A stretch of 64,000 nt of DNA. Origin: an uncultured Methylococcaceae bacterium. GTDB taxonomy: Bacteria; Pseudomonadota; Gammaproteobacteria; Methylococcales; Methylomonadaceae. Of this stretch, positions 1 to 64,000 are shown one piece after another. The number at the start of each line of letters is the position of its first letter. Position 1 is the stretch's first letter. The DNA is taken from NCBI GenBank assembly GCA_903945375.1, contig CAJAVP010000036.1, positions 18,659-82,658 of the forward strand. Direction: 5' to 3'. The translations under genes were made by a program, and so were the position numbers. The notes under the pieces are model-generated. The model made no database searches. It had not been told where the DNA came from and saw nothing but the letters and a program-made list of their open reading frames with translations.

Positions 1-1082
1 TGAAGTTCTTCACTGGTTTGGGCGTAAACGACCAATTGATCGCCTATATTTAAATTTTCCTGAGCGCCGGCATCAATAAAAATTTTATTACCGTCTACTT
101 TGATAATCCGTGTTGTGAAGGGGTAGCAACTCAGGGCTTTGCGTAAATCAGCGCTGGTTATGGCTATAATTTGACTGATTTTTGCGCCTAAGAGCGTTTC
201 TTTAAAGCCAATACTGCCGACAGTATAATCGGAAGGAATCCAAACATCTCCGCTTAACGCATCGGTATAACGATACTGTGTGAGTAATGCGCCGGTAAAG
301 CCATCGTGAACATAAATGTCCACACCAACACTCCGTCTAGCAGATAAGCTACGAGCCAAGCTTTTGGCGAGAGCCATCCAATTATTGCCGAGTACATCGT
401 TGGGTAAATCGAGCTTTAAGTCGCGAATTACGCCGGATAAAACCAATTGTCCGCCTTCGTCGTTAGCGACTTGCATGACTTTGGAAAACGTGTAAGGCCA
501 GTCTTCTCCCAGATTGGGGGCTGAATCAGGTTGTTCATACAGTGACGTGTGCGTGTGGTTAAAGCCAATAAAATCCTGCGATTCCATCAGCTGGTGCATA
601 ATTTCTCGTGGGATTCCGCCATACAGGTCTTGGGTTTCTGAACCGCTTAATTGTTCAGGGTGCACCAGTGGAAAGCCGGTGGCGATGATGCGTTTACGGT
701 ACTGAGGTTGGCAAGTTTCAGCGTTAGATAAGGTTACTTTAGCACGGACATGATAGATATTGTTTTCTTGCCATTCTTCAAGAATTTGAGATTGATTGAC
801 GGCCGCTGAGACACGCATGGAAAACGTATCAAACATCACGCTCCCTTGATTTAAGCGAGTTTGGCTTTTGACCATAGCACCGGATTGCATGGCGGCATGG
901 CGGATAGCGTCTTGCAACGCTAGTCTGCGAGCGAGAAGTTTGCTGTTTTTGGTAATAGCGGCCTGTCCTTCGGCGTTGATGGTAACGAAGGCTGGGGCAA
1001 TAGGGCGCGGTAGGTTGGGATGTGTACAGGCTGGCAGTGCTAAAAAACTGCTCAACATCAGGAGTTTATAAAATAATGTCAT
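1..1082 (-). CDS. flgT: Flagellar assembly protein FlgT-like (partial, C-terminus runs off the window start; missing from the ORF track)
   Basis: Manual translation from ATG at 1082: MTLFYKLLMLSSFLALPACTHP...INAEGQAAI...ARRLALQDAIRHAAMQSGAMVKS...IIATGFP...GIPREI. Signal/lipobox-like N-terminus, FlgT N-domain pattern, next to flgP. No in-frame stop in the parts I translated. Confidence 0.7.
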   Translation of the reverse strand, partial: MTLFYKLLMLSSFLALPACTHPNLPRPIAPAFVTINAEGQAAITKNSKLLARRLALQDAIRHAAMQSGAMVKSQTRLNQGSVMFDTFSMRVSAAVNQSQILEEWQENNIYHVRAKVTLSNAETCQPQYRKRIIATGFPLVHPEQLSGSETQDLYGGIPREIMHQLMESQDFIGFNHTHTSLYEQPDSAPNLGEDWPYTFSKVMQVANDEGGQLVLSGVIRDLKLDLPNDVLGNNWMALAKSLARSLSARRSVGVDIYVHDGFTGALLTQYRYTDALSGDVWIPSDYTVGSIGFKETLLGAKISQIIAITSADLRKALSCYPFTTRIIKVDGNKIFIDAGAQENLNIGDQLVVYAQTSEEL

Positions 1083-1109
1083 GATGGTTGATGGGTAAGT
1101 ACAGACAAA

Positions 1110-1137
1110 ATGACACCGGCAAAATTGTCGGTGTCAT
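1110..1137 (-). terminator. Intrinsic terminator-like hairpin between the small lipoprotein gene and flgT
   Basis: ATGACACCGGCA-aaat-TGTCGGTGTCAT, 12-bp stem with one mismatch, followed by a short T-run on the minus strand. Confidence 0.5.
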
Positions 1138-1153
1138 CGGGTTGGGTATTGAT

Positions 1154-1372
1154 TTAGTAGGGATAATTCCATACTGCACTATAGGGTCTGCCAAAGTAAG
1201 TGGGGTAATAGGCTGTACAAGAAGAGGGGGGCGAATGGACTGGAGGATAAACTAAATCAACGTGTTGCACTAGCTTTTCAACGTCAGCTTCGCGACTTGC
1301 TTGCTGATTGCTCAGGCAAGCCGTTAAATTAATGCTCAGGGCAACAACCAGGGTTAAATAATATTTTTGCAT
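1154..1372 (-). CDS. Small predicted lipoprotein (72 aa), unknown function
   Basis: Hydrophobic N-terminus with lipobox LTAC; AGGA-like RBS; co-oriented between flgP and flgT. Confidence 0.6.
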   Translation of the reverse strand: MQKYYLTLVVALSINLTACLSNQQASREADVEKLVQHVDLVYPPVHSPPSSCTAYYPTYFGRPYSAVWNYPY

Positions 1373-1409
1373 CAGTTTTATCCTACGGTAGAGGTATCAA
1401 GCTGTCTAT

Positions 1410-2006
1410 TTAATGCGGGCTGAACCCATGAGTATCGGGGAAGCCATAGCAATCTTCTGAATTACATTCAGATTTGACCGGGGTTGCATAAAACGAAGGC
1501 GGGGCTGGTGCACGAATAGGTTGTGCTTCTGTTAGGTTCTGCTGATAGGCACATTGCCCTGAACCCAATAAACATTGGTAAAAGGTAGGGGTTAAATCCA
1601 ATTCCATAACGGTTTCATAGGTATCACGATCAACGCCTGATGCCATCGTTGTTCTAACCCGTGCGCCTCTTAAAAAGGCATCGACATAGGTGCGGAAGCT
1701 GTCACTTTTAGTGGTCATATCTTCTACAGTGGTATGACCATGTATACGAATACCATAGACTTGCTCGGCTAATTCCCTAACAGCGTCCATTTTGGAAGCA
1801 CGAATGGCCATCAGCTTGCGTTGCGCTGGAGTGAGGCTATATTGTTGTTCTCGACTAACCGTTCCATAGCCTCTTGAAGTTAATGTTTTAGGAGGTGGTG
1901 GTGGCTCAACTTGTACGACGGTATCGACTTTGGTTTGTGTCGCACAGCCTGCTATGAAGAAACTGATCAATAGGGGAATGAGGGTAAACAGGGGTAATTT
2001 TTTCAT
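1410..2006 (-). CDS. flgP: FlgP / LPP20-family flagellar lipoprotein
   Basis: Lipobox IAGC; LMAIRASKMDAVRELAEQVYGIRI matches the FlgP/LPP20 core; start at ATG 2006 after a GAAGGA RBS. Confidence 0.75.
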   Translation of the reverse strand: MKKLPLFTLIPLLISFFIAGCATQTKVDTVVQVEPPPPPKTLTSRGYGTVSREQQYSLTPAQRKLMAIRASKMDAVRELAEQVYGIRIHGHTTVEDMTTKSDSFRTYVDAFLRGARVRTTMASGVDRDTYETVMELDLTPTFYQCLLGSGQCAYQQNLTEAQPIRAPAPPSFYATPVKSECNSEDCYGFPDTHGFSPH

Positions 2007-2221
2007 AAACGAGTTTCCTTCTTTTTCAAAATTAGCGACAAATTTATAAATGCCCAAGTGTAGCGACCATCAAAACAATTCCTTGAACATTTACCGTATT
2101 TGTAGCGGTAAATCCAATTGCAGTAGAAAGCGCTGGGCTTATCAGCGCACAACCTTAAGATTCTGTTACCATAATAAACCACTCTTCAATACAACTCATT
2201 GCTTAGACGCTTAATAAAACC

Positions 2222-5017
2222 GTGCAAAATCAATTTTCAAACTATTTAGTCGGCATCGATTTGGGCACAACCCATACTGTCGTTGCTTATGCTGTTATGA
2301 ATGCCGAAACGGATATTCATATTTTTGATATCGAACAATTACTTGCCCCCGGACAAGTCGGCGCTAAACCATTGTTGCCATCGGTGCGCTATCATCCGGC
2401 TGAGGGCGAATTATCTGACGCAGATATTTGTTTTTCTTCATCCAGTGACCCTGCTATTTTAGGAGACGCCGCGCGGCTTTTGGGGGCAAAGTCCAAAGGA
2501 CGTTTAGTCACCAGTGCCAAAAGTTGGTTATCCCATCCTTCGGTTGATCACGGTGCGGATATTTTGCCTTGGGGGGCGAGTGATGAGGTGGCTAAAGTGT
2601 CACCTATTGATGCCAGTGCCAGTTATCTAAGCCATATTCGTACCGTTTGGTCGCATAAATTTCCTGATTCACCGTTAGAGCAGCAAGAGATTGTGATAAC
2701 CGTGCCCGCTTCATTTGATGAGGCGGCGAGAGCTTTAACCTTAGAAGCCGCCAAACTGGCAGGGCTTACTCAGGTGCGTTTACTCGAAGAGCCGCAGGCG
2801 GTTTGTTACTATTGGTTAAAGCGCAATGCCCACCAGCTCCAACAAACACTCGCTCGTGTGCATTTATTGTTGGTGTGTGATGTCGGCGGTGGGACTACCG
2901 ATTTGACCTTGATTAAAGTTGAGCAGGGTGCATTTGAACCCAAATTAACGCGCATCGGTGTTGGCGATCATTTAATGTTGGGAGGCGATAATCTGGATTT
3001 AGCCTTAGCGCATTTACTTGAAAAACGCTTGATTGATGGGGGTAAGCGTTTATCTGCTGCCGATTTATCGCAATTACTGGAACAATGTCGTATCGCCAAA
3101 GAACGCTTGTTGGCGGATGATGCGCCCGAGCGAGTCAGTGTTACGTTACTGGGTGGGGGGAGTCAATTATTGGGTGGGGTGCGTACGGCTGAATTAAGTG
3201 CAGAAGAAGTGCGGCATATTGCGCTAGATGGTTTCTTTCCCTTGTCGGGTCTTGATGAGTTGCCAGAGCGCAAACGCAGCGGGGTTGTTGAGTTTGGTTT
3301 GCCTTATGCCGCCGAGCCTGCTGTGAGTAAACATATCGCTGGTTTTTTAAAACATCATCAATCCGTCGCACAGGAAGCATTGCAAGGGGCGGGTTACGTG
3401 CCTGATGCGTTGCTATTGAATGGTGGCGTTTTTCGCAGCCAGCCGATTACTCAACGCTTATTGGCTTTAATCGCATCGTGGCGAGATCAGCCGCCGCAAT
3501 TGCTGGAAAATCACCATCCTGAACTTGCGGTGGCGTTTGGTGCGGTAAGTTATGCGATCGCACGTCGATCCCAAAAACTTAAGATTGGTGGTGGCTCAGC
3601 TCGCAGTTATTTTTTGCTGGTGGATACTGATACGGATAAGGCGATTCAGCAAGGTGTTTGTATTTTACCTAGGGGTAGCGAGGAAGGTGAGGAGATTATT
3701 TTAGCAGACCGTCAATTTGCTCTACGCTTAGGTGTACCGGTGCGTTTTAATCTAGCCTCTATGACCGGCGATAAAGAGTTTAAATCCGGTGATATGGCGA
3801 CGATTGATGAGCAATTTCATGCGCTGCCGCCGCTTGCTGTCGCTTTGGGACATCAATACGCTCAAGATACCCCGTTGACTGAAGTGATTGTGCAATTAGC
3901 TGTCACTCAAACAGAAGTGGGTACGTTAAAAATTCAGTGTGTGGCAGTGGCCGATCATTCACAACGCTGGGATGTTGAATTTCAAATCAGAAAGAAAAGC
4001 AGTCATTCTCTAAGCAGTGAAGCAAGCAGCGTATCGGCTCAAAAATGGCAACTAATTGAAAACAAAATAAACTCGGTGTTTGGTGCTAAATCACGCTTAG
4101 TTGATCCAAATAGCGTTAAAAGTCTGCGAGCTGATCTTGAAAAAATTATGGGTAGTCAGCGCACTGATTGGGAAACGGCGTTGCTGAGAAATATGTTTAC
4201 CTTGTTACTTGAAGGGAGCAAATACCAGCGTCGCTCAGTGTTTCATGAACGTGTTTGGCTGAGTTTAATGGGTTTTTGTTTACGCCCGGGGTTTGGCTAC
4301 CCTTTAGACGATTGGCGAGTCGAGCAACTTTGGAAGATTTATCCACAGGCTATTCAATTTACTAATGAAAATCAAAATTGGACGGAGTGGTGGACATTAT
4401 GGCGACGGATTGCTGGTGGTTTAGATGCTCAGGCGCAAGAGCGAATTTATACGGATATTGCCAAATACCTTGAGCCCTCTTCCAGTAGAAATGCAGGCAT
4501 TGCCAAGCAGTTAAAAACACGGGGTTATGATGAAATTGTCCGCCTAGCGGCGGTATTAGAGCGCTTACCCGCTGCAAAAAAAATTCAATTAGGCGAATGG
4601 CTACTAAAACGCTTACAAAAGGCTAGTGAACCTGATCAGACGTGGTGGGCAGTGGGGCGTATTGGCTCTCGTGTTCCGTTTCATGGCAGTAGTCATAATG
4701 TGATTACTGCTGAGATTGTTTGTGAATGGCTTAAACGATTGCTTGCCGAGGATTGGAAAAAATCAGCTCATATTGGTTTTGCAGCCACCTTACTGGCTCG
4801 TAAAAGCGGTGATCGAGCCCGGGACATTGATGACGCCATGCGCGAGCAGGTGATTAACAAATTAAAAGCCAATAAATCACCGGTGTCATGGATTGAATTA
4901 GTCGAGCAGGTTAAAGAACTAGATGAAAGGGAAGAAAAACAATTATTCGGTGAAGCGTTACCACCGGGCTTAAAGTTGCTTAAGTCGTCGTTTGATCATC
5001 CGTCAGTCAATTCATAA
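2222..5017 (+). CDS. Hsp70-family protein with long C-terminal extension (DUF3731-type DnaK-related protein)
   Basis: GIDLGTTHT, TVPASF, EEPQA and DVGGGTTD actin/Hsp70 ATPase motifs; 931 aa; Trp-rich helical C-terminus. Confidence 0.8.
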   Translation: MQNQFSNYLVGIDLGTTHTVVAYAVMNAETDIHIFDIEQLLAPGQVGAKPLLPSVRYHPAEGELSDADICFSSSSDPAILGDAARLLGAKSKGRLVTSAKSWLSHPSVDHGADILPWGASDEVAKVSPIDASASYLSHIRTVWSHKFPDSPLEQQEIVITVPASFDEAARALTLEAAKLAGLTQVRLLEEPQAVCYYWLKRNAHQLQQTLARVHLLLVCDVGGGTTDLTLIKVEQGAFEPKLTRIGVGDHLMLGGDNLDLALAHLLEKRLIDGGKRLSAADLSQLLEQCRIAKERLLADDAPERVSVTLLGGGSQLLGGVRTAELSAEEVRHIALDGFFPLSGLDELPERKRSGVVEFGLPYAAEPAVSKHIAGFLKHHQSVAQEALQGAGYVPDALLLNGGVFRSQPITQRLLALIASWRDQPPQLLENHHPELAVAFGAVSYAIARRSQKLKIGGGSARSYFLLVDTDTDKAIQQGVCILPRGSEEGEEIILADRQFALRLGVPVRFNLASMTGDKEFKSGDMATIDEQFHALPPLAVALGHQYAQDTPLTEVIVQLAVTQTEVGTLKIQCVAVADHSQRWDVEFQIRKKSSHSLSSEASSVSAQKWQLIENKINSVFGAKSRLVDPNSVKSLRADLEKIMGSQRTDWETALLRNMFTLLLEGSKYQRRSVFHERVWLSLMGFCLRPGFGYPLDDWRVEQLWKIYPQAIQFTNENQNWTEWWTLWRRIAGGLDAQAQERIYTDIAKYLEPSSSRNAGIAKQLKTRGYDEIVRLAAVLERLPAAKKIQLGEWLLKRLQKASEPDQTWWAVGRIGSRVPFHGSSHNVITAEIVCEWLKRLLAEDWKKSAHIGFAATLLARKSGDRARDIDDAMREQVINKLKANKSPVSWIELVEQVKELDEREEKQLFGEALPPGLKLLKSSFDHPSVNS

Positions 5018-5025
5018 GGATGCTT

Positions 5026-5056
5026 TCATAGGGGTAATCGTAAGATGCCCCTATGA
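5026..5056. terminator. Hairpin between convergent genes
   Basis: TCATAGGGG...CCCCTATGA perfect 9-bp inverted repeat. Confidence 0.55.
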
Positions 5057-5069
5057 TATTAAACAATAA

Positions 5070-5477
5070 TTACTGGCTGACTTGGGCAATCCAATCTTGT
5101 AAGTTATAGTAATTGGTAATGCGAGCAATTTTATTATCACGGATTTCAAAAAATGCACCAGCGGGTAACCGATACGTTTGCCCCTTCGCTTCAGGTAGGC
5201 CTTCATCGGTTTTGAGGTATTCGCCTAAGACGACAAATTCAGCCGCCCCACGACTGCCGTCTACAGTTGCCATAATGACCATATCAACTAATTCTTCTTT
5301 GTAGTTAGTATTCATACCGCCCATAAAGCGTGCAAAGGTTTCTTTGCCTATTTCGCGTTTGCCTTGATTGATGTCATGGATGGCATCATCGGTAAGTAGG
5401 CTGAGAAAGGTGTCCATGTCGCCTTGGTTAAAAGAATTGTAGTATTGTTGTATTAAATTAATGCTCTCTTGGTTCAT
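5070..5477 (-). CDS. Ketosteroid isomerase-related / SnoaL-like (NTF2-fold) protein
   Basis: YYNSFNQGD...HDINQG...Y.LPAGAFFEIRDNKIARITNYYNLQDW pattern. Confidence 0.8.
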   Translation of the reverse strand: MNQESINLIQQYYNSFNQGDMDTFLSLLTDDAIHDINQGKREIGKETFARFMGGMNTNYKEELVDMVIMATVDGSRGAAEFVVLGEYLKTDEGLPEAKGQTYRLPAGAFFEIRDNKIARITNYYNLQDWIAQVSQ

Positions 5478-5688
5478 AATGTTTCTCAATGAATTTAAGG
5501 TTGGATATCAGCAATTGCCTGTCTTCGTTGGTTTTTGAAAAAAACGTGTCATATTTTATAGTTTATTGCAGATTAGAACTGGAAAATTTTAAGGCGCTAG
5601 GGTTGTCGTAGTTTTGAGGTGAATTTTATTAGTCAACTCGCTTGTAAAATGATAATTTACAGCTACCCTTTAAAGCCATTACACCGCT

Positions 5689-6432
5689 ATGTTTAATGAT
5701 GCCAATTTGATGATTCAAAAAAATCGAACTCTAAACGAAGCAGCACCGATTTTGAGCTGTTGTTTTTTTTATTTACCCAATTCAAATGTGCTGTTATGGA
5801 GCCCCGAGTTTCATACTTATGAATACTTTCTGGATAAATTAGTCTTTAAGATCGCAAGAAAGCCCAGCTTGCTGATATCTCATATCCAACGTATTTATTA
5901 TTGTTTTCATGCAGATAAAGAAGAACAATTGTTCGCGGCACTGGTCGATTTTCTTTTTATTTTAAACAAGCGTGGCGAAGCTATCAGTTGGCGTATGTTA
6001 ATGGGTGTTAAGTCTCGGCTTAATCCAGAGCGTTTTTTGCAACTAAAAAATTACTTAAAAAATGAGCAAGCCGAGCCTAATTTGTTAGTTGGCAATCATT
6101 ATTCAATTTTAACCAAAGGTTTCATCGGTGGAAATAAGCTGGTGATTCAGCATAAACCAACAGATCAATCAACCTATGATCCACTTGCTTTGGCGCGAGA
6201 TTATATCGAATACAGTCAGCTTGAGGAGGCAAAAAAACTGCTCGAACGAGCCTTGTTAGAAGATCCTGCGCGTTTGGAAATTCATCATGAGCTATTATCT
6301 CTTTATCGTTCTATGCGTGATCACGAGGGTTTTTATGATATGTTTAAGCAAGTAGCGAGGTTGGGGGTTGTTATGAACGAAGAATGGGTTGAAACAAATA
6401 CCTACTTTACAGACAGGGTTAGTAATGGATAA
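5689..6432 (+). CDS. Hypothetical protein with C-terminal TPR/FimV-C-like helices
   Basis: DPLALARDYIEYSQLEEAKKLLERALLEDPAR resembles the FimV C-terminal/TPR motif; first gene of the GTPase operon. Confidence 0.55.
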   Translation: MFNDANLMIQKNRTLNEAAPILSCCFFYLPNSNVLLWSPEFHTYEYFLDKLVFKIARKPSLLISHIQRIYYCFHADKEEQLFAALVDFLFILNKRGEAISWRMLMGVKSRLNPERFLQLKNYLKNEQAEPNLLVGNHYSILTKGFIGGNKLVIQHKPTDQSTYDPLALARDYIEYSQLEEAKKLLERALLEDPARLEIHHELLSLYRSMRDHEGFYDMFKQVARLGVVMNEEWVETNTYFTDRVSNG

Positions 6433-7636
6433 CAATAGCAATCCATTGAAAGTTGCCTTGCATGGCTTAGACGAGCGCAGTTGCAAAATGATGTCGATGT
6501 TTTTGCAGGGGCCTTGTCGCGGTGTCGCCGTTGTCGTCAACGAAAGCAGTGCCGAATGTGAAATATTTGATGCGGATTCGATCAGTGGAAAAGAATTACT
6601 CAGTAATTATTTGCAAAAGGAAATTCAAAAACCGATTGTCATTTTGTCTTTAAATACACCACAAGTAGCCTCTGCCTTTCACGTAAAAAAACCTGTCAAG
6701 ACAGAGGAAATGATAGCAGCGTTACAAAAAGCTAAAAAATCATTAGCTGCTGTAGTCGCACATGCCCCTGTCAACTCATCGGACAATACGACGAATGCAG
6801 TAATCTCTGACGTACAAGACTCCAGTAAACAAGTAGTAGAGGACAAGCTTACAATAAAGCTTCATGTCAAAACGGATGAACAAAAGAAAACCTCCAAACA
6901 TCAGGCGGCTATGCAGTTGGATGAGAAAGGTTTTGTTGGTTTTATTGGCAATGTACCTGGGTTGGATGTTAACGACCCTCGACAGTTTAGTAAGGCACAT
7001 TACAATCCTAAAGAATATTTTCAGGGTTATGTTGATTCAGCATTTAAAGTTAGTCGAGCTAAAGGGCACATTAGGCAGTTAAATTCTGGCTGGAATCCGC
7101 TGATTATTTTTCCACAGAGCGACGAGATTTGGCTTGATGTAGATGAAAGCCAGTTACGGGCGTTTTCAGGGTTGACTATTTCCAATACGCTGGGGGCAAA
7201 AATGTCCATCACGCCACTTAGTGTGGAGAGTGTTGCGATGGAGAGATCATTAGAACGCTACCAAAGCATGGATGCTTTTTTGTGGAAAGTGTCTTGTTGG
7301 GCATCGAAAGGGCGTTATCCAGGGAGTATAGATATTAATCAACCTGTTTTTTTGAAACAATGGCCGAACTTCACTCGATTACTGTTGACACCTCATGCCA
7401 TGCGAATTGCTGCTTTGTTGATTCAAGGGCCGCGAACGTTACTTAATGTGTCACAAGTACTTAATGTAAAGCCTCAGTACGTTTTTGTCTTTATTAGTTC
7501 AGCAAGTGCTTTAGGTTTGGTAGGTCAAACCCGTCGCGGAGCAGATCTTTTAGTCGAACCAGATGAAATTAAAACAAATAAAAACCAAAGTTTGCTGAGT
7601 CGTATCCTCAGTGTTTTACGTGGTAAGAAAGCTTAG
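6425..7636 (+). CDS. Receiver-like N-terminal domain, linker and conserved C-terminal domain (possibly winged helix)
   Basis: KVALHGLDE...EIFDAD...IVILS...VKKPV receiver spacing; ATG 6425 overlaps the upstream stop. Confidence 0.55.
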   Translation: MDNNSNPLKVALHGLDERSCKMMSMFLQGPCRGVAVVVNESSAECEIFDADSISGKELLSNYLQKEIQKPIVILSLNTPQVASAFHVKKPVKTEEMIAALQKAKKSLAAVVAHAPVNSSDNTTNAVISDVQDSSKQVVEDKLTIKLHVKTDEQKKTSKHQAAMQLDEKGFVGFIGNVPGLDVNDPRQFSKAHYNPKEYFQGYVDSAFKVSRAKGHIRQLNSGWNPLIIFPQSDEIWLDVDESQLRAFSGLTISNTLGAKMSITPLSVESVAMERSLERYQSMDAFLWKVSCWASKGRYPGSIDINQPVFLKQWPNFTRLLLTPHAMRIAALLIQGPRTLLNVSQVLNVKPQYVFVFISSASALGLVGQTRRGADLLVEPDEIKTNKNQSLLSRILSVLRGKKA

Positions 7637-7651
7637 TGGAATTTAAATACT

Positions 7652-8188
7652 ATGAGTCAATATAAGATTATTTTCACTGGTCCGGTTGGGGCTGGTAAAA
7701 CCACAGCGATCAATTCCATCAGTGATTTACCGCCTATAAAAACTGATGCTTCTGCGAGTGATATGGCCAAATACCGAAAAGCATCGACCACTGTGGCACT
7801 CGATTATGGTGTGATGAATTTACCCGGTGGGGAAAAATTGCATCTCTATGGAACGCCCGGTCAAGAGCGATTTGATTTTATGTGGGATATTTTGGTGACT
7901 GGCGGAATCGGTTTAGTACTCTTGCTGGATAATACACGCGCTGATCCATTCCAAGATATGCGTTTTTTTTTAGAGACCTTTGAACGGTTTATCGCAGACA
8001 CGACAGTCGCTATTGGTGTCACTCAGATGGATCTAAGTGCTAAACCCAGTATTGATGACTATCATATCCAATTGCGTGGTATGGGTATAAAACCAGCTAT
8101 TTTTGCAGTTGATGCGAGGGCAAAAAGTGACGTTTCTTTGCTCATTCAGGCCTTACTTTATTCCCTAGATCCGGGATTAGAGGGGTAG
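7652..8188 (+). CDS. Small Ras-like GTPase, MglA/CvnD family
   Basis: G1 GPVGAGKT, G2 TTVALDYG, G3 GTPGQERF, G4-like TQMD; 178 aa. Confidence 0.9.
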   Translation: MSQYKIIFTGPVGAGKTTAINSISDLPPIKTDASASDMAKYRKASTTVALDYGVMNLPGGEKLHLYGTPGQERFDFMWDILVTGGIGLVLLLDNTRADPFQDMRFFLETFERFIADTTVAIGVTQMDLSAKPSIDDYHIQLRGMGIKPAIFAVDARAKSDVSLLIQALLYSLDPGLEG

Positions 8189-8190
8189 TT

Positions 8191-8838
8191 ATGGCGAGTG
8201 ACTATACATTGTCTGAAGCGCTTTTTTTGTATCCGACGCCGGCTGGTGCTTATTATGCGGTGTCGACGAAAGATACCGATAAACCCCGTCTGTTCTTAAG
8301 AAGACTGTTACAGCAGGCAAAAACCCCTGCATTAACAATTGAAAATCTTAAACAATTGATGCAAAACGACGATGAAGCAAAGTGTTTTGAATTATTGCAT
8401 CACTGCCAAAATTTGAGTTGGATTCAAGGTTTAGAAATGCCATTAGCGTTTCCTTCAGGGGCTTTGGAAGATATTCTACCCGTCATGTTAGGTAGAATTT
8501 CTGAAAATGGCAAAGTCTTACTCGCTGAAAATCAAGGTTTTTATTTGGCTACGCATGGTTTTCCACATGAAGTCGCTGAAGAATTATCCGCATTGAGTGC
8601 CGAGATAGCTACGGTTCATGAAAGGCGTTCTGGTTTATTAGTTAATAATATGGGTTTAACCAGTCATGCTTGGGCGATTGTCGATGTGTTTGGTAATAGT
8701 GAGGTAGGTTTTTGGCCATTATTTATTGCCAATAATCGTTTCGTTATTGCAATTTACGGGATTCCACATTTTAACCAACCCGAGTTTGTATCTTTGGTTT
8801 GGGCATTGAGTATTCGCTATGCGACAAGGGAGAATTAA
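8191..8838 (+). CDS. Protein with C-terminal divergent roadblock/LC7 (MglB-like) domain
   Basis: VLLAENQGFYLATHGFPHEVAEELSALSA roadblock-like pattern; 2 bp after the GTPase gene. Confidence 0.6.
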   Translation: MASDYTLSEALFLYPTPAGAYYAVSTKDTDKPRLFLRRLLQQAKTPALTIENLKQLMQNDDEAKCFELLHHCQNLSWIQGLEMPLAFPSGALEDILPVMLGRISENGKVLLAENQGFYLATHGFPHEVAEELSALSAEIATVHERRSGLLVNNMGLTSHAWAIVDVFGNSEVGFWPLFIANNRFVIAIYGIPHFNQPEFVSLVWALSIRYATREN

Positions 8839-8885
8839 CTTGAGCGTTGGCATACATTTTTTACATAGGATAAGAGGACATTAGT

Positions 8886-9248
8886 ATGCGTGCAAATATG
8901 TTGACTTCTGTATTAACAGAACTTAATGGTACATCTGCTGATATTGAAGCATCGGGAATTATTTCGACCGACGGTTTAATGATTGCATCGGTATTACCAG
9001 CCTCTATGGATGAAGATCGAGTCGGGGCGATGAGTGCAGCCATGCTATCGTTAGGTGATCGCACCGCACAAGAGCTGGCAAGAGGAACGTTGGAACAAGT
9101 GTTGATTAAAGGCGCTAACGGCTATGTTTTAATGACCTATGCTGGACCAGAATCTGTTTTGACCGTATTAGCAAAACCGAATGCTAAATTAGGGCTTATT
9201 TTCCTTGATGTGAAACGTGCCGCATCGAGTATTGCTGAATTTTTATAG
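8886..9248 (+). CDS. Roadblock/LC7 domain protein (MglB-like)
   Basis: SGIISTDGLMIAS...DRVGAMSAAMLSLG...ELARGTLEQVLIKGANGYV...LGLIFLD canonical roadblock. Confidence 0.9.
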   Translation: MRANMLTSVLTELNGTSADIEASGIISTDGLMIASVLPASMDEDRVGAMSAAMLSLGDRTAQELARGTLEQVLIKGANGYVLMTYAGPESVLTVLAKPNAKLGLIFLDVKRAASSIAEFL

Positions 9249-9259
9249 TTTTAGCTATT

Positions 9260-9760
9260 TTGTTTGCAGATATCGCTATGATTTATGATATGAAGCCTGA
9301 TGATATAGCAGGCATTTATCAGGCAACCACCCTACATTTATTTTGTGGTATATCGAGACGTGTGTTTTATAGCGATATTGAAACTCCCTTTCCTGATGGT
9401 AAATTAATTGTATCAATTACTGACAGAGAAGGAATTATTACTCATGTCAATAAAGCTTTCGTGGAAATGTCAGGTTATACCGATGAAGAATTATTAGGCT
9501 CTCCTCATTCCATTTTAAGACATCCCGATATGCCAGCCTTTGCATTCAAAGAATTATGGGATACCGTCAGTGTGGGTGGGCGCTGGCAAGGTTATGTAAA
9601 AAATCTTCGTAAGGATGGAGGTTACTACTGGGTTAAAGCGACAGTAATACCTAACATCAGAGATGGCAAAATTGTTAGCTACACCTCGATACGTCGGAAG
9701 CCTTCTCGCGCCAAAGTAGAGGAGTGCATTGAGATTTATCGGAGGTTGTCTGCTGCATAA
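9260..9760 (+). CDS. Stand-alone Aer-type (FAD-binding) PAS domain protein; start may be 9278 or 9290
   Basis: VNKAFVEMSGY...PHSILRHPDMP...LWDT...WQGYVKNLRKDGGYYWV closely parallels the E. coli Aer PAS; no TM, HAMP or MCP domain. Confidence 0.85.
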   Translation: MFADIAMIYDMKPDDIAGIYQATTLHLFCGISRRVFYSDIETPFPDGKLIVSITDREGIITHVNKAFVEMSGYTDEELLGSPHSILRHPDMPAFAFKELWDTVSVGGRWQGYVKNLRKDGGYYWVKATVIPNIRDGKIVSYTSIRRKPSRAKVEECIEIYRRLSAA

Positions 9761-10034
9761 TGTATTGATATTGTGGATACGCCTTATCTAGCTAAGGTTT
9801 TTTATAAAACACATGACTATTTTTTCCATATCTAATCGATTATAACGAGCGGTAACCCACTTTAATTTTTCTGTTGTCGATTTGTTTGAATCTTATTTTA
9901 TCGAAACCAGGGGAATATAAAAAACAATCGCAATAAATTAACGTAATCGTTCAGCCACGCACGCTGATCTCTGTTGCACGAGCTGTCAACGACACTAAGC
10001 GCTTTCAAAAATAACTATAAAAGGCAAGGATACC

Positions 10035-10781
10035 GTGTTATACCAATTTGCAGTCAGTCCAGATTTTTCGCCAAATTTTTTACCCGGATGGTATGTTTTC
10101 AATACCTGGTTACAAAAACAAACTAAGCAAAATTTTCATTTAGAAATTTATCAAAGTTTTCAAGCGCAGCAAGAAGCGCTGTCTCGACAGGAAATAGATC
10201 TCATGTATGCGAGTGCGTTTGATGCGGCTATGTTAGTGCGTGAAAATGGCTTTTTACCCGTAGTTAAAGCGGAAGGCTTTTCAGATGAAGCCGTTATAGT
10301 CGCTAGTGCAGAAAATCCAATTAATGAAATAATCGGTTTGAGCGCGGGAACTAAAGTCGCTATAACAGCAAACCCAGATGTTTATATGATGGGTATGATT
10401 ATGTTAGAGTCAGCGGATTTAAGTGCTAATAACATCCAATTTGTTAATTGTGATACTTATGTGACCGTAGCAAAACAGTTACTGCGGGCGCAAGCCGATG
10501 TAGGCTTCTTTCTTGCTGAAGCCTACGATGCTTTTTCGGATACTATTAAAAGCAAGCTAAAGGTTTTAGTTAGGAGTCAAATCAGCCTTATACATCACTG
10601 CCTAATCGTCGGCTCTAACTTAACCCATCAGCGTGCAGAACTGCAAAAAATACTGCTGGGAATGGCACAAAATGAAAAGGGCAGAAGCGCTTTAAAAAGC
10701 TTGGGTTTTTCATCATGGGTTAGTGTTGATGATGAGAATATGGCATTTATGATTGATGTGATGAATGCGCTGGCATCCTGA
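10035..10781 (+). CDS. PhnD/SsuA/transferrin-like substrate-binding-fold protein lacking a signal peptide
   Basis: IDLMYASAFDAAMLVRENGFLPV, ADVGFF motifs; polar N-terminus. Confidence 0.7.
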   Translation: MLYQFAVSPDFSPNFLPGWYVFNTWLQKQTKQNFHLEIYQSFQAQQEALSRQEIDLMYASAFDAAMLVRENGFLPVVKAEGFSDEAVIVASAENPINEIIGLSAGTKVAITANPDVYMMGMIMLESADLSANNIQFVNCDTYVTVAKQLLRAQADVGFFLAEAYDAFSDTIKSKLKVLVRSQISLIHHCLIVGSNLTHQRAELQKILLGMAQNEKGRSALKSLGFSSWVSVDDENMAFMIDVMNALAS

Positions 10782-10819
10782 CACGTGTTAGTCAACACAT
10801 TGCAAAAATAACTGATTAG

Positions 10820-11383
10820 TTATTGGTCAGATGGCTTTTTATAGCCAGACCACATGGACTTGACTAAATTTTCGCCGTGTAAATAACTTTCCACAATGAC
10901 GCCTATAATATGAAATATAACCAGTGCAACGGTGAAGTTTGCAAAAAGCTCATGCAGATCCTCCCAGAGCGCTTCATTAGCTGAGCCAATGCCTGCTAAG
11001 GGCCCTGCGTTTTGGTCGGCACCATAAACAGCAACGCCGGTCAAGGTAGTTATCAGTAGACTGATTAATAAGAAGACAATCATCATCGCACCAGCGGGAT
11101 TGTGACCTAGGTAGCGCGTGGCTGTTTTGTGTCTAAGGTCTTGTAAATACCTTATGGCTGTTGTAGGTTTACATAGGAAGCTTGAAAAACGAGCATACTT
11201 ACTCCCTAAAAAACCCCACAGTAACCGAAAGCACAGTAAGCCGAATACGCCATAACCCGACCAAACATGAACAGCTAACAACTCATCTTCGGTCACATAG
11301 CAAATCAAAAAACCGATAACCAGTAACCAATGAAAAATTCTTAAAGGTAAATCCCAAACTTTGCATAATTCTTGTGAGTTCAT
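10820..11383 (-). CDS. Cytochrome b (Ni/Fe-hydrogenase cyt b / b561-like) membrane protein
   Basis: VWDLPLRIFHW, HVWSGY, GHNP.G, DLHE and FHIIGV heme-ligand His motifs. Confidence 0.85.
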   Translation of the reverse strand: MNSQELCKVWDLPLRIFHWLLVIGFLICYVTEDELLAVHVWSGYGVFGLLCFRLLWGFLGSKYARFSSFLCKPTTAIRYLQDLRHKTATRYLGHNPAGAMMIVFLLISLLITTLTGVAVYGADQNAGPLAGIGSANEALWEDLHELFANFTVALVIFHIIGVIVESYLHGENLVKSMWSGYKKPSDQ

Positions 11384-11631
11384 ATTAAAAATCCAGATAA
11401 ATTAAAAGTAAAACAGTGGTGAGCGCTCATGATCTGTGCGAATATAAATCTAGCGACTACTAATATACCGTTAAGTCGCTTTACTTAGCTAACATAAAAA
11501 GCCAGTTTTTATGCAGATTCCTCAAATACTTTATCGTAATGCGATACAGATAATAATTAACACGTGTTCAGTGAAGGATGAACCGTAAATAACCCCAAAG
11601 TTTCCCTTAGATTAAACAAAGTAACACGATT

Positions 11632-12138
11632 ATGACATTATTCATTCAATATCTTCAGCTCTGCTGGTTTACTAATAATCCAATTAAGTTATACCCCTCT
11701 CAATCATTCCTTTGGCGATCTGTGCTGTTTTACTTAGGTTCTGGAATTATTGTCGAAGCCAATATCAGCGACCCTGCGGATGCAACGCTTGAGGTGGGGA
11801 TGCGGACATTGGTGGCGCTCTCACTACTCACCGTCTTAGTATTTTTTAACAAAGTTAAGCCCTTGTTCAACCAATTATTGATCGCGGTCTTCATGTGTGA
11901 AAATGTGATGGTGACTTTAGGTATTTTTGTTGAAATTTATGATGCCTTTGCTAGAGGTACACCTTATGAAGATGTGCCGACTTTTCTTGGTGTGGTGTTA
12001 ATTGTTTGGTATATGGCCATTATTAGTTATATTTTTCGTCAAGTATTCCAATTCAGAATGGCTAGTAGTATCAGTTTGGCCATTGGCTATTTTCTTGCCA
12101 CTTATGGTGGACCATTTTTAGTAATGGAAGTGATCTAA
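11632..12138 (+). CDS. Hypothetical multi-TM membrane protein
   Basis: 168-aa ORF with about 5 hydrophobic segments and ATG start. Confidence 0.65.
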   Translation: MTLFIQYLQLCWFTNNPIKLYPSQSFLWRSVLFYLGSGIIVEANISDPADATLEVGMRTLVALSLLTVLVFFNKVKPLFNQLLIAVFMCENVMVTLGIFVEIYDAFARGTPYEDVPTFLGVVLIVWYMAIISYIFRQVFQFRMASSISLAIGYFLATYGGPFLVMEVI

Positions 12139-12154
12139 TCGATTAGGTGTTACG

Positions 12155-12199
12155 CAACATTGCCAAGAAGCTAGGGCTAATGCCTAATTGGCAATGTTG
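12155..12199. terminator. Inverted repeat between convergent genes
   Basis: CAACATTGCCAA ... TTGGCAATGTTG perfect 12-bp stem. Confidence 0.5.
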
Positions 12200-12274
12200 G
12201 CATTAAGTAGTCGTGCAAAAGTTTTTTAACAAAAGTGGGAGGGGTCAAAGCCGCCCCCACAGACTACTTAGCGA

Positions 12275-13444
12275 TCAAGATGCCGTGTCACCTAACCAAT
12301 ATTGTCGATAGTCTTCAAAGGTATAGTGTTTAACTCGTGTTATGCCAGTGGCTCTATGGCAGTAAATATCTGGCAGATTATAGCCATTAAATCGGTTGGC
12401 TTTGACCAGCGTATAAGCACCAACCCGTTCAAAAATGACGCGATCGCCCAATTGTAACGGCGCATCAAAGCGATATTCACCAAAAATATCCCCTGCGAGA
12501 CAACTACTGCCAGCTAAGATAACCGGAAAACGACCTTTGACATGATGACCTATGGCAGAAGCTTGGATTTGATACTCAAATACCTCGGGATGATGATTGA
12601 CTGAGCTGTCGAGTACCGCAATGCTTTTGCCTTCACTGACGAAGCTGTCAATGACGGTGGTGACTAAATAGCCGCAGTGTCCGACTAAACCGTTGCCCGG
12701 TTCAATATAAACGTCTACATCGTAGCGATTTTTTAACTGAGCAACGGCCGCTAATAAAGGGCTGTGATCGGTCATTTCTTTCAATAAATAACCGCCACCT
12801 AGATTGATCCAGTCTAATTTACCGAGTTTATCACCCAAAAATAGGGTTAATTTATCGAGAGTTTGTAGCAAGGGCTGATAGCTATTTGCAGCAAATAAAG
12901 TGTGAATATGCAGACCGCGTACACGATCAATAGCTGAATCTTGCCAGAGCGCATCGATATCCACACCTAGTTTAGAAAATTTTCGACAGGGATTGTAGCG
13001 ATCGTCTTTAATAAACGACAGTTTAGGATTCACGCGTAAACCCACCGCACAGTGAGGCGCCACTTGCTCAGCAAAACGTTGATGTTGTGAGAGTGAGTTG
13101 AAACTGATATGACTACATAAGTGGGTCAGTTCTTTAACTTCATCCGCTCTAATGCCGGGCGTACACAAATGCAAACTGCCTTGACCACCGGCTAAGACTT
13201 CAGCGGCTAAACGCGCTTCAAATAAAGAGCTAACGGAAAAACCATCCACCAGCGGTTTTATCACATCAAGAATCGGATAAAATGGCAGCGATTTAATGGA
13301 ATACAATAACTTGCAAGCATTTTTCGCCCGCAAGACTTGGCAGGCGTTGAGGGTTGTTTGGAGTTCAACCTCATCAAATACAAAGGCGGGCGAGGTTGGA
13401 ATTTGCGTTTTTAGGGCGATACTATCCATTATTTTTCCGATCAA
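12275..13444 (-). CDS. PLP-dependent decarboxylase, Orn/DAP/Arg family, carboxynorspermidine decarboxylase (NspC)-like
   Basis: PAFVFDE, YSIKS (PLP Lys), SSLFEARLA, RVNP, SKLG, NLGGGY, IEPG, SCLAGDIFGEY motifs. Confidence 0.75.
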   Translation of the reverse strand: MIGKIMDSIALKTQIPTSPAFVFDEVELQTTLNACQVLRAKNACKLLYSIKSLPFYPILDVIKPLVDGFSVSSLFEARLAAEVLAGGQGSLHLCTPGIRADEVKELTHLCSHISFNSLSQHQRFAEQVAPHCAVGLRVNPKLSFIKDDRYNPCRKFSKLGVDIDALWQDSAIDRVRGLHIHTLFAANSYQPLLQTLDKLTLFLGDKLGKLDWINLGGGYLLKEMTDHSPLLAAVAQLKNRYDVDVYIEPGNGLVGHCGYLVTTVIDSFVSEGKSIAVLDSSVNHHPEVFEYQIQASAIGHHVKGRFPVILAGSSCLAGDIFGEYRFDAPLQLGDRVIFERVGAYTLVKANRFNGYNLPDIYCHRATGITRVKHYTFEDYRQYWLGDTAS

Positions 13445-14328
13445 AACTCGAATACGGTACGAAAAATAGCATAGTCTCCTGGAATATGATTGTTGACATT
13501 GTATTCATGCAACCATTTCACCGCAAACATGACATCTTTCTGTCCCATTTTAACGGTGTACATGAGCGCAGGGCCTATGCTGTTATATTCGGCCAAGGCG
13601 AGATTAGCGGGAACACCACTGCCCGTATCGGGGGTGACTTGTCGATAATACGAGCCTGCGATACCCAAGCCAAATTGGGGGGTCAGATAATAGCCGCCCA
13701 TAAAATCAAAATGTAATTCGTCACCGGTGCGGTAATGGGTCGCCGAGTTTTCACTGTTCACCATGTAACCCAGCATGACCGATAAATCGAAATTAGTGCC
13801 TTTGGGAAGCCAAGTCAGTCCCAAATTCGTATCGGATGTCCAATAATTACGCCCTGAGTTTAATCCTCGCGTTTTTTCAAATGAGCCGGTTGGTAAGACG
13901 ACCCCTTCAAAAGCCAAAATGGATAGCTCATGCCATTGCCAAGATAAGGCGATGGGCAGCGCATACATATCGCCAGCACCACCACGACTGGCGCGGTTTT
14001 TTGCGCCGCCACTAGAGCTGACCGAATCGGTATACAACACGTTAGGGAAAAATCCCACCCAGTAATTGCCGCCAGCAATTTTTGTTTCTGTTACCCGAAT
14101 CACGCCGGGCAATTCAAACAGCATATTGCTACCGTTGCCATCATCGCCGGAGGTGTTATAGCCCATAAAGCTGCTGACATAATTACCCGGCGCAGGTGCG
14201 ACCGCCATACCGAAATCACCGTAGAAGCCAGGGGTGTAACTGCTGCTGCCATTTTCAGCTGCAAGGCAGGATAACGGAGCGATTAAAAGGAGGGTAGTGC
14301 TGAGTTGGTAAGGTTTGTTAATGATCAT
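13441..14328 (-). CDS. SphA / MetA-pathway-type outer-membrane beta-barrel transporter
   Basis: Signal peptide; AENGSSSYTPG, GDMY, PTGSF, N.GRNYW, Y.TGDELH motifs; terminal aromatic residue (FEF). Confidence 0.75.
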   Translation of the reverse strand: MIINKPYQLSTTLLLIAPLSCLAAENGSSSYTPGFYGDFGMAVAPAPGNYVSSFMGYNTSGDDGNGSNMLFELPGVIRVTETKIAGGNYWVGFFPNVLYTDSVSSSGGAKNRASRGGAGDMYALPIALSWQWHELSILAFEGVVLPTGSFEKTRGLNSGRNYWTSDTNLGLTWLPKGTNFDLSVMLGYMVNSENSATHYRTGDELHFDFMGGYYLTPQFGLGIAGSYYRQVTPDTGSGVPANLALAEYNSIGPALMYTVKMGQKDVMFAVKWLHEYNVNNHIPGDYAIFRTVFEF

Positions 14329-14368
14329 GGTTGGTTCTTGTTAAATTAAAAAAAATAGGGTACTGACA

Positions 14369-17300
14369 TCAATGATGTCTCGTTGGTTGAGAATAATCGA
14401 GGTTTACTATTTGGGGGCTATTTGCATCAAAGGCTTCGACATCGTTTGTTATTTGTCGACTCAGTGGATAGCTTGACTTAATGCCTTCGAGAGAATTGAG
14501 CGCAGCGGCGAAATCATAGTGTTCGATTTGTTTGTCTAACAGGAAGATCTGATTATTGTCAGAATATTTTGTTAACGCAGGTTTTAGTGTCTGCCAAAGC
14601 TCGTAACTTTGGGCATCGTCTTCAGATAAAAGTTGTTCTAGTTTTTGCAAGTCATCAAAAATTTGCTCAGGGCTATTTATAATGACAGGCAAAGGCTTAT
14701 CTTGTTCGCCTAGGTGGGTGATGAGTTCACAAGTCCGGCTGAGTTCTGTACCTAGCAGTGAAATATTGCTTTCAATTTCAGCGGTTTCTGTTTCATGACG
14801 AAATTGCGTTTCTAAATTACGGGCAATTTTTTTTATTTTTTCAGTTCCTAAGGTTGCCGCGAGGCTTTTTAATGTATGGACATGTAATTGTGCTTCGTGA
14901 AAATTTTTATTAGCCAATAAAATGGTTAATGTTTCAGCATCTTGCTGATGATTCTTGACAAACTGATTCAGCATTTTGAAATACAGTGAACGATTGCCAT
15001 TAAAATAATGGAGTCCAATTTGCAAATCGAGTAACGATGATTGTGCGGAAGTGGACTCGTCGCCAATCGATGAAGGGAAGAGCGAGGCAGGAGACGTTAC
15101 CTTATCCATTGGTGTCGTCAGCCATTGCGTTAAAATAGCGTGTAAAACCTGAGGTTCGACAGGTTTCGTTAAATAATCATTCATGCCCGCATCGAGGCAT
15201 CGCTGTCTATCTTCTGTGAAGGCATTTGCTGTCATGGCGATAATGGGAATGGACTTGCCGAGTTCTAGCGTTCTAATGATGCGAGTGGCCTCCAGACCAT
15301 CCATGACGGGCATTTGCATATCCATCAGAATTAAATCGTAACTTTTTGCGGTTATTTTTTCCACGGCAGTTAAGCCATTAGCCGCAACCTCGACGTGTAA
15401 GCCCAAGCTTTCTAATAAATCTTTGGCAACTTCTTGGTTGATGACATTATCTTCGACAAGTAGTAGGTGTGCGCCAAGACGAATATCTTTGTCAGCGGGA
15501 ATCGGGTTAATGGTGTTCTTACCAATGCCTTTGTGTAAGGGTAATGTAAACCAAAATGTACTACCTTTACCAATCTGGCTGCGAACCCCCAATTCTCCGC
15601 CCATGAGTTCGGCTAAGCGTTTACTAATGGTTAAGCCCAGTCCTGTGCCCCCATATTTTCTGGATGTTGAATTTTGCGCTTGCTCAAAAGCAATAAATAT
15701 CCGAGCTTGTTGCTGCTCCGTTAGACCAATGCCGGTATCTTCCACCTCAACTTGAAGCCTGATGGTATTTTCAGTTTCTTGCAAAATAAGCGCTCTGAGT
15801 ATGATTTCCCCGCGTTCGGTGAATTTAATGGCGTTGCTAAGATAGTTGAGCATGATTTGATCCACGCGCAATGAGTCCCCCAGCAATACTAAATGACTGA
15901 GTTTAGAGTCGACTTCAACAGAAAATAGCAAGCCTTTTTCATCAATACGTTCTTTGAGCATACTACAGACATGGTTGATACTGGCAGCCATATTAAATTC
16001 AGTTTCTTCAATATTCATTCGATTCGCTTCAATTTTTGATAAATCGAGGATGTCATTAATAATACCTTGAAGATGTTCCGCCGATTCAGTGACTTTACTG
16101 AGTCGTTGCAATTGACGCGCATCGGTTATTTCCCGCTGAATCAAATACGTTAAACCGAGAATGGCATTCATGGGCGTACGAATTTCGTGGCTCATATTGG
16201 CTAAGAACGTGCTTTTGGCTTGACTTGCGGCTTCTGCTGATTCTTTTGCTTGGCGTAATTGAACTTCAATTTGTTTGCGTAGCGTAATATCGGTATGAAT
16301 ACCAACAGCTCGACGGGCATTACCGTATTCATCATGATCAACAACCTTGCCTTTACTTAAAATCCACCGATAATTACCGTCTTTGCCAAGCATTCTGAAT
16401 TCAATTTCAAATCCACCGTCTGTTTGTAAAAGCTTTTCAACCAATTCCAAGGCTTTGCAGTTATCATCCGGGTGTAATAAATCGAGCCAAGTGGGAGAAA
16501 CATAGTATTGGCTTTCCCATCCTAGTGTTAGAGGCTCTTCAGAAATTGATGAATTAGTGATATTAATGCGGCTTGATGCAAAATCGTCCGCTTCATAACC
16601 TAGCATGGTAAAGTAGGATTTGTTGTAGCAGGCTAAGTTATTGACAATATCCCAATCCCAAATACCATCACTACTGGCATCGGCGGCATAAACAAAACGT
16701 TGTTCGCTAGAGACTAATTTACGGTTGAGTAACTCTAGGGCGCTGGTACGGTCAACGACCAACTCTTCTAGGTGTTGCTGATAGGCTTCAAGTTCTGACT
16801 GTACCCGCTTCTTTTCCGTGATATCTTCTTTAATCGCCAAATAGTGCGTAATATTGCCGTCTGCTTGGCGGACGGGGGAAATTTGCACAAACTCGATCAC
16901 TTCCTCGCCATTTTTACGTTGATTAATTAATTCCCCGCTCCATTTGATACCTTGGTTAAGATTCGACCACATCGCGTCAAAAACTTGGGAATTGGTTTTT
17001 CCTGATTTAATGAAGCCTGGATTTTTACCCAAAACTTCCTCGCGTTTATAACCACTGATATTGAGAAAATGCTCGTTGACGTATTCAATTTGTGCATCCG
17101 TGTTGCAAATAACAATGCTATTAGGACTTTGCTCGACGGCTAACCAGAGTTTACGTAAATCATCTTCTGATTTTTTGCGCTCAGTAATATCACGGTCAAT
17201 GCCTTGAAAACCTTGTAATTGACCCTCGTTATCTAAAATAGCGGTACTGTTAGATTCCAGATAAAGAAATTCTCCCCGTGAATTTTGCCAGCGCAGTACG

Positions 17301-19780
17301 ACACTCCGCCATCCTGCTTTGGACAAACGCGCATTGTCTAGTGTTGATAGATACAAGGGTACGTCATCTGGGTGCAGAAAATACGGGGTACTGAGATGAT
17401 TGTAATCTTCAAGGCTATAACCAAAAAAGCTATATAGCGTTGTATTACTATAGGTAATTTTTCCATGAATATCACACATCCAAATCCAATCTAGGGTATT
17501 TTCTGCGATGTTGCGAAACCTGTTTTCACTTTCACGCAATTCAAGTTCCATTTCTTTGCGCTCAGTAATATCGAGGTGGATACCACTCATTAATAAAGGC
17601 TTTCCGTCATTGGTGCGGGTTTTTAAGCGACCTCGATCAGATATCCAAATCCAATGCCCTTGTTTATGGCGCATACGCAATTCACAGTCGTAAAATGCTA
17701 ATTCACCAGTTAAGTGTTTAATCAGTAACTCGTTAGCAATTTTTAAATCGTCAGGATGTACAAAAACCGCCCACGACTCATCGGTAAAATTGGGCATTTC
17801 ATTTGGTAAATAACCAAAAATTTCTGCCCAACGGTCATTAAAAATAGTTTCACCGGTGACTAAATTCCATTCCCAAGTGCCGGCATGAGTGCCATCGATG
17901 ATATCTTGTAAGCGGCTGCGTTCAGTATTTAACTGATCAGCCACTTTTTTACGGTCGGTAATATCTTGTGCGGTGACTAAGCCGGAAACGGCATTCCCAT
18001 CGGAGTCGAGCAAAAACTCTGCGCGTTCATGTATCCATACTTCCTGATTGTTGACTCTTATACGGTGTTCAATATCGAAGGGCGTGCCACGTAAAGCGTG
18101 TTGCCAGGCGGCTAACACCCATTCACGGTCGTCTGGGTGAATGATGCTGACAAATAAATCAAAGGTGACCGGTTGCGTTGGAGGCACACCGAATAAATGA
18201 TACGTTTCAAGCGACCACTCTACGCTATTGCTGATCATTTCAATAAACCAACTGCCTAATTTACCAATGGCTTGTGCTTTATTCAGCATATTTTCACCCC
18301 GTCTGAGGCGGCTTTCCATGGCTTTTATTTTTGTAATGTCCGACCAAATAACAATCAAATAGTCATGATTATGCAAGGCAATGGCGCGAAAACTGATATT
18401 GACATAACTCAGCGATCCACTTTTGTGACGCAGCACGGTGTCGAATTGTATGCTACCTGAGTTAATACGCATCAGGTCATTTAAAGCTTCTCGCATTTCA
18501 ATCGGGGTAAATTCAACTTGAATTTGATCGAAGCTGATTTGGGCAAATTCACTACGGGTATAACCTAAGCTGGTACAAGTGACATCATTGAACTCAATAA
18601 AATTGAGTGTCGCTATATCAATCATCGCTATGGCGTCGGCAGCCATGGTGACAATGGAGGCGTAGACTTCTTCTCGATCTTTGATTTTTTCAGCATCAAG
18701 TTGACGATCTATAACAAACGCTAAGCGGCTGGCAATGGCTTCGAGTAGGATGTTCTCTTCCTCGAGAAAAGTCGTTGATTTATCGGCAAAGCAGTGTTCA
18801 GGATAAGCGATGCTAATTTTTCCAAAACGACCATTGGAACAGGAGATGATGGCGGATTGCATCAGCGTAGTTTCAGAAAAACCAACAGAGCTAAAGTGTT
18901 GGCCATTCCATTCAATAGAGGCTTCCGCAAGCTCAGGGAATTGCCAGCCGGAGGGCAGCAACTCTAAAACTACACTGAGTAGAGTATTGATGGGCGTGTT
19001 AGGTTTTTCGGTGGCGTTAAAAATGGCGAATAAGGTTTCTCTTTCTTTAATCCGTTCTTGCAGCGAGGTTTGTAACTCTCTAAATCGAGTAATGTCATGG
19101 GCAATACTCATAATGCCGTAATTCTTGCCATTGACATCCCAGACGGGGGTTTTAGTGATCTCAAACAAACCTCGGTAACTACCATCTACATAACTTAGCC
19201 ATTGTTCATATCGTTTTGTTTCACTATCGGTTAGAACTTGTTGATTTTGATACTTAATAAAGTCAGTTAATTCAGAGGTAATAAAATCGACATCAGGTCG
19301 ACCGATGAGTTCGATTTCAGGTACGCCGATAAAACATTCAAAACTTCGATTGCATTGTAAATACTCACCATTTTTGTTGGTAACCCAAACCAGATCGGGC
19401 ATTGCCTGCAATAGAGCGGTTAAGCGTAGGTGTTCAGTTTCTAAATGGCCAGTTACTTTGGAGATTTCGCGATTTGCTTTTGCTAAATGGTAAATAGTAT
19501 AAAAGAGGATGAGTAATACGACTGCGGTAAATAAACACAGTGCGAATAGTATTTGTATAACAGGCTCGTGATCACGCCATATTTCATCCCAAGAAAATGC
19601 GGTGTGTGTTTTAGTCTCTTGTTGGGTTAGTGAGATGATGGAATCCTGTGTTGGCTTCGACGTTGATAGGGTTGGTTGGGGTGTGGAGGCTACTATTTCG
19701 TGCGTTGCTGACCATGAATTAGACAGTCCTACCGCATTCACAATAAGGACAAAAAACAATAACAGAATTCTCATAGACAC
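14369..19780 (-). CDS. Hybrid sensor histidine kinase: TM, about 7 PAS plus GAF-like, HisKA, HATPase, REC, Hpt
   Basis: FLANMSHEIRTPMNAI H-box; NYLSNAIKFT N-box; DTGIG and GGTGLGL G-boxes; LILMDMQMPVMDG REC; HTLKS Hpt. Confidence 0.92.
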   Translation of the reverse strand: MSMRILLLFFVLIVNAVGLSNSWSATHEIVASTPQPTLSTSKPTQDSIISLTQQETKTHTAFSWDEIWRDHEPVIQILFALCLFTAVVLLILFYTIYHLAKANREISKVTGHLETEHLRLTALLQAMPDLVWVTNKNGEYLQCNRSFECFIGVPEIELIGRPDVDFITSELTDFIKYQNQQVLTDSETKRYEQWLSYVDGSYRGLFEITKTPVWDVNGKNYGIMSIAHDITRFRELQTSLQERIKERETLFAIFNATEKPNTPINTLLSVVLELLPSGWQFPELAEASIEWNGQHFSSVGFSETTLMQSAIISCSNGRFGKISIAYPEHCFADKSTTFLEEENILLEAIASRLAFVIDRQLDAEKIKDREEVYASIVTMAADAIAMIDIATLNFIEFNDVTCTSLGYTRSEFAQISFDQIQVEFTPIEMREALNDLMRINSGSIQFDTVLRHKSGSLSYVNISFRAIALHNHDYLIVIWSDITKIKAMESRLRRGENMLNKAQAIGKLGSWFIEMISNSVEWSLETYHLFGVPPTQPVTFDLFVSIIHPDDREWVLAAWQHALRGTPFDIEHRIRVNNQEVWIHERAEFLLDSDGNAVSGLVTAQDITDRKKVADQLNTERSRLQDIIDGTHAGTWEWNLVTGETIFNDRWAEIFGYLPNEMPNFTDESWAVFVHPDDLKIANELLIKHLTGELAFYDCELRMRHKQGHWIWISDRGRLKTRTNDGKPLLMSGIHLDITERKEMELELRESENRFRNIAENTLDWIWMCDIHGKITYSNTTLYSFFGYSLEDYNHLSTPYFLHPDDVPLYLSTLDNARLSKAGWRSVVLRWQNSRGEFLYLESNSTAILDNEGQLQGFQGIDRDITERKKSEDDLRKLWLAVEQSPNSIVICNTDAQIEYVNEHFLNISGYKREEVLGKNPGFIKSGKTNSQVFDAMWSNLNQGIKWSGELINQRKNGEEVIEFVQISPVRQADGNITHYLAIKEDITEKKRVQSELEAYQQHLEELVVDRTSALELLNRKLVSSEQRFVYAADASSDGIWDWDIVNNLACYNKSYFTMLGYEADDFASSRINITNSSISEEPLTLGWESQYYVSPTWLDLLHPDDNCKALELVEKLLQTDGGFEIEFRMLGKDGNYRWILSKGKVVDHDEYGNARRAVGIHTDITLRKQIEVQLRQAKESAEAASQAKSTFLANMSHEIRTPMNAILGLTYLIQREITDARQLQRLSKVTESAEHLQGIINDILDLSKIEANRMNIEETEFNMAASINHVCSMLKERIDEKGLLFSVEVDSKLSHLVLLGDSLRVDQIMLNYLSNAIKFTERGEIILRALILQETENTIRLQVEVEDTGIGLTEQQQARIFIAFEQAQNSTSRKYGGTGLGLTISKRLAELMGGELGVRSQIGKGSTFWFTLPLHKGIGKNTINPIPADKDIRLGAHLLLVEDNVINQEVAKDLLESLGLHVEVAANGLTAVEKITAKSYDLILMDMQMPVMDGLEATRIIRTLELGKSIPIIAMTANAFTEDRQRCLDAGMNDYLTKPVEPQVLHAILTQWLTTPMDKVTSPASLFPSSIGDESTSAQSSLLDLQIGLHYFNGNRSLYFKMLNQFVKNHQQDAETLTILLANKNFHEAQLHVHTLKSLAATLGTEKIKKIARNLETQFRHETETAEIESNISLLGTELSRTCELITHLGEQDKPLPVIINSPEQIFDDLQKLEQLLSEDDAQSYELWQTLKPALTKYSDNNQIFLLDKQIEHYDFAAALNSLEGIKSSYPLSRQITNDVEAFDANSPQIVNLDYSQPTRHH

Positions 19781-19828
19781 TAAACGCTCTTTATTTAGTA
19801 GGTTAGCGTGATTTAATCAGGCATCAAT

Positions 19829-20941
19829 TTAGTGCAGGGTCTCAGCGTAACGCTCTGCAATCTCTTGGAACTCGGTCTGACGCACAAAAAATGCATCGAC
19901 AATTTGTGGGTCAAAATGCGAGCCACGACCGTCTTTGATAATGGCCAAAGTTTGTTCGAGGGAAAACTCCTTTTTATAAACGCGCCGATTTATTAAAGCA
20001 TCATAGACATCGGCTAAAGCCATTAATCGTGCGGGCAAGGGAATGTTATATTCTTTAAGTCCCTCAGGATAACCGCTACCGTCCCATTTTTCATGATGAT
20101 AATGGGCAATATCCATGGCTACAAACAAAAAACCTAGACCGGAGTGATCTTCTTCTGTTTGGATAGCTCGCCATAACGCATCGGCACCGATTTTTGCGTG
20201 GGTTCTCATAATGACTAGCTCCTCATCATTTAAACGACCAGGCTTTAGCAAAATATGATCAGGAATACCCACCTTGCCGATGTCATGTAGCGGAGCAGCT
20301 TTGGTGATAATATCCGATTTTTTTGAGGTTAATTCGTCGGCATAAATGCCTTGCTCGATGAGGTGATCACATAACACTCTGACATAGGCTTGCGTGCGAA
20401 TAATATGTTTGCCGGTTTCGTTGTCTCGCGTTTCTGCAATACTGGCAAGTGCGCGGATAGAAATATCTCTAACGGTTTGCAATTGTTTAGCGCGTAGTTC
20501 AACTTCAGCTTCTAATTTGCTGTTTTGGGCAAGTAATTGTTCACGGGTATTTTTTAATTCCAGTTGACTACGAATCCGAGATAACACAATGGCAGGTCGA
20601 ATCGGCTTGGTTAAGTAATCGGCTGCGCCTAAATCCAGACCTAATGCCTCATCATCCGAACTTTCCATGGCGGTAACAAAAATAACCGGAATATCCGCTG
20701 TTTTGGGATTTTGGCGCAAATGGGTTAAAACTTGATAGCCATCCATTTCTGGCATCATGACATCTAACAAAATGAGATCGGGCTTAGGCAGTGTGTTTGC
20801 GACATCAAGTGCCCGTTGTCCTGAGTTAGCGACACGAATGCGGTAAACCGGCATCAATAAATCGATCAGCACAGCCAAGTTTTCTGACGCATCATCAACA
20901 ATCAGCAGGGTTGGTTTTTGGTTTGGGTTTTCATCGCTCAT
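19829..20941 (-). CDS. Response regulator with HD-GYP c-di-GMP phosphodiesterase domain (RpfG-like)
   Basis: LIVDDA...LILLDVMMPEMDG...KP REC; LHDIGK and HHEKWDGSGYPEGL HD-GYP motifs. Confidence 0.92.
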   Translation of the reverse strand: MSDENPNQKPTLLIVDDASENLAVLIDLLMPVYRIRVANSGQRALDVANTLPKPDLILLDVMMPEMDGYQVLTHLRQNPKTADIPVIFVTAMESSDDEALGLDLGAADYLTKPIRPAIVLSRIRSQLELKNTREQLLAQNSKLEAEVELRAKQLQTVRDISIRALASIAETRDNETGKHIIRTQAYVRVLCDHLIEQGIYADELTSKKSDIITKAAPLHDIGKVGIPDHILLKPGRLNDEELVIMRTHAKIGADALWRAIQTEEDHSGLGFLFVAMDIAHYHHEKWDGSGYPEGLKEYNIPLPARLMALADVYDALINRRVYKKEFSLEQTLAIIKDGRGSHFDPQIVDAFFVRQTEFQEIAERYAETLH

Positions 20942-21010
20942 TGAATAAAAAGCCTGTTGGTCATGTAGTTAATGGTCTGGTAACACAAAACACACGGTGG
21001 TGTTTGTAAG

Positions 21011-21058
21011 TTTGCCATCCGTGACTTATGCATCTCGGTAATCCTTGCTGAGATGATG
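21011..21058 (-). repeat. Degenerate REP-like palindromic element
   Basis: CATCTCGG-taatcct-TGCTGAGATG hairpin; the reverse complement resembles the GTCATTCCGGCAGGGATT element at 26141. Confidence 0.45.
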
Positions 21059-21116
21059 GTGTCTGTTCTATTAGGGAAGGGATCAGAATAATTTAACTTA
21101 AAATAGTGAGGCTAAC

Positions 21117-23393
21117 CTAGTCACGCACTGGCGGCGGTGCTAAGACAACGCGCGAGCCATTGGTTTCAGCAGGACTGACAATCCCAGCCGCTTCCATTTC
21201 TTCAATAATATTGGCGGCTTTGTTATAGCCTATTTTAAAGCGCCGTTGCACACTGGAAATAGAGGCTTTACGTGACTCGGTGACAAAGCGGACAGCTTCA
21301 TCATATAGAGAATTGGCCTCACTACTGCTTTCACCGCCACTCAGGCTGTAATTGTCACTGTTGTCATCACCTGCCTTAGTGATTTCCTCTAGGTAATCCG
21401 GTGGCGCGGTTTGCTTTAAGAACTCAACCACGCGATGTACCTCATGATCATCAACAAAGGCGCCATGTGCGCGAATAGGGATGCTTGTCCCTGAAGGTAA
21501 AAACAGCATATCGCCGTTACCGAGCAAGGTCTCAGCACCGCCTTGATCGAGAATTGTCCGTGAGTCGATACGTGATGAGACCTGAAAAGAAATACGCGTC
21601 GGTACGTTGGCTTTAATCAAACCGGTTAAGACATCGACAGAAGGGCGTTGTGTGGCGAGGATCAGATGAATACCGGCAGCACGCGCTTTCTGCGCTAAAC
21701 GGGCAATTAATTCTTCCACTTTTTTACCGACGATCATCATCATGTCGGCCAATTCGTCAATGACGATGACGATACTGGGTAATGTGGCTAAAACCGGGTA
21801 GTCGTCGCTATCGGTTAAGGATAAGGCGGGATTAAACATAGGGTCAGGGATGGTTTCGCCTCGCGCTGTAGCATCTTCAATAAGTTGGTTAAAACCGGCC
21901 AAGTTTCTAACCCCCATTTTTGACAACAGCTTATAACGACGCTCCATTTCGCCCACTGCCCAGCGTAGCGCGTTGCTGGCTTCTTTCATGTCAGTGACAA
22001 CCGGTGTGAGCAAATGAGGGATACCTTCGTAGACCGAAAGCTCCAGCATTTTAGGGTCAATCATAATCAAGCGGACTTGCTGCGGGGTGGCTTTGTACAG
22101 CAGACTCAAAATCATAGTGTTGATGGCGACAGATTTTCCAGAGCCAGTTGTGCCGGCAACTAAGGCGTGCGGCATTTTTCCCAAATCGGCAACCAGCGGT
22201 ACACCAGCAATATCTTTGCCCATTGCCAAGGTTAATAGCGACTTCGATTTAGTAAAGACCGTAGAGACTAAAAGCTCGCGCAGGTTCACCATTTCTCTTT
22301 CTCGATTTGGGATTTCTAAGCCAACGACGGATTTTCCTGGAATGATTTCTACGATGCGAACGCTAGTGACTAACAAGGCTCTCGCTAAGTCTTTAGATAA
22401 TGTGCTAATACGACTGACTTTGACACCGGCAGCAGGTTGCAATTCAAAGCGCGTGATAACAGGGCCTGGATGAAAGCCAACCACGCTAACTGTCACGTTA
22501 AAGTCAGAAAGAATTTCTTCAACCATACGTGACATCGCTTCTAGGTCACTTTGTGTATAGCCGACAACTTTTGATTCGCGATTATCTAATAAATCTAAAT
22601 TTGGTAAAACATCACCGCCTTGCATGTGGATGGATTTTTTCTTAGACACGGATGACGGTTTACTGGGCTTATCGGGTTCTTTAGGCGAAACATCCTCAGC
22701 CGTGTCTTTGACTTTGGCTTTAGCGCTTGAGGCGGATTTAATCTTAGGAGACACTGAGCTGTTGGGTAAAAAAGATTCCTCCTCCTTCTCGGTGGTGGAC
22801 TCAGTATGGCGTAAACGCCATAGCCATTGGCATACTTGTACGGTAAGTTTGCCAATCATATCAATCAAGCCTACCCAAGATAATTCTGTTGCTAAGGTAA
22901 TGCCGGCCAGCAACAGGACAATCAAAAACAAGGTGGCACCGGAATTACCCAGTAAATTAAATGCAGTTTCTCCAGTTTCCTCACCCAGAATACCACCGGT
23001 ATCACGTGGTAAATCAATACCAACCCTTAGCATGTACAAATGCAGTAACGCAGAGCCCGAGGTGATAAACGCGATAATGCCTAAGCTAGCAATGATGATT
23101 TTTTCGCGATTATGTTTTATTTGCATATACAGCAAATAGCTACGCCAAATAATGATGATGGGGAATAAGTAGGCGGTTAAACCAAAAAAACTGAGGCTAA
23201 TATCGGCAATCCAAGCCCCAATAACACCACATGCGTTACTGACTGTTTTTGCCGTACCGCTATGCGTCCAGCCGGCATCTTCGATATTAAATGTGACAAA
23301 TGAGATTAATAAAAATAAGGCACTGGCGAAAAAGCCTAAAACAGCGACTTCACGCAAACCCCGAAACGATTTTTCTTCCATTACTGCGGACAT
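21117..23393 (-). CDS. ftsK: DNA translocase FtsK
   Basis: N-terminal 4TM region; [14 protein letters not shown] Walker A; IDELADMMM; ATQRPSVDV; gamma domain [17 protein letters not shown]. Confidence 0.97.
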
Positions 23394-23520
23394 AATGTAC
23401 GGCTCAAAAATATTTATATCAATTAAGTAGGATTATAGAGGAATCAGTGCTTATTTTACATGAATATAACGCAATCATTCAGTCAGACGGGTAACTATTC
23501 AGATCCTAATGCAATTAATT

Positions 23521-23616
23521 CGTCATTCCGAGCGGGATTGCCACGAGTGGAGTGCAAGCTGCTTGCCTGTATTGACTTGCAGGCAGAGTCGGTACTCCTC
23601 ATTTGCGTTGCTAGCC
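23521..23616 (+). repeat. Composite intergenic repeat: GTCATTCCG-type REP start plus a 48-bp element shared with 27210-27257
   Basis: CGTCATTCCGAGCGGGATTGCC resembles 26141; 23569-23616 matches 27210-27257 at 42/48 nt. Confidence 0.7.
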
Positions 23617-23834
23617 GTTTTTCTTACCCAAAGCGACCACTGAGTTTTTTCAATTTTGTTTGTGTGTTACCCGATGAGTCTACTTTGCTTGTCAAATATA
23701 AAGGGGCTGATCGTTTTTATACAAGATTGTCATTTTATTTATGGTGACAAACAGTCGTTTTGATTTGATTGATAGCTTAATATCAGCAATCATTTAAAAA
23801 ACTTATATTTTTGCAATTACATCACGAGAAACCT

Positions 23835-24704
23835 ATGAATGACAAACTTATACACTATTGGCGTTTAGCTCGATTCGACCGCCCGATTGGCATTTTGATT
23901 TTACTTTGGCCATCGCTTTGGGCGCTCTGGGTCGCTGGAAATGGCAAACCGGATGCCTTAGTGCTAACAGTAATTTGCCTAGGCGTTATTGTTATGCGAG
24001 CGGCTGGCTGTGTGATTAATGACTACGCCGACCGCGATTTTGATCCGCATGTCGAACGTACCAAACAACGCCCTATTGCGGCCGGAAAAGTCAGTCCCAA
24101 AGAAGCCTTGTTAGTGTTTGCGATCTTATGCCTAATCGCTTTTGGACTTGTTTTGTTGCTCAATACATTAACGATTCTTTTATCATTCATTGGTGCTTTT
24201 CTTGCCGCAAGCTATCCTTTTATGAAACGCTATACGCATTTACCCCAAGCCTATTTAGGTATCGCTTTTGGCTGGGCTGTGCCTATGTCATTTGCTGCAC
24301 AAAGCAATCATATACCGGCTGTGGCTTGGGTTATGTATTTAGCGGTGATACTGTGGTCACTGATTTACGACACGATGTACGCCATGGTCGATAAGGCCGA
24401 CGACTTGAAAATCGGTGTAAAATCTACCGCTATTTTATTTGGTGATTACGATCGCCACATTATTGCCGCGCTACAAGTGCTTATGCTGAGTTTATTGGTA
24501 CTTGTAGGACAAATGCAGCAGTTAACTTTGCCTTATTATCTGGGCTTATTGGTCGCGGGTGGCTTATCTGTTTATCAACAAACGCTCATTTTTCACCGCA
24601 ATACCAATCAGTGTTTTAAGGCTTTTTTAAATAGCAATTGGTTGGGTATCGCTGTTTTTGTTGGTTTAGTCATCAGTTATGTGACTATTCAGTCTTCTCC
24701 TTAA
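23835..24704 (+). CDS. ubiA: 4-hydroxybenzoate polyprenyltransferase
   Basis: [45 protein letters not shown]. Confidence 0.96.
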
Positions 24705-24793
24705 AGCCACATTCTATAGGGCATATTAGCAATAGCTAATACGCCGGATGTGGTTACCTATGCGGCGCAATACGACTATCTGCGGATTGCGCC

Positions 24794-26053
24794 CTACCTA
24801 ATAACAGAAAACTCCATCAACAAACCCACAATAACCGACGCAAGTAAAGAACCTGCAACTCGATAACCAAGTTTTAACCCGCCCAGAACAATAGCATAAA
24901 GGCTTTTAATGAATGAATTGACAGTAACCGCGATAATAATGGCGTTACTTGCCACCTGCATATCGATGGAATTTTGACTCATACGCGCCATGCTCAACGT
25001 TAATGGATCGACATCCGCCAGACCTGAAACGGTGGCAAGTGCGTACGTGCCCAAATCGCCAAAATAGGTTTTAAGCCAATTAGAGAGCAATAATATGAGC
25101 AATAAAAACAAACCAAACTTTATCGCCATACCTAATTGAAATGGGTTTTCCAAACTCACTTCTTCACCCGTTCTGAATTCCCTAGAGTTTTGCCACAGCA
25201 AAAAAGCCGCTATATACGTGAAAAAGCCCATGATGGCTAAAGACGGTAACAGTAAACGACACAGTGCGGCGTTCAATATCCAAGTTAATAACAGCGTACG
25301 CACAAACAATGTGGCACAAGCCGTTAAAATACCTGCTGCTAATGCATTTTCGCTGCCTAAATGCCGTTTTGCCAAACGTGATAAATTTAATGTGACTGCC
25401 GTTGAGGACACTAGCCCGCCAAATACCCCTGTCAAAACAGGCCCGTGACGATCCCCGACAATTCTGACAGCAAAATAGCCTAGATAGGAAATACTGGCAA
25501 TCAACACCACCATCCACCAAATCAGATACGGATTAAACGCCTCCCAAGGCCCATAACCTTGATCCGGTAAGACGGGCAACATGACGACTGAAATCAGTAA
25601 TAACTGTAAGGTCGCATTTAATTCATGCTGCTCCAGCTTTTTCATCCAGCCATGTAATACGGGTTTAAAATCCAGAAGTGACGTAATCACCACAGCAGTG
25701 GCGCACGACAACGTGATGTAACCGCTAGTAATTAAAGCACCTAAGGTAAACGTCAATAAGGCAGCAACCATACCAGTAATACTGAAATCTTCAAATTTTT
25801 CAAAGCTTTTATGGTAAGCCACTAGCAATATCAGCGTAAGCCCTAAAAATGAAAAACCTAATAATGAGGGGTGAAATTGCTTTGCCAAAATACCGCAAAG
25901 AGCACCTAATAAACTGATTAAGCCATAAGTTCGCAAGCCAGCAACACGTAAACCCTCATCCAAATTGCGAGCACGCCAACCTCGCTCAAGTCCAATCAAC
26001 AGACCGGTTGCCAGCGCGATACCTAATAGCTTGAAACTTTCCAATTCCGTCAT
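24794..26053 (-). CDS. MgtC/SapB family protein with DUF4010 domain
   Basis: GLLIGLERG...AGLRTY; GGLVSSTAVT; GLADVD motifs. Confidence 0.88.
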   Translation of the reverse strand: MTELESFKLLGIALATGLLIGLERGWRARNLDEGLRVAGLRTYGLISLLGALCGILAKQFHPSLLGFSFLGLTLILLVAYHKSFEKFEDFSITGMVAALLTFTLGALITSGYITLSCATAVVITSLLDFKPVLHGWMKKLEQHELNATLQLLLISVVMLPVLPDQGYGPWEAFNPYLIWWMVVLIASISYLGYFAVRIVGDRHGPVLTGVFGGLVSSTAVTLNLSRLAKRHLGSENALAAGILTACATLFVRTLLLTWILNAALCRLLLPSLAIMGFFTYIAAFLLWQNSREFRTGEEVSLENPFQLGMAIKFGLFLLLILLLSNWLKTYFGDLGTYALATVSGLADVDPLTLSMARMSQNSIDMQVASNAIIIAVTVNSFIKSLYAIVLGGLKLGYRVAGSLLASVIVGLLMEFSVIR

Positions 26054-26140
26054 AATTCCACCTATCTGATCTAACAAAGACAACATGTACCAACAATTTT
26101 TGTAACTCTTCAACCCCGCCTCAGTTACGTCATCTAATTT

Positions 26141-26216
26141 GTCATTCCGGCAGGGATTCGCTATCGCGCTCTAGCGAGTGTCGAAGCCGTCAGACCGCGT
26201 TAGCGAATCCAGAACA
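26141..26216 (+). repeat. REP-like element GTCATTCCGGCAGGGATT...GAATCCAG with an expanded internal hairpin
   Basis: GGATTCGCTATCGCG (26154-26168) and CGCGTTAGCGAATCC (26196-26210) are inverted repeats, 14/15 match. Confidence 0.6.
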
Positions 26217-26524
26217 CAGTGAAGTGTTCGCCGCTTACAGCACTGTAACATTGCCTGTAATTGCGCTGCGCTATCAGCCAACAAAACAAAATTGTCAACA
26301 TAGCGTACATAATGGTGGCACTTTAGAGTATGTTTAACAAATTGGTCAAGTTCGTTCAGATAAGTAGTGTTGATGTGCTGGTTTATAGCACAAGCAAATT
26401 GTCAGCACTCGCGGTGGTAACAATTTTTCCCTTGCGCGGTAACACAAAAAAGCCCCGCTCCAATGTTGTTTTTTTTTTGCATCCTCATAGATATGAAAAG
26501 CGGCGATTGCACCATAAAGCTTAG

Positions 26525-26653
26525 ACTCGATGTTCAAGTTTTTTAGTTTGGCTGAGGCGAACCCAGATAATCCAAAGTGTTTTCGTCAATAATTGTAAGT
26601 TTTGATTTAGTGAGGTTCTCTAAAATCAAGAATTAAAAACTTGAACATCGAGT
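26525..26653. mobile_element. MITE-like element (129 bp) with perfect 19-bp terminal inverted repeats
   Basis: ACTCGATGTTCAAGTTTTT ... AAAAACTTGAACATCGAGT; no ORF; no clear target-site duplication. Confidence 0.6.
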
Positions 26654-27209
26654 TAATTGAGTTTATATGCGCTTGCCCTGCTATCGCCTAGATTTTTGAG
26701 TCGACAAGAAATACCGTGTACCCCGCATAAAACCCCAGTAATTCTAATTACATAAAACATAATTTAATCCAAATGTTAGATGTGAGTTATCTCGTTTCTT
26801 TGTGATATTTAATCGAGTCCTCTTTTTCATCTGTTCAGCAAAGCCTTATAAAACAATGGGCTGGTATTATTACTCATTTAGCTTTTCGATAATTATGCCG
26901 TTATTGCCCTAGAACACAGTTAGATCATCAAATTCTAAAATATGAAATATATCTATTTGAATTTATTATGTTATTTCGTAATAAGGCTTGCAGGTACAGC
27001 TAGTTGTTTGCATTTGAGCAATAAAATATTACTATTTGTTGAACAATCTCCTTTGACGGGTGCAGGAGCTATCTAAAGGTTTTTGGCCTGCAATGACTTA
27101 ATCATCACTCAGGTAGGGGTGTGCGGTGAAGAGGGCTGTGATGAGCTACGCTGATAATATGGATAAAGTAGGCTAGCCACTAACACGGGACCGCGTGAAT
27201 AGGCATGAC

Positions 27210-27257
27210 GTATTGACTTGCAGGCAGAGCCTGATCTCCTCATTTACGTTGGTAGCC
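27210..27257 (+). repeat. Second copy of the 48-bp intergenic element
   Basis: GTATTGACTTGCAGGCAGAG-N6-CTCCTCATTTRCGTTGSTAGCC, 42/48 identical to 23569-23616. Confidence 0.75.
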
Positions 27258-27323
27258 ATAAAGTATAACTATAATTATAAAGCTGGAATTTGGTCAGATT
27301 AAATTAATTTTGGGGTAAATAAC

Positions 27324-29018
27324 ATGCAGTATTCAAAAGGATTTTTTTTTCAATTTGTGCGTTTGGCAGGGCCGTTTTGGTATTCTGAGAATAAGTCTGC
27401 GATTCGTTTGCAAACCTTTGCTCTGATTGCCTTGACCATTATGCAAATGGTTATTGCGGTGGAAATTACCGAATGGAGTGCGGCTTTGTTTAACGCCTTA
27501 GAGCAGCATTCTATGGCGGGTTTATTTAGGCAGGTCGCTCTGCTGGTGTTGATTTTTGCAGCCAGTATGGCGGTGACTGTGACGCATTTAAATGTTAAGC
27601 GTAGCTTACAGGTAGGGTGGCGTAATTGGTTAACTGAGCGTGTGATTGGGCAATGGATGGATAAGTCGCATCACTACTTGGTGACACATATTCAGACGGC
27701 TCATCATGATAATCCCGATGGGCGTATTGCTGAGGATATTCGTATTGCCACGGAGGAAGCTATCGCGTTGTGCCATACGCTGTTTTATAGCTTTTTGGTC
27801 TTGGTTAGCTTTACAACTATTTTGTGGTCGCTTTCCGGTGAAGTGATGCTGGATTTGGGATTATTCCGTTTGAATATACATGGTTATTTGGTGTGGATAG
27901 CTATTATTTATGCGGTAACAGCCTCTTTTTTAGGCTGGCGAATTGGTAAGCCTTTAATTCATGCGACCGATGTCAAGCAAACCGCTGAAGCAAACTTTCG
28001 CTTTGATTTAGCAACGGCTCGTGAACACTCTTTGGCCATCGCGCTTATTCATAGTGAAGCTGATGAGCAAAAGCGATTTTTTGGTTTGTTTCGGGGAATT
28101 ATCGAAGCGTTTAATCGACAAACTCAAGCGATGTCACACATCATGTTGTTTACGTCAGGTTACTCGGTGTTGTCTATGGCGTTCCCTGTCTTGGTTTCAG
28201 CACCGCGTTATATCATCGGCAGTATTAGTCTAGGGGCTTTAATGCAGTCAGCACAGGCATTTCAGCAGACAACCTCGGCTCTGTCTTGGCCAGTTGATAA
28301 TATGTCTGGGGTGGCGCAATGGCGAGCTTCGGTGGAGCGGGTATTAAGCTTAGCGAAAGCCTTGGATGATTTAGAGATTGAGTTGACTCGAATGGATCCG
28401 CATCGCATTGTCGTAGAAAAAAATGATACTTCGGTCTTGAGTTTTGAGGATTTATGTATTGCTCGCCTTGATAATGTGGTTTGTGTGTCCGCTTTAAACG
28501 CAGAGATTAAAGCGGGTGATCGTGTGTTGGTGTCGGGTAATGCGTATACCGGGTCTAAACTATTTAAAGCGATTACTGGGTTGTGGCCCTGGGGTTCGGG
28601 GCGAATAGAGTTGCCGGATAATGAGCTGGTATTTTTTATGCCGCCTAGGCCGTATTTACCTTCAGGAACCTTACGCTCGGCGATTTGTTATCCCGCAGGT
28701 CATGAGGCGGTGAGTCAGTCGGCACTGGAGCAGGCAATGCTCATGACAGGTTTGAGTGAGCTAATAAGTCAATTAGATCAGATTGATTTTTGGGACAAGG
28801 CGCTCCCTCGGGAACAACAGCAACGCTTAGGTATGGTTAGATTATTATTACAGCGTCCTAAGTGGGTGTTAATCCAAGAATCGTTTGATTCGTTGAGTCC
28901 CGAAGGTGAAATTGAGATGTACCGTTTGATTTGTCAAGAATTACCCGACTCTGCCTTACTGACGGTGAGCAATCAGCCCATTGCGGAAGCTTTTCATCCT
29001 CGCAAAATTATCGTTTAA
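27324..29018 (+). CDS. YddA/BacA(Rv1819c)-like ABC transporter, fused TMD plus degenerate NBD
   Basis: DNPDGRIAEDI, EANFRF, ALMQSAQAFQQ TMD motifs; NBD motifs altered (see findings). Confidence 0.85.
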   Translation: MQYSKGFFFQFVRLAGPFWYSENKSAIRLQTFALIALTIMQMVIAVEITEWSAALFNALEQHSMAGLFRQVALLVLIFAASMAVTVTHLNVKRSLQVGWRNWLTERVIGQWMDKSHHYLVTHIQTAHHDNPDGRIAEDIRIATEEAIALCHTLFYSFLVLVSFTTILWSLSGEVMLDLGLFRLNIHGYLVWIAIIYAVTASFLGWRIGKPLIHATDVKQTAEANFRFDLATAREHSLAIALIHSEADEQKRFFGLFRGIIEAFNRQTQAMSHIMLFTSGYSVLSMAFPVLVSAPRYIIGSISLGALMQSAQAFQQTTSALSWPVDNMSGVAQWRASVERVLSLAKALDDLEIELTRMDPHRIVVEKNDTSVLSFEDLCIARLDNVVCVSALNAEIKAGDRVLVSGNAYTGSKLFKAITGLWPWGSGRIELPDNELVFFMPPRPYLPSGTLRSAICYPAGHEAVSQSALEQAMLMTGLSELISQLDQIDFWDKALPREQQQRLGMVRLLLQRPKWVLIQESFDSLSPEGEIEMYRLICQELPDSALLTVSNQPIAEAFHPRKIIV

Positions 29019-29043
29019 ATTTACAAACAACTAAGGAAAACTG

Positions 29044-30165
29044 ATGAAATTTCCAGTCAACAATAAATTCAGTAAAAAAATACGTGGTGTTAATTTGGGC
29101 AGTTGGTTAGTCATTGAAAAATGGATGGTGCCCAGTCTTTTTGAGGGCATGAGTGCAACAGATGAAACGACCTTTTGTGTTGAATTGGGCGCAGATGCTG
29201 AGCGGGTATTAAAAAACCACTGGGATACCTTTATCACCAAAGAGGATTTTGTATGGCTTGCTCAATGCGGTATTAACGCAGTGCGTATTCCGGTTGGGCA
29301 TTGGCTATTTGGTGCTGATTATCCCTATCACCCGAGTTATGGCGATAATCGATACCCCTTTGCCCAAGGAGGGCTCGAGGTGTTGGATCGCGCGTTTGTT
29401 TGGGCTGAGGAATTGGGCTTACATGTGGTGTTGGATTTACATGCGGCACCGGGCTGTCAAAATGGCTTTGATAATGGCGGCATTAAAGATGTTTGTGAAT
29501 GGCATACTAAACAGGACTATTTGGATCATTCGCTGTCCGTTTTGGAGCGGCTTGCTCAGCGTTACCAAGGAAGTCCTGCGCTTCATGCGATTGAAGTTTT
29601 AAATGAACCGCGTTGGGATGTCCCGACGGACTTACTGAAAACTTACACGACGGCGGCATATCACGTTATTCGTAAGCATTGTCAACCTGAAAATGTTGCA
29701 GTGGTTTTTCACGATGGTTTTCGTTCTCACACCGAGTACAGTGGTTTTATGGCTGAACCAGAGTTTAAAAATGTTATCTTTGATATTCATCGTTATCAAT
29801 GTTTTGCCCGTGAAGAAATTGATCTGGATATTTATGGGCATATTCAAAAAACGGTTGTCGATTGGAAAAACGAAGCCAACGAGATTAACCACGATCGACA
29901 CGGCGGCGCTTATGTTGGAGAGTGGAGTTTAGGTATCAATTTAAAAGTAGTGTCATTATGGGCGGAAGGGCCTTTTAATCATGCGCTTGAAGACATGGAT
30001 GAGTTTCAAACTGACGTGGGTTACCGCGTTTATGGCGCGGCACAGCTAGCGAGTTTTGAAAAATATGCGGGATGGTTCTTTTGGAGTTACAAAACTGAAA
30101 CGACACCGGATTGGTGTTTTCGGGCTTGTGTTGAAAATGGTTGGTTGCCAAGCCGTTACTTTTAA
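29044..30165 (+). CDS. Glycoside hydrolase family 5 (exo-beta-glucanase-like), cytoplasmic
   Basis: RGVNLGSWLVIEKWM, RIPVGHW, LDLHAAPG.QNG, NEP acid/base, VGEWS nucleophile, GWFFWSYK; no signal peptide. Confidence 0.9.
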   Translation: MKFPVNNKFSKKIRGVNLGSWLVIEKWMVPSLFEGMSATDETTFCVELGADAERVLKNHWDTFITKEDFVWLAQCGINAVRIPVGHWLFGADYPYHPSYGDNRYPFAQGGLEVLDRAFVWAEELGLHVVLDLHAAPGCQNGFDNGGIKDVCEWHTKQDYLDHSLSVLERLAQRYQGSPALHAIEVLNEPRWDVPTDLLKTYTTAAYHVIRKHCQPENVAVVFHDGFRSHTEYSGFMAEPEFKNVIFDIHRYQCFAREEIDLDIYGHIQKTVVDWKNEANEINHDRHGGAYVGEWSLGINLKVVSLWAEGPFNHALEDMDEFQTDVGYRVYGAAQLASFEKYAGWFFWSYKTETTPDWCFRACVENGWLPSRYF

Positions 30166-30342
30166 AGTGTATTTAATAAATTCCTATCACGGTAACTGGT
30201 ATAGATACGCGCGTTGGGTTAGAATTACGCAGTTTATTTGTGATTATTTTATTGTGTCATTAAACATACGTGCGTGTATCTTGGTTACGATAAAACGAAA
30301 AAACGCATAAAAGTCTATAACAACTATCTAAGGGGCTGCTCC

Positions 30343-31863
30343 GTGAACAAAACAAAGCAACTATTCGCAGGTCTGATCTTAATGGCTTTGGCCGAGGGGA
30401 CAGCGCATGCGGACTATACGCTCAACTTAATGAAGGGGGTCACAAAAGTCAGTAATGACATTTATGACCTACATATGCTGATTTTATGGATCTGTGTAAT
30501 TATCGGTGTTGGTGTGTTTGGCACTATGTTTTATTCGATTTACCATCATCGTAAATCAAAAGGACATCAAGCTGCACAATTCCATGAAAATACAACTGTA
30601 GAAATCATTTGGACAATTATTCCCACTCTGATCCTGATTGGTATGGCAATTCCTGCGACTAAAACCTTATTGGAATTAGAGGATGTTCAAGATGCCGAAA
30701 TGTCGATTAAAGTGACGGGTTGGCAGTGGAAATGGGAATATGAATATTTAGACAACGGTATTCATTTCTTCAGTAGTCTTGATGAAGCCAGCAATAAAGC
30801 GCGTCAGGTTGGTTCGGGTATCGATCCGCGTACTGTTCCTCATTATTTGCTGAACGTCGACAAGCCGTTGGTTATCCCAACCAAGAAAAAAATCCGTTTT
30901 TTGTTTACGGCAGCCGATGTACTTCACTCTTGGTGGATTCCTGATTTAGGTTGGAAAAAGGATGCAATCCCAGGTTTTATTAATGAAGCATGGACTTCCG
31001 TTGACAATCCAGGAACTTATCGCGGTCAATGTACGGAGTTATGTGGCAAAGATCATGGCTTCATGCCGATTGTCGTGATCGCAATGGAGCAGCCCGAATA
31101 TGATGCGTGGGTTAAAAAGACACAAGAAGACGCTAAAAAAGGTGCAGATTTAAGCGATCAAAGCCATGACGAGTTGGTCTCTAAAGGTGCGGCTGTGTAC
31201 GCGAAAAACTGCTCGACTTGTCATTTGCCTGACGGCAAAGGTGTACCTGGAGCATTTCCTGCCATTACGGGTAGTGCGCTGGTCAAAGGTGATATCAATG
31301 CACAAGTTAGTCTTGTTGTGAACGGTAAAGGTGCGATGCCAGCGTTTGGTAAAATGTTAAAAGCGGATGAGTTAGCGCAAGTTATTACTTATACACGCAA
31401 TGCCTTAGGCAATGCTGTCGGTGATCATGTTCAACCGAAAGCTATCCAAGAACTTTTGCCTAAGCCATCGAGTGCGGCTGCGCCAAAAGCGACACCCGCA
31501 ACCGTCGAAAAGATTGAGCCAATGGCCGATATGAGCAAAGATGACTTATTGGTTTTAGGCAAGACCATTTATAACAGTAACTGTTCATCATGTCATCAGG
31601 CAGAAGGACAAGGCAATCCGCCGATGTTCCCTGCATTAAAAGGCAGTGCTGTCGTCTTAGGCGATATCAATGCTCAAATTAATTTAATGTTAAACGGCAA
31701 AGGTATGATGCCAGGTTTTGGACATTCCTTAAAAGCCAATGAATTTGCTGCTGTGGTTAGCTATACGCGCAATGGTTTAGGCAATGCGGTTAATGATGTC
31801 GTTCAGCCATCTGTTATACAACAACTGCAAGCCGCTTTGCCGCCAGAACAGAATGATGATTAA
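30343..31863 (+). CDS. coxB: Cytochrome c oxidase subunit II with two C-terminal cytochrome c domains
   Basis: CuA motifs DVLHSW and CTELCGKDHGFMP; heme c motifs CSTCH and CSSCH; GTG start at 30343. Confidence 0.95.
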   Translation: MNKTKQLFAGLILMALAEGTAHADYTLNLMKGVTKVSNDIYDLHMLILWICVIIGVGVFGTMFYSIYHHRKSKGHQAAQFHENTTVEIIWTIIPTLILIGMAIPATKTLLELEDVQDAEMSIKVTGWQWKWEYEYLDNGIHFFSSLDEASNKARQVGSGIDPRTVPHYLLNVDKPLVIPTKKKIRFLFTAADVLHSWWIPDLGWKKDAIPGFINEAWTSVDNPGTYRGQCTELCGKDHGFMPIVVIAMEQPEYDAWVKKTQEDAKKGADLSDQSHDELVSKGAAVYAKNCSTCHLPDGKGVPGAFPAITGSALVKGDINAQVSLVVNGKGAMPAFGKMLKADELAQVITYTRNALGNAVGDHVQPKAIQELLPKPSSAAAPKATPATVEKIEPMADMSKDDLLVLGKTIYNSNCSSCHQAEGQGNPPMFPALKGSAVVLGDINAQINLMLNGKGMMPGFGHSLKANEFAAVVSYTRNGLGNAVNDVVQPSVIQQLQAALPPEQNDD

Positions 31864-31915
31864 TCGTTACTGTTAATAGATTTAATTCTTTTTATAAATT
31901 TTTGAGGTATTAACT

Positions 31916-33538
31916 ATGTCCGCTGTTATAGCTGAACATGACGATCATCACGAACATGATGATCATGCTCACGGCCCTGAGAAGGGTATTTTAAGATGGA
32001 TCATCACGACGAATCACAAAGATATTGGTACGTTGTATTTGTTTTTTGCCTTAGCGATGTTCTTTGTCGGCGGGATAATGGCGATGATTATCCGTGCTGA
32101 GTTGTTTGAACCCGGTATGCAATTTGTGCAACCGCAGTTTTTCAATTCAATGACGACAATGCACGCATTGGTGATGGTGTTTGGTGCGGTTATGCCGGCA
32201 TTTGTTGGCTTAGCTAACTGGATGATTCCCATGATGATTGGTGCGCCTGATATGGCGTTGCCGCGCATGAACAACATGAGCTTTTGGGTGTTGGTAGCTG
32301 GCGTGTTAATGTTGGCAAGTACCTTATTCATGGAAGGTGGTGCGCCAGCGGGTGGTTGGACACTCTATCCTCCCTTAGTATTGCAAACCGGTAAGGCCTT
32401 GCCATTTGCTATTTTCTCTGTGCATTTGCTGGGTATTTCTTCCATTATGGGAGCGATTAACATTATTGCGACTATTTTCAATATGCGTGCTCCAGGCATG
32501 ACATTGATGAAAATGCCATTATTTGTTTGGACTTGGTTGATTACCGCATTCTTGCTAATTGCCGTCATGCCGGTGTTTGCAGGTGCAGTAACGATGTTGC
32601 TGACAGATAGATTTTTTGGTACTAGCTTTTTTGATGCAGCAGGCGGCGGTGATCCTGTATTGTATCAACATATTTTCTGGTTCTTCGGTCATCCTGAAGT
32701 TTATATCATGATTTTGCCCACCTTTGGTGTGGCTTCGACCATTATCCCCGTGTTTGCTCGTAAACCATTATTTGGTTATAGCTCAATGGTTTATGCAACA
32801 GCCTCGATTGCGTTTTTATCGTTTATCGTTTGGGCGCATCATATGTTCACTGTTGGAATGCCTGTGGCAGGTGAGTTGTACTTCATGTATGCCACCATGT
32901 TAATCGCAATTCCAACTGGCGTAAAAGTATTCAACTGGACTGCCACCATGTGGAAGGGTGCGATGACCTTTGAAACGCCAATGTTGTTTTCCATTGCCTT
33001 TGTGGTTTTGTTTACGATTGGCGGATTTACGGGATTGATGATGTCAATTGCCCCCTCTGATTTCCAATACCATGACACGTATTTTATTGTTGCACATTTC
33101 CATTACACCTTAGTGCCTGCGTCAGTCTTTATTTTGATGGCGGCGGGTTACTATTGGCTGCCTAAATGGACGGGACATATGTATAACGAAAAAATCGGTC
33201 AGCTCCATTTTTGGTTATCTACGGTGTCAGTGAATATTCTGTTCTTTCCTCAGCATTTCTTAGGATTGGCGGGCATGCCGCGCCGAATTCCTGATTATGC
33301 GGTGCAATTTGCTGATTGGAATATGATTTCCAGTATTGGGGGATTTATCTTTGGTGCCAGTCAGTTGCTGTTTTTATATATCGTTATTGACACCATTCGT
33401 GGTGGTACAGGCGAGAAAGTATCGGATGAGGTCTGGGAAGATGCGCATAAACATGGCTTGGAATGGACGTTACCCTCTCCGCCGCCGTACCATAGCTTCA
33501 CGACCCCACCAACCATTATTCCAACCGAGCATATTTAG
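31916..33538 (+). CDS. coxA: Cytochrome c oxidase subunit I (A-type)
   Basis: [26 protein letters not shown]. Confidence 0.97.
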
Positions 33539-33554
33539 TCGGTTAAATAAGCTG

Positions 33555-33584
33555 TGATACGTTAGTCGAATGGCTAACGTATCA
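33555..33584. other. Intergenic stem-loop after coxA
   Basis: TGATACGTTAG...CTAACGTATCA perfect 11-bp stem, no U-tract. Confidence 0.5.
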
Positions 33585-33593
33585 GGTGAGAAT

Positions 33594-33692
33594 ATGAAAA
33601 CAAAAACTAAAAATATACTAACTGCTTTAGTTCTTGGGCTGATTGCTTTTGGCGTCTACGCGTTTGCGGTTGTTAAAGCGATCTCTCAATGA
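33594..33692 (+). CDS. Small 32-aa single-TM protein, probable oxidase accessory/assembly peptide (not in the ORF track)
   Basis: MKTKTKNILTALVLGLIAFGVYAFAVVKAISQ*; GAG RBS-like motif upstream; TGA overlaps the ctaG ATG (ATGA). Confidence 0.65.
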   Translation: MKTKTKNILTALVLGLIAFGVYAFAVVKAISQ

Positions 33693-34225
33693 ACGATGAT
33701 ATTAACCAAAAAAACACAAAGTTAGTTCGCAAACTATTGCTGATTGCCGTGGCGATGTTTGGCTTCGGCTATGCGCTAGTACCACTGTACGATGTGCTAT
33801 GTGATATCACCGGACTAAATGGTAAAGTTGAGGGAAGTGCAGTTAAAGAAGTGGTTTATCCTATTGATAAAAATAGGGAAATTACTGTTGAATTCATCAC
33901 CTCATTGAATGAATCCGCACCAATGGAGTTTCGTGCGGAAACCAAAAAATTAAAAATTCATCCCGGTGAATATTACACCGTGAATTTTTATGCCGAAAAC
34001 AAGACTGATAAGGTCATGATAGCTCAGGCGATTCCAAGTATCTCTCCTGGATTAGCCGCTGAATATTTTAAAAAAACCGAGTGTTTTTGTTTTACAGAAC
34101 AGACGTTCAAAGCGCGGGAAGGCAAGATGATGCCCGTACGTTTTGTTGTTAATCCTGAGCTGCCATCACAATATAAAACGATCACTCTTGCTTATACATT
34201 TTTTGATAAAACTAAAACACAGTGA
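33689..34225 (+). CDS. ctaG: Cytochrome c oxidase copper assembly protein CtaG/Cox11
   Basis: FGYALVPLYDVLC, YFKKTECFCF. Confidence 0.95.
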   Translation: MNDDINQKNTKLVRKLLLIAVAMFGFGYALVPLYDVLCDITGLNGKVEGSAVKEVVYPIDKNREITVEFITSLNESAPMEFRAETKKLKIHPGEYYTVNFYAENKTDKVMIAQAIPSISPGLAAEYFKKTECFCFTEQTFKAREGKMMPVRFVVNPELPSQYKTITLAYTFFDKTKTQ

Positions 34226-34242
34226 AAGGATAGGAGAAAATT

Positions 34243-35127
34243 ATGTCTTCAAGTCAAACTTATTATATCCCGCACAAAGCGACATGGCCGGTTATGGCAA
34301 CGGGTGGTCTAGCGATGTTATTGGCTGGATTTGCAAATTACCTCAATGGCTCATCCATTGGATCAACTCTGATGATTTTGGGGTTTGCAATTTTTATTGT
34401 CATGTTAGCGGGTTGGTTTACATTACAGTCGACTGAAAGCGAAGCCGGTATGTATAGTCACCAAGTGGGTATTTCTTACCGTATGGGAATGATGTGGTTC
34501 ATCTTTTCTGAAGTGATGTTTTTCGCTGTATTTTTTGGAACTTTATGGTACACCCGTAATTTATCAGTGCCTTGGTTGGGCGGTGAAGGTGTAGGTGCGG
34601 CAACTAAAGAATTTTTATGGCCCAATTTTGAAGCAACCTGGCCTACTAATGGTCCAGGTAAATTAGTCAATGGGTTACCAACAGCCGATGGCGAATTTGA
34701 GAAAATGAGTGCTTGGGGGCTGCCCTTTTTGAACACATTGATTCTGTTAAGTAGTGGCGTGACCTGTACTTGGGCACATCACGGCTTGCTTGCCAATCAC
34801 CGCGATCAGTTGATTAAAGGCTTGATTGCCACGGTGGCATTAGGATTTTTGTTCGTTGCCTTTCAAGCGATTGAATATCATGAAGCGTATACTGAAATGG
34901 GCTTAACATTAGGTTCAGGGATTTATGGCTCGACCTTTTTCATGTTGACTGGCTTTCATGGTTTTCACGTTTGCGTTGGTGCGATTATCTTAAGTGTCGT
35001 GTTATTCCGTAGCTCAAAAGGTCATTTCAAACCAGAGAATCACTTTGCATTTGAAGCCGCCGCTTGGTATTGGCACTTTGTTGACGTGGTTTGGTTAGGT
35101 TTGTTTATCTTTGTTTATATTATGTAA
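34243..35127 (+). CDS. coxC: Cytochrome c oxidase subunit III
   Basis: WFIFSEVMFF, TGFHGFHV, WYWHFVDVVW. Confidence 0.96.
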   Translation: MSSSQTYYIPHKATWPVMATGGLAMLLAGFANYLNGSSIGSTLMILGFAIFIVMLAGWFTLQSTESEAGMYSHQVGISYRMGMMWFIFSEVMFFAVFFGTLWYTRNLSVPWLGGEGVGAATKEFLWPNFEATWPTNGPGKLVNGLPTADGEFEKMSAWGLPFLNTLILLSSGVTCTWAHHGLLANHRDQLIKGLIATVALGFLFVAFQAIEYHEAYTEMGLTLGSGIYGSTFFMLTGFHGFHVCVGAIILSVVLFRSSKGHFKPENHFAFEAAAWYWHFVDVVWLGLFIFVYIM

Positions 35128-35145
35128 GTCGATATCAAATCACTG

Positions 35146-35180
35146 AAAAAGAGCGTTGTCAGAGACAACGCTTTTTTTTT
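35146..35180. terminator. Bidirectional intrinsic terminator
   Basis: AAAAA-G-AGCGTTGTC-aga-GACAACGCT-TTTTTTTT. Confidence 0.85.
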
Positions 35181-35188
35181 GCCAACCC

Positions 35189-35455
35189 TTATGGCGGACT
35201 GATGATCGTAGCGGTGCTTTTGTTACTGAGTATGTTTAAACCAATGCCATGCGGTTGGAATAAACCCGTCGCCATCGCAATAAAAATAAAAATAAACAGT
35301 ATAATGGACAAAGAAATCCGAAACGTCAGGGCTTTAACCATTTTGGCTGATTTTTCCTGACTTTGTTCTTTGTTTTTGATCAAATTATAGAGGGCAACCC
35401 CTAAGCTACTAAGGATCAGCAAGAAAACAAAAATCGCGATGCTTTTAATAATCAT
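35189..35455 (-). CDS. DUF2909 / twin-TM small protein typical of cox clusters
   Basis: ILSSLGVALYNL...MVKALTFRISLSI...G..QPHG; ATG at 35455. Confidence 0.85.
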   Translation of the reverse strand: MIIKSIAIFVFLLILSSLGVALYNLIKNKEQSQEKSAKMVKALTFRISLSIILFIFIFIAMATGLFQPHGIGLNILSNKSTATIISPP

Positions 35456-35583
35456 AATAAAAAATTTTGTTGATTTACGTTTTAGGGTCAATGCGATGAC
35501 GTGTGTTAAATCTAAGTCGAGCGCATTATGTTTATGAAGGGTGGCTGTTCGAAGTGTCAATATAATAAAGTGCTTAACCAGTT

Positions 35584-36300
35584 ATGAATATTAAAATTAT
35601 ACCGACTTTGGCTTACCTGCTGATTTTACCCCTGTTGCTTAGTTTAAGTCATTGGCAATGGCAACGTGCACAAGAAAAAACGCAATGGCTTCATGATCAA
35701 GAGCAAGCCATGAATGCAGACGTTTTGGATTTAAATACCTTGATAAACGATGATTGGCGGGCTTTACGTTACAGGCCAATACGCGCTAAAGGGCATTATG
35801 ATTCATCTCATCAATTTTTGATAGATAATCAAATCAGCGCAGGTAAGCCCGGCTATTATGTGATGACCCCCTTTATTTTTGCAAACCAACCGGATACGGC
35901 ATCGAATAAAGCGGTGCTGGTTAATAGAGGTTGGCTTCCTTTGGGGCAGAATAGGACAGTTTTGCCGGTGTTGTCGGTGACTGAACAGCAAATTACCATT
36001 GAGGGACGCATTAATTACTTTCCTAGTGTTGGCGTAAAATTGGCGGGAGCAGAGCAACCGACGGACACCTGGCCGTCGGTGGTGCAAGTCGTCAACAGCG
36101 ATATTTTAGCGAAAAAACTTAATTATCCATTGACTACGGTTCAGCTTGAATTAGATAAACGGATGTCTGAAGGCTATAAACGAGAATGGCAGGTGTCAAC
36201 TCTGATGCGACCTGAACAACATAACGCCTATGCCCTGCAATGGCTGGGATTGGCGTTGACACTGACTTTTTTATATTTTTGGTATAGTTTTAAAAAATAA
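35584..36300 (+). CDS. SURF1 family cytochrome oxidase assembly protein
   Basis: WQWQRAQEK, VLVNRGW, HNAYALQW. Confidence 0.93.
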   Translation: MNIKIIPTLAYLLILPLLLSLSHWQWQRAQEKTQWLHDQEQAMNADVLDLNTLINDDWRALRYRPIRAKGHYDSSHQFLIDNQISAGKPGYYVMTPFIFANQPDTASNKAVLVNRGWLPLGQNRTVLPVLSVTEQQITIEGRINYFPSVGVKLAGAEQPTDTWPSVVQVVNSDILAKKLNYPLTTVQLELDKRMSEGYKREWQVSTLMRPEQHNAYALQWLGLALTLTFLYFWYSFKK

Positions 36301-37034
36301 TGGATCAACATAAAAAGAATCAACGCTTAATTATAATTATTTTTGGAATGACGATAATTCCCTTTCTGATTGCATTAGGTTTAAACACAAATCTCACTTG
36401 GTTGAAAAGCCATGTCAACAAAGGCCAATTAATAGAGCCGATTATTACGACCACGCATGATGATTGGCTTGGCTTTGATGACTTCTCGCAACAGAATCTT
36501 AAAGAATTGCAAGGTCATTGGTTAATCGTAAACCTGATTCCCAGTCAACACTGTCAGGCACTCTGTTTAGAGGCCTTATTAAAAACGAAGCAATTACGGC
36601 TTATGTTGGGTAAAGATTTATCACGGACTCGGCGTGTAGTTATGGTTTTTAATGATATTCCTGCTGAAATGACACGTCAGTGGTGGTTAAAAGATAGTCT
36701 ATTATGGCGACTTCAACTCACCCAAAATCAAACGGATGAGACTCTTTATCGCACACTTCAGCAAGAAGATAGTTTGCTTGACGAGGCCTTAATCAATCGA
36801 TTGCTGGCTAATGAAAATCCAGCGCTGGCACTACGCTCGGATCTTATCAGAGTGAAACCAAATGCTAAGCTAATAGAAAAGTTGACGCAGCTTAGGCAGG
36901 GGGCAATACCTGAAGGGATGCTGCTTCTGATTGATCCACTAGGAAATATCATGATGCAATATGAGTCAGGGTTTAATCCTTATGATGTCAAAACGGATTT
37001 ATTGCATCTATTAAGAATTTCACAAATCGGATAA
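36300..37034 (+). CDS. SCO-like / thioredoxin-fold oxidase assembly protein
   Basis: N-terminal TM, N.GQLI, CQALC, LIDPLGNIMMQY...DL..LLRISQIG. Confidence 0.75.
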   Translation: MDQHKKNQRLIIIIFGMTIIPFLIALGLNTNLTWLKSHVNKGQLIEPIITTTHDDWLGFDDFSQQNLKELQGHWLIVNLIPSQHCQALCLEALLKTKQLRLMLGKDLSRTRRVVMVFNDIPAEMTRQWWLKDSLLWRLQLTQNQTDETLYRTLQQEDSLLDEALINRLLANENPALALRSDLIRVKPNAKLIEKLTQLRQGAIPEGMLLLIDPLGNIMMQYESGFNPYDVKTDLLHLLRISQIG

Positions 37035-37039
37035 TTAGA

Positions 37040-38947
37040 ATGTTTAGAAAAATAACTTTGTTTAGCCTGATGTTGGCCGTGATAACCAGTATTTTGGTTG
37101 GTTATATGGGAATGCCTGTCACCCAATGGGGACAGTGGTTCGATGTCAACCTATTATCAATAGTTAACGGGATGCAATTAGGCTTAATGGGTCTACTTGT
37201 CATGCCGGTGATATTGGTGTGGCGTGATCGTCAGCGAACGCCAGTGATAATAAGCCTTTCAGTGATATGGTTATTCTTAGCATTGGAATTTATGTTGCAC
37301 AACAACGGGATAATTGCGCTAAAGCAACCAGTTTTTGCAGCGACGGATAGGCTTTTAGCTATGTTCGTCTTTTGGATTTTGTATAGCCTTTATTTGCGAA
37401 CGGATAGTGCCGCCATAAAAGACACCCAAAGCACGGTTTCCAGAGTCTGGGTTTGTTTGGCGATGTTCGTCTTGTATGTCCAAATTAAACTCGGTGTTTG
37501 GACTAGCGTGAATCATGCGGGTAGCGTTTGCCAAGGCTTTCCGTTATGTAATGGGCAATGGTGGCCGCAAGCTGATTATCTTGCTCTGTTTAACCTAGGC
37601 GAGCTGATTCAAAATACGCTTAAGGGGGTAACAACAGATCTGTCATATACCGCCCAAATAGCCATAAATTACTCACATCGCATTGGCGCGATTGTCACGT
37701 TTATGTTGCTGACCTTAGTTGGTTTTAAAGCGATGTCAGGGGCTGCAAATCGAAAAATGAGTCGGGCCGGATTAATTCTGAGTGCTTTATTATTCATCCA
37801 AACGGCACTTGGGGTTTTGGGCTTTAAGCTAATGCCGTCTCACTGGGTCGCACTTGCACATCATCTGGTTGCCGAAATCATGATGTTACCTTTGCTGGCT
37901 ATTTATTTTTATAGCCGTCGAAAATTTACCTATGTTCCGTTAGCCGATCAAGCCTTCGATGTACAATCCGAAGGCGCGATCGATACGGCATTACTGGATC
38001 AAGGTGATAGAGAGTCCGAGCCAGAATCGCTTTATCTACGCTTACAATCACAGCTAAAGCGGACACGTTCAGGTCTAGGTGAACTTGTTGCCAATTTGGC
38101 TTTGGGTCAAAAAGGAATTGATGACGATGTACTAGAGGATTTAGAAGCCAATTTGATTATGGCTGATCTGGGTATTAACGTGACCCAACAAATCATCAAT
38201 CATCTGACACAACAACTGGATCGTCAGCAGTTGCGTGATCCCGTTCAAGTCACAGCGGCCTTAAAAGAAGAATTACTCAATATATTAAATCCTTGTAGCC
38301 ATGTTTTACAGATACCCAAACAAGCAACTCCATTCGTGATTTTAGTAGTGGGTGTCAACGGTGCAGGTAAAACCACGACGATTGGTAAACTTGCTAAACG
38401 TTTGCAGATGCAAGGTCATTCGGTCATGTTGGCGGCCGGAGACACCTTCCGAGCAGCGGCTGTTGAACAACTGCAAACTTGGGGGGAGCGCAACGCCATT
38501 CCGGTTGTTGCTCAGCATACGGGCGCAGATTCGGCTTCAGTGATTTATGATGCGGTGCAATCGGCACAAGCTAAAGGGATTGATGTCTTGATTGCAGATA
38601 CGGCAGGACGATTGCACACCAAATCGAATTTAATGGACGAGCTAAAAAAAGTCACACGCATTATGGCAAAATTGGATGCCAATGCGCCGCATGAAGTGTT
38701 ATTAGTACTCGATGCGGGTACCGGTCAAAATGCGTTGTCCCAAGCAAAACAGTTTAATGAAACGGTGCCCTTAACAGGTTTGGTGCTGACCAAACTGGAC
38801 GGTACGGCAAAAGGCGGGGTTATTTTTGCGTTAGCCAGACAAATGGGAATTCCTATCCGATTTATAGGAATAGGGGAAGGAATTGATGATTTACAAGATT
38901 TTGATGCCAAAATGTTTGTTGATGCCTTATTTACTCAAGATAATTAA
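37040..38947 (+). CDS. ftsY: Fusion of a degenerate COX15/CtaA heme A synthase-like membrane domain and the SRP receptor FtsY NG domain
   Basis: CQGFPLC, SHRIGA and AHH in the N-terminal part; GVNGAGKTT, DTFRAAA, DTAGR and TKLDGTAKGG in the C-terminal part; single 635-aa ORF. Confidence 0.88.
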   Translation: MFRKITLFSLMLAVITSILVGYMGMPVTQWGQWFDVNLLSIVNGMQLGLMGLLVMPVILVWRDRQRTPVIISLSVIWLFLALEFMLHNNGIIALKQPVFAATDRLLAMFVFWILYSLYLRTDSAAIKDTQSTVSRVWVCLAMFVLYVQIKLGVWTSVNHAGSVCQGFPLCNGQWWPQADYLALFNLGELIQNTLKGVTTDLSYTAQIAINYSHRIGAIVTFMLLTLVGFKAMSGAANRKMSRAGLILSALLFIQTALGVLGFKLMPSHWVALAHHLVAEIMMLPLLAIYFYSRRKFTYVPLADQAFDVQSEGAIDTALLDQGDRESEPESLYLRLQSQLKRTRSGLGELVANLALGQKGIDDDVLEDLEANLIMADLGINVTQQIINHLTQQLDRQQLRDPVQVTAALKEELLNILNPCSHVLQIPKQATPFVILVVGVNGAGKTTTIGKLAKRLQMQGHSVMLAAGDTFRAAAVEQLQTWGERNAIPVVAQHTGADSASVIYDAVQSAQAKGIDVLIADTAGRLHTKSNLMDELKKVTRIMAKLDANAPHEVLLVLDAGTGQNALSQAKQFNETVPLTGLVLTKLDGTAKGGVIFALARQMGIPIRFIGIGEGIDDLQDFDAKMFVDALFTQDN

Positions 38948-38952
38948 ATCTT

Positions 38953-39609
38953 ATGTTAAAGTTTGAAAATGTCACAAAACGCTATCCTGAAGCGGGAGAT
39001 GTTTTACGCAGTATTAGTTTTCATTTAAGGCATGGTGAGCTGGCTTTTTTAACCGGTCATTCGGGTGCAGGAAAAAGCACCTTACTAAAGCTGATTGCCG
39101 GTATTGAGCGTTGTAATCGGGGGGTGATTTTATTAGACGGTGAAAATCTCAGTGCCGCCAAAGAAAATCAACTGCCTTTTTTACGTCGCAAAATGGGCTT
39201 TATTTATCAAGACTATAAATTGCTTCAGGATAGAACGGTTTTTGATAATGTGGCGTTACCTTTGGTGATAGCGGGTTATGGGCATCAGGAAATTACTCGT
39301 CGCGTGAGAGCATCCCTCGATAAAGTGGGTTTGTCTGGTAAAGAAAAAAAATTTCCTATGGCTTTATCAGGTGGCGAGCAACAGCGCGTTGGCATTGCGC
39401 GTGCGGTTGTCAATAAACCGCCAATTATTATTGCGGATGAGCCGACTGGCAATCTTGATCCTGAGTTAGCCGCAGAAATTATGCGTTTGTTTGAAAGTTT
39501 TCAGCAAGTCGGCGTTACCGTATTAATTGCCTCACATGATATCTCCTTAATTACTAAAATGAATCATCGTGTTTTAAAACTTGACCACGGTCAATTGGTT
39601 GCGGATTAG
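38953..39609 (+). CDS. ftsE: Cell division ATP-binding protein FtsE
   Basis: [32 protein letters not shown]; located between ftsY and ftsX. Confidence 0.96.
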
Positions 39610-39612
39610 CTT

Positions 39613-40644
39613 ATGAAGCCCAAATACAGACGACATCAAACTCGAGAGGTTAAACAACCCCGATATACCCGAGATGCCAAACAAGACATCAAGCGCACGG
39701 CGGCTGCGGGCGGTAGTCTGAGAGATAAGCTTAAAGCCTATCGAGATCTTCATGCCCATGCGCTGTTTTCCAGTTTGGGACGCTTAGTCTCATCCCCCTT
39801 TAACACCATCATGACGGTGGTTGTTTTGTCGATTGCCATCTCATTAGCTGGTGGATTCTACCTAGTACTGAAAAATTTACAGCAATTTACGGGTAATTTA
39901 GAAACCAGCGCCCAAATTTCTCTTTTTCTAAAAGACGAAATTACCGAAGCTCATGCCAAGCAACTGGCTGAAAATATCCGTCAAAATCCCGCCATTCAAT
40001 CTGTCAAATTAATTACCAAAGAACAGGCTCTCGCCGAATTTAAAACCTATAGTGGTTTTGGTTCGGCAATTAGTGTGCTGAAAACGAATCCTCTGCCGAT
40101 AGTGGTGCAAGTTTTGCCCCGAGATACTTTGGAAAATAAAGAGGGCTTTGAGGAATTGTTACAAACGTTCCAGCAATCTGTTGAGGTTGATTCCGCACAA
40201 TTCGATCTAAAATGGGTACAGCGCTTGCAATCTATTATGGCAGTTTCGCAACGTGGCGCGGCATTATTGAATCTTATGCTAGGTGTTGCGGTAATTTTTA
40301 TTGCAGGTAATACCATCCGTTTAGAATTAAACAACCGTCGTGAGGAAGTTATCATTGCAAAATTGGTCGGCGCGACCAGCGCTTTTATTCAACGTCCCTT
40401 TTTGTACACCGGCTTTTGGATTGGTTTTTTGTCGGGTGTCACGTCATGGTTTACTGTGACGATGATGATGTTGATCCTAATGCAGCCGGTCGAACATTTA
40501 TCGACCTTGTACGGTGGTAATTTTCATCTGTTATTTTTTGGCTTTTTAGATACGCTAGAGTTATTAGCGATTTCCTCTGGCTTGGGCGTATTAGGCTCTT
40601 GGGCGGTTTTAATGCACCAACTACGCTTAACTAAAGTGATGTGA
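39613..40644 (+). CDS. ftsX: Cell division permease FtsX
   Basis: NPLP, GNTIRL...REEV.I.KLVGAT..FI.RPFLY.G. Confidence 0.95.
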   Translation: MKPKYRRHQTREVKQPRYTRDAKQDIKRTAAAGGSLRDKLKAYRDLHAHALFSSLGRLVSSPFNTIMTVVVLSIAISLAGGFYLVLKNLQQFTGNLETSAQISLFLKDEITEAHAKQLAENIRQNPAIQSVKLITKEQALAEFKTYSGFGSAISVLKTNPLPIVVQVLPRDTLENKEGFEELLQTFQQSVEVDSAQFDLKWVQRLQSIMAVSQRGAALLNLMLGVAVIFIAGNTIRLELNNRREEVIIAKLVGATSAFIQRPFLYTGFWIGFLSGVTSWFTVTMMMLILMQPVEHLSTLYGGNFHLLFFGFLDTLELLAISSGLGVLGSWAVLMHQLRLTKVM

Positions 40645-40675
40645 GCATCAATTTAGTGGTCTACGAGTAAAATTA

Positions 40676-40702
40676 TTAGCACTCTTAAATTGAGAGTGCT
40701 AG
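40676..40702 (+). promoter_or_regulatory. CIRCE element (HrcA operator) upstream of rpoH
   Basis: TTAGCACTC-TTAAATTGA-GAGTGCTAG versus consensus TTAGCACTC-N9-GAGTGCTAA, 17/18 match. Confidence 0.9.
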
Positions 40703-40734
40703 AATTTGCCAACTTTTTTATTCAGGAGGCTGTT

Positions 40735-41592
40735 ATGAATAACGCAATCGCATTACCGATAAATTTATCCGTAGGAACTTTTGACGCGTATTTAAATTTA
40801 GTCAAGCAAATGCCCATGCTGTCGTCTGAGCAGGAACGCGAACTTACCTTACGTTATAGAGACGAAGGCGATCTTGTTGCTGCGCGGGAGCTAGTTATGA
40901 GTAATTTACGTTTTGTCGTGCATGTCGCAAGAGGTTACAGTGGCTATGGCTTGTCTATGCCGGATATCATTCAGGAAGGCAACGTCGGCTTAATGAAAGC
41001 GGTAAAGCGTTTTGATCCGGATATGGGCGTACGTTTGGTGTCATTTGCCGTGCATTGGATAAAATCCGAAATTCATGAGTACGTCATCAAAAACTGGGGA
41101 ATTGTCAAAGTCGCGACGACGAAAGCCCAACGTAAATTATTTTTTAACTTACGTAAATCTAAAGAAGACTTAGGATGGCTGTCTGATGTCGAAGCGGTAG
41201 CGATTGCTAACGATTTGAATGTTGATGTTAAAGTGGTTTATGAAATGGAGAAACGTTTAGGGAATAAAGATATCTCTTTTGATATGTCAGTAGATGATTC
41301 GAATGAAGATAGTTATGTTGCTCCCGTTAATTATTTGCAACAACATGGCGCAGATCCGGCCGTATTGCTTGAAAATGCAGATTGGGGTGGGCATGAACAG
41401 GATTTGTTATCTGAAGCGATGGCAACGCTAGATGAACGTAGTTTTGATATTCTATCTAGTCGGTGGTTGTCGGAAAAAAAAGCAACCTTGCATGAGCTTG
41501 CTGAGCGTTACCATGTTTCCGCTGAGAGAATTCGTCAACTTGAGCAAAATGCAATGAAAAAAATAAAAGCGGCGGTGGTATTAGCCGCTTAA
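40735..41592 (+). CDS. rpoH: RNA polymerase sigma-32
   Basis: RpoH box QRKLFFNLRK; SNLRFVVHVARGY; GGAGG RBS before ATG 40735. Confidence 0.97.
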   Translation: MNNAIALPINLSVGTFDAYLNLVKQMPMLSSEQERELTLRYRDEGDLVAARELVMSNLRFVVHVARGYSGYGLSMPDIIQEGNVGLMKAVKRFDPDMGVRLVSFAVHWIKSEIHEYVIKNWGIVKVATTKAQRKLFFNLRKSKEDLGWLSDVEAVAIANDLNVDVKVVYEMEKRLGNKDISFDMSVDDSNEDSYVAPVNYLQQHGADPAVLLENADWGGHEQDLLSEAMATLDERSFDILSSRWLSEKKATLHELAERYHVSAERIRQLEQNAMKKIKAAVVLAA

Positions 41593-41622
41593 ATAGTTTT
41601 TAAACATAAGATCAAGCTATTC

Positions 41623-41659
41623 AAAAGACTTAACGGCATTACCGTTAAGTCTTTTTTTT
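41623..41659. terminator. Bidirectional intrinsic terminator
   Basis: AAAAGACTTAACGG-catta-CCGTTAAGTCTTTTTTTT. Confidence 0.88.
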
Positions 41660-41669
41660 GCAGCAAAAG

Positions 41670-41921
41670 TTACTTAACTAAATAGTCAGGGTTAAGTAAG
41701 CTCAAAAGCATTTGCGCTTGTTCCGCCGCTTCATGCCCTAAATGGGTTAAATACCCCCCATCATCTTGAGTAACCAGACCTTTCACAAATAACCGGTGTG
41801 TGGCTGCTACCGTGGCTGGGTTAGCCGTGTGAGTATGTACTTTTATTCCTTCTTGTGTTGTTGCTAGGTTGTAACGAACCAAAATATTTAATTCATCGAC
41901 AATTTCTTGGGTGTATGGCAT
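41670..41921 (-). CDS. TIGR02647-family small protein
   Basis: MPYTQEIVDELNIL..YNL.TTQEGIKVH...RLF.KGL.TQ.DGGYLT.LG; ATG at 41921. Confidence 0.8.
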   Translation of the reverse strand: MPYTQEIVDELNILVRYNLATTQEGIKVHTHTANPATVAATHRLFVKGLVTQDDGGYLTHLGHEAAEQAQMLLSLLNPDYLVK

Positions 41922-42052
41922 AGCATTTTCTCTAGTTATGTTGATTAGGAGTTGAATAGCATAAAACCTTTTTACTTTGTGTGTACTGTTAATTGCTAAG
42001 ATTGGGACATTAACGCCTTGATATCCTCCTCTTCTTTTAGGTAGGTTGGGTA

Positions 42053-43726
42053 TCAAGAAGAACTGTTCTTATTAAACGAGATAATTTTTAATAAATTAGC
42101 GATTTTTTTTAGCGGATTACCGGATAAGTTTGAAGGCTTTGTGTTTGATAACCCGGCTGAATCTGCTGGCTCGTTTGCAGCAATCGACCAATGCCGTGCT
42201 GTTTTTTTATAACCTAGCGGCTTTTTTAAATAGCAGCGACCATTTTGCACTAATAGCTGGGCATAAGTAACGGTTTCAATGCAGTAAGGTAAATGAGCGG
42301 CTTGATGATGAGCGATATAAGAACCTATGACGCGCGTAAACAGTGTAGGGCCAGAAATAGCCAACGTATTTTTTAGGATATTGGCTTTGGGTTTGTGACA
42401 GGCGTTCAGAATACTGGTTGTTGTCGTTTCGACGGCGAATTTTAGGATTGGAGATTCTGGTATACCCCCTATCAGCCAGTTACAGATACCGTTAGTGGCT
42501 TTGGTTGTCCATTTAAAAACCGCCAACTCGCCTTTTATCGTAAATAGTTCATGGCCTTGCTTGGTTAATACCATGTCTGCGTCCAGATAATAGCCGCCAA
42601 ATTGGTATAAATAGCAGAGTCGGAACAAATCGCATTGCATGGCGGGATGAGGCGCTAAATCATAGGCTCGATAAGTGTTTGCAGAAAAATGAGTTTTGAG
42701 AAGTTTTCTGGCCTCCTCATCGTTGAACAATCGGTATTCGATACCGTGTTGTTCGCAAAGCGAGCGGTTTCTTTGGAGTAAACTTAAAACCTGAGCCGGT
42801 GGATTTTGATCCCAGTATTGAAAAAGTACACGAGGAATGTGTTGATGACTGGGTTGATGTGCTTTTTGATGTATTAAAAAATGGTCAACAGCAGAGATGG
42901 ACTCGGTAATTGAAAGCAGTCGAATAGGTTTTTCTGTCGTGTGAGGGTGTACCGTTTTGTTGTGTTGAGTGGCTATTGTAAGAATAGCCTGTTGTAAAAA
43001 AAGAACGCCATACGCCTGATTCATGTGTACGTAATCATCATGCGCGTGCTTGGTCGATAGTCCTTCTGTCAAGCGAATGGAGTCTTTGGCGTATTGGGGG
43101 GCGGTAAACAAAAAATCAACAATGCTGTCATTGGGTTGAGGGATGAAAACAGTATTGTAGTCATTAAGTGCGGTTATGATGCCGTCGTAATAGCTGGATT
43201 GAATAACCGAACCATCGTTTGCGCTCAAGGCATTCCATTTTTCCGAGGGATCATCGACACAGGTTCGACTAGGGAAGGGCGATGGTGAAACATAAACAGG
43301 CAGATCGCTAATTTGTCGCACTAAGCGCGTTAGCTTGTATAAAATGCCGTGTTGCAGGCGGTCGCGACATAGCTGGGTAAAACACGCGCGTGATAGGAAT
43401 TTTCGGTTGATGTCTGTTAAGCTTTCAAGCTGATGCGTCGTCAGGGTGGGAATAAAAAGATTGACGTCACAAGCTAAGCCATATAACCAAACGGCATCAA
43501 AGCTACTGAGGTCAATCGCATTTTGCCCGCCTGACGTAAACTGCATATCGTGTTCGGTTTCTGGATGTGTTGGCACCAAGCAGTTATTTTGTACGTCTAG
43601 GTGCGCCATAGCACTCGCTCTTGCGCCAAAAAAAACTAATTCAATCGAGCTGTATTCTGCGCTTAATTGCTGCCATGCTAATTTGAGTGCGGCTAAGTGT
43701 GAATTACCCATGATGCAAATTTTCAT
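42053..43726 (-). CDS. Two-domain protein: N-terminal SGNH-like domain plus C-terminal GT32 (DXD) glycosyltransferase
   Basis: N-terminal GNSH; IPRVLFQYWD and QCDLFRLCYLYQFGGYYLDADM. Confidence 0.7.
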   Translation of the reverse strand: MKICIMGNSHLAALKLAWQQLSAEYSSIELVFFGARASAMAHLDVQNNCLVPTHPETEHDMQFTSGGQNAIDLSSFDAVWLYGLACDVNLFIPTLTTHQLESLTDINRKFLSRACFTQLCRDRLQHGILYKLTRLVRQISDLPVYVSPSPFPSRTCVDDPSEKWNALSANDGSVIQSSYYDGIITALNDYNTVFIPQPNDSIVDFLFTAPQYAKDSIRLTEGLSTKHAHDDYVHMNQAYGVLFLQQAILTIATQHNKTVHPHTTEKPIRLLSITESISAVDHFLIHQKAHQPSHQHIPRVLFQYWDQNPPAQVLSLLQRNRSLCEQHGIEYRLFNDEEARKLLKTHFSANTYRAYDLAPHPAMQCDLFRLCYLYQFGGYYLDADMVLTKQGHELFTIKGELAVFKWTTKATNGICNWLIGGIPESPILKFAVETTTTSILNACHKPKANILKNTLAISGPTLFTRVIGSYIAHHQAAHLPYCIETVTYAQLLVQNGRCYLKKPLGYKKTARHWSIAANEPADSAGLSNTKPSNLSGNPLKKIANLLKIISFNKNSSS

Positions 43727-44793
43727 AGTTGATTCTTGCTGGGTCTAAAGGCGTCCAGCAAAACCTCTTCGCAGTTGTTAGGCGAGCTGGTGTTTGAGGC
43801 TATTGCGGCTGGTGCGACGCGTGTTTTTTGCGGGTGTGCAGGTAGCGGTTCGCCTAAGCAAGAAAAAAAACAATTCATAACGAAATCAATACCTTCTTGC
43901 GTTACGTTCCGTAGATTTTCTTCAAAAAACATGCCGCGAAAGGGCGCACTCGTGATTAACTCATAAGAGGGAAAATAATCGGTATCAGGACGAGCATTTG
44001 CCATTTCACCTGCGACTGAACGCAATGTCGATTTTGAATACGTCGTTGCCACTAGAACATGCTTTTTGGTCGCAGTGGCAGTGAGTGGCACGGGCGATAC
44101 GGTGAGTAAAAATTTAATGTTTGGATTAATCGTTTTGATGAGTCGAAATGATTCACGTAAGTCACGTTGAGTTTGTTGGTGGGTATAGTTGACTAAGCGG
44201 TGTTGTTTAGCATTGAATTGACCGGCTACCGTACCGGGACACATAGGATAAATGCTGTTGTTTTCTACGTTTATCCAAGCTTCAGTTAAACCGAGTGTGA
44301 AAATAAAATACTGGCTTTGTTCGAGAACGGAGCGAATGACACCGAGCGTCACGTTTCTCGATGCCAGTAATTCTTCACGATTATAAAAGCCATGTGGTTC
44401 GATGGCGGGTCTGAAGGGGTCAAAAAATCGGTCGTTGTCAGTCCAAATTTCATCGCTAACGGCTTTGTCGGTCAATGCCCATTCTAACCACTGTCTCAGC
44501 GAGGCGGCGGTGTAGATATTGCCAGTTCGAAATGAAAAAATGCCATAGTTGAACATCTGCTGTGATTCAGGCGAGAGCCCTGTGGGCGCGGGTTCGCCAT
44601 TAAGCCAAGCATAATCGCGTGACAGAAGCGCTTTGCTGATATGTTGGGCAAAACAAGAGCCTGCCGTTGCGATAGCCTGTGTTTTGTCGAGCTTGAATTT
44701 AGGCTTCCATAACTTATTAATTTGAAGCGGAGGGATGTCTGCTACGGCGGTTCGCCAGAAAGCCTCTGTCGGCAATTTTTTATAGGGATTCAT
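43723..44793 (-). CDS. GSCFA-family protein
   Basis: Literal TAGSCFAQH motif; FTLGLTEAW; LTVSPVPLTAT; YFPSYE. Confidence 0.92.
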   Translation of the reverse strand: MNPYKKLPTEAFWRTAVADIPPLQINKLWKPKFKLDKTQAIATAGSCFAQHISKALLSRDYAWLNGEPAPTGLSPESQQMFNYGIFSFRTGNIYTAASLRQWLEWALTDKAVSDEIWTDNDRFFDPFRPAIEPHGFYNREELLASRNVTLGVIRSVLEQSQYFIFTLGLTEAWINVENNSIYPMCPGTVAGQFNAKQHRLVNYTHQQTQRDLRESFRLIKTINPNIKFLLTVSPVPLTATATKKHVLVATTYSKSTLRSVAGEMANARPDTDYFPSYELITSAPFRGMFFEENLRNVTQEGIDFVMNCFFSCLGEPLPAHPQKTRVAPAAIASNTSSPNNCEEVLLDAFRPSKNQL

Positions 44794-44817
44794 TTTTGGA
44801 ATGGGATGTGTCGTGTT

Positions 44818-46026
44818 TTAGGAATGATGTAATAGGGTTAGCAGGGCTTCTTTCGCAGGACATTCTAGGTAATTTATCATGGCTTCTAGGGGTAATGGGT
44901 CAAATATAGTTATTTCCTGGCTATTTTTAGCCACGATGGATGCAAATTTATGATTCATGCCTAGCTCACCCTCTTTAAGGTACACATTTTTGTAGATGGT
45001 TTCCCAATGCGTTCCGCCCACCTGATTAAATCCTTGCTGCTTCGCTTCCGTAATGGCTTTCCCTCCGTTCATTATTTTTCTTAAAAAATGTTCGCGTGAG
45101 CGTATTGGAAACTCACGATAAGTGAGTTCTGGACAGCCCGTATAGTGTTTAATTTCTTGGTTATTAAGATCTAAAATAGCATGATTGCCTTGGCTAATCG
45201 AGAATTGCAGATTTGCTCGGACGATGATTTTGCTTGAAGTATGGCTGATGGGTTTGCGGTATTGGATACGTCTAAAAAATAAATCGTTAACCTCGGATAG
45301 ATCGGTCAAATGATAGATTGCTTTAGGGATCACAATCGCTTCCGTGTTTTTTGGCAAGCTGGCTAGTATGGTGTGTAAAGTTTGGGTTGGACATAAAAAC
45401 TCATCTGCATCTACTAAGGCAAGCCATTCTAACTCAGGCCACAAGGATAGGGCGAACCGACAGGCACCGGTTGTTTTTCTACCCTGAAAGTGTGCAATAA
45501 CCGGATCATGTAGGATAAAAACATGTGTGTCGGTGCAGATTTTCTCAAAAAGTTTAATTTGGCTTTCTGTTGCATCAGTTGATAAATTATTGATAATAAA
45601 AAACTTACGAAAGCCTAATGCGTAATGCCAAACAAGATTCCAAAGAATAATATCGTCTTCATCTTTAACCATGCTGACATAGGCGGCATGGTGGAGTGGC
45701 TGGTGTCCTGTAAGACAAGCGGGCAGGTTATGGCTACTTGCCAATAACGCATGAGCAATAGCGAAATTTCTGGGGGCGTGTTGGCGGATGTTGGGTAGAT
45801 CAATGATTCGCTGATAATCAGCCGTTTCTAGTAAGCAATGGGAAAGTAAAAAAACGATTCTACTGTCTTCCTTATGATTATTGGTTTCTTCCAATAATTT
45901 GATAGCCTCGTTGATTTGGTTTTTCTTTCTGAGCTCTCGGGCCTGCTCGAGAATGGCTTGAGTCGTCAATGCAGTGGTTTTTGTTTTGGAAGCCAGATTC
46001 ATCAAGTTTGACAGTGATTTTTTCAT
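44818..46026 (-). CDS. GT2-like glycosyltransferase with N-terminal TPR-like helices
   Basis: MVKDEDD...NNLSTD; W..LVDADEF; GNH. Confidence 0.8.
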   Translation of the reverse strand: MKKSLSNLMNLASKTKTTALTTQAILEQARELRKKNQINEAIKLLEETNNHKEDSRIVFLLSHCLLETADYQRIIDLPNIRQHAPRNFAIAHALLASSHNLPACLTGHQPLHHAAYVSMVKDEDDIILWNLVWHYALGFRKFFIINNLSTDATESQIKLFEKICTDTHVFILHDPVIAHFQGRKTTGACRFALSLWPELEWLALVDADEFLCPTQTLHTILASLPKNTEAIVIPKAIYHLTDLSEVNDLFFRRIQYRKPISHTSSKIIVRANLQFSISQGNHAILDLNNQEIKHYTGCPELTYREFPIRSREHFLRKIMNGGKAITEAKQQGFNQVGGTHWETIYKNVYLKEGELGMNHKFASIVAKNSQEITIFDPLPLEAMINYLECPAKEALLTLLHHS

Positions 46027-46054
46027 GGGCAGGGTGCGGGATTAGTGATCTTTT

Positions 46055-46768
46055 TTAACGATAAGGGTTTAACTGAACAGTGGCAATAAAATAGCCTGCC
46101 CACATTGTTAGCAAGCAAACACCCGTATTAGAAAATACGGCGAGCAGTATGAGCGGTGAGTGATTGGTCGATACGTGACTTTGTTCAATGACATAAAGCA
46201 AGATGTAAATGCTGGAGAAGGCCAAAAAACAAGCCGCGATAAGAATGAGCAGGACAAGTTGCTGGATGGGATTAATGGGTATTTTATCCCATAAAACGGC
46301 AGCACTTGATCCTAGCAAAAAAGCCCCTAGCGCATTAATCAGTAGGAGTCCGTAGGGGATTTGCATAGTTTGCCAAGTGATTAGGCTCGTTTGGGATAGT
46401 TTGCCAAGTTTTAGCCCCACCCAAATCGCTAACAAACAGCTGATAACGCTGAGGGCAATGTTGGCGAGGGCTTTGCCGGGCTGGTCGTTTTGTAGCAAAT
46501 AAACTGTGTCCAACGAAAAAGTCGAAAACGTGGTAAATGCGCCGATAAAGCCGATTAAAATCGCCGAGCGGTATTCTAAGCTCAAAGTGACACGTTGTAA
46601 TACCAGTGCCTCAGTGAGTAGTCCCAATAGCAAAGAACCTATCACATTGACGGCTAATGTCCCATAAGGGAATGCTTTGCCCAGCCATTGCTGAATGCCA
46701 GATGCCATTAAAAACCGTAGCACTGCTCCAAATGCACCACCAATGGCAATTGCGATTAATTGATTCAC
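46055..46768 (-). CDS. crcB: Fluoride channel Fluc/CrcB with a C-terminal partial duplication
   Basis: [30 protein letters not shown]; 237 aa versus about 125 typical. Confidence 0.85.
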
Positions 46769-47349
46769 GGCACAATTTGTTCACCCGAAGCCGAGTGCGA
46801 ATAAGGGGATTTAATGAAGTGTTCACGGTAATAGCGCAATTCTTCAACCGATTCGATAATATCATCGAGAGCTTGATGTTTACTTTCTTTGGTAAAACCG
46901 TCTTTAATTTCGGGTGCCCAACGTACAACCAATTCTTTGAGTGTAGAGACATCCAAATTTCGGTAATGGAAGTAGTCCTCTAATTGGGGCATATAGCGAC
47001 ACAGAAAACGTCGATCTTGCCCTATGCTGTTACCACAAATGGGTGAGGCTTTTTCGCCAACCCATTGTTTAAGAAAATTTAGGGTTAACTGTTCCGCTTC
47101 AGTTGTGGTGATATTTGAGGCTTTCACGCGATCAATCAGACCGGATTGACCGTGGTGTTTTTGATTCCAGTCGTCCATTGCTGCCAGACTTTCAGCGCTT
47201 TGATGAATGGCCAGAACCGGACCTTGTGCCAATATATTCAAGTCTTTGTCAGTGACTAGGGTGGCTATTTCAATAATTAAGTCTGTTTCAGGGTTTAAGC
47301 CTGTCATTTCCAAGTCAATCCAAATGAGATGTTGCTTGTCCTCTGTCAT
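46765..47349 (-). CDS. orn: Oligoribonuclease
   Basis: [41 protein letters not shown]. Confidence 0.97.
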
Positions 47350-47450
47350 GGTGTTATTCCGTATTATTTAGGTCGTTGTATAAAGGGTTAGGGTTAGTGT
47401 AGCATTGGCTCATAAGCACGTCTAACCTTCAAACTTGTAGCACATTATTT

Positions 47451-48701
47451 ATGAATACTTTTTCTTATTTTTTTATTCTGGCATTGATGCTTTCACTGGG
47501 TATCGAGTTTTGGCTCGCCAAGCGTCAAGCGACCTATGTCAAAAATCATCGTGCCAATGTCCCCGATGCGTTTAAAACTCAAATTTCTTTGTCGGCTCAT
47601 CAAAAAGCGGCGGATTACACGATTGCCAAGGGTAAGTTAGGCGATATCGATCGTTTGATTGGTTTGTTTGCTCTGGTGTTATTGACCTTAGGCGGGGGGA
47701 TTAATTGGGCTTTTGCAAGTTGGGCGAGCTGGCTTGACTCGCCTTTCATGGCCGGACTTGCAGGGACGGCGACCGTTTTCTTATTGATGACGCTGGTGGA
47801 GATTCCGAGTAGTGTTTACCAAACTTTTGTGATTGAAGAGCAATTTGGTTTCAATAAAAGTAGTGTCCAGCAGTTTGTTAAAGATCATGTGTTGCAATTG
47901 GTCTTAGCCTCGGCGATTGGTTTGCCATTATTGGCGCTGATTTTATGGGTCATGGATAGTATTGGTTCGATGTGGTGGCTGGTCGCCTGGGTTATTTTAA
48001 TGAGTTTTTCTTTACTCATGAGTTGGCTTTATCCAACGGTGATTGCGCCATTGTTCAATACCTTTACGCCAATGGCGGACGGCGCGTTAAAAAATCGTAT
48101 TCAGGGCTTATTGACACGTTGTGGCTTTAACAGCCAAGGTATTTTTATCATGGATGGCTCTAAACGCTCAGGACATGGCAACGCGTATTTCACGGGCTTG
48201 GGCAATAATAAACGGATTGTATTTTTTGATAATTTAGTCAATTCCTTAGATGATGAAGAGTTGGAAGCGGTGTTGGCGCATGAGTTGGGGCATTTTAAAC
48301 ATAAGCATGTCATCAAAATGCTCATCGCGAGTTCCATTATGAGCTTAATAGGGTTTGCTGCTTTAGGCTGGTTAATTAATCAAGATTGGTTTTATACCGG
48401 CTTAGGGGTGGCGCTTGAACAAAAATCACCGGCAGCCGCTTTGTTGCTATTTATGCTGATTTCTTCAAGCTTTACGTTTTTCTTGCAACCGATTAGTGCT
48501 TATTTCCAGCGTCAGTTTGAATTTCAGGCGGATGATTTTGCCGCTAAAAATGCGGATGCGAAGAAAATGATTAGTGGTTTGGTTAAGTTGTATGAAGAAA
48601 ATGCTAGCACCTTAACGCCTGATCCGCTTTATTCCGCCTTTCATTACAGCCATCCACCGGCAACTATTCGTATCGCTCACTTAGAATCTAGTCTTAAATG
48701 A
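47451..48701 (+). CDS. M48 family (Ste24-like) membrane zinc metalloprotease
   Basis: MDGSKRS.HGNAYFTG, LAHELGH, E..ADDFA, YSHP. Confidence 0.93.
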   Translation: MNTFSYFFILALMLSLGIEFWLAKRQATYVKNHRANVPDAFKTQISLSAHQKAADYTIAKGKLGDIDRLIGLFALVLLTLGGGINWAFASWASWLDSPFMAGLAGTATVFLLMTLVEIPSSVYQTFVIEEQFGFNKSSVQQFVKDHVLQLVLASAIGLPLLALILWVMDSIGSMWWLVAWVILMSFSLLMSWLYPTVIAPLFNTFTPMADGALKNRIQGLLTRCGFNSQGIFIMDGSKRSGHGNAYFTGLGNNKRIVFFDNLVNSLDDEELEAVLAHELGHFKHKHVIKMLIASSIMSLIGFAALGWLINQDWFYTGLGVALEQKSPAAALLLFMLISSSFTFFLQPISAYFQRQFEFQADDFAAKNADAKKMISGLVKLYEENASTLTPDPLYSAFHYSHPPATIRIAHLESSLK

Positions 48702-49582
48702 GTGGCTTGCAGGAAGGTTTAGTGGTTGCCCATTTAGGGCAGGGCATTGCGGTTGAATTTGAGCAACGCATTTATTTATGTCAAACACGTCGAAAACTAG
48801 ACGTTGTGGCGGTGGGTGACAACGTGTTGTGGCTGCTTGCCGGCACGGATCAAGGGCGTATTGAAGAAATTTTGCCGCGTCGCTCGGTACTACTAAGGCC
48901 CGCGCGAGGTGAGAAAGCAAGACCGGTTGCGGCGAATATTGACACGGTTTTTGTGGTCTTTGCTGTTGAGCCCAGTTGTGATTTTTTATTATTAGATCAA
49001 TATCTGGCTGTTTGTGAAAACAGTAATATTAATGTGGCGTTGGTGCTGAATAAAACCGATTTGCCGCAATCCGAGGCCATAGAAGCAGAGTTACAGGTTT
49101 ATCAGGCATTAGGTTATGCCTTGCACCGAGTCTGCGCTCTCGGTGCAACATCGGCGGGTTTGCAGTCGCTAAAAGAAATTTTAACACATCAAGTTAGTAT
49201 TTTTACCGGTCAATCGGGGGTGGGTAAATCGTCGTTGACTAATGCAATTATTCCCGATAAGTCATTAAAAACAAATACGATTTCAGCAACGACCAAGCAT
49301 GGCCGACATACTACAACTGCGGCAACACTCTATCATTTACCAGAGGGCGGCGACTTGATTGATAGCCCGGGTGTGGCTATTTTCGGTTTAGCAGACCTGA
49401 CCGCTCAACAATTAGCACACGGCTACCGTGAATTTCAAACCTTAATGGATAGCTGTCGATTTAATGATTGTCGACATTGGCAAGATAAAGATTGTGCCAT
49501 TAGAGCGGCAGCGGAGCGGGGCGATATTGCGATGAGTCGTTATCAGCGTTTTTTAAAATTAAGAGAAAAGATGTCATTTTGA
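48698..49582 (+). CDS. rsgA: Small ribosomal subunit biogenesis GTPase RsgA
   Basis: NKTD, GQSGVGKSS, GRHTTT, DSPG, CRFNDC.H..D..C. Confidence 0.95.
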   Translation: MSGLQEGLVVAHLGQGIAVEFEQRIYLCQTRRKLDVVAVGDNVLWLLAGTDQGRIEEILPRRSVLLRPARGEKARPVAANIDTVFVVFAVEPSCDFLLLDQYLAVCENSNINVALVLNKTDLPQSEAIEAELQVYQALGYALHRVCALGATSAGLQSLKEILTHQVSIFTGQSGVGKSSLTNAIIPDKSLKTNTISATTKHGRHTTTAATLYHLPEGGDLIDSPGVAIFGLADLTAQQLAHGYREFQTLMDSCRFNDCRHWQDKDCAIRAAAERGDIAMSRYQRFLKLREKMSF

Positions 49583-49758
49583 GAATCGTAATTCTGTCTG
49601 CACTTAGGTCGTTTAAATATGCTTTTATTATCAATTGATTATGAGTTTAGTTGGTATTTTTTTAAATACCCTAGGCACTTTAATCAAGCAGTTAATCTCA
49701 ATAATGACTCATGTATAGGTTTGACGACACTGTGGTTTATCTATATCATTGCGCGGTT

Positions 49759-50286
49759 ATGTTAGATCGATTACCTCAATATATAGATCCTCTGCTATTA
49801 GCGGATAAACGCGGCAGTATTAAAGGACAAATAACCATCAAAAACTTCGATCGTTTGGCAGATATTCTGCATGACGACGCGGGGACTGTTGCTGTTGATC
49901 TTTTTTTCGGAAGAGCAGGGCGCTTGGCTTTTTGTGAAGGAGACATTCAAGCGGTATTGGCACTCAAATGTCAAAATTGTTTAGGATCTGTACCATGGCC
50001 AATAAGCAGCTCAGTAAAATTGGGTATTATTGGGTCAATCGATCAAGCAGATAAACTACCCGAAGATTATGAGCCGCTTTTAGTTAATGAAGAGGGGAGT
50101 GTTCTTCTAAAAGACCTGATTGAAGATGAGTTGTTGCTTTTGTTACCAGCCTTTCCGAAGCATGAACAGCGTTGTTTTTTATCAAATACTGATAGCAGTA
50201 AGCCAGATGATCTAACCGACAACTCGCCACTGTCTACTAATCCTTTTTCCATCTTAGCCAATTTTAAAAAATCTGGAGATTCCTAA
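49759..50286 (+). CDS. yceD: YceD/DUF177 family protein
   Basis: [24 protein letters not shown]; located immediately before rpmF. Confidence 0.88.
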
Positions 50287-50468
50287 TGGCCGTACAGAAA
50301 AGTAAAGTTACCCGTTCAAGACGCGGTCAGCGTCGTTCACATGATGCTTTGACTGCTAAAGCATTATCACAAGATCCTATGACTGGCGAAATGCACTTGC
50401 GCCACCACATGACCCCAGACGGTTATTTCAAAGGTCGTCAAATTGTAGGGGCTGTCGAAGAAGATTAA
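50286..50468 (+). CDS. rpmF: 50S ribosomal protein L32 (Zn-free C- type)
   Basis: [20 protein letters not shown]...HLRHH. Confidence 0.97.
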
Positions 50469-50671
50469 TTTCTTCTGGTCGAAGTTGCTTCTACTTCTTA
50501 AAGTTGATATTTCCACTATTCATTCCATAGTAAAGTTAATGTCCGATTTTGGCTTATCGCCTTCGGCAATAAGATTTAGCGTTGAAGGTGTTTTGCTGTG
50601 TTTCTGGCATTGCCTTCTGCTTGATCAACAATATCCTGTTTTTTATCCTAACGGCGGAGCTAGCAGTCAGC

Positions 50672-51700
50672 GTGAGTTTAACAATTTCGATTGATGCAAT
50701 GGGCGGAGATTTTGGCCTCGATGTGACCATTCCCGCATCGTTGGATTGCTTAAGGGCTAATACTGAACTTAACCTAATCTTAGTGGGAGATCAGGAGCAG
50801 CTTAAGCCGCGATTAGCTTCGGCATTGGTTGATTTTGCCGGTCGGCTTAGCATACACCATGCGTCTGAATGTGTTGGGATGGACGAATCTCCCTCTAAGG
50901 CACTGAAAAATAAAAAAGATTCCTCTATGCGGGTGGCAATCAATTTGGTTCGTGATGGATGCGCCGATGCCTGTGTCAGTGCTGGTAATACTGGGGCATT
51001 AATGGCAACGGCACGTTTTGTCTTAAAAATGATTCCAGGTATTGATCGACCCGCGATTATTTCGACCTTGCCCTCAATTTTTGGACATACCCACGTGTTG
51101 GATTTAGGTGCTAATGTCGATTGTACCGCTGAGCATCTATTTCAATTTGCCGTGATGGGCGTTGAAGTGGTTAAAGCCGTTGAAAACATTGAAAATCCTA
51201 AAGTAGGCTTGCTGAATATTGGTGAAGAGGATGTTAAAGGTAACGAGCAAGTAAAATCAGCCGCCAAATTGTTGGAAAATTCTTCTTTGAACTACATCGG
51301 TTTTGTTGAAGGCGATTCGTTGACAGCCGGTCATGTTAAAGTTGATTTGATTGTTGCAGATGGTTTTGTCGGTAATGTAGCACTGAAGGCAATTGAGGGA
51401 ACCGCAAAAATGATTGGCTCTGTTTTAAGGGACGCTTTTGGTAAAAATTTGTTGACGCGAGTTGCAGGACTGATTGTTTATCCTGTACTTAAATCATTTA
51501 AAAATCGAATTGATCCTCGCAAGTACAATGGAGCTAGTTTCTTAGGATTACGGGGTTTAGTTATCAAAAGTCACGGCGGCGCTGATGTGTTGGCATTCAA
51601 GACGGCGATTCAATTGGCTGAGTGTGAAATTAAAATGGATGTGATAAAAAAAATCAGTGAGCAGGTTGAAACAAGCCTAGCATTAAGAGAATGCGTATGA
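50672..51700 (+). CDS. plsX: Phosphate acyltransferase PlsX
   Basis: [33 protein letters not shown]; GTG start at 50672. Confidence 0.96.
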
Positions 51701-52662
51701 GCTGTTATTCGAGCATCATCGGTACGGGGGGGTATTTACCGGAAGAGATTCGCACTAACGAAGATATTTCCCACACCGTCGATACCTCAGATAGTTGGAT
51801 TGTTGAGCGTACTGGTATCAAAAGTCGGCGTATTGCCGCGAAGCATGAAACAGCGTCTAGTATGGCAGAAATTGCAGCGAGGCAAGCGATTGCAATGGCC
51901 GGTTGTGAGCCCGATGCGATTGATCTGATTATTGTGGCAACGGGTACACCTGATCGAATTTACCCGAGTACGGGGTGCTTGCTACAACAGCGATTAGGTA
52001 TTAAAAACTGCGTCGCTTTTGATATACAGGCCGCTTGTTCAGGTTCAATCTTTGCCTTGAGTATTGCCGATCAATACATTAAATCCGGTGCAGCAAAAAA
52101 AGTTTTAGTGGTGGGAACGGAGATTTGTTCTCGGATTGTTGATTGGACGGATCGCAGTACATGTATTTTATTTGGTGATGGTGCTGGCGCGGTGTTGTTG
52201 GCGGCATCAACAGAACAAGGTATTTTGTCCACGCATATTCATTCTGATGGTGAATTTGAGGACTTGCTATATTGCCCCAATCCTCAAGTCGCCGCTGATC
52301 AAAATGCCGAATCAGCGTATATCACGATGCGTGGCAACGAAGTGTTTAAAGTGGCGGTGAATACTTTAGGGCGTATTGTCGATGAGACGCTTGAAGCCAA
52401 TGGTATGGACAAATCTGAGATTGATTGGCTCGTTCCGCATCAAGCCAATATCCGTATTATCGCGGCAACAGCAAAGAAATTAAAAATGTCTATGGATCAG
52501 GTGGTGGTCACACTTGAAAGTCAGGGCAATACCTCTTCTGCCTCCGTATTGCTCGCATTTAATGAAGCCGTACGCGATGGTCGTATTCAACGCGGGCAAG
52601 TTGTTTTGCTGGAAGCTTTTGGCGCAGGATTCACTTGGGGTTCTGCATTAATCAGATACTAA
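51697..52662 (+). CDS. fabH: 3-oxoacyl-ACP synthase III
   Basis: [28 protein letters not shown]. Confidence 0.97.
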
Positions 52663-52677
52663 ACCTACAATGTTGTG

Positions 52678-53628
52678 ATGAGTAATCAGATTTATAATTT
52701 AGCTTTTGTGTTTCCAGGGCAAGGTTCCCAATCGGTGGGCATGTTATCCGATTTGGCGAGTAGCTACCCTGAGATTAAACAGACGTTTGAGCAGGCTTCA
52801 GATGTTTTGAGTATTGATTTATGGAAGATTATAACCGACGACCCTAATAAGCAACTCGATCAAACGCAAAATACCCAACCTGCGATGTTGGCAGCGGGTT
52901 ATGCCGTTTGGCAACTGTGGTGCAAATTGAGTTTAGTGCGTCCAGCATGGATGGCAGGGCATAGCTTGGGTGAGTATACGAGTTTAGTGTGCGCCGAGGC
53001 TTTATCTTTTGAACAGGGCATTAAGCTGGTCGCCGCAAGAGCTCGATTAATGCAGAATGCTATCCCTGAAGGCGTAGGGGCAATGGCGGCTATTTTGGGG
53101 CTTGAAGACCATCAGGTTGTCAATCTTTGTACTGAGGTTTCAGGCGATGAAAAGGTTTTTGCTGCGAATTTTAACGCGCCAGGGCAGGTGGTCGTTGCTG
53201 GTCATGTTGCGGCTGTTGAGCGTCTTATGGTCGCCGCAAAAGCAGCCGGTGCTAAACGTGCCTTATTAATACCGGTTAGTGTGTTGTCGCATTGTCCTTT
53301 AATGACGGCAGCGGCGGAAGAGCTGGAGTATTATTTGCAAGAAACTGTTGTTGCATCGCCCAAAATAACACTGATTCATAATGCCGATGTGGCCTCTCAT
53401 AATTCACCCAAAGTCATAAAAAATGTTCTGAGAGATCAATTGTTTAAACCCGTGCGTTGGGTTGATAGTATCAAATTCATGAACGATCAAGGGGTGAGCT
53501 GTTTTGTAGAATGCGGTCCAGGTAAAGTTTTATTGGGTTTAAATAAACGTATTGCCAAGTCTGCCCAACATTTTGCTCTATTCGATACAGAAACCTTTAA
53601 TCAACTGTTGGAACATATAAATGGATAA
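52678..53628 (+). CDS. fabD: Malonyl-CoA:ACP transacylase
   Basis: FPGQGSQ, TQPA, GHSLGEY, ANFN.PGQ.V. Confidence 0.97.
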   Translation: MSNQIYNLAFVFPGQGSQSVGMLSDLASSYPEIKQTFEQASDVLSIDLWKIITDDPNKQLDQTQNTQPAMLAAGYAVWQLWCKLSLVRPAWMAGHSLGEYTSLVCAEALSFEQGIKLVAARARLMQNAIPEGVGAMAAILGLEDHQVVNLCTEVSGDEKVFAANFNAPGQVVVAGHVAAVERLMVAAKAAGAKRALLIPVSVLSHCPLMTAAAEELEYYLQETVVASPKITLIHNADVASHNSPKVIKNVLRDQLFKPVRWVDSIKFMNDQGVSCFVECGPGKVLLGLNKRIAKSAQHFALFDTETFNQLLEHING

Positions 53629-54349
53629 ACACATTGCGCTTGTTACAGGAGCCAGCCGTGGTATTGGCAAAGCGATTGCTGAAAAATTGGCACAGGATGG
53701 TTTTTTTGTCATTGGTACGGCAACATCAGAGTCTGGTGCTGAGGCAATCTCTACCTACTTAGCAGATAACGGTCATGGCATTACGCTTGATGTGGCTAAT
53801 GGCGAATCCATTGATAATGTTATTAATGCAATCAATGAGCAATTTGGCGTGCCGACAGTGCTTGTCAATAATGCCGGTATTACCCGTGATAATTTATTAA
53901 TGCGTATGAAGGATTCTGAATGGGATGACATCATCAATACCAATCTGACATCCGTTTTTCGTATGAGTAAAGCCGTGTTACGCGGCATGATGAAGGCAAG
54001 ACAGGGGCGTATTATTAATATTTCTTCTGTTGTTGGGGTGACGGGCAATGCCGGTCAAGCCAATTATTCGGCAGCAAAAGCGGGCATGATTGGTTTTTCC
54101 AAATCAATGGCCAAGGAAGTCGGATCACGTAATATCACGATAAATACCGTTGCTCCTGGCTTTATTGAAACAGATATGACCAGAGAATTAAGCGACAACA
54201 TAAAAAATGGCTTATTGGCAGCAATTCCCCTCGCACGATTAGGGACTGCCCAAGAAGTCGCCCATGCGGTTGCTTTTTTAGCATCAGAACAGGCCGCTTA
54301 CATAACAGGAGAAACTCTCCATGTTAATGGCGGCATGTTTATGCCTTAA
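53621..54349 (+). CDS. fabG: 3-oxoacyl-ACP reductase
   Basis: TGASRGIG, NNAGITRD, YSAAK. Confidence 0.97.
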   Translation: MDKHIALVTGASRGIGKAIAEKLAQDGFFVIGTATSESGAEAISTYLADNGHGITLDVANGESIDNVINAINEQFGVPTVLVNNAGITRDNLLMRMKDSEWDDIINTNLTSVFRMSKAVLRGMMKARQGRIINISSVVGVTGNAGQANYSAAKAGMIGFSKSMAKEVGSRNITINTVAPGFIETDMTRELSDNIKNGLLAAIPLARLGTAQEVAHAVAFLASEQAAYITGETLHVNGGMFMP

Positions 54350-54351
54350 TA

Positions 54352-54381
54352 TTGTGACATTATTGTAATATAAAGTATAAT
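54352..54381 (+). promoter_or_regulatory. Possible sigma-70 promoter for acpP
   Basis: Perfect TATAAT at 54376-54381 with a weak TTGTGA/GTGACA -35. Confidence 0.35.
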
Positions 54382-54481
54382 TCCGCACCGTCTGGAAGTG
54401 CCGGAGACGGGATTTCTAGTAACACTATAACGATACTTTTGTAAGTCAGATTAAAACTTACAATGTTTGAGGATAATAATT

Positions 54482-54712
54482 ATGAGTAATATTGAAGAAC
54501 GGGTAAAAAAGATTGTTGCGGAGCAACTGGGTGTTAAGGAAGACATTGCAACAGATGCTTCTTTTGTTGATGATCTTGGTGCTGATTCTCTGGATACAGT
54601 AGAACTCGTGATGGCTCTTGAAGAAGAATTTGAGTGTGAAATTCCAGATGAAGATGCTGAGAAAATCACTACAGTTCAACAAGCTATCGACTACGTAGAA
54701 AAAAACGTTTAA
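54482..54712 (+). CDS. acpP: Acyl carrier protein
   Basis: [20 protein letters not shown]. Confidence 0.98.
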
Positions 54713-54785
54713 TGCCCCGTTTAGTGGGTGGCTTCTGTTCATCCACTAAAACACTCCCCCTTTAACTCTTCCTTTTTCACGGTAC

Positions 54786-56036
54786 ATGACATTGAGCAAG
54801 CGCCGAGTTGTAATAACTGGATTAGGTGCCGTAACACCCTTAGCTAACACGGTCTCTGAAACTTGGGACGGAATCATTAACGGCAAAAGCGGTATTGGTC
54901 CAATCGAATCATTTAATATTTCACCCTTTGCTACGACATTTGGTGGCGTTATCAGAAATTTTGATATAACCCGCTATATTTCTGACAAAAACGCCAAACG
55001 GATGGATGGTTTTATTCATTATGGCTTAGCCGCAGGTTGTCAAGCGATTGACGATTCCGGTTTTGAAGTAACAGAAGCCAATGCAGAAAGAATTGGTGTC
55101 GCGATTGGTTCAGGGATTGGGGGAATTACGGGTATTGAAGAATGCTTTGCGGTTTACGAAAAGGGTGGGCCGCGTCGCATTTCGCCTTTTTTTGTACCTG
55201 GAAACATTATTAATATGATTTCAGGCAACCTTTCCATTCAGTATGGTTTAAAAGGCCCTAATTACGCAATAGTAACTGCTTGTGCAACAGGAACGCATAA
55301 TATTGGCGATGCTGCACGTCTCATTATGTATAACGATGCGGACATTATGGTTGCGGGTGGTGCGGAGCGTTGTACAACATCACCAACCGCGATGGGCGGA
55401 TTTGCATCCGCTAAAGCCTTGTCCCGTCGTAATGAGAATCCTCAGGCAGCGAGTCGGCCTTGGGATAGAGATCGTGATGGATTTGTGTTAAGTGATGGTG
55501 CCGGGGTTGTGGTGCTTGAAGAACTGGAGCATGCCAAAGCACGAGGCGCAAAAATTTATGCAGAGTTAGTGGGTTTTGGTATGAGTGGCGACGCTTATCA
55601 CATTACCACACCGTCCGAAGGTGGCGAGGGTGCTGCGCGTTGTATGCGTAATGCTTTGCGTGATGCTGGCATTAATGCCGATCAAGTCGATTACATTAAT
55701 GCGCACGGAACCTCCACACCCGCAGGTGATTTGGGCGAGACTTTTGCCATGAAAGCCGCTTTGGGCGATCATGCTTACAGGGTTGCCGTTAGTTCTACCA
55801 AGTCCATGATTGGTCATTTATTAGGTGCCGCCGGCGGTATCGAAGCGGTTTTAACGGCATTGAGCTTAAAACATCAAATTGCGCCACCGACCATCAATTT
55901 GGAAAATCAAGATCCAGAATGTGATCTTGATTATGTTCCCAATATCGCTCGAGATATGAAAATCAATGTGGCCTTATCTAATTCGTTCGGTTTTGGCGGA
56001 ACGAATGGAACTCTAGTCTTTAAGCGTTACGAGTAG
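54786..56036 (+). CDS. fabF: 3-oxoacyl-ACP synthase II
   Basis: [27 protein letters not shown]. Confidence 0.97.
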
Positions 56037-56055
56037 TCCTGTTCTAAGTATTTAA

Positions 56056-56892
56056 ATGTTTCTCGTCAACGGTGAATGCAGGTCTCAGATTGATATCAGT
56101 GATCGTGGCCTGCAATACGGTGACGGCTTATTTGAAACCATCGCAGTCCATAATTACCAACCTATTTTTTGGCAAGACCATTTCAATCGTTTGCAAGCAG
56201 GCTGTTTGCGTTTGCGGCTGCCTGTTCCTGATTCAGACATCCTTTTGGCGGAAGTCAATCAGCTCTGTTCACAATCCAATTTTGCCCATTTAGCCGTTCT
56301 TAAACTGATGATTACTCGAGGTTCGGGTGGGCGAGGCTATCGTCAGCCAGATCCTGTTTTGCCTACACGCATTCTTAGTTTACATCCCTATCCGGATTAT
56401 CCAGCCCATTTTCAATCAGAAGGTATTGTCGCGCGATTTTGTGAGGCGCGATTGGCTATAAATCCCTTATTAGCCGGTCTTAAGCACCTGAATCGTTTAG
56501 AGCAGGTTCTAGCGCGTGCAGAATGGCAAAATACGGCTATTCAGGAGGGTATTATGCTAAATGTTCATGGCTGGGTTATTGAAGGAACCATGACTAATCT
56601 TTTTTATGTCAAAGCGGGCATCTTATACACAGCTATTCTTGACGAGTCAGGGATTTTGGGCATTATGCGACAAAAAATCATCGAATTATCCCGTCAAAAT
56701 GGACTTCATGTTTGCGAACAGCGTTACACTCAAATCGATTTATTCAGTGCGGATGAGGTTTTTTTTAGCAATTCCTTGATAGGTATTTGGCCAGTCAAAC
56801 AAATTGACCGGCACATGTTTGCCGTTGGTATTATCACTAAGCAGCTTATTCTATGGCTTCAGCAGTTACATGAGGCTGACCGTGCACTTTAA
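56056..56892 (+). CDS. pabC: Aminodeoxychorismate lyase
   Basis: DRGLQYGDGLFET, GLKHLNRLEQVL, EGTMTNLF. Confidence 0.95.
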   Translation: MFLVNGECRSQIDISDRGLQYGDGLFETIAVHNYQPIFWQDHFNRLQAGCLRLRLPVPDSDILLAEVNQLCSQSNFAHLAVLKLMITRGSGGRGYRQPDPVLPTRILSLHPYPDYPAHFQSEGIVARFCEARLAINPLLAGLKHLNRLEQVLARAEWQNTAIQEGIMLNVHGWVIEGTMTNLFYVKAGILYTAILDESGILGIMRQKIIELSRQNGLHVCEQRYTQIDLFSADEVFFSNSLIGIWPVKQIDRHMFAVGIITKQLILWLQQLHEADRAL

Positions 56893-57883
56893 AAAAGTAG
56901 TGGGTATTTTGATTGTTAGTGTTATTTTTACGAGCATAGTAACGGGCGTTGGTTTTTATTATGCCGTGCATATTCCCATTGTGAATCAATCAATTGTGTC
57001 AGTAGACATCGAAAAAGGGGATTCATTTAATCGTATTATCGAAAAATTGCGAGAGCAAGGACTGCCGATTCAACCCTTTTTGTTTAAGCTACTCGCCCTT
57101 TCGAATAACAGCTATAAAAAAATAAAAACAGGTGAATATCAGTTCGATAAGGGGTTGAACTTGCAAGGTATCTTGTCGCAACTGGTGCAAGGTAAGACCA
57201 AACGCTACGGCATCACATTTCCAGAAGGTTGGACTTTTAAGCAAATGCTCCAGAAAATTGCCAGTAATCCCAGCTTACAGCATACCTTGCCAGCAATGAA
57301 TGATCCGGCTTTTACCGCAAAATTAGGTTTGGAGTACAGTCATCCTGAAGGGGGATTTTTCCCTGATACCTATTTTTTTGACAAACAGACGACAGACGTA
57401 GCGTTGTTGAAACGGGCGCAGCTAAAAATGCAAACGATTTTACAGCAGGAATGGCAAAATAAAGCCGATAATCTGCCGTTTAAAACACCTTATGAAGCCT
57501 TGATATTGGCTTCGATTGTAGAAAAGGAAACAGCGGCGAGTGAAGAACGCCCTAAGATAGCGGGCGTTTTTATTGAACGGCTCAACCAAGCGATGCCTTT
57601 GCAAACGGATCCGACCGTGATTTACGGTATGGGTGATAGTTATGCGGGTGATATTAAAAGCAAAGATTTGCTCACCGTTACGCCTTACAATACCTATGTC
57701 ATTAAAGGCTTACCACCAACGCCCATTGCCATGCCCGGTCGAGCGGCGATTTCGGCGGTGTTGCATCCTGAACGAGGCCACTGGCTTTACTTTGTGGCAA
57801 GAGGAGACGGAACGCATGTTTTTTCGTCAACCTTGGCTGAACATAATGCGGCTGTCGAAACTTATCAAAGGAATAAACCATGA
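56870..57883 (+). CDS. mltG: Endolytic transglycosylase MltG
   Basis: ITFPEG, EG.FFPDTY, LASIVEKE, LQTDPTVIYG, YNTY...GLPPTPI; exact start uncertain. Confidence 0.93.
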   Translation: MRLTVHFKKVVGILIVSVIFTSIVTGVGFYYAVHIPIVNQSIVSVDIEKGDSFNRIIEKLREQGLPIQPFLFKLLALSNNSYKKIKTGEYQFDKGLNLQGILSQLVQGKTKRYGITFPEGWTFKQMLQKIASNPSLQHTLPAMNDPAFTAKLGLEYSHPEGGFFPDTYFFDKQTTDVALLKRAQLKMQTILQQEWQNKADNLPFKTPYEALILASIVEKETAASEERPKIAGVFIERLNQAMPLQTDPTVIYGMGDSYAGDIKSKDLLTVTPYNTYVIKGLPPTPIAMPGRAAISAVLHPERGHWLYFVARGDGTHVFSSTLAEHNAAVETYQRNKP

Positions 57884-58503
57884 AATGCGGAAAATTTATA
57901 ACACTGGAAGGCGGCGAGGGGGTTGGCAAGTCAACTAATTTAGCGTTTATCAAAACACATTTAGAGCAACATTCCATTCCGGTGGTCGTTACACGCGAAC
58001 CGGGTGGCACGTATCTCGCCGAAAAAATTCGCAATCTCTTATTAGATAACGAAAGCGAGAAGCTGACCGAGACGGCAGAATTACTCCTTATGTTTGCGGC
58101 GCGTTCTCAGCATATAAAACATGTGATTGAGCCGGCTTTAGCCGCTGGTAACTGGGTCTTGTGCGACCGCTTTACGGATGCGTCCTATGCCTATCAGGGG
58201 GGGGGTAGAAGTATGAAAGCGAGTGCGATTGAATGGCTAGAACACTTTGTGCAAGGTGCATTACGTCCTGATTTAACCTTGCTGCTAGATGCGCCGGTCG
58301 ACGTGGGGATTGAGCGAGCCAGACAACGGGGGCAGTTTGATCGTTTTGAAATGGAACAAAACACTTTTTTTGAACGGGTTAGACGCGCTTACTTATTGCA
58401 AATGGAGCTAAACCCAGAGCGCATCAAGCTAATTAAGGCAAATCAACCTTTAGGTGATGTACAGCGCAGCATTGCAGATGCCCTGCGGGTTTTCTTAAAA
58501 TGA
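57880..58503 (+). CDS. tmk: Thymidylate kinase
   Basis: EGGEGVGKST, REPGG, DRFTDASYAYQG. Confidence 0.97.
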   Translation: MKCGKFITLEGGEGVGKSTNLAFIKTHLEQHSIPVVVTREPGGTYLAEKIRNLLLDNESEKLTETAELLLMFAARSQHIKHVIEPALAAGNWVLCDRFTDASYAYQGGGRSMKASAIEWLEHFVQGALRPDLTLLLDAPVDVGIERARQRGQFDRFEMEQNTFFERVRRAYLLQMELNPERIKLIKANQPLGDVQRSIADALRVFLK

Positions 58504-59501
58504 TAACGCCGTCCACTCTATTGCCTTGGCAACAAGCCGATTGGCAACGCTTACGCGCCTATATTGACCAACAGCGTGTCCCGCAGGCCGTGTTATTCAC
58601 CGGCAACAAAGGGCTCGGTAAACAGCAGTTAGCCCATTTGCTAATACAGGCTTTGCTTTGTGATAGTCCTAAAGCCGATGGCTTGGCGTGTGGGCAGTGC
58701 AGTCGTTGTTTATTGCTGAAAGCCGGTTCGCATCCGGATTTTTTAAACATTTCGCCCGAGGCGGAGAGCAAAGCCATTAGTGTTAATCAGATTCGCGGTC
58801 TAATTGACAAGTTAAGCCTAAAGCCGCAGTTTGAGGGGTATCGCGTTGTGCTGATTAATCCAGCAGATGCCTTAAATAATAATTCTGTTAATGCGTTTTT
58901 AAAATGTCTCGAAGAGCCAGCGGAGCGTTCGGTTATTGTCTTAGTGAGTGAGCGACCTCGGACATTGCCGGCAACTTTACTCAGTCGCTGTCAACAACTA
59001 CCGCTCGCTACACCAAATCGGCAAGTTGCCAGCACTTGGCTACAACAGCAACAACCGCAATTAACCACGGCGGATAGTCAGGTTTTGCTTAATTTGGCAC
59101 AAAATGCGCCATTGCTAGCTTTGGAATTCGCCCACGAGGGTATTTTAGATCTTCGCGCAACGTGTTTTGCCGAGTGGGAAGCGATTGCGATGCACAAAAA
59201 ACATCCCGTTCTAGTGGCGGAAAATTGGCAGAAATTGCCGGAACAGACCGTGTTATTTTGGCTGACCTCTTGGGTTAGTGACATGATTCAATGGTGTTAT
59301 CTTGATAAGCCGCCGCGTTTATATAACCAAGATTTAAACAAACCCTTGCATGACATGGCTAAGCGGATAGAATTAAAAGGTATTTATCGACTATACGACC
59401 TATTATTAGCCAGTCGGCAACGTATCGGAACGACGATTAATAAACAATGTTTATTCGAAGAAATTTTAATCAACTGGTTTCAACTTAACCAAAGTCACTA
59501 A
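58500..59501 (+). CDS. holB: DNA polymerase III delta-prime subunit
   Basis: CGQCSRC, HPDF, NAFLKCLEEP, SRCQ. Confidence 0.95.
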   Translation: MITPSTLLPWQQADWQRLRAYIDQQRVPQAVLFTGNKGLGKQQLAHLLIQALLCDSPKADGLACGQCSRCLLLKAGSHPDFLNISPEAESKAISVNQIRGLIDKLSLKPQFEGYRVVLINPADALNNNSVNAFLKCLEEPAERSVIVLVSERPRTLPATLLSRCQQLPLATPNRQVASTWLQQQQPQLTTADSQVLLNLAQNAPLLALEFAHEGILDLRATCFAEWEAIAMHKKHPVLVAENWQKLPEQTVLFWLTSWVSDMIQWCYLDKPPRLYNQDLNKPLHDMAKRIELKGIYRLYDLLLASRQRIGTTINKQCLFEEILINWFQLNQSH

Positions 59502-59503
59502 TT

Positions 59504-59860
59504 ATGTCTGATAATGCTCCCGCGCTAAGACCTGGCATTTTAACCTTATCGATTAAAGATAAAGCGTCTTTATATGCCGCCTATATGCCGTTTGTGATTA
59601 ACGGTGGTTTATTTATTCCGACTAATCGGCAATATGAAATGGGTCAGGAAGTCTTCATGTTACTCAATTTAATGGAAGAGACGGAGCGATTGCCGATTGC
59701 TGGAAAAATAGTATGGAAAACGCCACCTGGCTCTGAAAGCTATCATGCCAGCGGTATTGGTGTGCAATTCACGGATCAGGATGGTGGTGCGGCACGTAGT
59801 AAAATTGAAACCTATTTGGCGGGTGCGTTGTCATCCGACCGTCCGACCCATACGATGTAA
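59504..59860 (+). CDS. pilZ: Type IV pilus PilZ protein
   Basis: LYAAYMPF..NGGLFIPT...GIGVQF; conserved holB-pilZ-tatD context. Confidence 0.93.
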   Translation: MSDNAPALRPGILTLSIKDKASLYAAYMPFVINGGLFIPTNRQYEMGQEVFMLLNLMEETERLPIAGKIVWKTPPGSESYHASGIGVQFTDQDGGAARSKIETYLAGALSSDRPTHTM

Positions 59861-59864
59861 GCTT

Positions 59865-60659
59865 ATGTTGATAGACTCTCATTGCCATCTCGACCGTCTT
59901 GATCTTAATCCGTACCAAAATGATTTTGCGTGCTTTATGGCAGAGGTAAAAAACTGCCAAATTGAACATTTACTGTGTATCGCCATTGATCTGGAGGCTT
60001 ATCCGGCCATGCTGGATTTGGTGGCCGATTATCCGCAGATTTCAGTCAGTGTCGGTGTACATCCGAATGTGAGTGACGGTAAAGAACCCAGTGTCGAAGA
60101 GCTCATCACTTTAGGGCAATCAGACAAAGTGATTGCCATTGGTGAAACCGGTTTGGATTATTTCCGTAGTAGTGGTGATTTGGCGTGGCAACATCAGCGT
60201 TTTAAAAACCATATTCATGCGGCAAAAACCTTAAAAAAACCACTGATTATCCATACCCGTGAAGCACGCGAGGATACATTAAAGCTATTAGCAACAGAAG
60301 GTGCGGCTGAGGTTGGTGGAATTATTCATTGTTTTACTGAAGATTGGGCGTTTGCTCAGCAAGCAATTGATTTGAACTTTTATATTTCATTTTCAGGTAT
60401 TGTCACCTTTAACAACGCCAAAGCTATTCACGAAGTGGCAAAAAAAGTGCCGGCCGAGCGTTTTTTGATTGAAACAGATTCACCTTATTTAGCCCCTGCA
60501 CCGTTTAGAGGTCGTCCCAATTATCCAACTTATGTGCGTTATGTCGCTGAACGTATGGCAAACTTGCGAGAAACCTCAGTCGAAAAAATTGCCGCACAAT
60601 CCACTGAAAATTTTTATCACTTGTTTAACAACAAACCCGTAGCGGAGATTGATTTATGA
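59865..60659 (+). CDS. TatD-family hydrolase (YcfH-type)
   Basis: [33 protein letters not shown]. Confidence 0.93.
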
Positions 60660-61231
60660 GTATTTCATTAAGTAAAGGCGGTAATATCAGCTTGTCAAAG
60701 ACCGATCCCAGTCTTAATCAAGTTTTGGTTGGTTTAGGTTGGGATGCTCGCCCCACGGATGGAGCGGACTTTGATTTAGATGCCAGTGCCTTTATGATCA
60801 ATGATGATGGCAAAGTTCGTTCCGATAGCGATTTTATTTTTTATAACCAAATGCGTTCGGTGTGTGGCTCGGTTGAACATACTGGTGACAACCAGACTGG
60901 GGCTGGTGAGGGTGATGATGAAGCCCTGATCGTGTTACTAGAAAAAGTGCCAGCGGATATTCAGCGCATCATTTTTACCGTAACTATCCACGAAGCGGAG
61001 CAACGTAAGCAGAATTTTGGACAAGTTTCTCATGCCTTTGTCCGGATAGTGAATAAAGAGAGTGGTCAGGAAGTCACGCGTTATGATTTAAGCGAAGACG
61101 CTTCAATTGAAACGGCAATGATTTTTGGCGAAATCTATCGACATAACTCTGAATGGAAATTTCGTGCCGTAGGGCAGGGTTATGCAGGTGGACTCGCTGC
61201 ATTAGCAAGGCAATTCGGTATCAATCTTTAA
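60656..61231 (+). CDS. terD: TerD-family protein
   Basis: GLGWD...[38 protein letters not shown]. Confidence 0.92.
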
Positions 61232-61279
61232 AATACAGCATCCTTAACGGATGATTCTTAAAATAACCAGGAGACAATC

Positions 61280-61855
61280 ATGGCAATATCACTGACAAAA
61301 GGCGGCAATGTAAACTTGAGCAAAGAAGCGCCAGGTTTAAATAAAATCATCGTGGGTTTAGGTTGGGATGCACGCGCCACTGATGGCGCCGCATTCGATT
61401 TAGATGCCAGCGCATTTTTAGTCAAAGCAGACGGAAAAGTTCGCTCAGACAACGATTTTTGTTTTTTCAACAATAAAGTTGTTGCCGATGGAGCGGTACA
61501 GCATATGGGCGACAACACCACGGGTGCAGGCGAAGGTGATGACGAAGTGGTTAAAGTTGAGTTATCAAAAGTCCCACAAGATCTCGATAAAGTCGTTTTT
61601 ACCGTTACGATTTATGACGCAGAGACGCGCAGACAGAATTTTGGTCAAGTCAGCCATGCCTTTATTCGTGTTGTCAATGAAGAAGGCGGTCAAGAAATTG
61701 CCCGTTACGATTTGAGTGAAGATGCGTCCGTCGAAACGGCGATGATTTTTGGTGAAATTTATCGCGCAGGTTCTGAGTGGAAATTTAAAGCCGTTGGACA
61801 GGGCTTTGCCGGGGGCTTAGGGCCATTGGCGACTTCTTTTGGGGTTAATGTATAA
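61280..61855 (+). CDS. terD: TerD-family protein (tandem paralog)
   Basis: Same motifs, also 191 aa. Confidence 0.92.
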
Positions 61856-61868
61856 AATGACCGGAAAA

Positions 61869-61893
61869 TAATGCCAGTGCTTAACTGGCATTA
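61869..61893. other. Intergenic stem-loop within the ter cluster
   Basis: TAATGCCAGT-gctta-ACTGGCATTA perfect 10-bp stem. Confidence 0.5.
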
Positions 61894-61922
61894 ACTGAAT
61901 AGATTGATTAATGGAGCAATAT

Positions 61923-62519
61923 ATGGCGATTAACTTACAAAAAGGGCAAAAAATATCTTTATCTAAAGAAGCCGGTAGTAGCTTGAATAAAGTCATTATG
62001 GGTTTAGGTTGGGATGCTAAAAAAGCCAGCGGTGGCATGTTAGGTGGTTTGTTTGGACGGGGGGGTGGCAGTGATTCTATCGACTTAGACGCTTCCTGTG
62101 TATTATTTGATGCAGATAATAAGCTAATAGAAACAGTTTATTTTGGTCATTTAAAAAGTCGTGATGGTAGCATCGTGCATACCGGTGATAATCGCACGGG
62201 AGCTGGCGATGGTGACGATGAGCAAATAAAAGTGGAATTAAACAAAATTCCAGCCAACGTAAAATCCTTGGTTTTTACCGTTAATTCTTATACAGGACAA
62301 ACCTTTGAGTCAGTAGAAAATGCGTACTGCCGTATTGTTGATGGCAGTAATAACCAAGAAATAGCTCGCTATACTCTAAGCTCTCAAGGTTCACATACCG
62401 CGCAAATCATGGCAAAAGTTTATCGTCATAATGATGAATGGAAAATGCACGCCATAGGCGAGAACGGTTCAGGTCGTACGATCGAAAACCTGTTACCTCA
62501 AATTACGACTCATCTATAA
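61923..62519 (+). CDS. TerZ/TerD-family protein with Gly-rich insert
   Basis: GLGWD..KASGGMLGGLFG...IDLDASC, HTGDNRTG.GDGDDE, WKMHAIG. Confidence 0.88.
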   Translation: MAINLQKGQKISLSKEAGSSLNKVIMGLGWDAKKASGGMLGGLFGRGGGSDSIDLDASCVLFDADNKLIETVYFGHLKSRDGSIVHTGDNRTGAGDGDDEQIKVELNKIPANVKSLVFTVNSYTGQTFESVENAYCRIVDGSNNQEIARYTLSSQGSHTAQIMAKVYRHNDEWKMHAIGENGSGRTIENLLPQITTHL

Positions 62520-62523
62520 ACGG

Positions 62524-63567
62524 ATGAGAGTTTGGTTTAATAAAACCTTTTCAACCATCAGCTCTGTTTTTAATGCACTTCACCAAGCCGCACCGCTGGG
62601 TGAAGTGACCTTGATCTGTACGCATGTCCATTACGGAGCATCGGCTTTTTTGGCTGCTGATGAGTATTATCTTGAACCTGCGGATTACCAAGGAGAAATC
62701 TATTTGCAATGGTGCTTAGATTTTTGTTTGGCGCAGCAAATTGATTGGTTTTGGCCTGCCAAAGAAGCCGCACTCATCACCCAATATCAACAACGATTTG
62801 CCGCTATTGGCGTACAGGTGTTGTCGGTTGCCGATTATCGAGTTTTGCACTTACTGCATAACAAAGCCGAGTTTTATGCAGCCGTGCCGCCCTCTGTTGC
62901 CAAAACAATGGATTTTATTGCAGTGCATGATCTGGCGGGTTTTGACGCCGCCGTAGCAGAGCTAGCCAAAAAACACGATCGTTTATGTGTTAAACCGGCC
63001 GTCTCGGTGTTTGGTTTGGGCTTTAGGATTTTAGACACGCAGCGCGATAGTATCAGTCATTTGCTTGATGGGGTTGAATACCAAATTCCTTTAGCCGAGT
63101 TGCGTCAAGGCATGATAAATACGCCGCAGTTTGCGACCTTGTTAGTGATGGAGCATCTCGCGGGGCATGAGTGGAGTGTTGATTGTGCCGGTCATCAGGG
63201 CAAGTTGTTGAGTGCTGTGCAACGCAAAAAGTCCTTATTTGCAGGCTATGGGCAAGTTATAGACAATCAGCCTGACATTCACGATATGGTGACACGCTTA
63301 ACCGCTCATTATGCTCTGAATGGCTTGTTTAATATCCAATTTAAAGAAGGCAAGCAAGGGCCACGCTTGTTGGAAATCAATCCGCGTCCATCCGGTGGTT
63401 TTGGTATGGCGTGTTTATCCGGTGTTAATTTGGCACAGTTGATTTGGCAAGCGGTCATTAAATCCGAGCCGGTGACTGAGCTGGTGATTCACTACGGGCG
63501 TAAAGTGACTGAAGTTAATACGGCGAGGATGTTAAGCGAAGAACACGCAGTGTCTCAGGTTTTTTGA
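62524..63567 (+). CDS. Ter-associated ATP-grasp enzyme
   Basis: MRVWFNKTFS N-terminus; CVKPAVS..GLGF; EWSVDC; NIQFK; LLEINPRPSGG. Confidence 0.82.
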   Translation: MRVWFNKTFSTISSVFNALHQAAPLGEVTLICTHVHYGASAFLAADEYYLEPADYQGEIYLQWCLDFCLAQQIDWFWPAKEAALITQYQQRFAAIGVQVLSVADYRVLHLLHNKAEFYAAVPPSVAKTMDFIAVHDLAGFDAAVAELAKKHDRLCVKPAVSVFGLGFRILDTQRDSISHLLDGVEYQIPLAELRQGMINTPQFATLLVMEHLAGHEWSVDCAGHQGKLLSAVQRKKSLFAGYGQVIDNQPDIHDMVTRLTAHYALNGLFNIQFKEGKQGPRLLEINPRPSGGFGMACLSGVNLAQLIWQAVIKSEPVTELVIHYGRKVTEVNTARMLSEEHAVSQVF

Positions 63568-63568
63568 T

Positions 63569-63602
63569 TATTCGGCAAGGGATTGCGCCCCCTTGCCGAA
63601 TA
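63569..63602. terminator. Hairpin between convergent genes
   Basis: TATTCGGCAAGGG...CCCTTGCCGAATA perfect 13-bp stem. Confidence 0.65.
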
Positions 63603-63612
63603 CCTTACGCTA

Positions 63613-64000
63613 CTATTTAAGTTGCTGATAATAATCAGCTAACTCTTTTATTTCCGCATCGCTTAATTGCTGGGCAATCAAACGCATACGACTATATACA
63701 TCATTGTGACGCTCCCCTTTTTTATAAGCGCTTAACGTTTTAGCAAGATAATCCGCATGTTGACCGGCTAACGCTGGAATATCCATTTTTGCTCCTTGAC
63801 CTGAACCACCGTGACAAGTAAAACAAGGCGGTACAATACGTTTGCCATCACCATTGGATACCAGATTTTCAGCTTTGGGCAAACGGCTCTTGTCTTTGGC
63901 TTGTTCAGGTAAGGGTAATGATGCAAACCAAGCGGCAAGATCTGCTGCATCTTGTTCACTCATGCCTTTGATGACACTGCTCATAGACTCATCGACACGG
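63613..64000 (-). CDS. Cytochrome c4-type protein (partial, N-terminus beyond the window end)
   Basis: CFTCHG, IPALAGQHADYL...L.AYK.GER.ND....M; the frame stays open to the window edge. Confidence 0.85.
   Translation of the reverse strand, partial: RVDESMSSVIKGMSEQDAADLAAWFASLPLPEQAKDKSRLPKAENLVSNGDGKRIVPPCFTCHGGSGQGAKMDIPALAGQHADYLAKTLSAYKKGERHNDVYSRMRLIAQQLSDAEIKELADYYQQLK

Follow-up and report, generated by a model that had tools for sequence, protein, structure and literature searches.

The window analysed here, a stretch of 64,000 nucleotides from an uncultured, Methylovulum-like methanotroph of the Methylococcaceae (contig CAJAVP010000036.1), contained a conserved operon of seven genes (g1 to g7, Table 1), and we consider it modestly probable that this locus represents the Group 3 MglA system in a form with seven genes, operating as a cytoplasmic G-protein pathway without a histidine kinase through the mechanism proposed at the end of this section. 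The preliminary description of the locus as an MglA-family module was borne out for all of its components, i.e. a small GTPase, two Roadblock proteins, a receiver-like protein, a tetratricopeptide repeat (TPR) protein, an Aer-type PAS protein and a leaderless PhnD-fold protein. Its claim that the architecture was uncharacterised had to be narrowed, as the four-gene core switch is already known from a computational catalogue of 2014, where it is listed as Group 3 MglA, methanotroph loci included.

Table 1. Genes and other features of the operon (positions within the window).
Feature	Position	Strand	Description	Basis
Candidate sigma-70-type promoter	5535..5562	+	TTGAAA-16-TATAGT	Consensus scan, 10/12 matches
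g1	5689..6432	+	247-aa TPR protein with an N-terminal domain of undefined fold	ORF and Pfam TPR_19
g2	6389..7636	+	Receiver-like and winged-helix-like "DUF" protein of Group 3 MglA systems	AF2/Foldseek
g3	7652..8188	+	178-aa Ras-superfamily GTPase, MglA Group 3	Pfam, G1-G5 motifs
g4	8191..8838	+	215-aa divergent Roadblock/LC7 protein, "MglB-1" position	Family profile
g5	8886..9248	+	120-aa canonical Roadblock/LC7 protein, "MglB-2"	Robl_LC7
g6	9260..9760	+	Stand-alone Aer-type (FAD-type) PAS protein	Match to 8DIK
Spacer	9761..10034	none	AT-rich, 274 bp, weak hairpin at 9951-9967	
g7	10035..10781	+	248-aa cytoplasmic PhnD/PtxB-fold (type II binding-protein) domain	PF12974

All seven open reading frames previously reported as co-oriented were recovered at the positions given. 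Across Methylococcales, 48 of the 80 named loci had them colinear from g1 to g7, as did about 15 of 20 loci drawn from about 10 families of the order; the same arrangement occurred in other gammaproteobacterial families, and the flanking genes were unrelated and not conserved. The neighbourhood search suggested earlier upheld co-conservation, the arrangement being far above chance and the locus a conserved operon. The median gaps between consecutive genes in relatives, from g1 to g7, were -4, 15, 3, 48, 30 and 15 bp. The 274-bp gap noted before the last gene is real, AT-rich and peculiar to this genome, the distance between g6 and g7 reaching 159 bp at most in relatives. It had no match in Rfam. 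That it could hold a separate promoter counts against the reading favoured here. The candidate promoter listed in Table 1 is placed within the 199-bp gap 5' of g1; as the consensus scan found no more sigma-70-type sites in the region than in shuffled sequence, it is a candidate only.

The g3 gene, single-copy in the genome, encoded a P-loop small GTPase (PF03029, 2e-11; Ras, 1.2e-5) with the motifs GPVGAGKT (G1), TT (G2), GTPGQ (G3), TQMD (G4) and DAR (G5), in agreement with the Ras-like GTPase with intact G1-G3 initially noticed. These motifs were near-invariant in 100 orthologs (GTPGQ, TT, T[QRK]MD, DAR). According to Wuichet & Søgaard-Andersen (2014/15, Genome Biol Evol; PMC4316618), the Group 3 core comprises a receiver-like/winged-helix protein, a GTPase and two Roadblock proteins, Groups 2 and 3 have GTPGQ, DAR and a G4 motif without Lys in common, and an Asp-Gly pair is noted in the MglBs of Groups 2-5. 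The motifs of g3 fit those published for Groups 2-5 and the Group 3 definition, by which g3 is classified as a Group 3 MglA GTPase. Its closest known counterparts are the Group 3 systems of Neisseria meningitidis (NMB0476-0479), Methylomicrobium alcaliphilum (MEALZ_2464) and Methylomonas methanica (Metme_1347), with which it shares GTPGQ, a Thr in place of the Arg finger, the G4 without Lys and DAR, as well as a beta- and gammaproteobacterial range. The two methanotroph loci are given in Table S2 of PMC4316618 with the same architecture and with GTPases of equal length, and the gene order of the present locus (DUF, with its receiver-like and winged-helix parts, then MglA, MglB and MglB) agrees with that table. 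The published Group 3 systems have four genes, with no TPR protein or sensor gene mentioned in PMC4316618, whereas the locus described here has seven, including the Aer-type PAS and PhnD-fold genes, and relatives carry protoglobin or CZB genes.

Of the two Roadblock proteins, g5 was unambiguous (Robl_LC7, 3.6e-17) and was the best-conserved gene of the module, with 70-98% identity across the class and an invariant D29-G30 pair. g4 alone had no Pfam match, but 26 of 53 members of its family matched Robl_LC7 (best 4e-5), and the family profile matched LAMTOR2 and, as its best solved structure, CvnB5 (3LEQ, 3e-4). Among 1.8 billion proteins this family accounted for only 275 clusters at 50% identity, and its profile identifies g4 as a divergent Roadblock protein with an additional N-terminal domain of about 90 aa, which has three helices and is possibly a winged helix. 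Two observations count against the favoured reading at this point, namely the poor AF2 model of g4 (pLDDT 42) and a direct profile comparison of g4 with g5 that was not significant. The pair is also asymmetric in that the Asp-Gly is kept in g5, whereas a variable residue precedes the Gly in g4. MglB is described (PMC11016934) as a GAP or GEF acting as an asymmetric dimer, and the Roadblock protein MfpD is proposed as a GAP.

The probable start of g2 is the ATG at 6425, which leaves an overlap of 8 nt with the stop of g1; its cluster representative has 403 aa. g2 had no Pfam match. In the AlphaFold2 model its N-terminal domain reached a pLDDT of 80-90, and the best 16 and nearly all of the top 50 Foldseek matches of this domain were receiver or pseudo-receiver domains. 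Beyond a variable linker lies the conserved C-terminal region, which contains a segment resembling a winged helix and ends in an amphipathic helix (muH 0.64). This C-terminal part found no PDB profile match and was modelled with low AF2 confidence, which also counts against the favoured reading, and matches to HTH_20 were weak and limited to 10 of 25 family members. D61, S87 and K101-P102 were kept in about 90% of 98 orthologs, and the beta1-alpha1 loop had one acidic residue left; model and alignment together identify g2 as a receiver fold retaining phospho-acceptor-type residues. g1, which lies 5' of g2 in most loci, had a weak TPR match in its C-terminal part (TPR_19, E=0.005), and some of its orthologs cleared the Pfam cut-offs for TPR_14/TPR_19. 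The domain calls made earlier all stood except that of g1 as FimV-C-like, FimV_Cterm reaching 13.6 bits against a cut-off of 30.65. Proteins in which g1 and g4 are fused were found in P0380 and P0423, and g1 is, by its conserved position, a fixed fifth member of the module.

A first alternative is that the locus is wired like the actinobacterial conservons (AGPS; CvnA-D, MfpB-E, MglA Group 2), with g2 as an exchange factor and input platform that takes the roles of CvnA and CvnC, its receiver being phosphorylated by an unlinked kinase, and with GTP-bound g3 acting on an unlinked effector as MfpB does on MfpA. Besides the GTPase motifs common to Groups 2 and 3 and the match of g4 to CvnB5, the conserved receiver residues of g2 would fit this arrangement, as would MfpC, a winged-helix-like DUF742 protein reported as a GEF (PMC11343762). 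Conservons likewise combine a Roadblock protein, proposed as a GAP, with a GTPGQ/DAR-type GTPase in one operon, and have optional accessory sensors such as the GAF protein CvnF, which occur where the kinase lacks a sensor domain. However, DUF742 was found in none of the seven proteins or their families, no kinase gene was conserved within or beside the module, and the beta1-alpha1 loop of g2 is down to a single acidic residue. Unlike conservons, the locus has neither a CvnA histidine kinase nor a CvnC, carries two Roadblock proteins instead of one and TQMD instead of NxFD at G4, and has receiver-like/winged-helix and TPR proteins in the place of the kinase. Conservon-like wiring was considered unlikely.

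The preliminary description had compared the locus with the polarity module of Myxococcus xanthus, and a switch for the polar placement or activation of type IV pili or flagella, with g2 corresponding to RomR and g1 to SgmX and with redox-steered motility as a form of Che-free aerotaxis, appears quite improbable. The module does belong to the same superfamily as MglA/MglB of M. xanthus and Thermus thermophilus (Group 1), where a Ras-like GTPase is also controlled by Roadblock-fold proteins, and the Group 1 network likewise includes a second Roadblock paralog (MglC), a receiver-type protein (RomR/RomX) and a TPR protein (SgmX). In addition, g6 derives from the PAS type of an aerotaxis receptor, the genome encodes three PilT-family ATPases and FliG elsewhere, and in Snodgrassella an orphan Group 3 mglB allele gave rise to motile flares when grown on soft agar and was advantageous for colonisation. 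Against this, g3 has neither the intrinsic Arg finger nor the TVPGQ and NKxD of Group 1, so that the parallel in parts did not hold; with its Group 2-5 motifs g3 is instead closer to the actinobacterial conservon GTPases. g2 and g1 resemble RomR and SgmX in broad domain type only, their sizes and architectures being different, and the components here, unlike those of Group 1, are all in one operon. Among 120 loci, no pil, fla or che genes were conserved beside the module, and recurrent flanks were only generic (OmpR-type regulators, kinases) or reflected genus-level synteny. The sole relevant knockout, an NMB0478 null mutant of N. meningitidis, had wild-type piliation, aggregation and competence, and complete modules were present in Methylovulum species whose descriptions give them as non-motile, as well as in endosymbionts of mussels and snails.

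Both sensor-type proteins described initially were confirmed. The stand-alone PAS protein g6, with a probable start at ATG 9278, matched the PAS structure of E. coli Aer (8DIK) with E=9e-36 over 122 residues and keeps its RHPDMP, the following Trp and VKNxRKxGxxYWV; the next-best matches were the FAD-PAS domains of MmoS and NifL. Unlike Aer, g6 (about 160 aa) is soluble, lacks a membrane anchor as well as HAMP and kinase-control domains, and has its own N-terminal extension of about 30 aa that is conserved in orthologs. g7 belongs to the fold family (PF12974, 3.5e-39) of the oxyanion-binding proteins PtxB, PhnD, ArrX and AioX, and its family profile matched PtxB (5e-7), ArrX (8e-5) and PhnD (2e-3). 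It lacks a leader, since its ORF starts at the first strand of the fold, as did those of 16 of 16 order-level orthologs examined. The four named proteins are located in the periplasm, carry leaders and have a transporter or a kinase as partner. By contrast, g7 is leaderless, no ABC genes lie close to it, and its partner is a cytoplasmic PAS protein. A role of g7 in signalling would have a precedent in ArrX and AioX, two binding proteins that serve as sensors in concert with a kinase. An FAD cofactor for g6 and a ligand for g7 are suggested by these similarities.

Wherever g7 was found, it adjoined g6, even in one genome (G118) in which the pair had moved jointly to another site, and this co-occurrence marks the two as an inseparable accessory pair. 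With one exception among the genomes examined, the pair directly followed g5, with about 30 bp between g5 and g6 and about 15 bp between g6 and g7. A g7 ortholog was nearly always accompanied by the GTPase gene in the same genome; the exceptions were G027, whose locus is intact except for the loss of g2-g3, and G035, represented by a fragment at the end of a contig. In G100, stop codons interrupted both the GTPase gene and g7. Many genomes had the five-gene core g1-g5 without the pair, which shows that the switch itself can do without the sensors, a point that weighs against the favoured reading.

The position near g5 was also occupied by other sensors, which replaced or joined the PAS pair depending on the lineage. 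Protoglobin genes separated g4 from g5 or followed g5 in 9 loci and adjoined orphan copies of g5 in 6 loci, and a stand-alone zinc-binding CZB protein was encoded after g5 in 4 loci, while in family f4 and G058 a partner-switch cassette (PAS-PP2C-kinase and STAS-PhnD) abutted the module. At least one such sensor was present in 12 of 20 randomly sampled class-level loci, and comparative genomics backs the earlier idea that redox or ligand sensors feed the GTPase switch. In the literature, no published description was found of the TPR protein as a fixed member or of its fusion to g4, of the inseparable pair of Aer-type PAS and leaderless PhnD-fold proteins, or of protoglobin or CZB genes in the position adjoining g5, the shorter of the Roadblock genes. 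That g6-g7 form an independent two-gene sensor unit merely adjoining the GTPase module, making two functional units, is very improbable: the 274-bp gap, the relocated pair in G118, the lineages with g1-g5 alone and at least 11 gains or losses of the pair on the g3+g5 tree would agree with it, but the near-constant place of the pair after g5, the near-restriction of g7 orthologs to genomes with the GTPase module or a remnant, the joint decay in G100 and the use of the same slot by other sensor types argue against it.

In the Group 3 mechanism favoured here, g4 and g5 would form an asymmetric Roadblock heterodimer that binds a single g3 molecule and determines its nucleotide state, most likely through GAP activity like that of MglB and MfpD, although the assignment of GAP or GEF activity to the Roadblock pair, g2 or g1 would be purely by analogy. 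g1 would serve as a scaffold. The flavin of g6 would report O2 or cellular redox, and g7, whose ligand is probably a small anionic metabolite, would together with g6 modulate the Roadblock pair. GTP-bound g3 would then act via g2, whose C-terminal amphipathic helix probably anchors it to the membrane and whose winged-helix region would either bind DNA or act on g3. The pairing of an Aer-type PAS with a PhnD-fold protein suggests that the signal read by the switch is of the oxygen or redox type, and the module would be best read as a kinase-less cytoplasmic G-protein pathway whose O2/redox sensors are exchangeable.

All seven same-strand ORFs claimed by the preliminary description were present as described: g1 (TPR protein), g2 (receiver-like/winged-helix protein), g3 (GTPase), g4 and g5 (long and short Roadblock proteins), g6 (Aer-type PAS) and g7 (PhnD-fold protein). 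Genes g1 and g2 overlapped by 8 nt (likely g2 start at 6425), the next gaps were 15, 2, 47 and ~29 bp, and g7 was preceded by a 274-bp spacer, AT-rich and with a weak hairpin, which was an outlier compared to the gaps of relatives (median intergenic distances from g1 to g7 in about 80 loci: -4, 15, 3, 48, 30 and 15 bp). No Rfam family was found in 5000-11500, spacer included. This locus is an ordinary member of a conserved set, with the spacer as its sole peculiarity, and g3 and g5 were each single copy in its genome. Domain searches agreed with most of the earlier assignments: g3 was a P-loop small GTPase (PF03029, 2e-11; Ras, 1.2e-5), g5 a clear Roadblock/LC7 protein (Robl_LC7, 3.6e-17), and PAS folds were found in g6. 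For g1, described as TPR/FimV-C-like, weak TPR matches were recovered, but the FimV C-terminal score (13.6 bits) fell far below the threshold of 30.65. Single-sequence searches assigned no Pfam or NCBIfam family to g2 or g4.

Prokaryotic MglA proteins have been sorted into five groups (Wuichet & Søgaard-Andersen, PMC4316618). According to that study, Groups 2-5 have GTPGQ in common and lack an intrinsic arginine finger, Groups 2 and 3 are further marked by a G4 without lysine and by DAR as G5, and Group 3 is restricted to beta/gamma-proteobacteria, with a neighbourhood consisting of a protein with a receiver-like N-terminus, a variable linker and a winged-helix C-terminus, followed by MglA and one or two MglB. 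In g3, the G3 motif was YGTPGQERF (residues 66-74), with G67, T68, P69 and G70 invariant and Q71 kept in 99/100 orthologs, and T46-T47 (98/100 and 100/100) placed a threonine where the Group 1 intrinsic arginine would be, next to the G2 threonine. The G4 motif was TQMD (124-127), deviating from [NT]KxD, with Q (76), R (18) or K (4 of 100 orthologs) at the second position, and G5 was D154-A155-R156, its D and R being invariant in the 100 orthologs. The neighbourhood matched as well, g2 combining a predicted receiver fold, a variable linker and weak HTH_20 matches, and g4 and g5 being Roadblock proteins. Table S2 of PMC4316618 lists as Group 3 the methanotroph loci MEALZ_2464 (<MglB<MglB<MglA<DUF) and Metme_1347 (DUF>MglA>MglB>MglB>), with GTPases of 178-179 aa, and, among others, N. 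meningitidis NMB0476 and entries from Acidithiobacillus and Xanthomonas; the hosts in that 2014 catalogue include Neisseria, Xanthomonas, Stenotrophomonas, Acidithiobacillus and methanotrophs. A Methylomonas methanica GTPase (P0073), which may correspond to Metme_1347, was 83% identical to g3, and the GTPase was single copy in each sampled genome of that genus cluster (at least one being Methylomonas). Since g3 carried every motif and Table S2 lists methanotroph loci of the same order, g2-g5 are assigned by sequence to an already catalogued class, the Group 3 MglA systems.

The N-terminal domain of g2 was modelled with AlphaFold2 from 25 homologs (pLDDT 80-90), and the 16 best Foldseek matches, as well as nearly all of the top 50, were receivers or pseudo-receivers (target TM 0.5-0.63; probability 1.00 for the best matches). 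The model thus gives g2 a CheY-like N-terminal fold, and PF00072 does not match it. The Asp after beta3 (D61) was kept in 88/94 aligned orthologs, S87 after beta4 in 82/98, and K101 and P102 after beta5 in 92/98 and 94/98; a single acidic residue, D28 (74/98), followed beta1, where receivers have an acidic pair. Beyond the linker, a conserved region gave weak HTH_20 matches in 10/25 members, no PDB profile match, no DUF742 match and a poor AlphaFold2 model. The protein ended in a conserved amphipathic helix, [GS][LF][LF]x[RK][IL][LI]x[KR]L[R], among its most amphipathic segments, which we take to resemble the membrane-targeting tail of MinD.

The g4 family was small (275 clusters in a set of 1.8 billion representatives), and its members were nearly always about 210 aa long. 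Robl_LC7 was matched by 26 of 53 diverse members (best 4e-5), and residues 89-152 of the family profile matched CvnB5, LAMTOR2 and other Roadblock structures, while the first 90 residues formed a separate three-helix region with weak winged-helix matches in a few members. The Roadblock assignment of g4 relies on these family-wide Pfam matches and the PDB profile search rather than on the comparison with the g5 profile, in which the hhalign register was right but the score not significant; the AlphaFold2 model of g4, from a shallow alignment, reached a pLDDT of 42 and was left out of the fold search. Across the class, g5 was 70-98% identical with an invariant Asp-Gly pair, predicted to lie near the GTPase (PMC4316618), which is kept by g5 and not by g4. 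Gene g1 also belongs to the module: in the majority of loci, both within the order and beyond it, it preceded g2, and two representative proteins of 470-474 aa (P0380 and P0423) were natural g1-g4 fusions. On one MAG contig (L094), g4 directly followed g1, and g2 was relocated downstream of g7.

The co-conservation expected of a single module was borne out, as gene order was kept across Methylococcales families and across the class with differing flanks. The closest g3 homologs belonged to Methylovulum, Methylobacter, Methylomonas and other Methylococcales, and Methylovulum MAGs were the nearest rows of the g3+g5 tree (93% identity). A GTPase ortholog occurred in 63/121 sampled genomes of the order, where tblastn found g1-g7 colinear in about 15/20 loci from about 10 families; the SnoaL, Hsp70-DUF3731 and cytochrome b561 genes flanking the module in the window were not conserved in those 20 loci. 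Among 80 named loci gathered with the g5 profile, 48 had the complete g1-g7 string, including Methylotuvimicrobium buryatense (L100), and most others were truncated contigs. The GTDB class sample had the GTPase in 60 of 400 genomes, i.e. about 15% of Gammaproteobacteria in the GTDB sense, and 20 class-level GTPase loci showed the g1-g5 core in 13 cases and g6-g7 in 6. Flank searches recovered only generic OmpR-type regulators/kinases or genus-level synteny. At ten loci, mostly Methylomonas and including L088, a gene for a 932-aa class I adenylate cyclase lay ~650 bp downstream of g7, which may be plain genus-level synteny. Contig L127 (DYIL01000032.1) is named Methyloversatilis universalis, but its module is of the Methylococcaceae type and is placed by GTDB in Methylococcales (G119), so the contig is probably mis-binned or mislabelled. 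The 5.3-Mb Methylocaldum replicon L118 (NZ_CP194902.1) bears the title 'plasmid'.

The PAS domain of g6 matched the FAD-binding PAS of E. coli Aer (8DIK) at 9e-36 with signature residues conserved, followed by MmoS and NifL, so that its sequence indicates a FAD-type PAS domain. In contrast to Aer, it lacked the membrane anchor, HAMP and MCP signalling domain, the ORF (about 160 aa) ending after the PAS, and it had a conserved N-terminal extension of its own of about 30 residues. The description of g7 as a signal-less PhnD-fold protein held: PF12974 ('phosphonate-binding' fold) matched at 3.5e-39 over 241/242 model positions, a stop codon preceded the first start, and all 16 order-level orthologs examined started at the first beta-strand. 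Whereas PhnD-type ABC binding proteins have a signal peptide and ABC permease/ATPase neighbours, g7 had neither, no ABC genes being found in its neighbourhood. Its profile matches were PtxB, ArrX, PhnD and AioX.

Genes g6 and g7 formed an inseparable pair linked to the module, the GTPase gene being present in almost every genome that carried a g7 ortholog. The exceptions were a decay variant (G027) in which g2, g3 and part of g1 were gone from an otherwise intact locus keeping g4-g7, a genome (G118) where g6-g7 had moved jointly to another site, and one (G035) with a g7 fragment only, at a contig end. In a second decay variant (G100), g3 and g7 were both interrupted by in-frame stop codons. 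The pair is accessory, since about fifteen genomes in the order kept the core without it, and its presence requires at least 11 changes on the g3+g5 tree.

The position beside g5 was occupied by alternative sensors and constitutes a sensor slot. Nine loci, among them that of Methylobacter marinus A45, had a protoglobin gene (PF11563) either separating g4 from g5 or immediately downstream of g5, and a stand-alone CZB (chemoreceptor zinc-binding) domain followed g5 in four, including a Ca. Thiodiazotropha MAG. In family f4 and genome G058, a PAS-SpoIIE-kinase protein and a STAS-PhnD protein abutted or interrupted the module. At least one such sensor was present in 12/20 class-level loci. ORFs of 118-129 aa without a Pfam match occupied the CZB position in L055, L060 and L068. 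Orphan g5 copies preceded by protoglobin were found in six loci of Methylobacter and Methylomonas (L106, L111, L134, L139, L140, L144); these second copies, which shared at least 83% identity with the g5 query, stood alone, far from the GTPase module, with a 187-aa protoglobin gene immediately upstream, and the window's own genome had neither the orphan g5 nor its protoglobin. A partner-switch-like cassette also recurred in Methylococcales, in which a large protein with a SpoIIE/PP2C phosphatase and CBS or PAS domains (plus an RsbW-type kinase domain in one of three) was paired with a cytoplasmic STAS-PhnD fusion; in the window's genome it lay on another contig than the module. New relative to the 2014 catalogue are g1 as a member, the inseparable g6-g7 pair and the g5-side sensor slot, none of which was found described in the searchable literature.

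Location of the module, its variants and associated features (L, fetched loci; G, sampled genomes)
Feature	Location	Remarks
Module g1-g7	window:5689-10781 (+)	
Motif TTGTAAAATGATAATTTA	window:5630-5650	about 45 bp upstream of g1
Hsp70-like protein, C-terminal DUF3731 ('DnaK-related')	window:2222-5017	931 aa; upstream of module; not kept beside it in relatives
g1 with g4 directly after	L094:240-1630	MAG contig
Class I adenylate cyclase	L088:11285-14083	
Decay variant G027	L151:7977-10918	
Decay variant G100	C1:1328373-1331523	2.7-Mb genome
Orphan g5 with protoglobin	L106:8428-9363	
CZB protein	L052:9686-10045	119 aa; directly 3' of g5; five-gene module
CZB protein	L057:9834-10193	119 aa; directly 3' of g5; five-gene module
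CZB protein	L065:6418-6777	119 aa; directly 3' of g5; five-gene module
CZB protein	L148:9455-9814	119 aa; directly 3' of g5; five-gene module
Partner-switch cassette	L153:4300-8371	window's own genome, contig C82
Partner-switch cassette	L041:10778-14655	
Partner-switch cassette	L034:9217-13061	

According to PMC3199381 and PMC11016934, an MglB dimer binds MglA 2:1 with its protomers in different roles. A g4/g5 heterodimer would fix such an asymmetry genetically and, by analogy with MglB and the conservon Roadblock MfpD, may act as GAP, with g1 bound to g4. Input would enter at g5, since all the alternative sensors adjoin it. In this scheme g6 would sense O2 or redox state with its flavin, and g7 may add a small-anion signal or serve as an adaptor. 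The best candidate reader of the GTP state would be g2, acting at the membrane or by binding DNA. NMB0478, which has the position of g4 in N. meningitidis, was isolated as a DNA-binding protein from inner-membrane fractions. Alternatively, by analogy with the conservon literature, the winged-helix protein could be an exchange factor.

A role as a Myxococcus-like polarity switch for type IV pili or flagella, as first proposed, now appears improbable. Piliation, aggregation and competence were normal in an NMB0478 null mutant, no pil, che or fla genes were found conserved in the flanks of the module, and the full module occurs in Methylovulum species described as non-motile, although this last argument is weakened since the window's genome encodes PilT paralogs and FliG. 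An orphan mglB allele in Snodgrassella, which changed soft-agar spreading and gut colonisation, is also compatible with a link to motility. A Myxococcus-type Group 1 module as such is ruled out by the G2/G3/G4 motifs of g3, and the parts-list parallel drawn earlier did not hold: g3 has no intrinsic arginine finger, GTPGQ instead of TVPGQ and TQMD instead of NKxD, and, compared by architecture only, g2 (403 aa with a winged-helix tail) differs from RomR and g1 (247 aa with one TPR stretch) from SgmX. Conservon identity is likewise excluded despite the CvnB-type Roadblock proteins (g5 Robl_LC7; CvnB5 as best PDB match of the g4 profile) and the GTPGQ/DAR GTPase, since no kinase (no HATPase/HisKA domain in the seven proteins, no kinase conserved in the flanks) and no DUF742 protein (no PF05331 match in the seven proteins or, with permissive cut-offs, in 25 members of the g2 family and 53 of the g4 family) were found.

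The meningococcal GTPase NMB0477 was up 5.1-fold in a strain without the Fur-controlled sRNA NrrF compared to an NrrF-expressing strain, and NrrF also controls respiratory complexes. This Neisseria regulation prompted a search of the region upstream of g1 for a Fur box; the best matches did not exceed those obtained with shuffled sequence. The motif AAAATGATAATTTA upstream of g1 was conserved within Methylovulum only; TTGTAAAATGATAATTTA was present in all Methylovulum loci and not beyond the genus, was not significant as a Fur box (7/19 mismatches), and may be part of a promoter or operator.

Methanotrophs live at oxic-anoxic interfaces, and some, such as the non-pathogenic and genetically tractable Methylotuvimicrobium buryatense, are studied for their responses to oxygen limitation. 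Tentatively, and with considerable doubt, Group 3 MglA operons could represent a widespread kinase-free O2/redox/oxidant pathway in which interchangeable soluble sensors (flavin PAS plus PhnD-fold protein, haem protoglobin, zinc-binding CZB protein, STAS-PhnD partner switch) would act through a hard-wired asymmetric Roadblock heterodimer on a Ras-like GTPase. The sensor genes beside g5 offer a concrete, testable hypothesis for its input, namely O2, redox state or oxidants entering at the Roadblock pair. If true, this pathway would be a main route by which methanotrophs tune their gene expression or membrane physiology to the supply of oxygen.

Follow-up and report, generated by a model that had tools for sequence, protein, structure and literature searches.

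A YddA/Rv1819c-like transporter with a degenerate nucleotide-binding domain and its glucosidase neighbourhood in Methylomonadaceae

The transporter locus and domain architecture

The window, which is the whole stretch of 64,000 nucleotides of contig CAJAVP010000036.1, from a methane-oxidising bacterium, that was analysed, carries a gene for an ABC half-transporter and, directly downstream, a gene for a glycoside hydrolase. These genes, together with the domains of the transporter and the loop motifs of its membrane part, are located as follows:

27324..29018, + strand: gene of a YddA/Rv1819c-like type IV ABC half-transporter with a catalytically dead nucleotide-binding domain (NBD); 564 aa, intact open reading frame
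27324..28388, + strand: transmembrane domain (TMD), aa 1–355, six long helices (AF2 secondary structure, Pfam ABC_membrane_2, dN/dS 0.070)
27711..27743, + strand: NPDGRIAEDIR, aa 130–140, in intracellular loop 1, a family hallmark at the TMD–NBD interface, invariant in A1 and A2
27987..28004, + strand: EANFRF, aa 222–227, EAA-like motif of the YddA/ABCD family (alignment)
28401..29015, + strand: NBD-like domain, aa 360–564, folded and conserved (AF2, dN/dS 0.112), with no PF00005 match
29044..30165, + strand: GH5 exo-beta-1,3-glucanase homologue, 373 aa, 25 nt downstream of the transporter (Pfam PF00150 Cellulase/GH5, PDB)

The reading frame of the transporter is intact, as had been claimed in the initial annotation. 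In a Pfam scan, the protein matches PF06472 (ABC_membrane_2) over residues 24–294 with an E value of 2.9e-30, as well as PF05992 (SbmA_BacA) with an E value of 6e-17, and has no match to PF00005 (ABC_tran). When the latter profile was run against the whole genome, it found 37 ordinary ABC ATPase domains, none of them at the transporter gene. The best sequence match in the PDB is Rv1819c (6tqe; HMMER, E 1.9e-55 over residues 66–561). The same structure is the top Foldseek match of the AF2 model (pLDDT 82) with a TM score of 0.80, followed by ABCD1, ABCD3, and ABCD4. As modelled, the protein has a full type IV ABC fold with the TMD–NBD architecture of a half-transporter, and its NBD-like domain (pLDDT about 75–93) is predicted to follow the beta/alpha pattern of an ABC NBD. 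Pfam finds no signalling output domain in the protein. A permissive Rfam scan of positions 24000–31000 revealed no RNA element or riboswitch around the gene, and neither blastn nor tblastx matched the 1.2-kb spacer upstream of it to any of 80 related loci.

The initial description of the TMD as well conserved holds, with NPDGRIAEDIR and EANFRF both invariant or nearly so, and with E222 and R226 present in 20 out of 20 members of the clade described below. The loop motifs of the YddA/Rv1819c/ABCD proteins, NPDxRIxxD and E..FR, are thus both found in the transporter. Within the first of them, G133 is specific to the clade, the canonical relatives having Q in 89%. Unlike in SbmA/BacA, these interface motifs have not been lost; the loops that carry them have low pLDDT in the model of the monomer.

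Rv1819c, the mycobacterial BacA (6tqe, 6tqf), shares the half-transporter architecture and is the best PDB match in both sequence and structure. Like Bradyrhizobium BclA, it has in common with the transporter the PF06472/PF05992 TMD and both loop motifs. Rv1819c and BclA are ATP-driven YddA-like importers of hydrophilic compounds that require ATP hydrolysis (PMC10960864, PMC12003926). Both have consensus Walker A, Walker B, Q-loop, signature, and H-loop sequences, whereas the transporter retains of these only the Glu after Walker B. Escherichia coli YddA and the canonical proteobacterial YddA-like proteins belong to the same family and are of the same length; the canonical proteins are 25–36% identical to the transporter and have intact motifs.

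Degenerate motifs of the nucleotide-binding domain and their conservation

The positions of the ATPase motifs in the NBD-like domain are occupied as follows:

28536..28565, + strand: Walker A remnant GNAYTGSKLF, aa 405–414 (alignment with Rv1819c)
28641..28649, + strand: Q-loop position PPR, aa 440–442, Gln replaced by Pro (alignment with Rv1819c, orthologues)
28803..28826, + strand: signature remnant LPREQQQR, aa 494–501, canonical LSGGEQQR (alignment, orthologues)
28863..28883, + strand: Walker B remnant WVLIQES, with LIQES at aa 516–520, Asp replaced by Gln (alignment)
28968..28979, + strand: H-loop position SNQP, aa 549–552, His replaced by Asn (alignment, orthologues)

All five strings quoted in the initial annotation (GNAYTGSKLF, PPR, LPREQQQR, LIQES, and SNQP) are in place, and an HMMER alignment to Rv1819c (6tqe) sets them opposite the real motifs, bearing out the motif loss. 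In this alignment GNAYTGS-KLF lies opposite GRSGAGKTTLL of Rv1819c, leaving the P-loop one residue short and with no GK[ST], and LPREQQQR lies opposite LSPGEQQR. The accompanying statement that every catalytic motif has been lost is right as to their degeneration but slightly overstated, in that the Glu behind Walker B (E519) is still there, as is an SLx D-loop, and a Lys/Arg (K412 in the window protein) is found one position out of register at the P-loop. Judged from the alignment, the ATP site of the transporter cannot be a normal ATPase site.

About 200 orthologues from Methylomonadaceae, 60–99% identical, have the same degenerate motifs, which were seen in the 120 closest protein clusters and in 78 genomic orthologues. 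The genomic orthologues span Methylobacter, Methylovulum, Methylomonas, Methylomicrobium, and Crenothrix, and orthologues are present in 92 of the 151 family genomes. Near-invariant within the family are the degenerate segments FFMPPRPYLP, REQQQRLG, WILLQEAFD, and TG[AS][KR]LFKA, and the Lys/Arg beside the shortened P-loop is conserved in Methylomonadaceae but not outside them. Values of dN/dS, calculated from 296 closer within-family pairs with the pairs that include the window gene excluded because their synonymous sites are saturated, are 0.112 for the NBD and 0.070 for the TMD. The degenerate motifs are, therefore, shared by homologues under purifying selection, which was one of the checks proposed at the outset, and a search for close homologues with intact motifs came out negative. 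Recent decay of the NBD is ruled out by the conservation of the motifs in orthologues together with dN/dS.

The same state extends well beyond the family. The 22 nearest full-length representatives of 50% clusters all lack GK[ST], all have the one-residue deletion in the P-loop, and form one group on a tree calculated from the TMD only (SH-aLRT 82; 98 when the canonical sister is joined to the P-loop-less group). Both features recur in 188 of 194 further clade members, and the membrane-domain tree places Rhodospirillales, Chromatiaceae, and others in this deep clade as well. The Walker B Asp, present in 99% of the canonical relatives, is found in 5% of the clade. An Asp stands in the P-loop of 86% of its members. 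The window protein has the P-loop deletion, no GK[ST], and no Walker B Asp, as well as the clade-specific TMD residues Q41, H88, R93, H128, G133, Q266, Q311, Q314, and P323. On the evidence of these sequences, the P-loop-less YddA-like clade is large, and its degenerate state is ancient and clade-wide. No published description of it was found in full-text searches of a literature collection that covers a minority of the subscription journals.

Missing motifs, and nothing else, would speak for a recently decayed pseudogene or for an annotation or sequencing artefact. The open reading frame is intact, the same motifs appear in the orthologues of 92 of the 151 family genomes, dN/dS is 0.07–0.11, and the clade-wide state is ancient. 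Already refuted by the orthologue motifs, dN/dS, and the tree, this explanation retains practically no probability.

Sinorhizobium meliloti ExsE (pSymB) is also a YddA-like protein with a partly degenerate NBD, encoded in a polysaccharide (exo/exs) region. Its Q-loop, signature, and H-loop are gone, but GKT (GDPRAGKT) and the D-E of Walker B (VVIDEA) are still present. Membership of the transporter in the ExsE class was rejected, as it has neither GK[ST] nor the Walker B DE, and as the two groups are separate on the TMD tree, where ExsE falls in the P0154/P0233 group, apart from the transporter clade.

The second of the two readings offered in the initial annotation makes the protein an inactive half in a heterodimer; the ATPase activity would then come from its partner. 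Type IV exporters such as TM287/288 and TmrAB are well-known heterodimers in which one site is degenerate, and some genomes of the family have two copies of the gene, sometimes in tandem. However, no second YddA/ABCD-like gene is present in the transporter's own genome, which is 100% complete; the only other match of the paralogue search there is a weak one to the NBD of an unrelated PF00664 exporter. In the tandem pairs of other genomes both copies are degenerate, so that the proposed search for an active paralogue gave none in either setting. Moreover, both composite sites would be crippled in any dimer because Walker A and the signature are degenerate in the same chain. A heterodimer is thus scarcely credible.

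Some scope for the binding of a ligand or nucleotide is left by the strongly selected NBD, with its Glu behind Walker B and, in Methylomonadaceae, its conserved Lys/Arg. The NBD-like domain could bind a nucleotide or small ligand without hydrolysing it and act as a regulatory gate, much as the degenerate site does in CFTR or SUR or as a metabolite sensor would, making transport ligand-gated. Such a role would agree with the strong constraint on the NBD (dN/dS 0.11), the near-invariance of the degenerate motifs in the family, the retained Glu, and the invariant TMD–NBD interface motifs. It is at odds with a shortened P-loop that has no in-register Lys or Ser/Thr and that contains an Asp in 86% of clade members, with the lack of conservation of the shifted Lys/Arg outside Methylomonadaceae, and with the persistence under selection of copies that have no NBD (see below). 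We consider ligand gating unlikely.

Glucosidase neighbourhood and proposed function

The ATG of the GH5 gene is preceded by an AAGGA ribosome-binding site. Its product matches exo-beta-1,3-glucanases in the PDB with E values of 1e-57 to 1e-46 (1e-57 to 1e-51 for 8z2w, 1eqp, and 2pb1), the homology starting from residue 10–12. The NEP acid/base and GEW nucleophile motifs are kept, and there is similarity to the characterised Exg/Xog1 enzymes. By fold, motifs, and similarity, it is predicted to be a cytoplasmic GH5 exo-beta-1,3-glucanase; it has no signal peptide.

Both genes are present in 80 of the 151 family genomes, the transporter without GH5 in 12 (of the 92 with a transporter), GH5 without the transporter in 2, and neither gene in 57, counts that ignore phylogeny. 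Of 80 loci from Methylomonadaceae, 57 have GH5 as the next gene downstream of the transporter. Elsewhere in the clade, it is GH1 that adjoins the transporter, as in Azospirillum, Magnetospirillum, and G254; in Ferrovibrio, an operon with a 4-nt overlap comprises GH1, glucokinase, and the transporter. In metagenomes, GH1 or GH5 is adjacent in 36 of 80 loci. No GH1, GH5, or glucokinase gene was found beside canonical YddA-like genes in 39 loci (Fisher p 3e-15 and 2e-8). Clade loci that have no adjacent glucosidase, e.g., those of Thauera sinica and Falsiroseomonas, make up about a quarter to a half of the total. The linkage to cytoplasmic beta-glucosidases is specific to the clade when compared with its canonical relatives, and Rv1819c and BclA are in turn found in a cobalamin or peptide context. 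As the clade adjoins such enzymes, import of glucose oligomers without ATP hydrolysis is probable.

A source of such oligomers may lie in the cell itself. The genome encodes an NdvB-like glucan synthase of GH17 and GT2 domains, located beside a canonical ABC exporter, and NdvB-like synthases are found in 90 of the 92 transporter-bearing family genomes, compared with 24 of the 59 without a transporter (phylogeny ignored). Two other candidate sources, OPG (MdoG) and GH16 laminarinase, were rejected, both being absent from the genome.

We are somewhat inclined to regard the transporter as an ATP-hydrolysis-independent importer of beta-glucan oligomers, which possibly recycles the cell's own NdvB-type glucan. 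What it carries and in which direction, what energises it, and what the NBD does are inferred, the substrate from the gene neighbourhood. The protein would act as a homodimer with the type IV ABC fold of the YddA/Rv1819c/ABCD branch, its TMD presumably keeping the large hydrophilic cavity typical of that branch. ATP would not be hydrolysed and probably would not be bound in the normal mode either; the NBD-like domain would have a part in structure, dimerisation, or gating, with the conserved loop motifs still linking it to the TMD. The transporter and the GH5 enzyme encoded downstream would constitute a two-gene unit of uptake and breakdown, by which beta-linked gluco-oligosaccharides pass from the periplasm to the cytoplasm and are there cut to glucose. 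Here, the likely substrate would be beta-1,3 oligomers, plausibly pieces of the NdvB-type periplasmic glucan.

The opposite direction has also to be weighed, as type IV ABC proteins are mostly exporters and the genome encodes NdvB-type glucan synthesis. An exporter or flippase might, for example, serve to release or place a beta-glucan or glycolipid, whose trimming or proofreading would fall to the glucosidase. Bidirectional transport has been reported for mycobacterial BacA (PMC10960864). The partner enzymes are, however, cytoplasmic and catabolic (GH5 with no signal peptide, GH1, and glucokinase in the same operon), the NdvB-like gene already has a canonical ABC exporter of its own beside it, and it is difficult to see how a substrate could be exported against a gradient if ATP is not used. 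Export is, in our view, decidedly improbable.

Even less can be said for a protein that does not transport at all but is a membrane sensor or scaffold, reporting the status of the periplasmic glucan or anchoring the glucosidase. An NBD conserved without catalysis and the lack of an identifiable energy source would agree with it. On the other hand, the cavity-forming TMD motifs and many clade-specific polar TMD residues are conserved, glucosidase and glucokinase in one operon are a usual mark of an uptake locus, and a signalling output domain is missing. This makes a sensor or scaffold very unlikely.

Energy coupling and evolutionary route

SbmA/BacA demonstrate that an ABC fold that has lost its NBD can be powered by a proton gradient. 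Of the glutamate ladder of SbmA (E193/E203/E269/E276/E287/E378), only two out of six residues are matched in the transporter, E137 corresponding to E193 and E222 to E276; the other positions are taken by I147, T215, R233, and Q332. The same count is found in E. coli YddA, which has the equivalents of E193 and E276 only (PMC13316013). An SbmA-type proton ladder is thus absent from the transporter, so that its sequence points to no energy-coupling path. Import of beta-glucan oligomers might draw on the membrane potential or proton gradient by way of residues outside the SbmA ladder, or else on downhill flux sustained by hydrolysis and phosphorylation in the cytoplasm.

The SbmA/BacA proteins (SLiPT) have a homologous TMD and, as presumably does the transporter, work independently of ATP, but they are NBD-less proton-driven importers of peptides. 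The transporter differs in keeping a folded NBD-like domain of 205 aa under selection, in its retained interface motifs, in having two of six ladder glutamates, and in neighbours that degrade sugars rather than peptides. A precedent for ATP-less transport by the TMD of a type IV ABC protein is LmrA-MD (LmrA without its NBD), reported to be a proton-coupled transporter (cited in PMC8442886). LmrA-MD was made by artificially shortening an unrelated exporter (PF00664), whereas the state of the transporter is natural, ancient, and clade-wide.

Three Methylomonadaceae genomes contain NBD-less copies of 358–371 aa that are under selection. Two of them, from different genera, are 80% identical, with a pN of 0.125 against a saturated pS of 0.77; in this lineage the TMD is therefore maintained, and presumably it works, with no NBD attached. 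The other reading of the initial annotation, an ATP-independent intermediate towards SbmA/BacA, fits in outline with such copies and with motifs that are ancient and under selection. Two of its particulars are not supported: the NBD is not vestigial, as its dN/dS is 0.11, and proton drive finds no backing in a ladder count that is the same as that of E. coli YddA.

It is conceivable, though we lean against it, that the clade is a living intermediate between an ATP-driven ABC transporter and a secondary transporter or facilitator. The catalytic site may have died once, deep in the clade, with the NBD kept only as a mechanical clasp, and the NBD may finally have been dropped in some lineages, as in the copies of 358–371 aa. 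We know of no described intermediate between a YddA-like ancestor and SbmA/SLiPT. SLiPTs were proposed in 2026 to derive from a YddA-like ABC protein after loss of the NBD (PMC13316013), a route that a sugar-importing lineage would, if the clade is such an intermediate, have repeated.

ABC transporters are defined by ATP hydrolysis. A large and ancient clade with a dead but selected NBD and with NBD-less derivatives is natural material for the question of how an ABC protein becomes a secondary transporter, and its link to cytoplasmic beta-glucosidases offers a physiological handle. The role of an NBD that burns no ATP, the energising of the TMD, and the uptake or recycling of beta-glucan oligomers through an ABC fold can now be tested.

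All members of the clade are annotated as 'ABC transporter ATP-binding protein/permease', a label that amounts to a systematic annotation error.

Degeneration of the nucleotide-binding domain

The window protein is encoded by an uninterrupted gene:

27324..29018, forward strand, transporter gene with the dead nucleotide-binding domain (NBD); intact ORF, 564 aa

Pfam assigns PF06472 (ABC_membrane_2) to residues 24–294, as well as PF05992 (SbmA_BacA), with no ABC_tran domain found in the protein; a whole-genome scan for PF00005 returns 37 ordinary ABC ATPase domains, none of them from this gene. The closest solved relative is Rv1819c of Mycobacterium tuberculosis (6tqe, E 1.9e-55, residues 66–561, HMMER alignment), followed by the transporters ABCD1, ABCD3, and ABCD4. 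Each motif string quoted in the initial annotation lies opposite the true motif in the alignment to Rv1819c. The segment GNAYTGS-KLF is located opposite GRSGAGKTTLL, leaving a P-loop that is one residue short and without GK[ST]; P441 occupies the position of the Q-loop glutamine, the signature LSPGEQQR corresponds to LPREQQQR, Q518 is found at the Walker B aspartate, and N550 at the H-loop histidine. The claim that every catalytic motif is lost thus holds for the motifs, with one residue surviving, E519, the glutamate that follows Walker B. By the catalytic criteria for an ABC ATPase the window protein fails on every count, and by its membrane domain (TMD), fold, and descent it belongs to the YddA/Rv1819c branch.

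The degenerate motifs recur in all 120 closest protein clusters (64–99% identity; Methylobacter, Methylovulum, and others) and are themselves conserved as G[DN]xxTG[AS][KR]LFKA, FFMPPRPYLP, L[TPS]REQQQRLG, WILLQEAFD, and [TS]NQP. Likewise degenerate are 78 genomic orthologues in Methylobacter, Methylovulum, Methylomonas, Methylomicrobium, Crenothrix, and Methylicorpusculum; intact motifs, looked for among these close homologues, occur in none. Purifying selection is indicated by low dN/dS values, 0.070 in the TMD and 0.112 in the NBD-like part (Nei–Gojobori, 296 pairs, restricted to those with unsaturated dS). In an AlphaFold2 model (60-sequence alignment, mean pLDDT 82), the C-terminal 200 residues form a confident α/β domain of the ABC-NBD type, and Foldseek matches the model to Rv1819c (TM 0.80) and then to ABCD transporters. 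The NBD-like domain is not decaying.

Among 1.84 billion 50%-cluster representatives, searched exhaustively with HMMER and with the motifs then tabulated, the nearest full-length ones (35–55% identity) all lack GK[ST] and all have the one-residue P-loop deletion, with the first canonical proteins ranked at about 38% identity. A TMD-only tree places the 22 degenerate representatives together with the Methylomonadaceae sequences in a single group (SH-aLRT 82, rising to 98 with the canonical sister included), and the P-loop state is common to 188 of 194 further members. The dead-NBD state is a deep clade rather than a local oddity. Named members come from Chromatiaceae, Azospirillum, Ferrovibrio, Magnetospirillum, Pararhodospirillum, Falsiroseomonas/Roseomonas, and Thauera sinica. 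Few genomes carry the clade overall: of 401 Pseudomonadota genomes sampled evenly, 77 have canonical relatives and only one, the genome of the window aside, has a clade member. Within the window's family, 92 of the 151 genomes have one, spread over 21 of 35 genera. All members are annotated just as 'ABC transporter ATP-binding protein/permease'. Such a clade is unmentioned in papers on the evolution of SbmA, BacA, BclA, and YddA (PMC8442886, PMC13316013, PMC12003926), and a full-text literature search found no published description of it.

Glucosidase neighbours and a possible substrate

A 373-aa GH5 gene, preceded by an AAGGA ribosome-binding site, begins 25 nt downstream of the transporter gene. 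Its product resembles characterised exo-β-1,3-glucanases (E 1e-57 to 1e-46) and has the NEP and GEW motifs; since homology begins at residue 10–12, there is no room for a signal peptide. Of 80 Methylomonadaceae loci, 57 have GH5 right after the transporter, and across the 151 family genomes both genes are present in 80, the transporter alone in 12, GH5 alone in 2, and neither in 57. In distant clade members the neighbour comes from another β-glucosidase family. GH1 is directly upstream in Azospirillum thermophilum, adjoins the clade member in Magnetospirillum XM-1 and in a further genome (G254), and forms in Ferrovibrio a GH1–glucokinase–transporter operon with a 4-nt overlap, while several GH1 genes and a glycosyltransferase are located nearby in A. 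argentinense. Among 80 metagenome loci, GH1 is adjacent in 22 and GH5 in 14, with glucokinase additionally in 2. None of 39 canonical YddA-like loci (±6 kb) contains GH1, GH5, or glucokinase (Fisher p 3e-15 and 2e-8 for linkage in the clade versus this control). Some clade members have no such neighbour. As the partners are all cytoplasmic catabolic enzymes, import of β-gluco-oligosaccharides is the most economical reading for the clade.

A second locus of the same genome (G000:C82), outside the window, contains two divergent genes:

L212:7146-9752, forward strand, GH17+GT2 fusion, 868 aa
L212:5038-6828, reverse strand, canonical PF00664+PF00005 ABC exporter

The fusion has the domain arrangement typical of NdvB-type synthases, which make cyclic or periplasmic β-1,3-glucan; MdoG and GH16 are both absent from this genome. 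NdvB-like homologues are present in 114 of the 151 family genomes and correlate strongly with the dead-ATPase transporter (90 of 92 genomes with it versus 24 of 59 without, in counts that ignore phylogeny). This co-occurrence suggests recycling of the cell's own β-1,3-glucan.

Several further features of these loci were noted. The A. argentinense locus (L084, plasmid p2, 1730-16686) includes three GH1 β-glucosidases, an α-galactosidase, and the glycosyltransferase around the clade member, as well as a DUF6212 protein, a radical SAM/SPASM protein, and a MucR regulator, a larger glycan-related island that may hint at the native substrate. In locus L217 (G538:C4:48483-57376, about 3210-4909, reverse strand), an apparent frameshift breaks the orthologue, which immediately precedes an intact GH5 gene, into overlapping ORFs of 304 and 295 aa; the break reflects either an error in sequencing or recent pseudogene formation. 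In the window, a divergent gene (24794-26113, reverse strand) encodes a membrane protein of 439 aa, containing MgtC and DUF4010 domains, that has no match beside the transporter in 80 related loci. The 1.2 kb upstream of the transporter (26114-27323) contains ORFs of at most 64 aa and gives no Rfam match; compared with the corresponding upstream stretches in those loci, both as nucleotides and in translation, it shows no similarity. Genes for cytochrome c oxidase subunit II (30274-31863, forward strand), apparently with two C-terminal CxxCH cytochrome c modules, and then subunit I (31916-33538, forward strand) adjoin the transporter–GH5 pair in only 2–3 of the 80.

Partner chains and energy coupling

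One proposal had been that the window protein is the inactive half of a heterodimer. Known heterodimers that contain one degenerate site distribute the defects over the two chains and so retain one consensus site. In the window protein a single chain has lost both Walker A and the signature, and any dimer would therefore have two defective composite sites. The search for an active paralogue in the window's own genome, which is 100% complete, returned beyond the window gene just a weak match to the NBD of a PF00664 exporter that is unrelated. Tandem copies, 53–57% identical to the window protein, are found in one genus:

L218 (G491:C1:348500-355000), tandem transporter duplication directly upstream of the GH5 gene
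L219 (G452:C9:71500-77800), tandem transporter duplication directly upstream of the GH5 gene

These could pair, and because both copies are degenerate, any such heterodimer would consist of two dead halves. The proposal is not supported by these observations.

The other proposal was an evolutionary intermediate, a proton-driven transporter with a vestigial or regulatory NBD. The glutamate ladder of SbmA comprises E193, E203, E269, E276, E287, and E378, and YddA has no equivalents of E203 and E287 (PMC13316013), in agreement with our alignment of E. coli YddA. In the window protein and its clade, only E137 and E222 match by alignment, the other four positions being I147, T215, R233, and Q332; an SbmA-type ladder is therefore absent from them, and any proton coupling would proceed through other residues. 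Polar TMD residues conserved in the clade and missing in canonical relatives (Q41, H88, R93, Y155, R218, Q266, Q311, and Q314, as well as the inserted H128) point to an altered cavity or specificity. Both interface motifs, NPDGRIAEDIR and EANFRF, are invariant, which argues that the NBD-like domain probably remains mechanically coupled to the TMD. The window protein is thus not an SbmA/SLiPT importer: its NBD is present, the interface motifs are retained, and the ladder is missing.

Three family genomes contain extra transporter copies of 358–371 aa that end just past TM6:

L214:3989-5065, forward strand, NBD-less copy
L215:3971-5086, forward strand, NBD-less copy
L216:3944-5053, reverse strand, NBD-less copy

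No NBD remnant was found near any of the three, and their neighbours (P-type ATPase, catalase) are unrelated. The first two copies belong to different genera and share 80% identity with one another and about 62% each with the TMD of the window protein; they retain the loop motifs, and a pN of 0.125, with pS saturated at 0.77, indicates that they are under selection. Some members of the clade have therefore lost the NBD and kept the TMD under selection, as an ATP-independent mechanism predicts and in parallel to the proposed origin of SbmA. These derivatives favour the intermediate, whereas an NBD that is not decaying speaks against a vestigial domain and the missing ladder lends no support to proton drive; the initial observation is confirmed, and its interpretation stands in part only.

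On balance, we lean slightly towards an importer with an ABC fold that would move β-gluco-oligosaccharides independently of ATP hydrolysis and work together with the cytoplasmic GH5 enzyme, its NBD being kept as a structural or gating module; energy source, transport direction, and substrate are here what we infer.

A second YddA-like lineage is represented by ExsE of S. meliloti (L085:5854-7674, pSymB), encoded in a polysaccharide (exo/exs) region. It keeps the Walker A GKT and the Walker B D-E and has lost the Q-loop glutamine, the LSGGQ signature, and the H-loop histidine. The window protein is not ExsE-like: ExsE, with its only partly degenerate NBD, is a separate lineage, and its motif losses show that NBD degeneration occurred there independently.

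What the first reader, a model, noticed from the sequence alone, without database searches (positions are those of the whole stretch)
37040..38947. SRP receptor FtsY fused to a half-degenerate heme A synthase (CtaA) membrane domain
Seen: one 635-aa ORF. About 37040-37920 is a multi-TM CtaA-like domain. About 38030-38947 is a complete FtsY NG domain, including the amphipathic LYLRLQSQLKRTRSGL helix, and the usual acidic A domain is absent. The CtaA C-half keeps the Cys pair (CQGFPLC) and both His (SHRIG, AHH), equivalent to B. subtilis H216/H278 that ligate cofactor heme b. The N-half lacks the CxxWPxC loop, the ExxHR motif and the H123 equivalent needed for substrate heme binding and catalysis. 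Inference: a catalytically dead, possibly heme-binding polytopic anchor makes FtsY an integral membrane protein. It might tie co-translational targeting to heme or oxidase assembly, or to specific (intracytoplasmic) membranes.
Basis: partly seen in the sequence, partly recalled or inferred. Interest (0 to 1): 0.8.

Follow-up and report, generated by a model that had tools for sequence, protein, structure and literature searches.

The report
SRP receptor anchored by decayed heme-A-synthase
The only SRP receptor (FtsY) of this methane-oxidising bacterium is made as one protein with an eight-helix membrane domain that descends from heme A synthase but has lost its catalytic half, so the old enzyme most likely now serves as a permanent membrane anchor.

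Summary
Window 37040-38947 (+) is one 635-aa ORF: an 8-TM CtaA/COX15 domain, a disordered acidic linker, the amphipathic membrane-targeting helix and a complete FtsY NG domain. It is the genome's only ftsY. The same protein recurs in many independent assemblies, and no in-frame start codon could give a free FtsY.

The fusion is not peculiar to this genome. It is ancestral to most of the order Methylococcales. In many lineages the fused CtaA keeps all ten key residues, and in five genomes it is the only CtaA, so it must be active there. It probably arose by one inversion: unfused sister families have ctaA-ctaB next to a convergent ftsYEX-rpoH.

What is special here is decay. This lineage, with two close metagenomic relatives, lost the ECL1 Cys loop, Glu57, His60 and His123. 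It kept the C-half Cys pair and both heme-b histidines. A conserved standalone CtaA (H60N type) exists elsewhere in the genome. The N-half is still under purifying selection (dN/dS about 0.2) and the predicted fold is still that of CtaA.

Other relatives lost the C-half ligands too, or every signature residue, yet keep a polytopic N-terminal domain. The common retained role is therefore membrane anchoring. Links to heme, oxidase assembly or intracytoplasmic membranes remain speculation. I found no paper on this fusion.

The parts
37040..38947 (+). Single 635-aa ORF: CtaA-derived 8-TM domain, linker, FtsY (stop codon included)
37040..37429 (+). N-half (residues 1-130), TM1-4. This is the degenerate former catalytic four-helix bundle. 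It lacks the ECL1 Cys loop and the E57, H60 and H123 equivalents. It is still under purifying selection (dN/dS 0.17-0.20).
37430..37924 (+). C-half (residues 131-295), TM5-8, the former heme-b cofactor bundle. It keeps the Cys pair C164/C170 (37529-37549), His213 (37676-37678) and His274 (37859-37861). dN/dS 0.10-0.13.
37925..38029 (+). Acidic linker (residues 296-330), predicted disordered (pLDDT below 50), fast-evolving (dN/dS 0.41-0.60), with no in-frame start codon
38030..38077 (+). Amphipathic membrane-targeting helix at the start of the N domain (LYLRLQSQLKRTRSGL). It matches GFFGRLKSQLSKTRTGL of an unfused relative.
38078..38944 (+). FtsY NG domain: SRP54_N at residues 355-412, GTPase at 431-631. 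G1-G5 motifs start at residues 438, 468, 520, 584 and 610. The model is 60-61% identical to E. coli FtsY NG, with TM-score 0.89.
36300..37034 (+). PA0111/PP0108-like thioredoxin-like membrane protein, the usual gene before ctaA in the cox cluster. It ends 5 nt before the fusion ORF.
30274..36300 (+). cox cluster upstream: coxB (with cytochrome c domains), coxA, cox11, coxC, DUF2909 (minus strand), SURF1
38953..41592 (+). ftsE, ftsX and rpoH directly downstream (the ftsYEX-rpoH unit)

Best explanation
This gene encodes the cell's only SRP receptor as an integral membrane protein.

Origin (inferred). An ancestor of the methanotrophic Methylococcales joined the last gene of the aa3-oxidase assembly cluster, ctaA (type 1.1 heme A synthase), in frame to ftsY. 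The likeliest route is one inversion spanning ctaB through ftsY. The fusion replaced FtsY's short N-terminal lipid-binding motif with the eight helices of CtaA, whose C-terminus faces the cytoplasm.

Later history. Where a second, standalone CtaA (H60N type) covers heme A synthesis, the fused enzyme half is free to decay. In this lineage the N-terminal substrate-heme bundle lost its Cys loop, Glu and both His. It is kept as four packed helices. The C-terminal bundle keeps its bis-His heme-b site and its Cys pair.

Function. The domain most likely works as a permanent polytopic anchor, probably still carrying heme b as a structural cofactor. It holds the NG domain at the membrane through a flexible linker of about 35 residues. 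The retained amphipathic helix and the NG domain then carry out the normal SRP/SecYEG cycle.

Shown versus inferred.
- Shown: the architecture, sole-copy status, distribution, residue losses, selection pattern and predicted fold.
- Inferred: loss of heme A synthase activity, heme b binding, the anchor function and the inversion.
For: Architecture and copy number
- One ORF with both domains.
- It is the sole ftsY in a genome rated 100% complete; the other SRP-type GTPases are ffh and flhF.
- No internal in-frame start codon between codons 286 and 349.
- The identical protein occurs in many assemblies, plus two relatives with 82-84% TM-domain identity and the same architecture.

Distribution
- The fusion was found in 38 of 41 relatives by TM-domain search. 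Genomes without a hit still have FtsY open frames of 617-662 aa; G017's contig is truncated.
- All 121 genomes of the order carry CtaA. Most carry a fused copy plus a standalone copy.
- Five genomes (G026, G034, G029, G048, G128) have only the fused copy, at 252-275 bits, and all ten key residues are intact.

Decay series
- PF02628 scores of the fused domain in the own genus run from 149 down to 41 bits. A standalone CtaA of 187-199 bits is present in 10 of 11 genomes.
- Residue table and tree: N-half His pair intact in 89 of 148 sequences, Fitch minimum 16 changes. C-half His pair and C-half Cys pair each intact in 144 of 148, 2 changes each.

Selection and constraint
- dN/dS: N-half 0.17-0.20, C-half 0.10-0.13, linker 0.41-0.60, NG 0.02-0.03.
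- The standalone CtaA is 76-80% identical across genera. The fused TM domain is only 29-46% identical.

Structure
- AF2 model of the TM domain: pLDDT 88.9, pTM 0.88, eight helices.
- The only significant PDB matches are heme A synthases: 6A2J (TM-score 0.65) and 8AW5 (0.70).
- The NG model matches E. coli FtsY NG at 60-61% identity, TM-score 0.89.

Synteny supporting an inversion
- G039: ctaA>ctaB>(one gene)> <rpoH<ftsX<ftsE<ftsY.
- G033: ftsY>ftsE>ftsX>rpoH> (two genes) <ctaB<ctaA.

Literature
- The N-terminal bundle is the presumed catalytic site, the C-terminal bundle binds heme b through two His, and the ECL1 cysteines are important for activity (PMC8239418).
- FtsY permanently tethered by a TM domain is functional in vivo, and natural FtsYs with a true TM helix exist (PMC2780400, citing Zelazny et al. 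1997).
Against: - No protein-level or transcript evidence.
- Heme binding by the C-half is inferred from conserved ligands only.
- Natural CtaA variants with single substitutions at 'invariant' positions exist (H60N, E57K+H123N, H278D; PMC8239418 Table 1). Loss of one residue alone does not prove inactivity. The case here rests on losing five residues plus the whole ECL1 loop.
- If the domain were only an anchor, near-universal retention of the C-half His and Cys pairs (144 of 148) needs a further reason, either structural heme or an unknown function.
- The predicted post-inversion position of ctaB, downstream of rpoH on the opposite strand, is empty in every fused genome inspected. The inversion is therefore consistent with the data but not demonstrated.
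- G013 (92% complete) shows a decayed fused domain with no standalone CtaA detected. This is probably assembly incompleteness.
Confidence: 0.75

Rival explanations
1. The surviving C-half is more than ballast. The heme-b bundle with its periplasmic Cys pair gives the SRP receptor a redox- or heme-responsive anchor, or a docking site for oxidase-assembly factors. Co-translational insertion of CoxA or other heme proteins would then be coupled to heme supply.
For: - The C-half His pair and Cys pair are each retained in 144 of 148 fused proteins, while the N-half His pair was lost at least several times.
- C-half dN/dS (0.10-0.13) is lower than N-half dN/dS.
- The gene still sits at the end of the cox assembly cluster, 5 nt after the thioredoxin-like PA0111 homologue.
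Against: - G020, G002 and G014 (same genus) lost the C-half Cys pair and the H216 equivalent.
- G115 lost every signature residue, yet keeps the fusion as its only FtsY.
- FtsY is the general receptor for all SRP substrates, not only for oxidase subunits.
- Retention of the heme ligands is equally explained by heme being needed for the bundle to fold.
- There is no experimental or co-occurrence evidence for any coupling.
Confidence: 0.15
2. The domain is still a heme A synthase. The intact C-half (Cys pair plus two His) resembles the 4-TM archaeal class A enzyme (type 1.4, Aeropyrum pernix). It could work in an oligomer, with one subunit holding heme b and another holding heme O.
For: - 4-TM CtaA proteins with one Cys pair are a recognised class (PMC8239418 Table 1).
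- The Aquifex enzyme structure is a trimer (8AW5 title).
- The C-half ligands are strictly kept in this lineage (alignment).
Against: - A highly conserved standalone CtaA is present.
- Decay of the fused domain was seen almost only where that copy was detected; the one exception, G013, is only 92% complete. Fused domains that are the only CtaA are always fully intact.
- Relatives lose the C-half ligands as well.
- The fused TM domain evolves much faster than the standalone enzyme.
Confidence: 0.07
3. The fusion is only a translational convenience. The polypeptide is cut in the disordered linker, which releases a conventional peripheral FtsY (NG plus amphipathic helix) and a separate membrane remnant.
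For: - The linker is disordered (pLDDT below 50) and weakly constrained (dN/dS 0.4-0.6).
- The amphipathic targeting helix used by free FtsY is fully retained.
- From my own knowledge, E. coli FtsY is known to be cleaved N-terminally in vivo.
Against: - The fusion has been kept in frame across a whole order for a very long time, including lineages where the TM domain has lost all enzymatic signatures. That is hard to explain if the TM part has no role in the mature protein.
- The N-half is under purifying selection.
- No conserved cleavage motif is visible in the variable linker.
Confidence: 0.1
4. Assembly or annotation artefact: two adjacent genes were merged by a sequencing error.
For: One same-genus MAG (G016, 88% complete) shows the gene split into 354 + 261 aa.
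Against: - The identical ORF is indexed in 58 blocks of the collection.
- Independent runs give 631-aa orthologues.
- Hundreds of fused homologues exist, including complete genomes of cultured strains: Methylotuvimicrobium alcaliphilum, Methylocaldum marinum, Methylomarinum vadi.
- There is no other ftsY in the genome.
Confidence: 0.01

Closest known systems
E. coli-type FtsY (TIGR00064; PDB 6CQP, 2YHS, 2QY9)
   Same: - Complete NG domain: 60-61% identity and TM-score 0.89 to E. coli NG.
- All G motifs present.
- Amphipathic membrane-targeting helix before the N domain.
- ftsYEX-rpoH gene order.
   Different: - No acidic A domain and no N-terminal lipid-binding motif. An 8-TM domain and a linker of about 35 aa take their place.
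- The receptor is predicted to be permanently integral rather than cycling between cytosol and membrane.
Membrane-tethered FtsY: engineered NG-LacY fusions (Zelazny et al. [quoted passage not shown]
   Same: NG held at the membrane by a covalently attached transmembrane segment. The engineered version is functional in vivo.
   Different: - The anchor here is a whole recruited enzyme fold of eight helices with a probable heme-b site, not a single helix.
- It occurs in a proteobacterial order.
Type 1.1 (class B) heme A synthase CtaA: B. subtilis 6A2J, and the cox-operon CtaA of proteobacteria
   Same: - Same 8-TM two-bundle fold (TM-score 0.65 to 6A2J, 0.70 to 8AW5).
- Same genomic position after SURF1 and the PA0111-like gene.
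- C-half Cys pair and bis-His site retained.
   Different: - N-half lacks the ECL1 loop with its Cys pair, plus the E57, H60, R61 and H123 equivalents.
- The Pfam match covers only profile positions 141-319.
- ctaB no longer follows it.
- It is fused to FtsY.
Intact CtaA-FtsY fusions of other Methylococcales (for example G026, G034, G128; Methylocaldum, Methylomonas)
   Same: Orthologous gene, same junction, same operon context.
   Different: - Those keep all ten key CtaA residues and score 240-275 bits on PF02628.
- In five genomes they are the only CtaA.
- The window protein scores 72 bits and has a dead N-half.

Membership tests
FtsY, SRP receptor (TIGR00064 equivalog) | Whole-protein score above the curated cut-off, with SRP54_N and SRP54 GTPase domains | tested here: met
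   369.9 bits against a cut-off of 260.7. PF02881 and PF00448 match at E 3e-13 and 1.5e-77.
FtsY, SRP receptor (TIGR00064 equivalog) | GTPase motifs G1-G5 intact | tested here: met
   GVNGAGKTT at 438, DTFRAA at 468, DTAGR at 520, TKLD at 584, GIGEG at 610.
FtsY, SRP receptor (TIGR00064 equivalog) | It is the receptor paralogue of the genome (distinct from Ffh and FlhF) and lies in ftsYEX synteny | tested here: met
   It is the only hit above cut-off in the genome; the others are ffh and flhF. ftsE and ftsX follow directly.
FtsY, SRP receptor (TIGR00064 equivalog) | GTP-dependent complex with Ffh/4.5S RNA and SecYEG docking | not testable with these tools
   Needs biochemistry or complementation of an E. 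coli ftsY depletion strain.
Heme A synthase CtaA/COX15 (PF02628) | Eight TM helices forming two homologous four-helix bundles | tested here: met
   AF2 model with pLDDT 88.9 and eight helices. The top PDB matches are 6A2J and 8AW5 over 313-324 columns.
Heme A synthase CtaA/COX15 (PF02628) | C-terminal bundle bis-His heme-b site (H216/H278 equivalents) | tested here: met
   H213 and H274 are present and invariant in 111 of 111 closest homologues.
Heme A synthase CtaA/COX15 (PF02628) | N-terminal bundle His pair (H60/H123 equivalents) and Glu57 | tested here: not met
   The aligned positions are Asn, Asp and Ser, and the ExxHR helix is deleted.
Heme A synthase CtaA/COX15 (PF02628) | ECL1 cysteine pair (needed for activity in type 1 enzymes) | tested here: not met
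   A deletion of about 45 aa removes the CPDWPxC loop. Its importance is stated in PMC8239418.
Heme A synthase CtaA/COX15 (PF02628) | Conversion of heme O to heme A | not testable with these tools
   Needs expression in a ctaA-null host and heme HPLC.
Naturally or artificially TM-anchored SRP receptors | NG domain covalently joined to TM segment(s), with NG on the cytoplasmic side | tested here: met
   Eight helices put the C-terminus on the same side as the N-terminus. Basic residues cluster at MFRK, DRQR and SRRK. The Cys-pair loop corresponds to the periplasmic ECL3.

The most novel reading that the evidence does not exclude
The fused domain is a working heme-b module of the SRP receptor. 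Its heme or disulfide state would modulate FtsY activity or placement, or recruit heme and oxidase-assembly factors. Membrane-protein targeting in methanotrophs would then be tied to respiratory cofactor status. In lineages with an intact CtaA, heme A would be handed to nascent CoxA at the receptor itself.
Probability: 0.1. Interest if true: 0.85.

Novelty: new variant of a known kind. Interest (0 to 1): 0.6.

Why it matters
- It would be a natural case in which a whole order of Proteobacteria runs co-translational targeting with an SRP receptor that can never leave the membrane. That bears on the long debate over whether soluble FtsY has any role.
- It is a clean example of an enzyme recruited as a structural part. 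Because the only FtsY now depends on it for anchoring, the domain cannot be lost. Its catalytic half decays repeatedly wherever a second heme A synthase exists, while the heme-b half is far more durable.
- The series from fully intact to fully eroded domains gives ready-made natural mutants for asking what each half of CtaA contributes to folding and heme binding.
- The lineages with only the fused copy show that heme A synthase tolerates a 35-kDa cytoplasmic passenger.
- Genetically tractable relatives carry the fusion. Methylotuvimicrobium alcaliphilum carries it with both N-half His lost (protein P0111). The questions are therefore directly testable.

Tried and rejected
- Single-sequence phmmer of the TM domain against PDB sequences found nothing relevant. 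Only the structure-based search recovered CtaA.
- Literature searches for FtsY with CtaA, COX15, heme A synthase, methanotroph or Methylococc found no paper describing the fusion.
- My first reading, that the C-half Cys/His are invariant and heme binding is therefore essential, was weakened. It rested on homologues chosen for similarity to this domain. Same-genus genomes without a BLAST hit turned out to have lost those residues while keeping the fusion.
- A link between the fusion and copper monooxygenase or intracytoplasmic membranes was rejected as untestable here. The unfused families f9 and f10 also have AMO/PMO-family genes.
- The UbiA-family gene in the window (23811-24704) is UbiA proper, not a second heme O synthase.
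- The promoter and terminator scan gave nothing above chance between coxB and rpoH.
- The expected post-inversion ctaB downstream of rpoH was not found in seven fused genomes.
Full report
**1. Observation**

Window 37040..38947 (+) is a single 635-aa ORF.

- Pfam finds COX15-CtaA at residues 95-283 (71.6 bits, gathering score 29.9). It matches only profile positions 141-319 of 322.
- Pfam also finds SRP54_N (355-412) and the SRP54 GTPase domain (431-631, E 1.5e-77).
- NCBIfam's ftsY equivalog scores 369.9 bits against a cut-off of 260.7.
- The gene lies between the aa3-oxidase assembly cluster and ftsE-ftsX-rpoH. Upstream are coxB, coxA, cox11, coxC, DUF2909, SURF1 and a PA0111-like thioredoxin-like protein that ends 5 nt before the ORF.

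**2. Is it real?**

- The assembly (3.59 Mb, rated 100% complete) has no other ftsY. The two weaker SRP-GTPase hits are ffh and flhF.
- The identical 635-aa protein is indexed in 58 blocks of the public collection.
- Two 631-aa orthologues from separate sequencing runs have the same architecture.
- No in-frame ATG, GTG or TTG lies between codons 286 and 349, so no free FtsY with an intact N domain can be initiated internally.

**3. Distribution and origin**

The fusion is ancestral to most of the order.

- A TM-domain search hit 38 of 41 relatives, mostly in open frames of 650-700 aa.
- Genomes without a hit still have FtsY open frames of 617-662 aa.
- Named homologues all come from Methylococcales: Methylovulum, Methylobacter, Methylomonas, Methylosarcina, Methylomarinum, Methylotuvimicrobium alcaliphilum, Methylococcus and Methylocaldum. 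One record is annotated 'cytochrome oxidase assembly family protein/cell division protein FtsY'.
- The own genome carries pmoA.

Two families of the same GTDB order (f9, f10) are unfused.

- Their cluster ends ctaA-ctaB(-sco).
- The ftsY-ftsE-ftsX-rpoH unit lies immediately beyond it in convergent orientation.
- One inversion from the 3' end of ctaA to the 5' end of ftsY would create the fusion.
- The unfused FtsY begins MFGFGKKKK..., a lipid-binding type motif, followed by about 25 residues and then GFFGRLKSQLSKTRTGL. In the fusion only the part from that helix onward survives.
- ctaB is not where a simple inversion would leave it in any fused genome inspected. In this genome it sits alone on another contig. 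The inversion is therefore consistent with the data but not proven.

**4. The fusion began with a working enzyme**

- In 121 genomes of the order, every genome has PF02628 matches.
- Five genomes (G026, G034, G029, G048, G128; 94-100% complete) have only the fused copy.
- That copy scores 252-275 bits over the full profile and keeps all ten key residues: C35, C42, E57, H60, R61, H123, C191, C197, H216, H278 in B. subtilis numbering.
- G026 carries coxB and coxA, and G128 carries coxC, immediately upstream of the fused gene in the loci inspected. The fused CtaA must therefore be the active heme A synthase there. This is an inference.
- Many two-copy genomes also keep an intact fused domain.

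**5. What is special in this window**

This protein and its two close relatives lack five N-half features. An alignment with intact relatives shows a deletion of about 45 aa that removes the ECL1 loop (CPDWPxC) and the ExxHR helix. The H123 equivalent is Asp.

The C-half keeps the following residues:

| Residue here | Motif | B. subtilis equivalent |
|---|---|---|
| C164 / C170 | CQGFPLC | C191 / C197 |
| H213 | SHRIG | H216 |
| H274 | AHH | H278 |

The literature held here says three things (PMC8239418):

- The C-terminal bundle binds heme b through two His.
- The N-terminal bundle is the presumed catalytic site.
- The ECL1 cysteines, unlike those of ECL3, are important for activity.

Single natural substitutions at 'invariant' sites exist. 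Loss of all five residues plus the loop, however, makes catalytic death very likely.

**6. The decay is part of a series**

- Within the own GTDB genus, the fused domain's PF02628 score runs from 149 down to 41 bits (72 here).
- A standalone CtaA of 187-199 bits is present in 10 of 11 genomes.
- Some lineages lost the N-half His but kept the Cys loop, for example M. alcaliphilum with H60R and H123Q.
- Others deleted the loop but kept both His. These two states cannot derive from each other, so there were at least two independent events.
- G020, G002 and G014 lost the C-half Cys pair and the H216 equivalent. G115 lost every signature residue while keeping a polytopic N-terminal domain of about 300 aa on its only FtsY.

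State counts on a FastTree ML tree of 148 fused proteins:

| Character | Intact | Fitch minimum changes |
|---|---|---|
| N-half His pair | 89 of 148 | 16 |
| N-half Cys pair | 77 of 148 | 5 |
| C-half His pair | 144 of 148 | 2 |
| C-half Cys pair | 144 of 148 | 2 |

These counts depend on one tree and on the alignment of divergent loops, so they are rough.

**7. Selection and structure**

dN/dS against the two close relatives:

| Segment | dN/dS |
|---|---|
| N-half | 0.17-0.20 |
| C-half | 0.10-0.13 |
| Linker | 0.41-0.60 |
| NG | 0.02-0.03 |

- The dead half is still maintained.
- Across genera, the fused TM domain is 29-46% identical to this one, the standalone CtaA 76-80% and NG 67-83%.
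- AlphaFold2 on the TM domain gives pLDDT 88.9 and pTM 0.88, with eight helices.
- Foldseek's only significant PDB matches are B. subtilis CtaA 6A2J (TM-score 0.65) and Aquifex heme A synthase 8AW5 (0.70), over 313-324 columns.
- In the full-length model, the linker 295-329 is disordered, 331-341 is a helix, and NG matches E. coli FtsY NG (60-61% identity, TM-score 0.89).
- Eight helices, basic residues at MFRK, DRQR and SRRK, and the Cys loop at the position of periplasmic ECL3 all place NG in the cytoplasm.

**8. The other heme A synthase**

- G000:C31 encodes a 322-aa CtaA outside any cox cluster.
- It and 120 of 120 homologues have the ECL1 Cys pair, E57, R61, H123, H216 and H278. They have Asn at the H60 position and a short ECL3 without cysteines.
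- This matches the catalogued 'type 1.3, class C, H60N' variant (PMC8239418 Table 1).
- Its strong conservation, and the fact that decay of the fused domain is seen almost only where it is present, argue that it is the working synthase in this genome. This is an inference.

**9. Mechanism**

The best reading, with a probability of about 0.75, is a permanent polytopic anchor for the sole SRP receptor. The anchor is made from an ex-enzyme whose catalytic bundle is dead and whose cofactor bundle probably still holds heme b for folding stability. The amphipathic helix and NG domain work as in other FtsYs.

There are precedents. FtsY tethered by a TM domain is functional in vivo, and some Gram-positive and archaeal FtsYs have a true TM helix (PMC2780400).

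Rivals are:

- a regulatory or coupling role for the heme-b half (about 0.15, not exclusive with the anchor reading);
- cleavage in the linker (about 0.1);
- residual synthase activity by oligomerisation, like the 4-TM archaeal enzymes (about 0.07);
- an artefact (about 0.01).

**10. Novelty**

- The fusion is visible in databases. JGI labels the homologues 'fused signal recognition particle receptor', a generic label that is not evidence that the CtaA part was recognised. One NCBI record names both parts.
- Earlier agents of this scan reported it in other genomes with a complete CtaA.
- I found no paper on it.
- What this window adds is the half-decayed state and, through comparison, the whole decay series with its asymmetry.
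- I class it as a new variant of a known kind (a membrane-anchored SRP receptor whose anchor is a pseudoenzyme), with interest 0.6.

Noticed in passing
G000:C31:57311-58204 (-), locus L018 7270-8238: The standalone CtaA has Asn at the H60-equivalent position in this genome and in 120 of 120 homologues. It has a Cys pair only in ECL1 and a short ECL3. It fits the catalogued 'type 1.3 / H60N' class, previously listed for Acidimicrobiaceae and proteobacterial MAGs. It is not in a cox cluster; its neighbours are a GCV_T/YgfZ-like gene and a large transglycosylase.
   Followed up: partly
window 36300-37034 (+): A PA0111/PP0108-family thioredoxin-like membrane protein with the motif HCQALC ends 5 nt before the fusion ORF. 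It is conserved at this position in both fused and unfused clusters. It might act on the periplasmic Cys pairs of CtaA.
   Followed up: no
L023 (G016:C13) 5947-7011 and 7043-7828: In one same-genus MAG (88% complete) the fusion is split into 354 aa and 261 aa just after the amphipathic helix, at a Lys/Arg-rich run. This is a frameshift or an assembly error.
   Followed up: no
L065 (G115:C43), 616-aa ORF: This FtsY carries an N-terminal polytopic domain that has lost every CtaA signature residue and is no longer recognised by PF02628. The genome still has the standalone CtaA.
   Followed up: partly
window 30274-31863 (+): coxB carries C-terminal c-type cytochrome domains (hits to cytochrome c6, c551 and ccoP-like models), i.e. 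a caa3-like subunit II.
   Followed up: no
G000:C62:1957-2793 (-), locus L056: The heme O synthase gene ctaB is solitary on another contig, next to a YbiB/TrpD-like gene, rather than after ctaA as in unfused relatives.
   Followed up: partly
window 37286-37300 (residues 83-87, ALEFMLH): The only His of the N-half (H87), with Glu83 four residues before it, is conserved in the three N-half-dead sequences. Position 83 is Gln in about 93% of the wider family. The significance is unknown.
   Followed up: no
L020 (G033) and L021 (G039): In the unfused families the cox cluster and ftsYEX-rpoH are adjacent and convergent. This arrangement could give the fusion by one inversion.
   Followed up: partly
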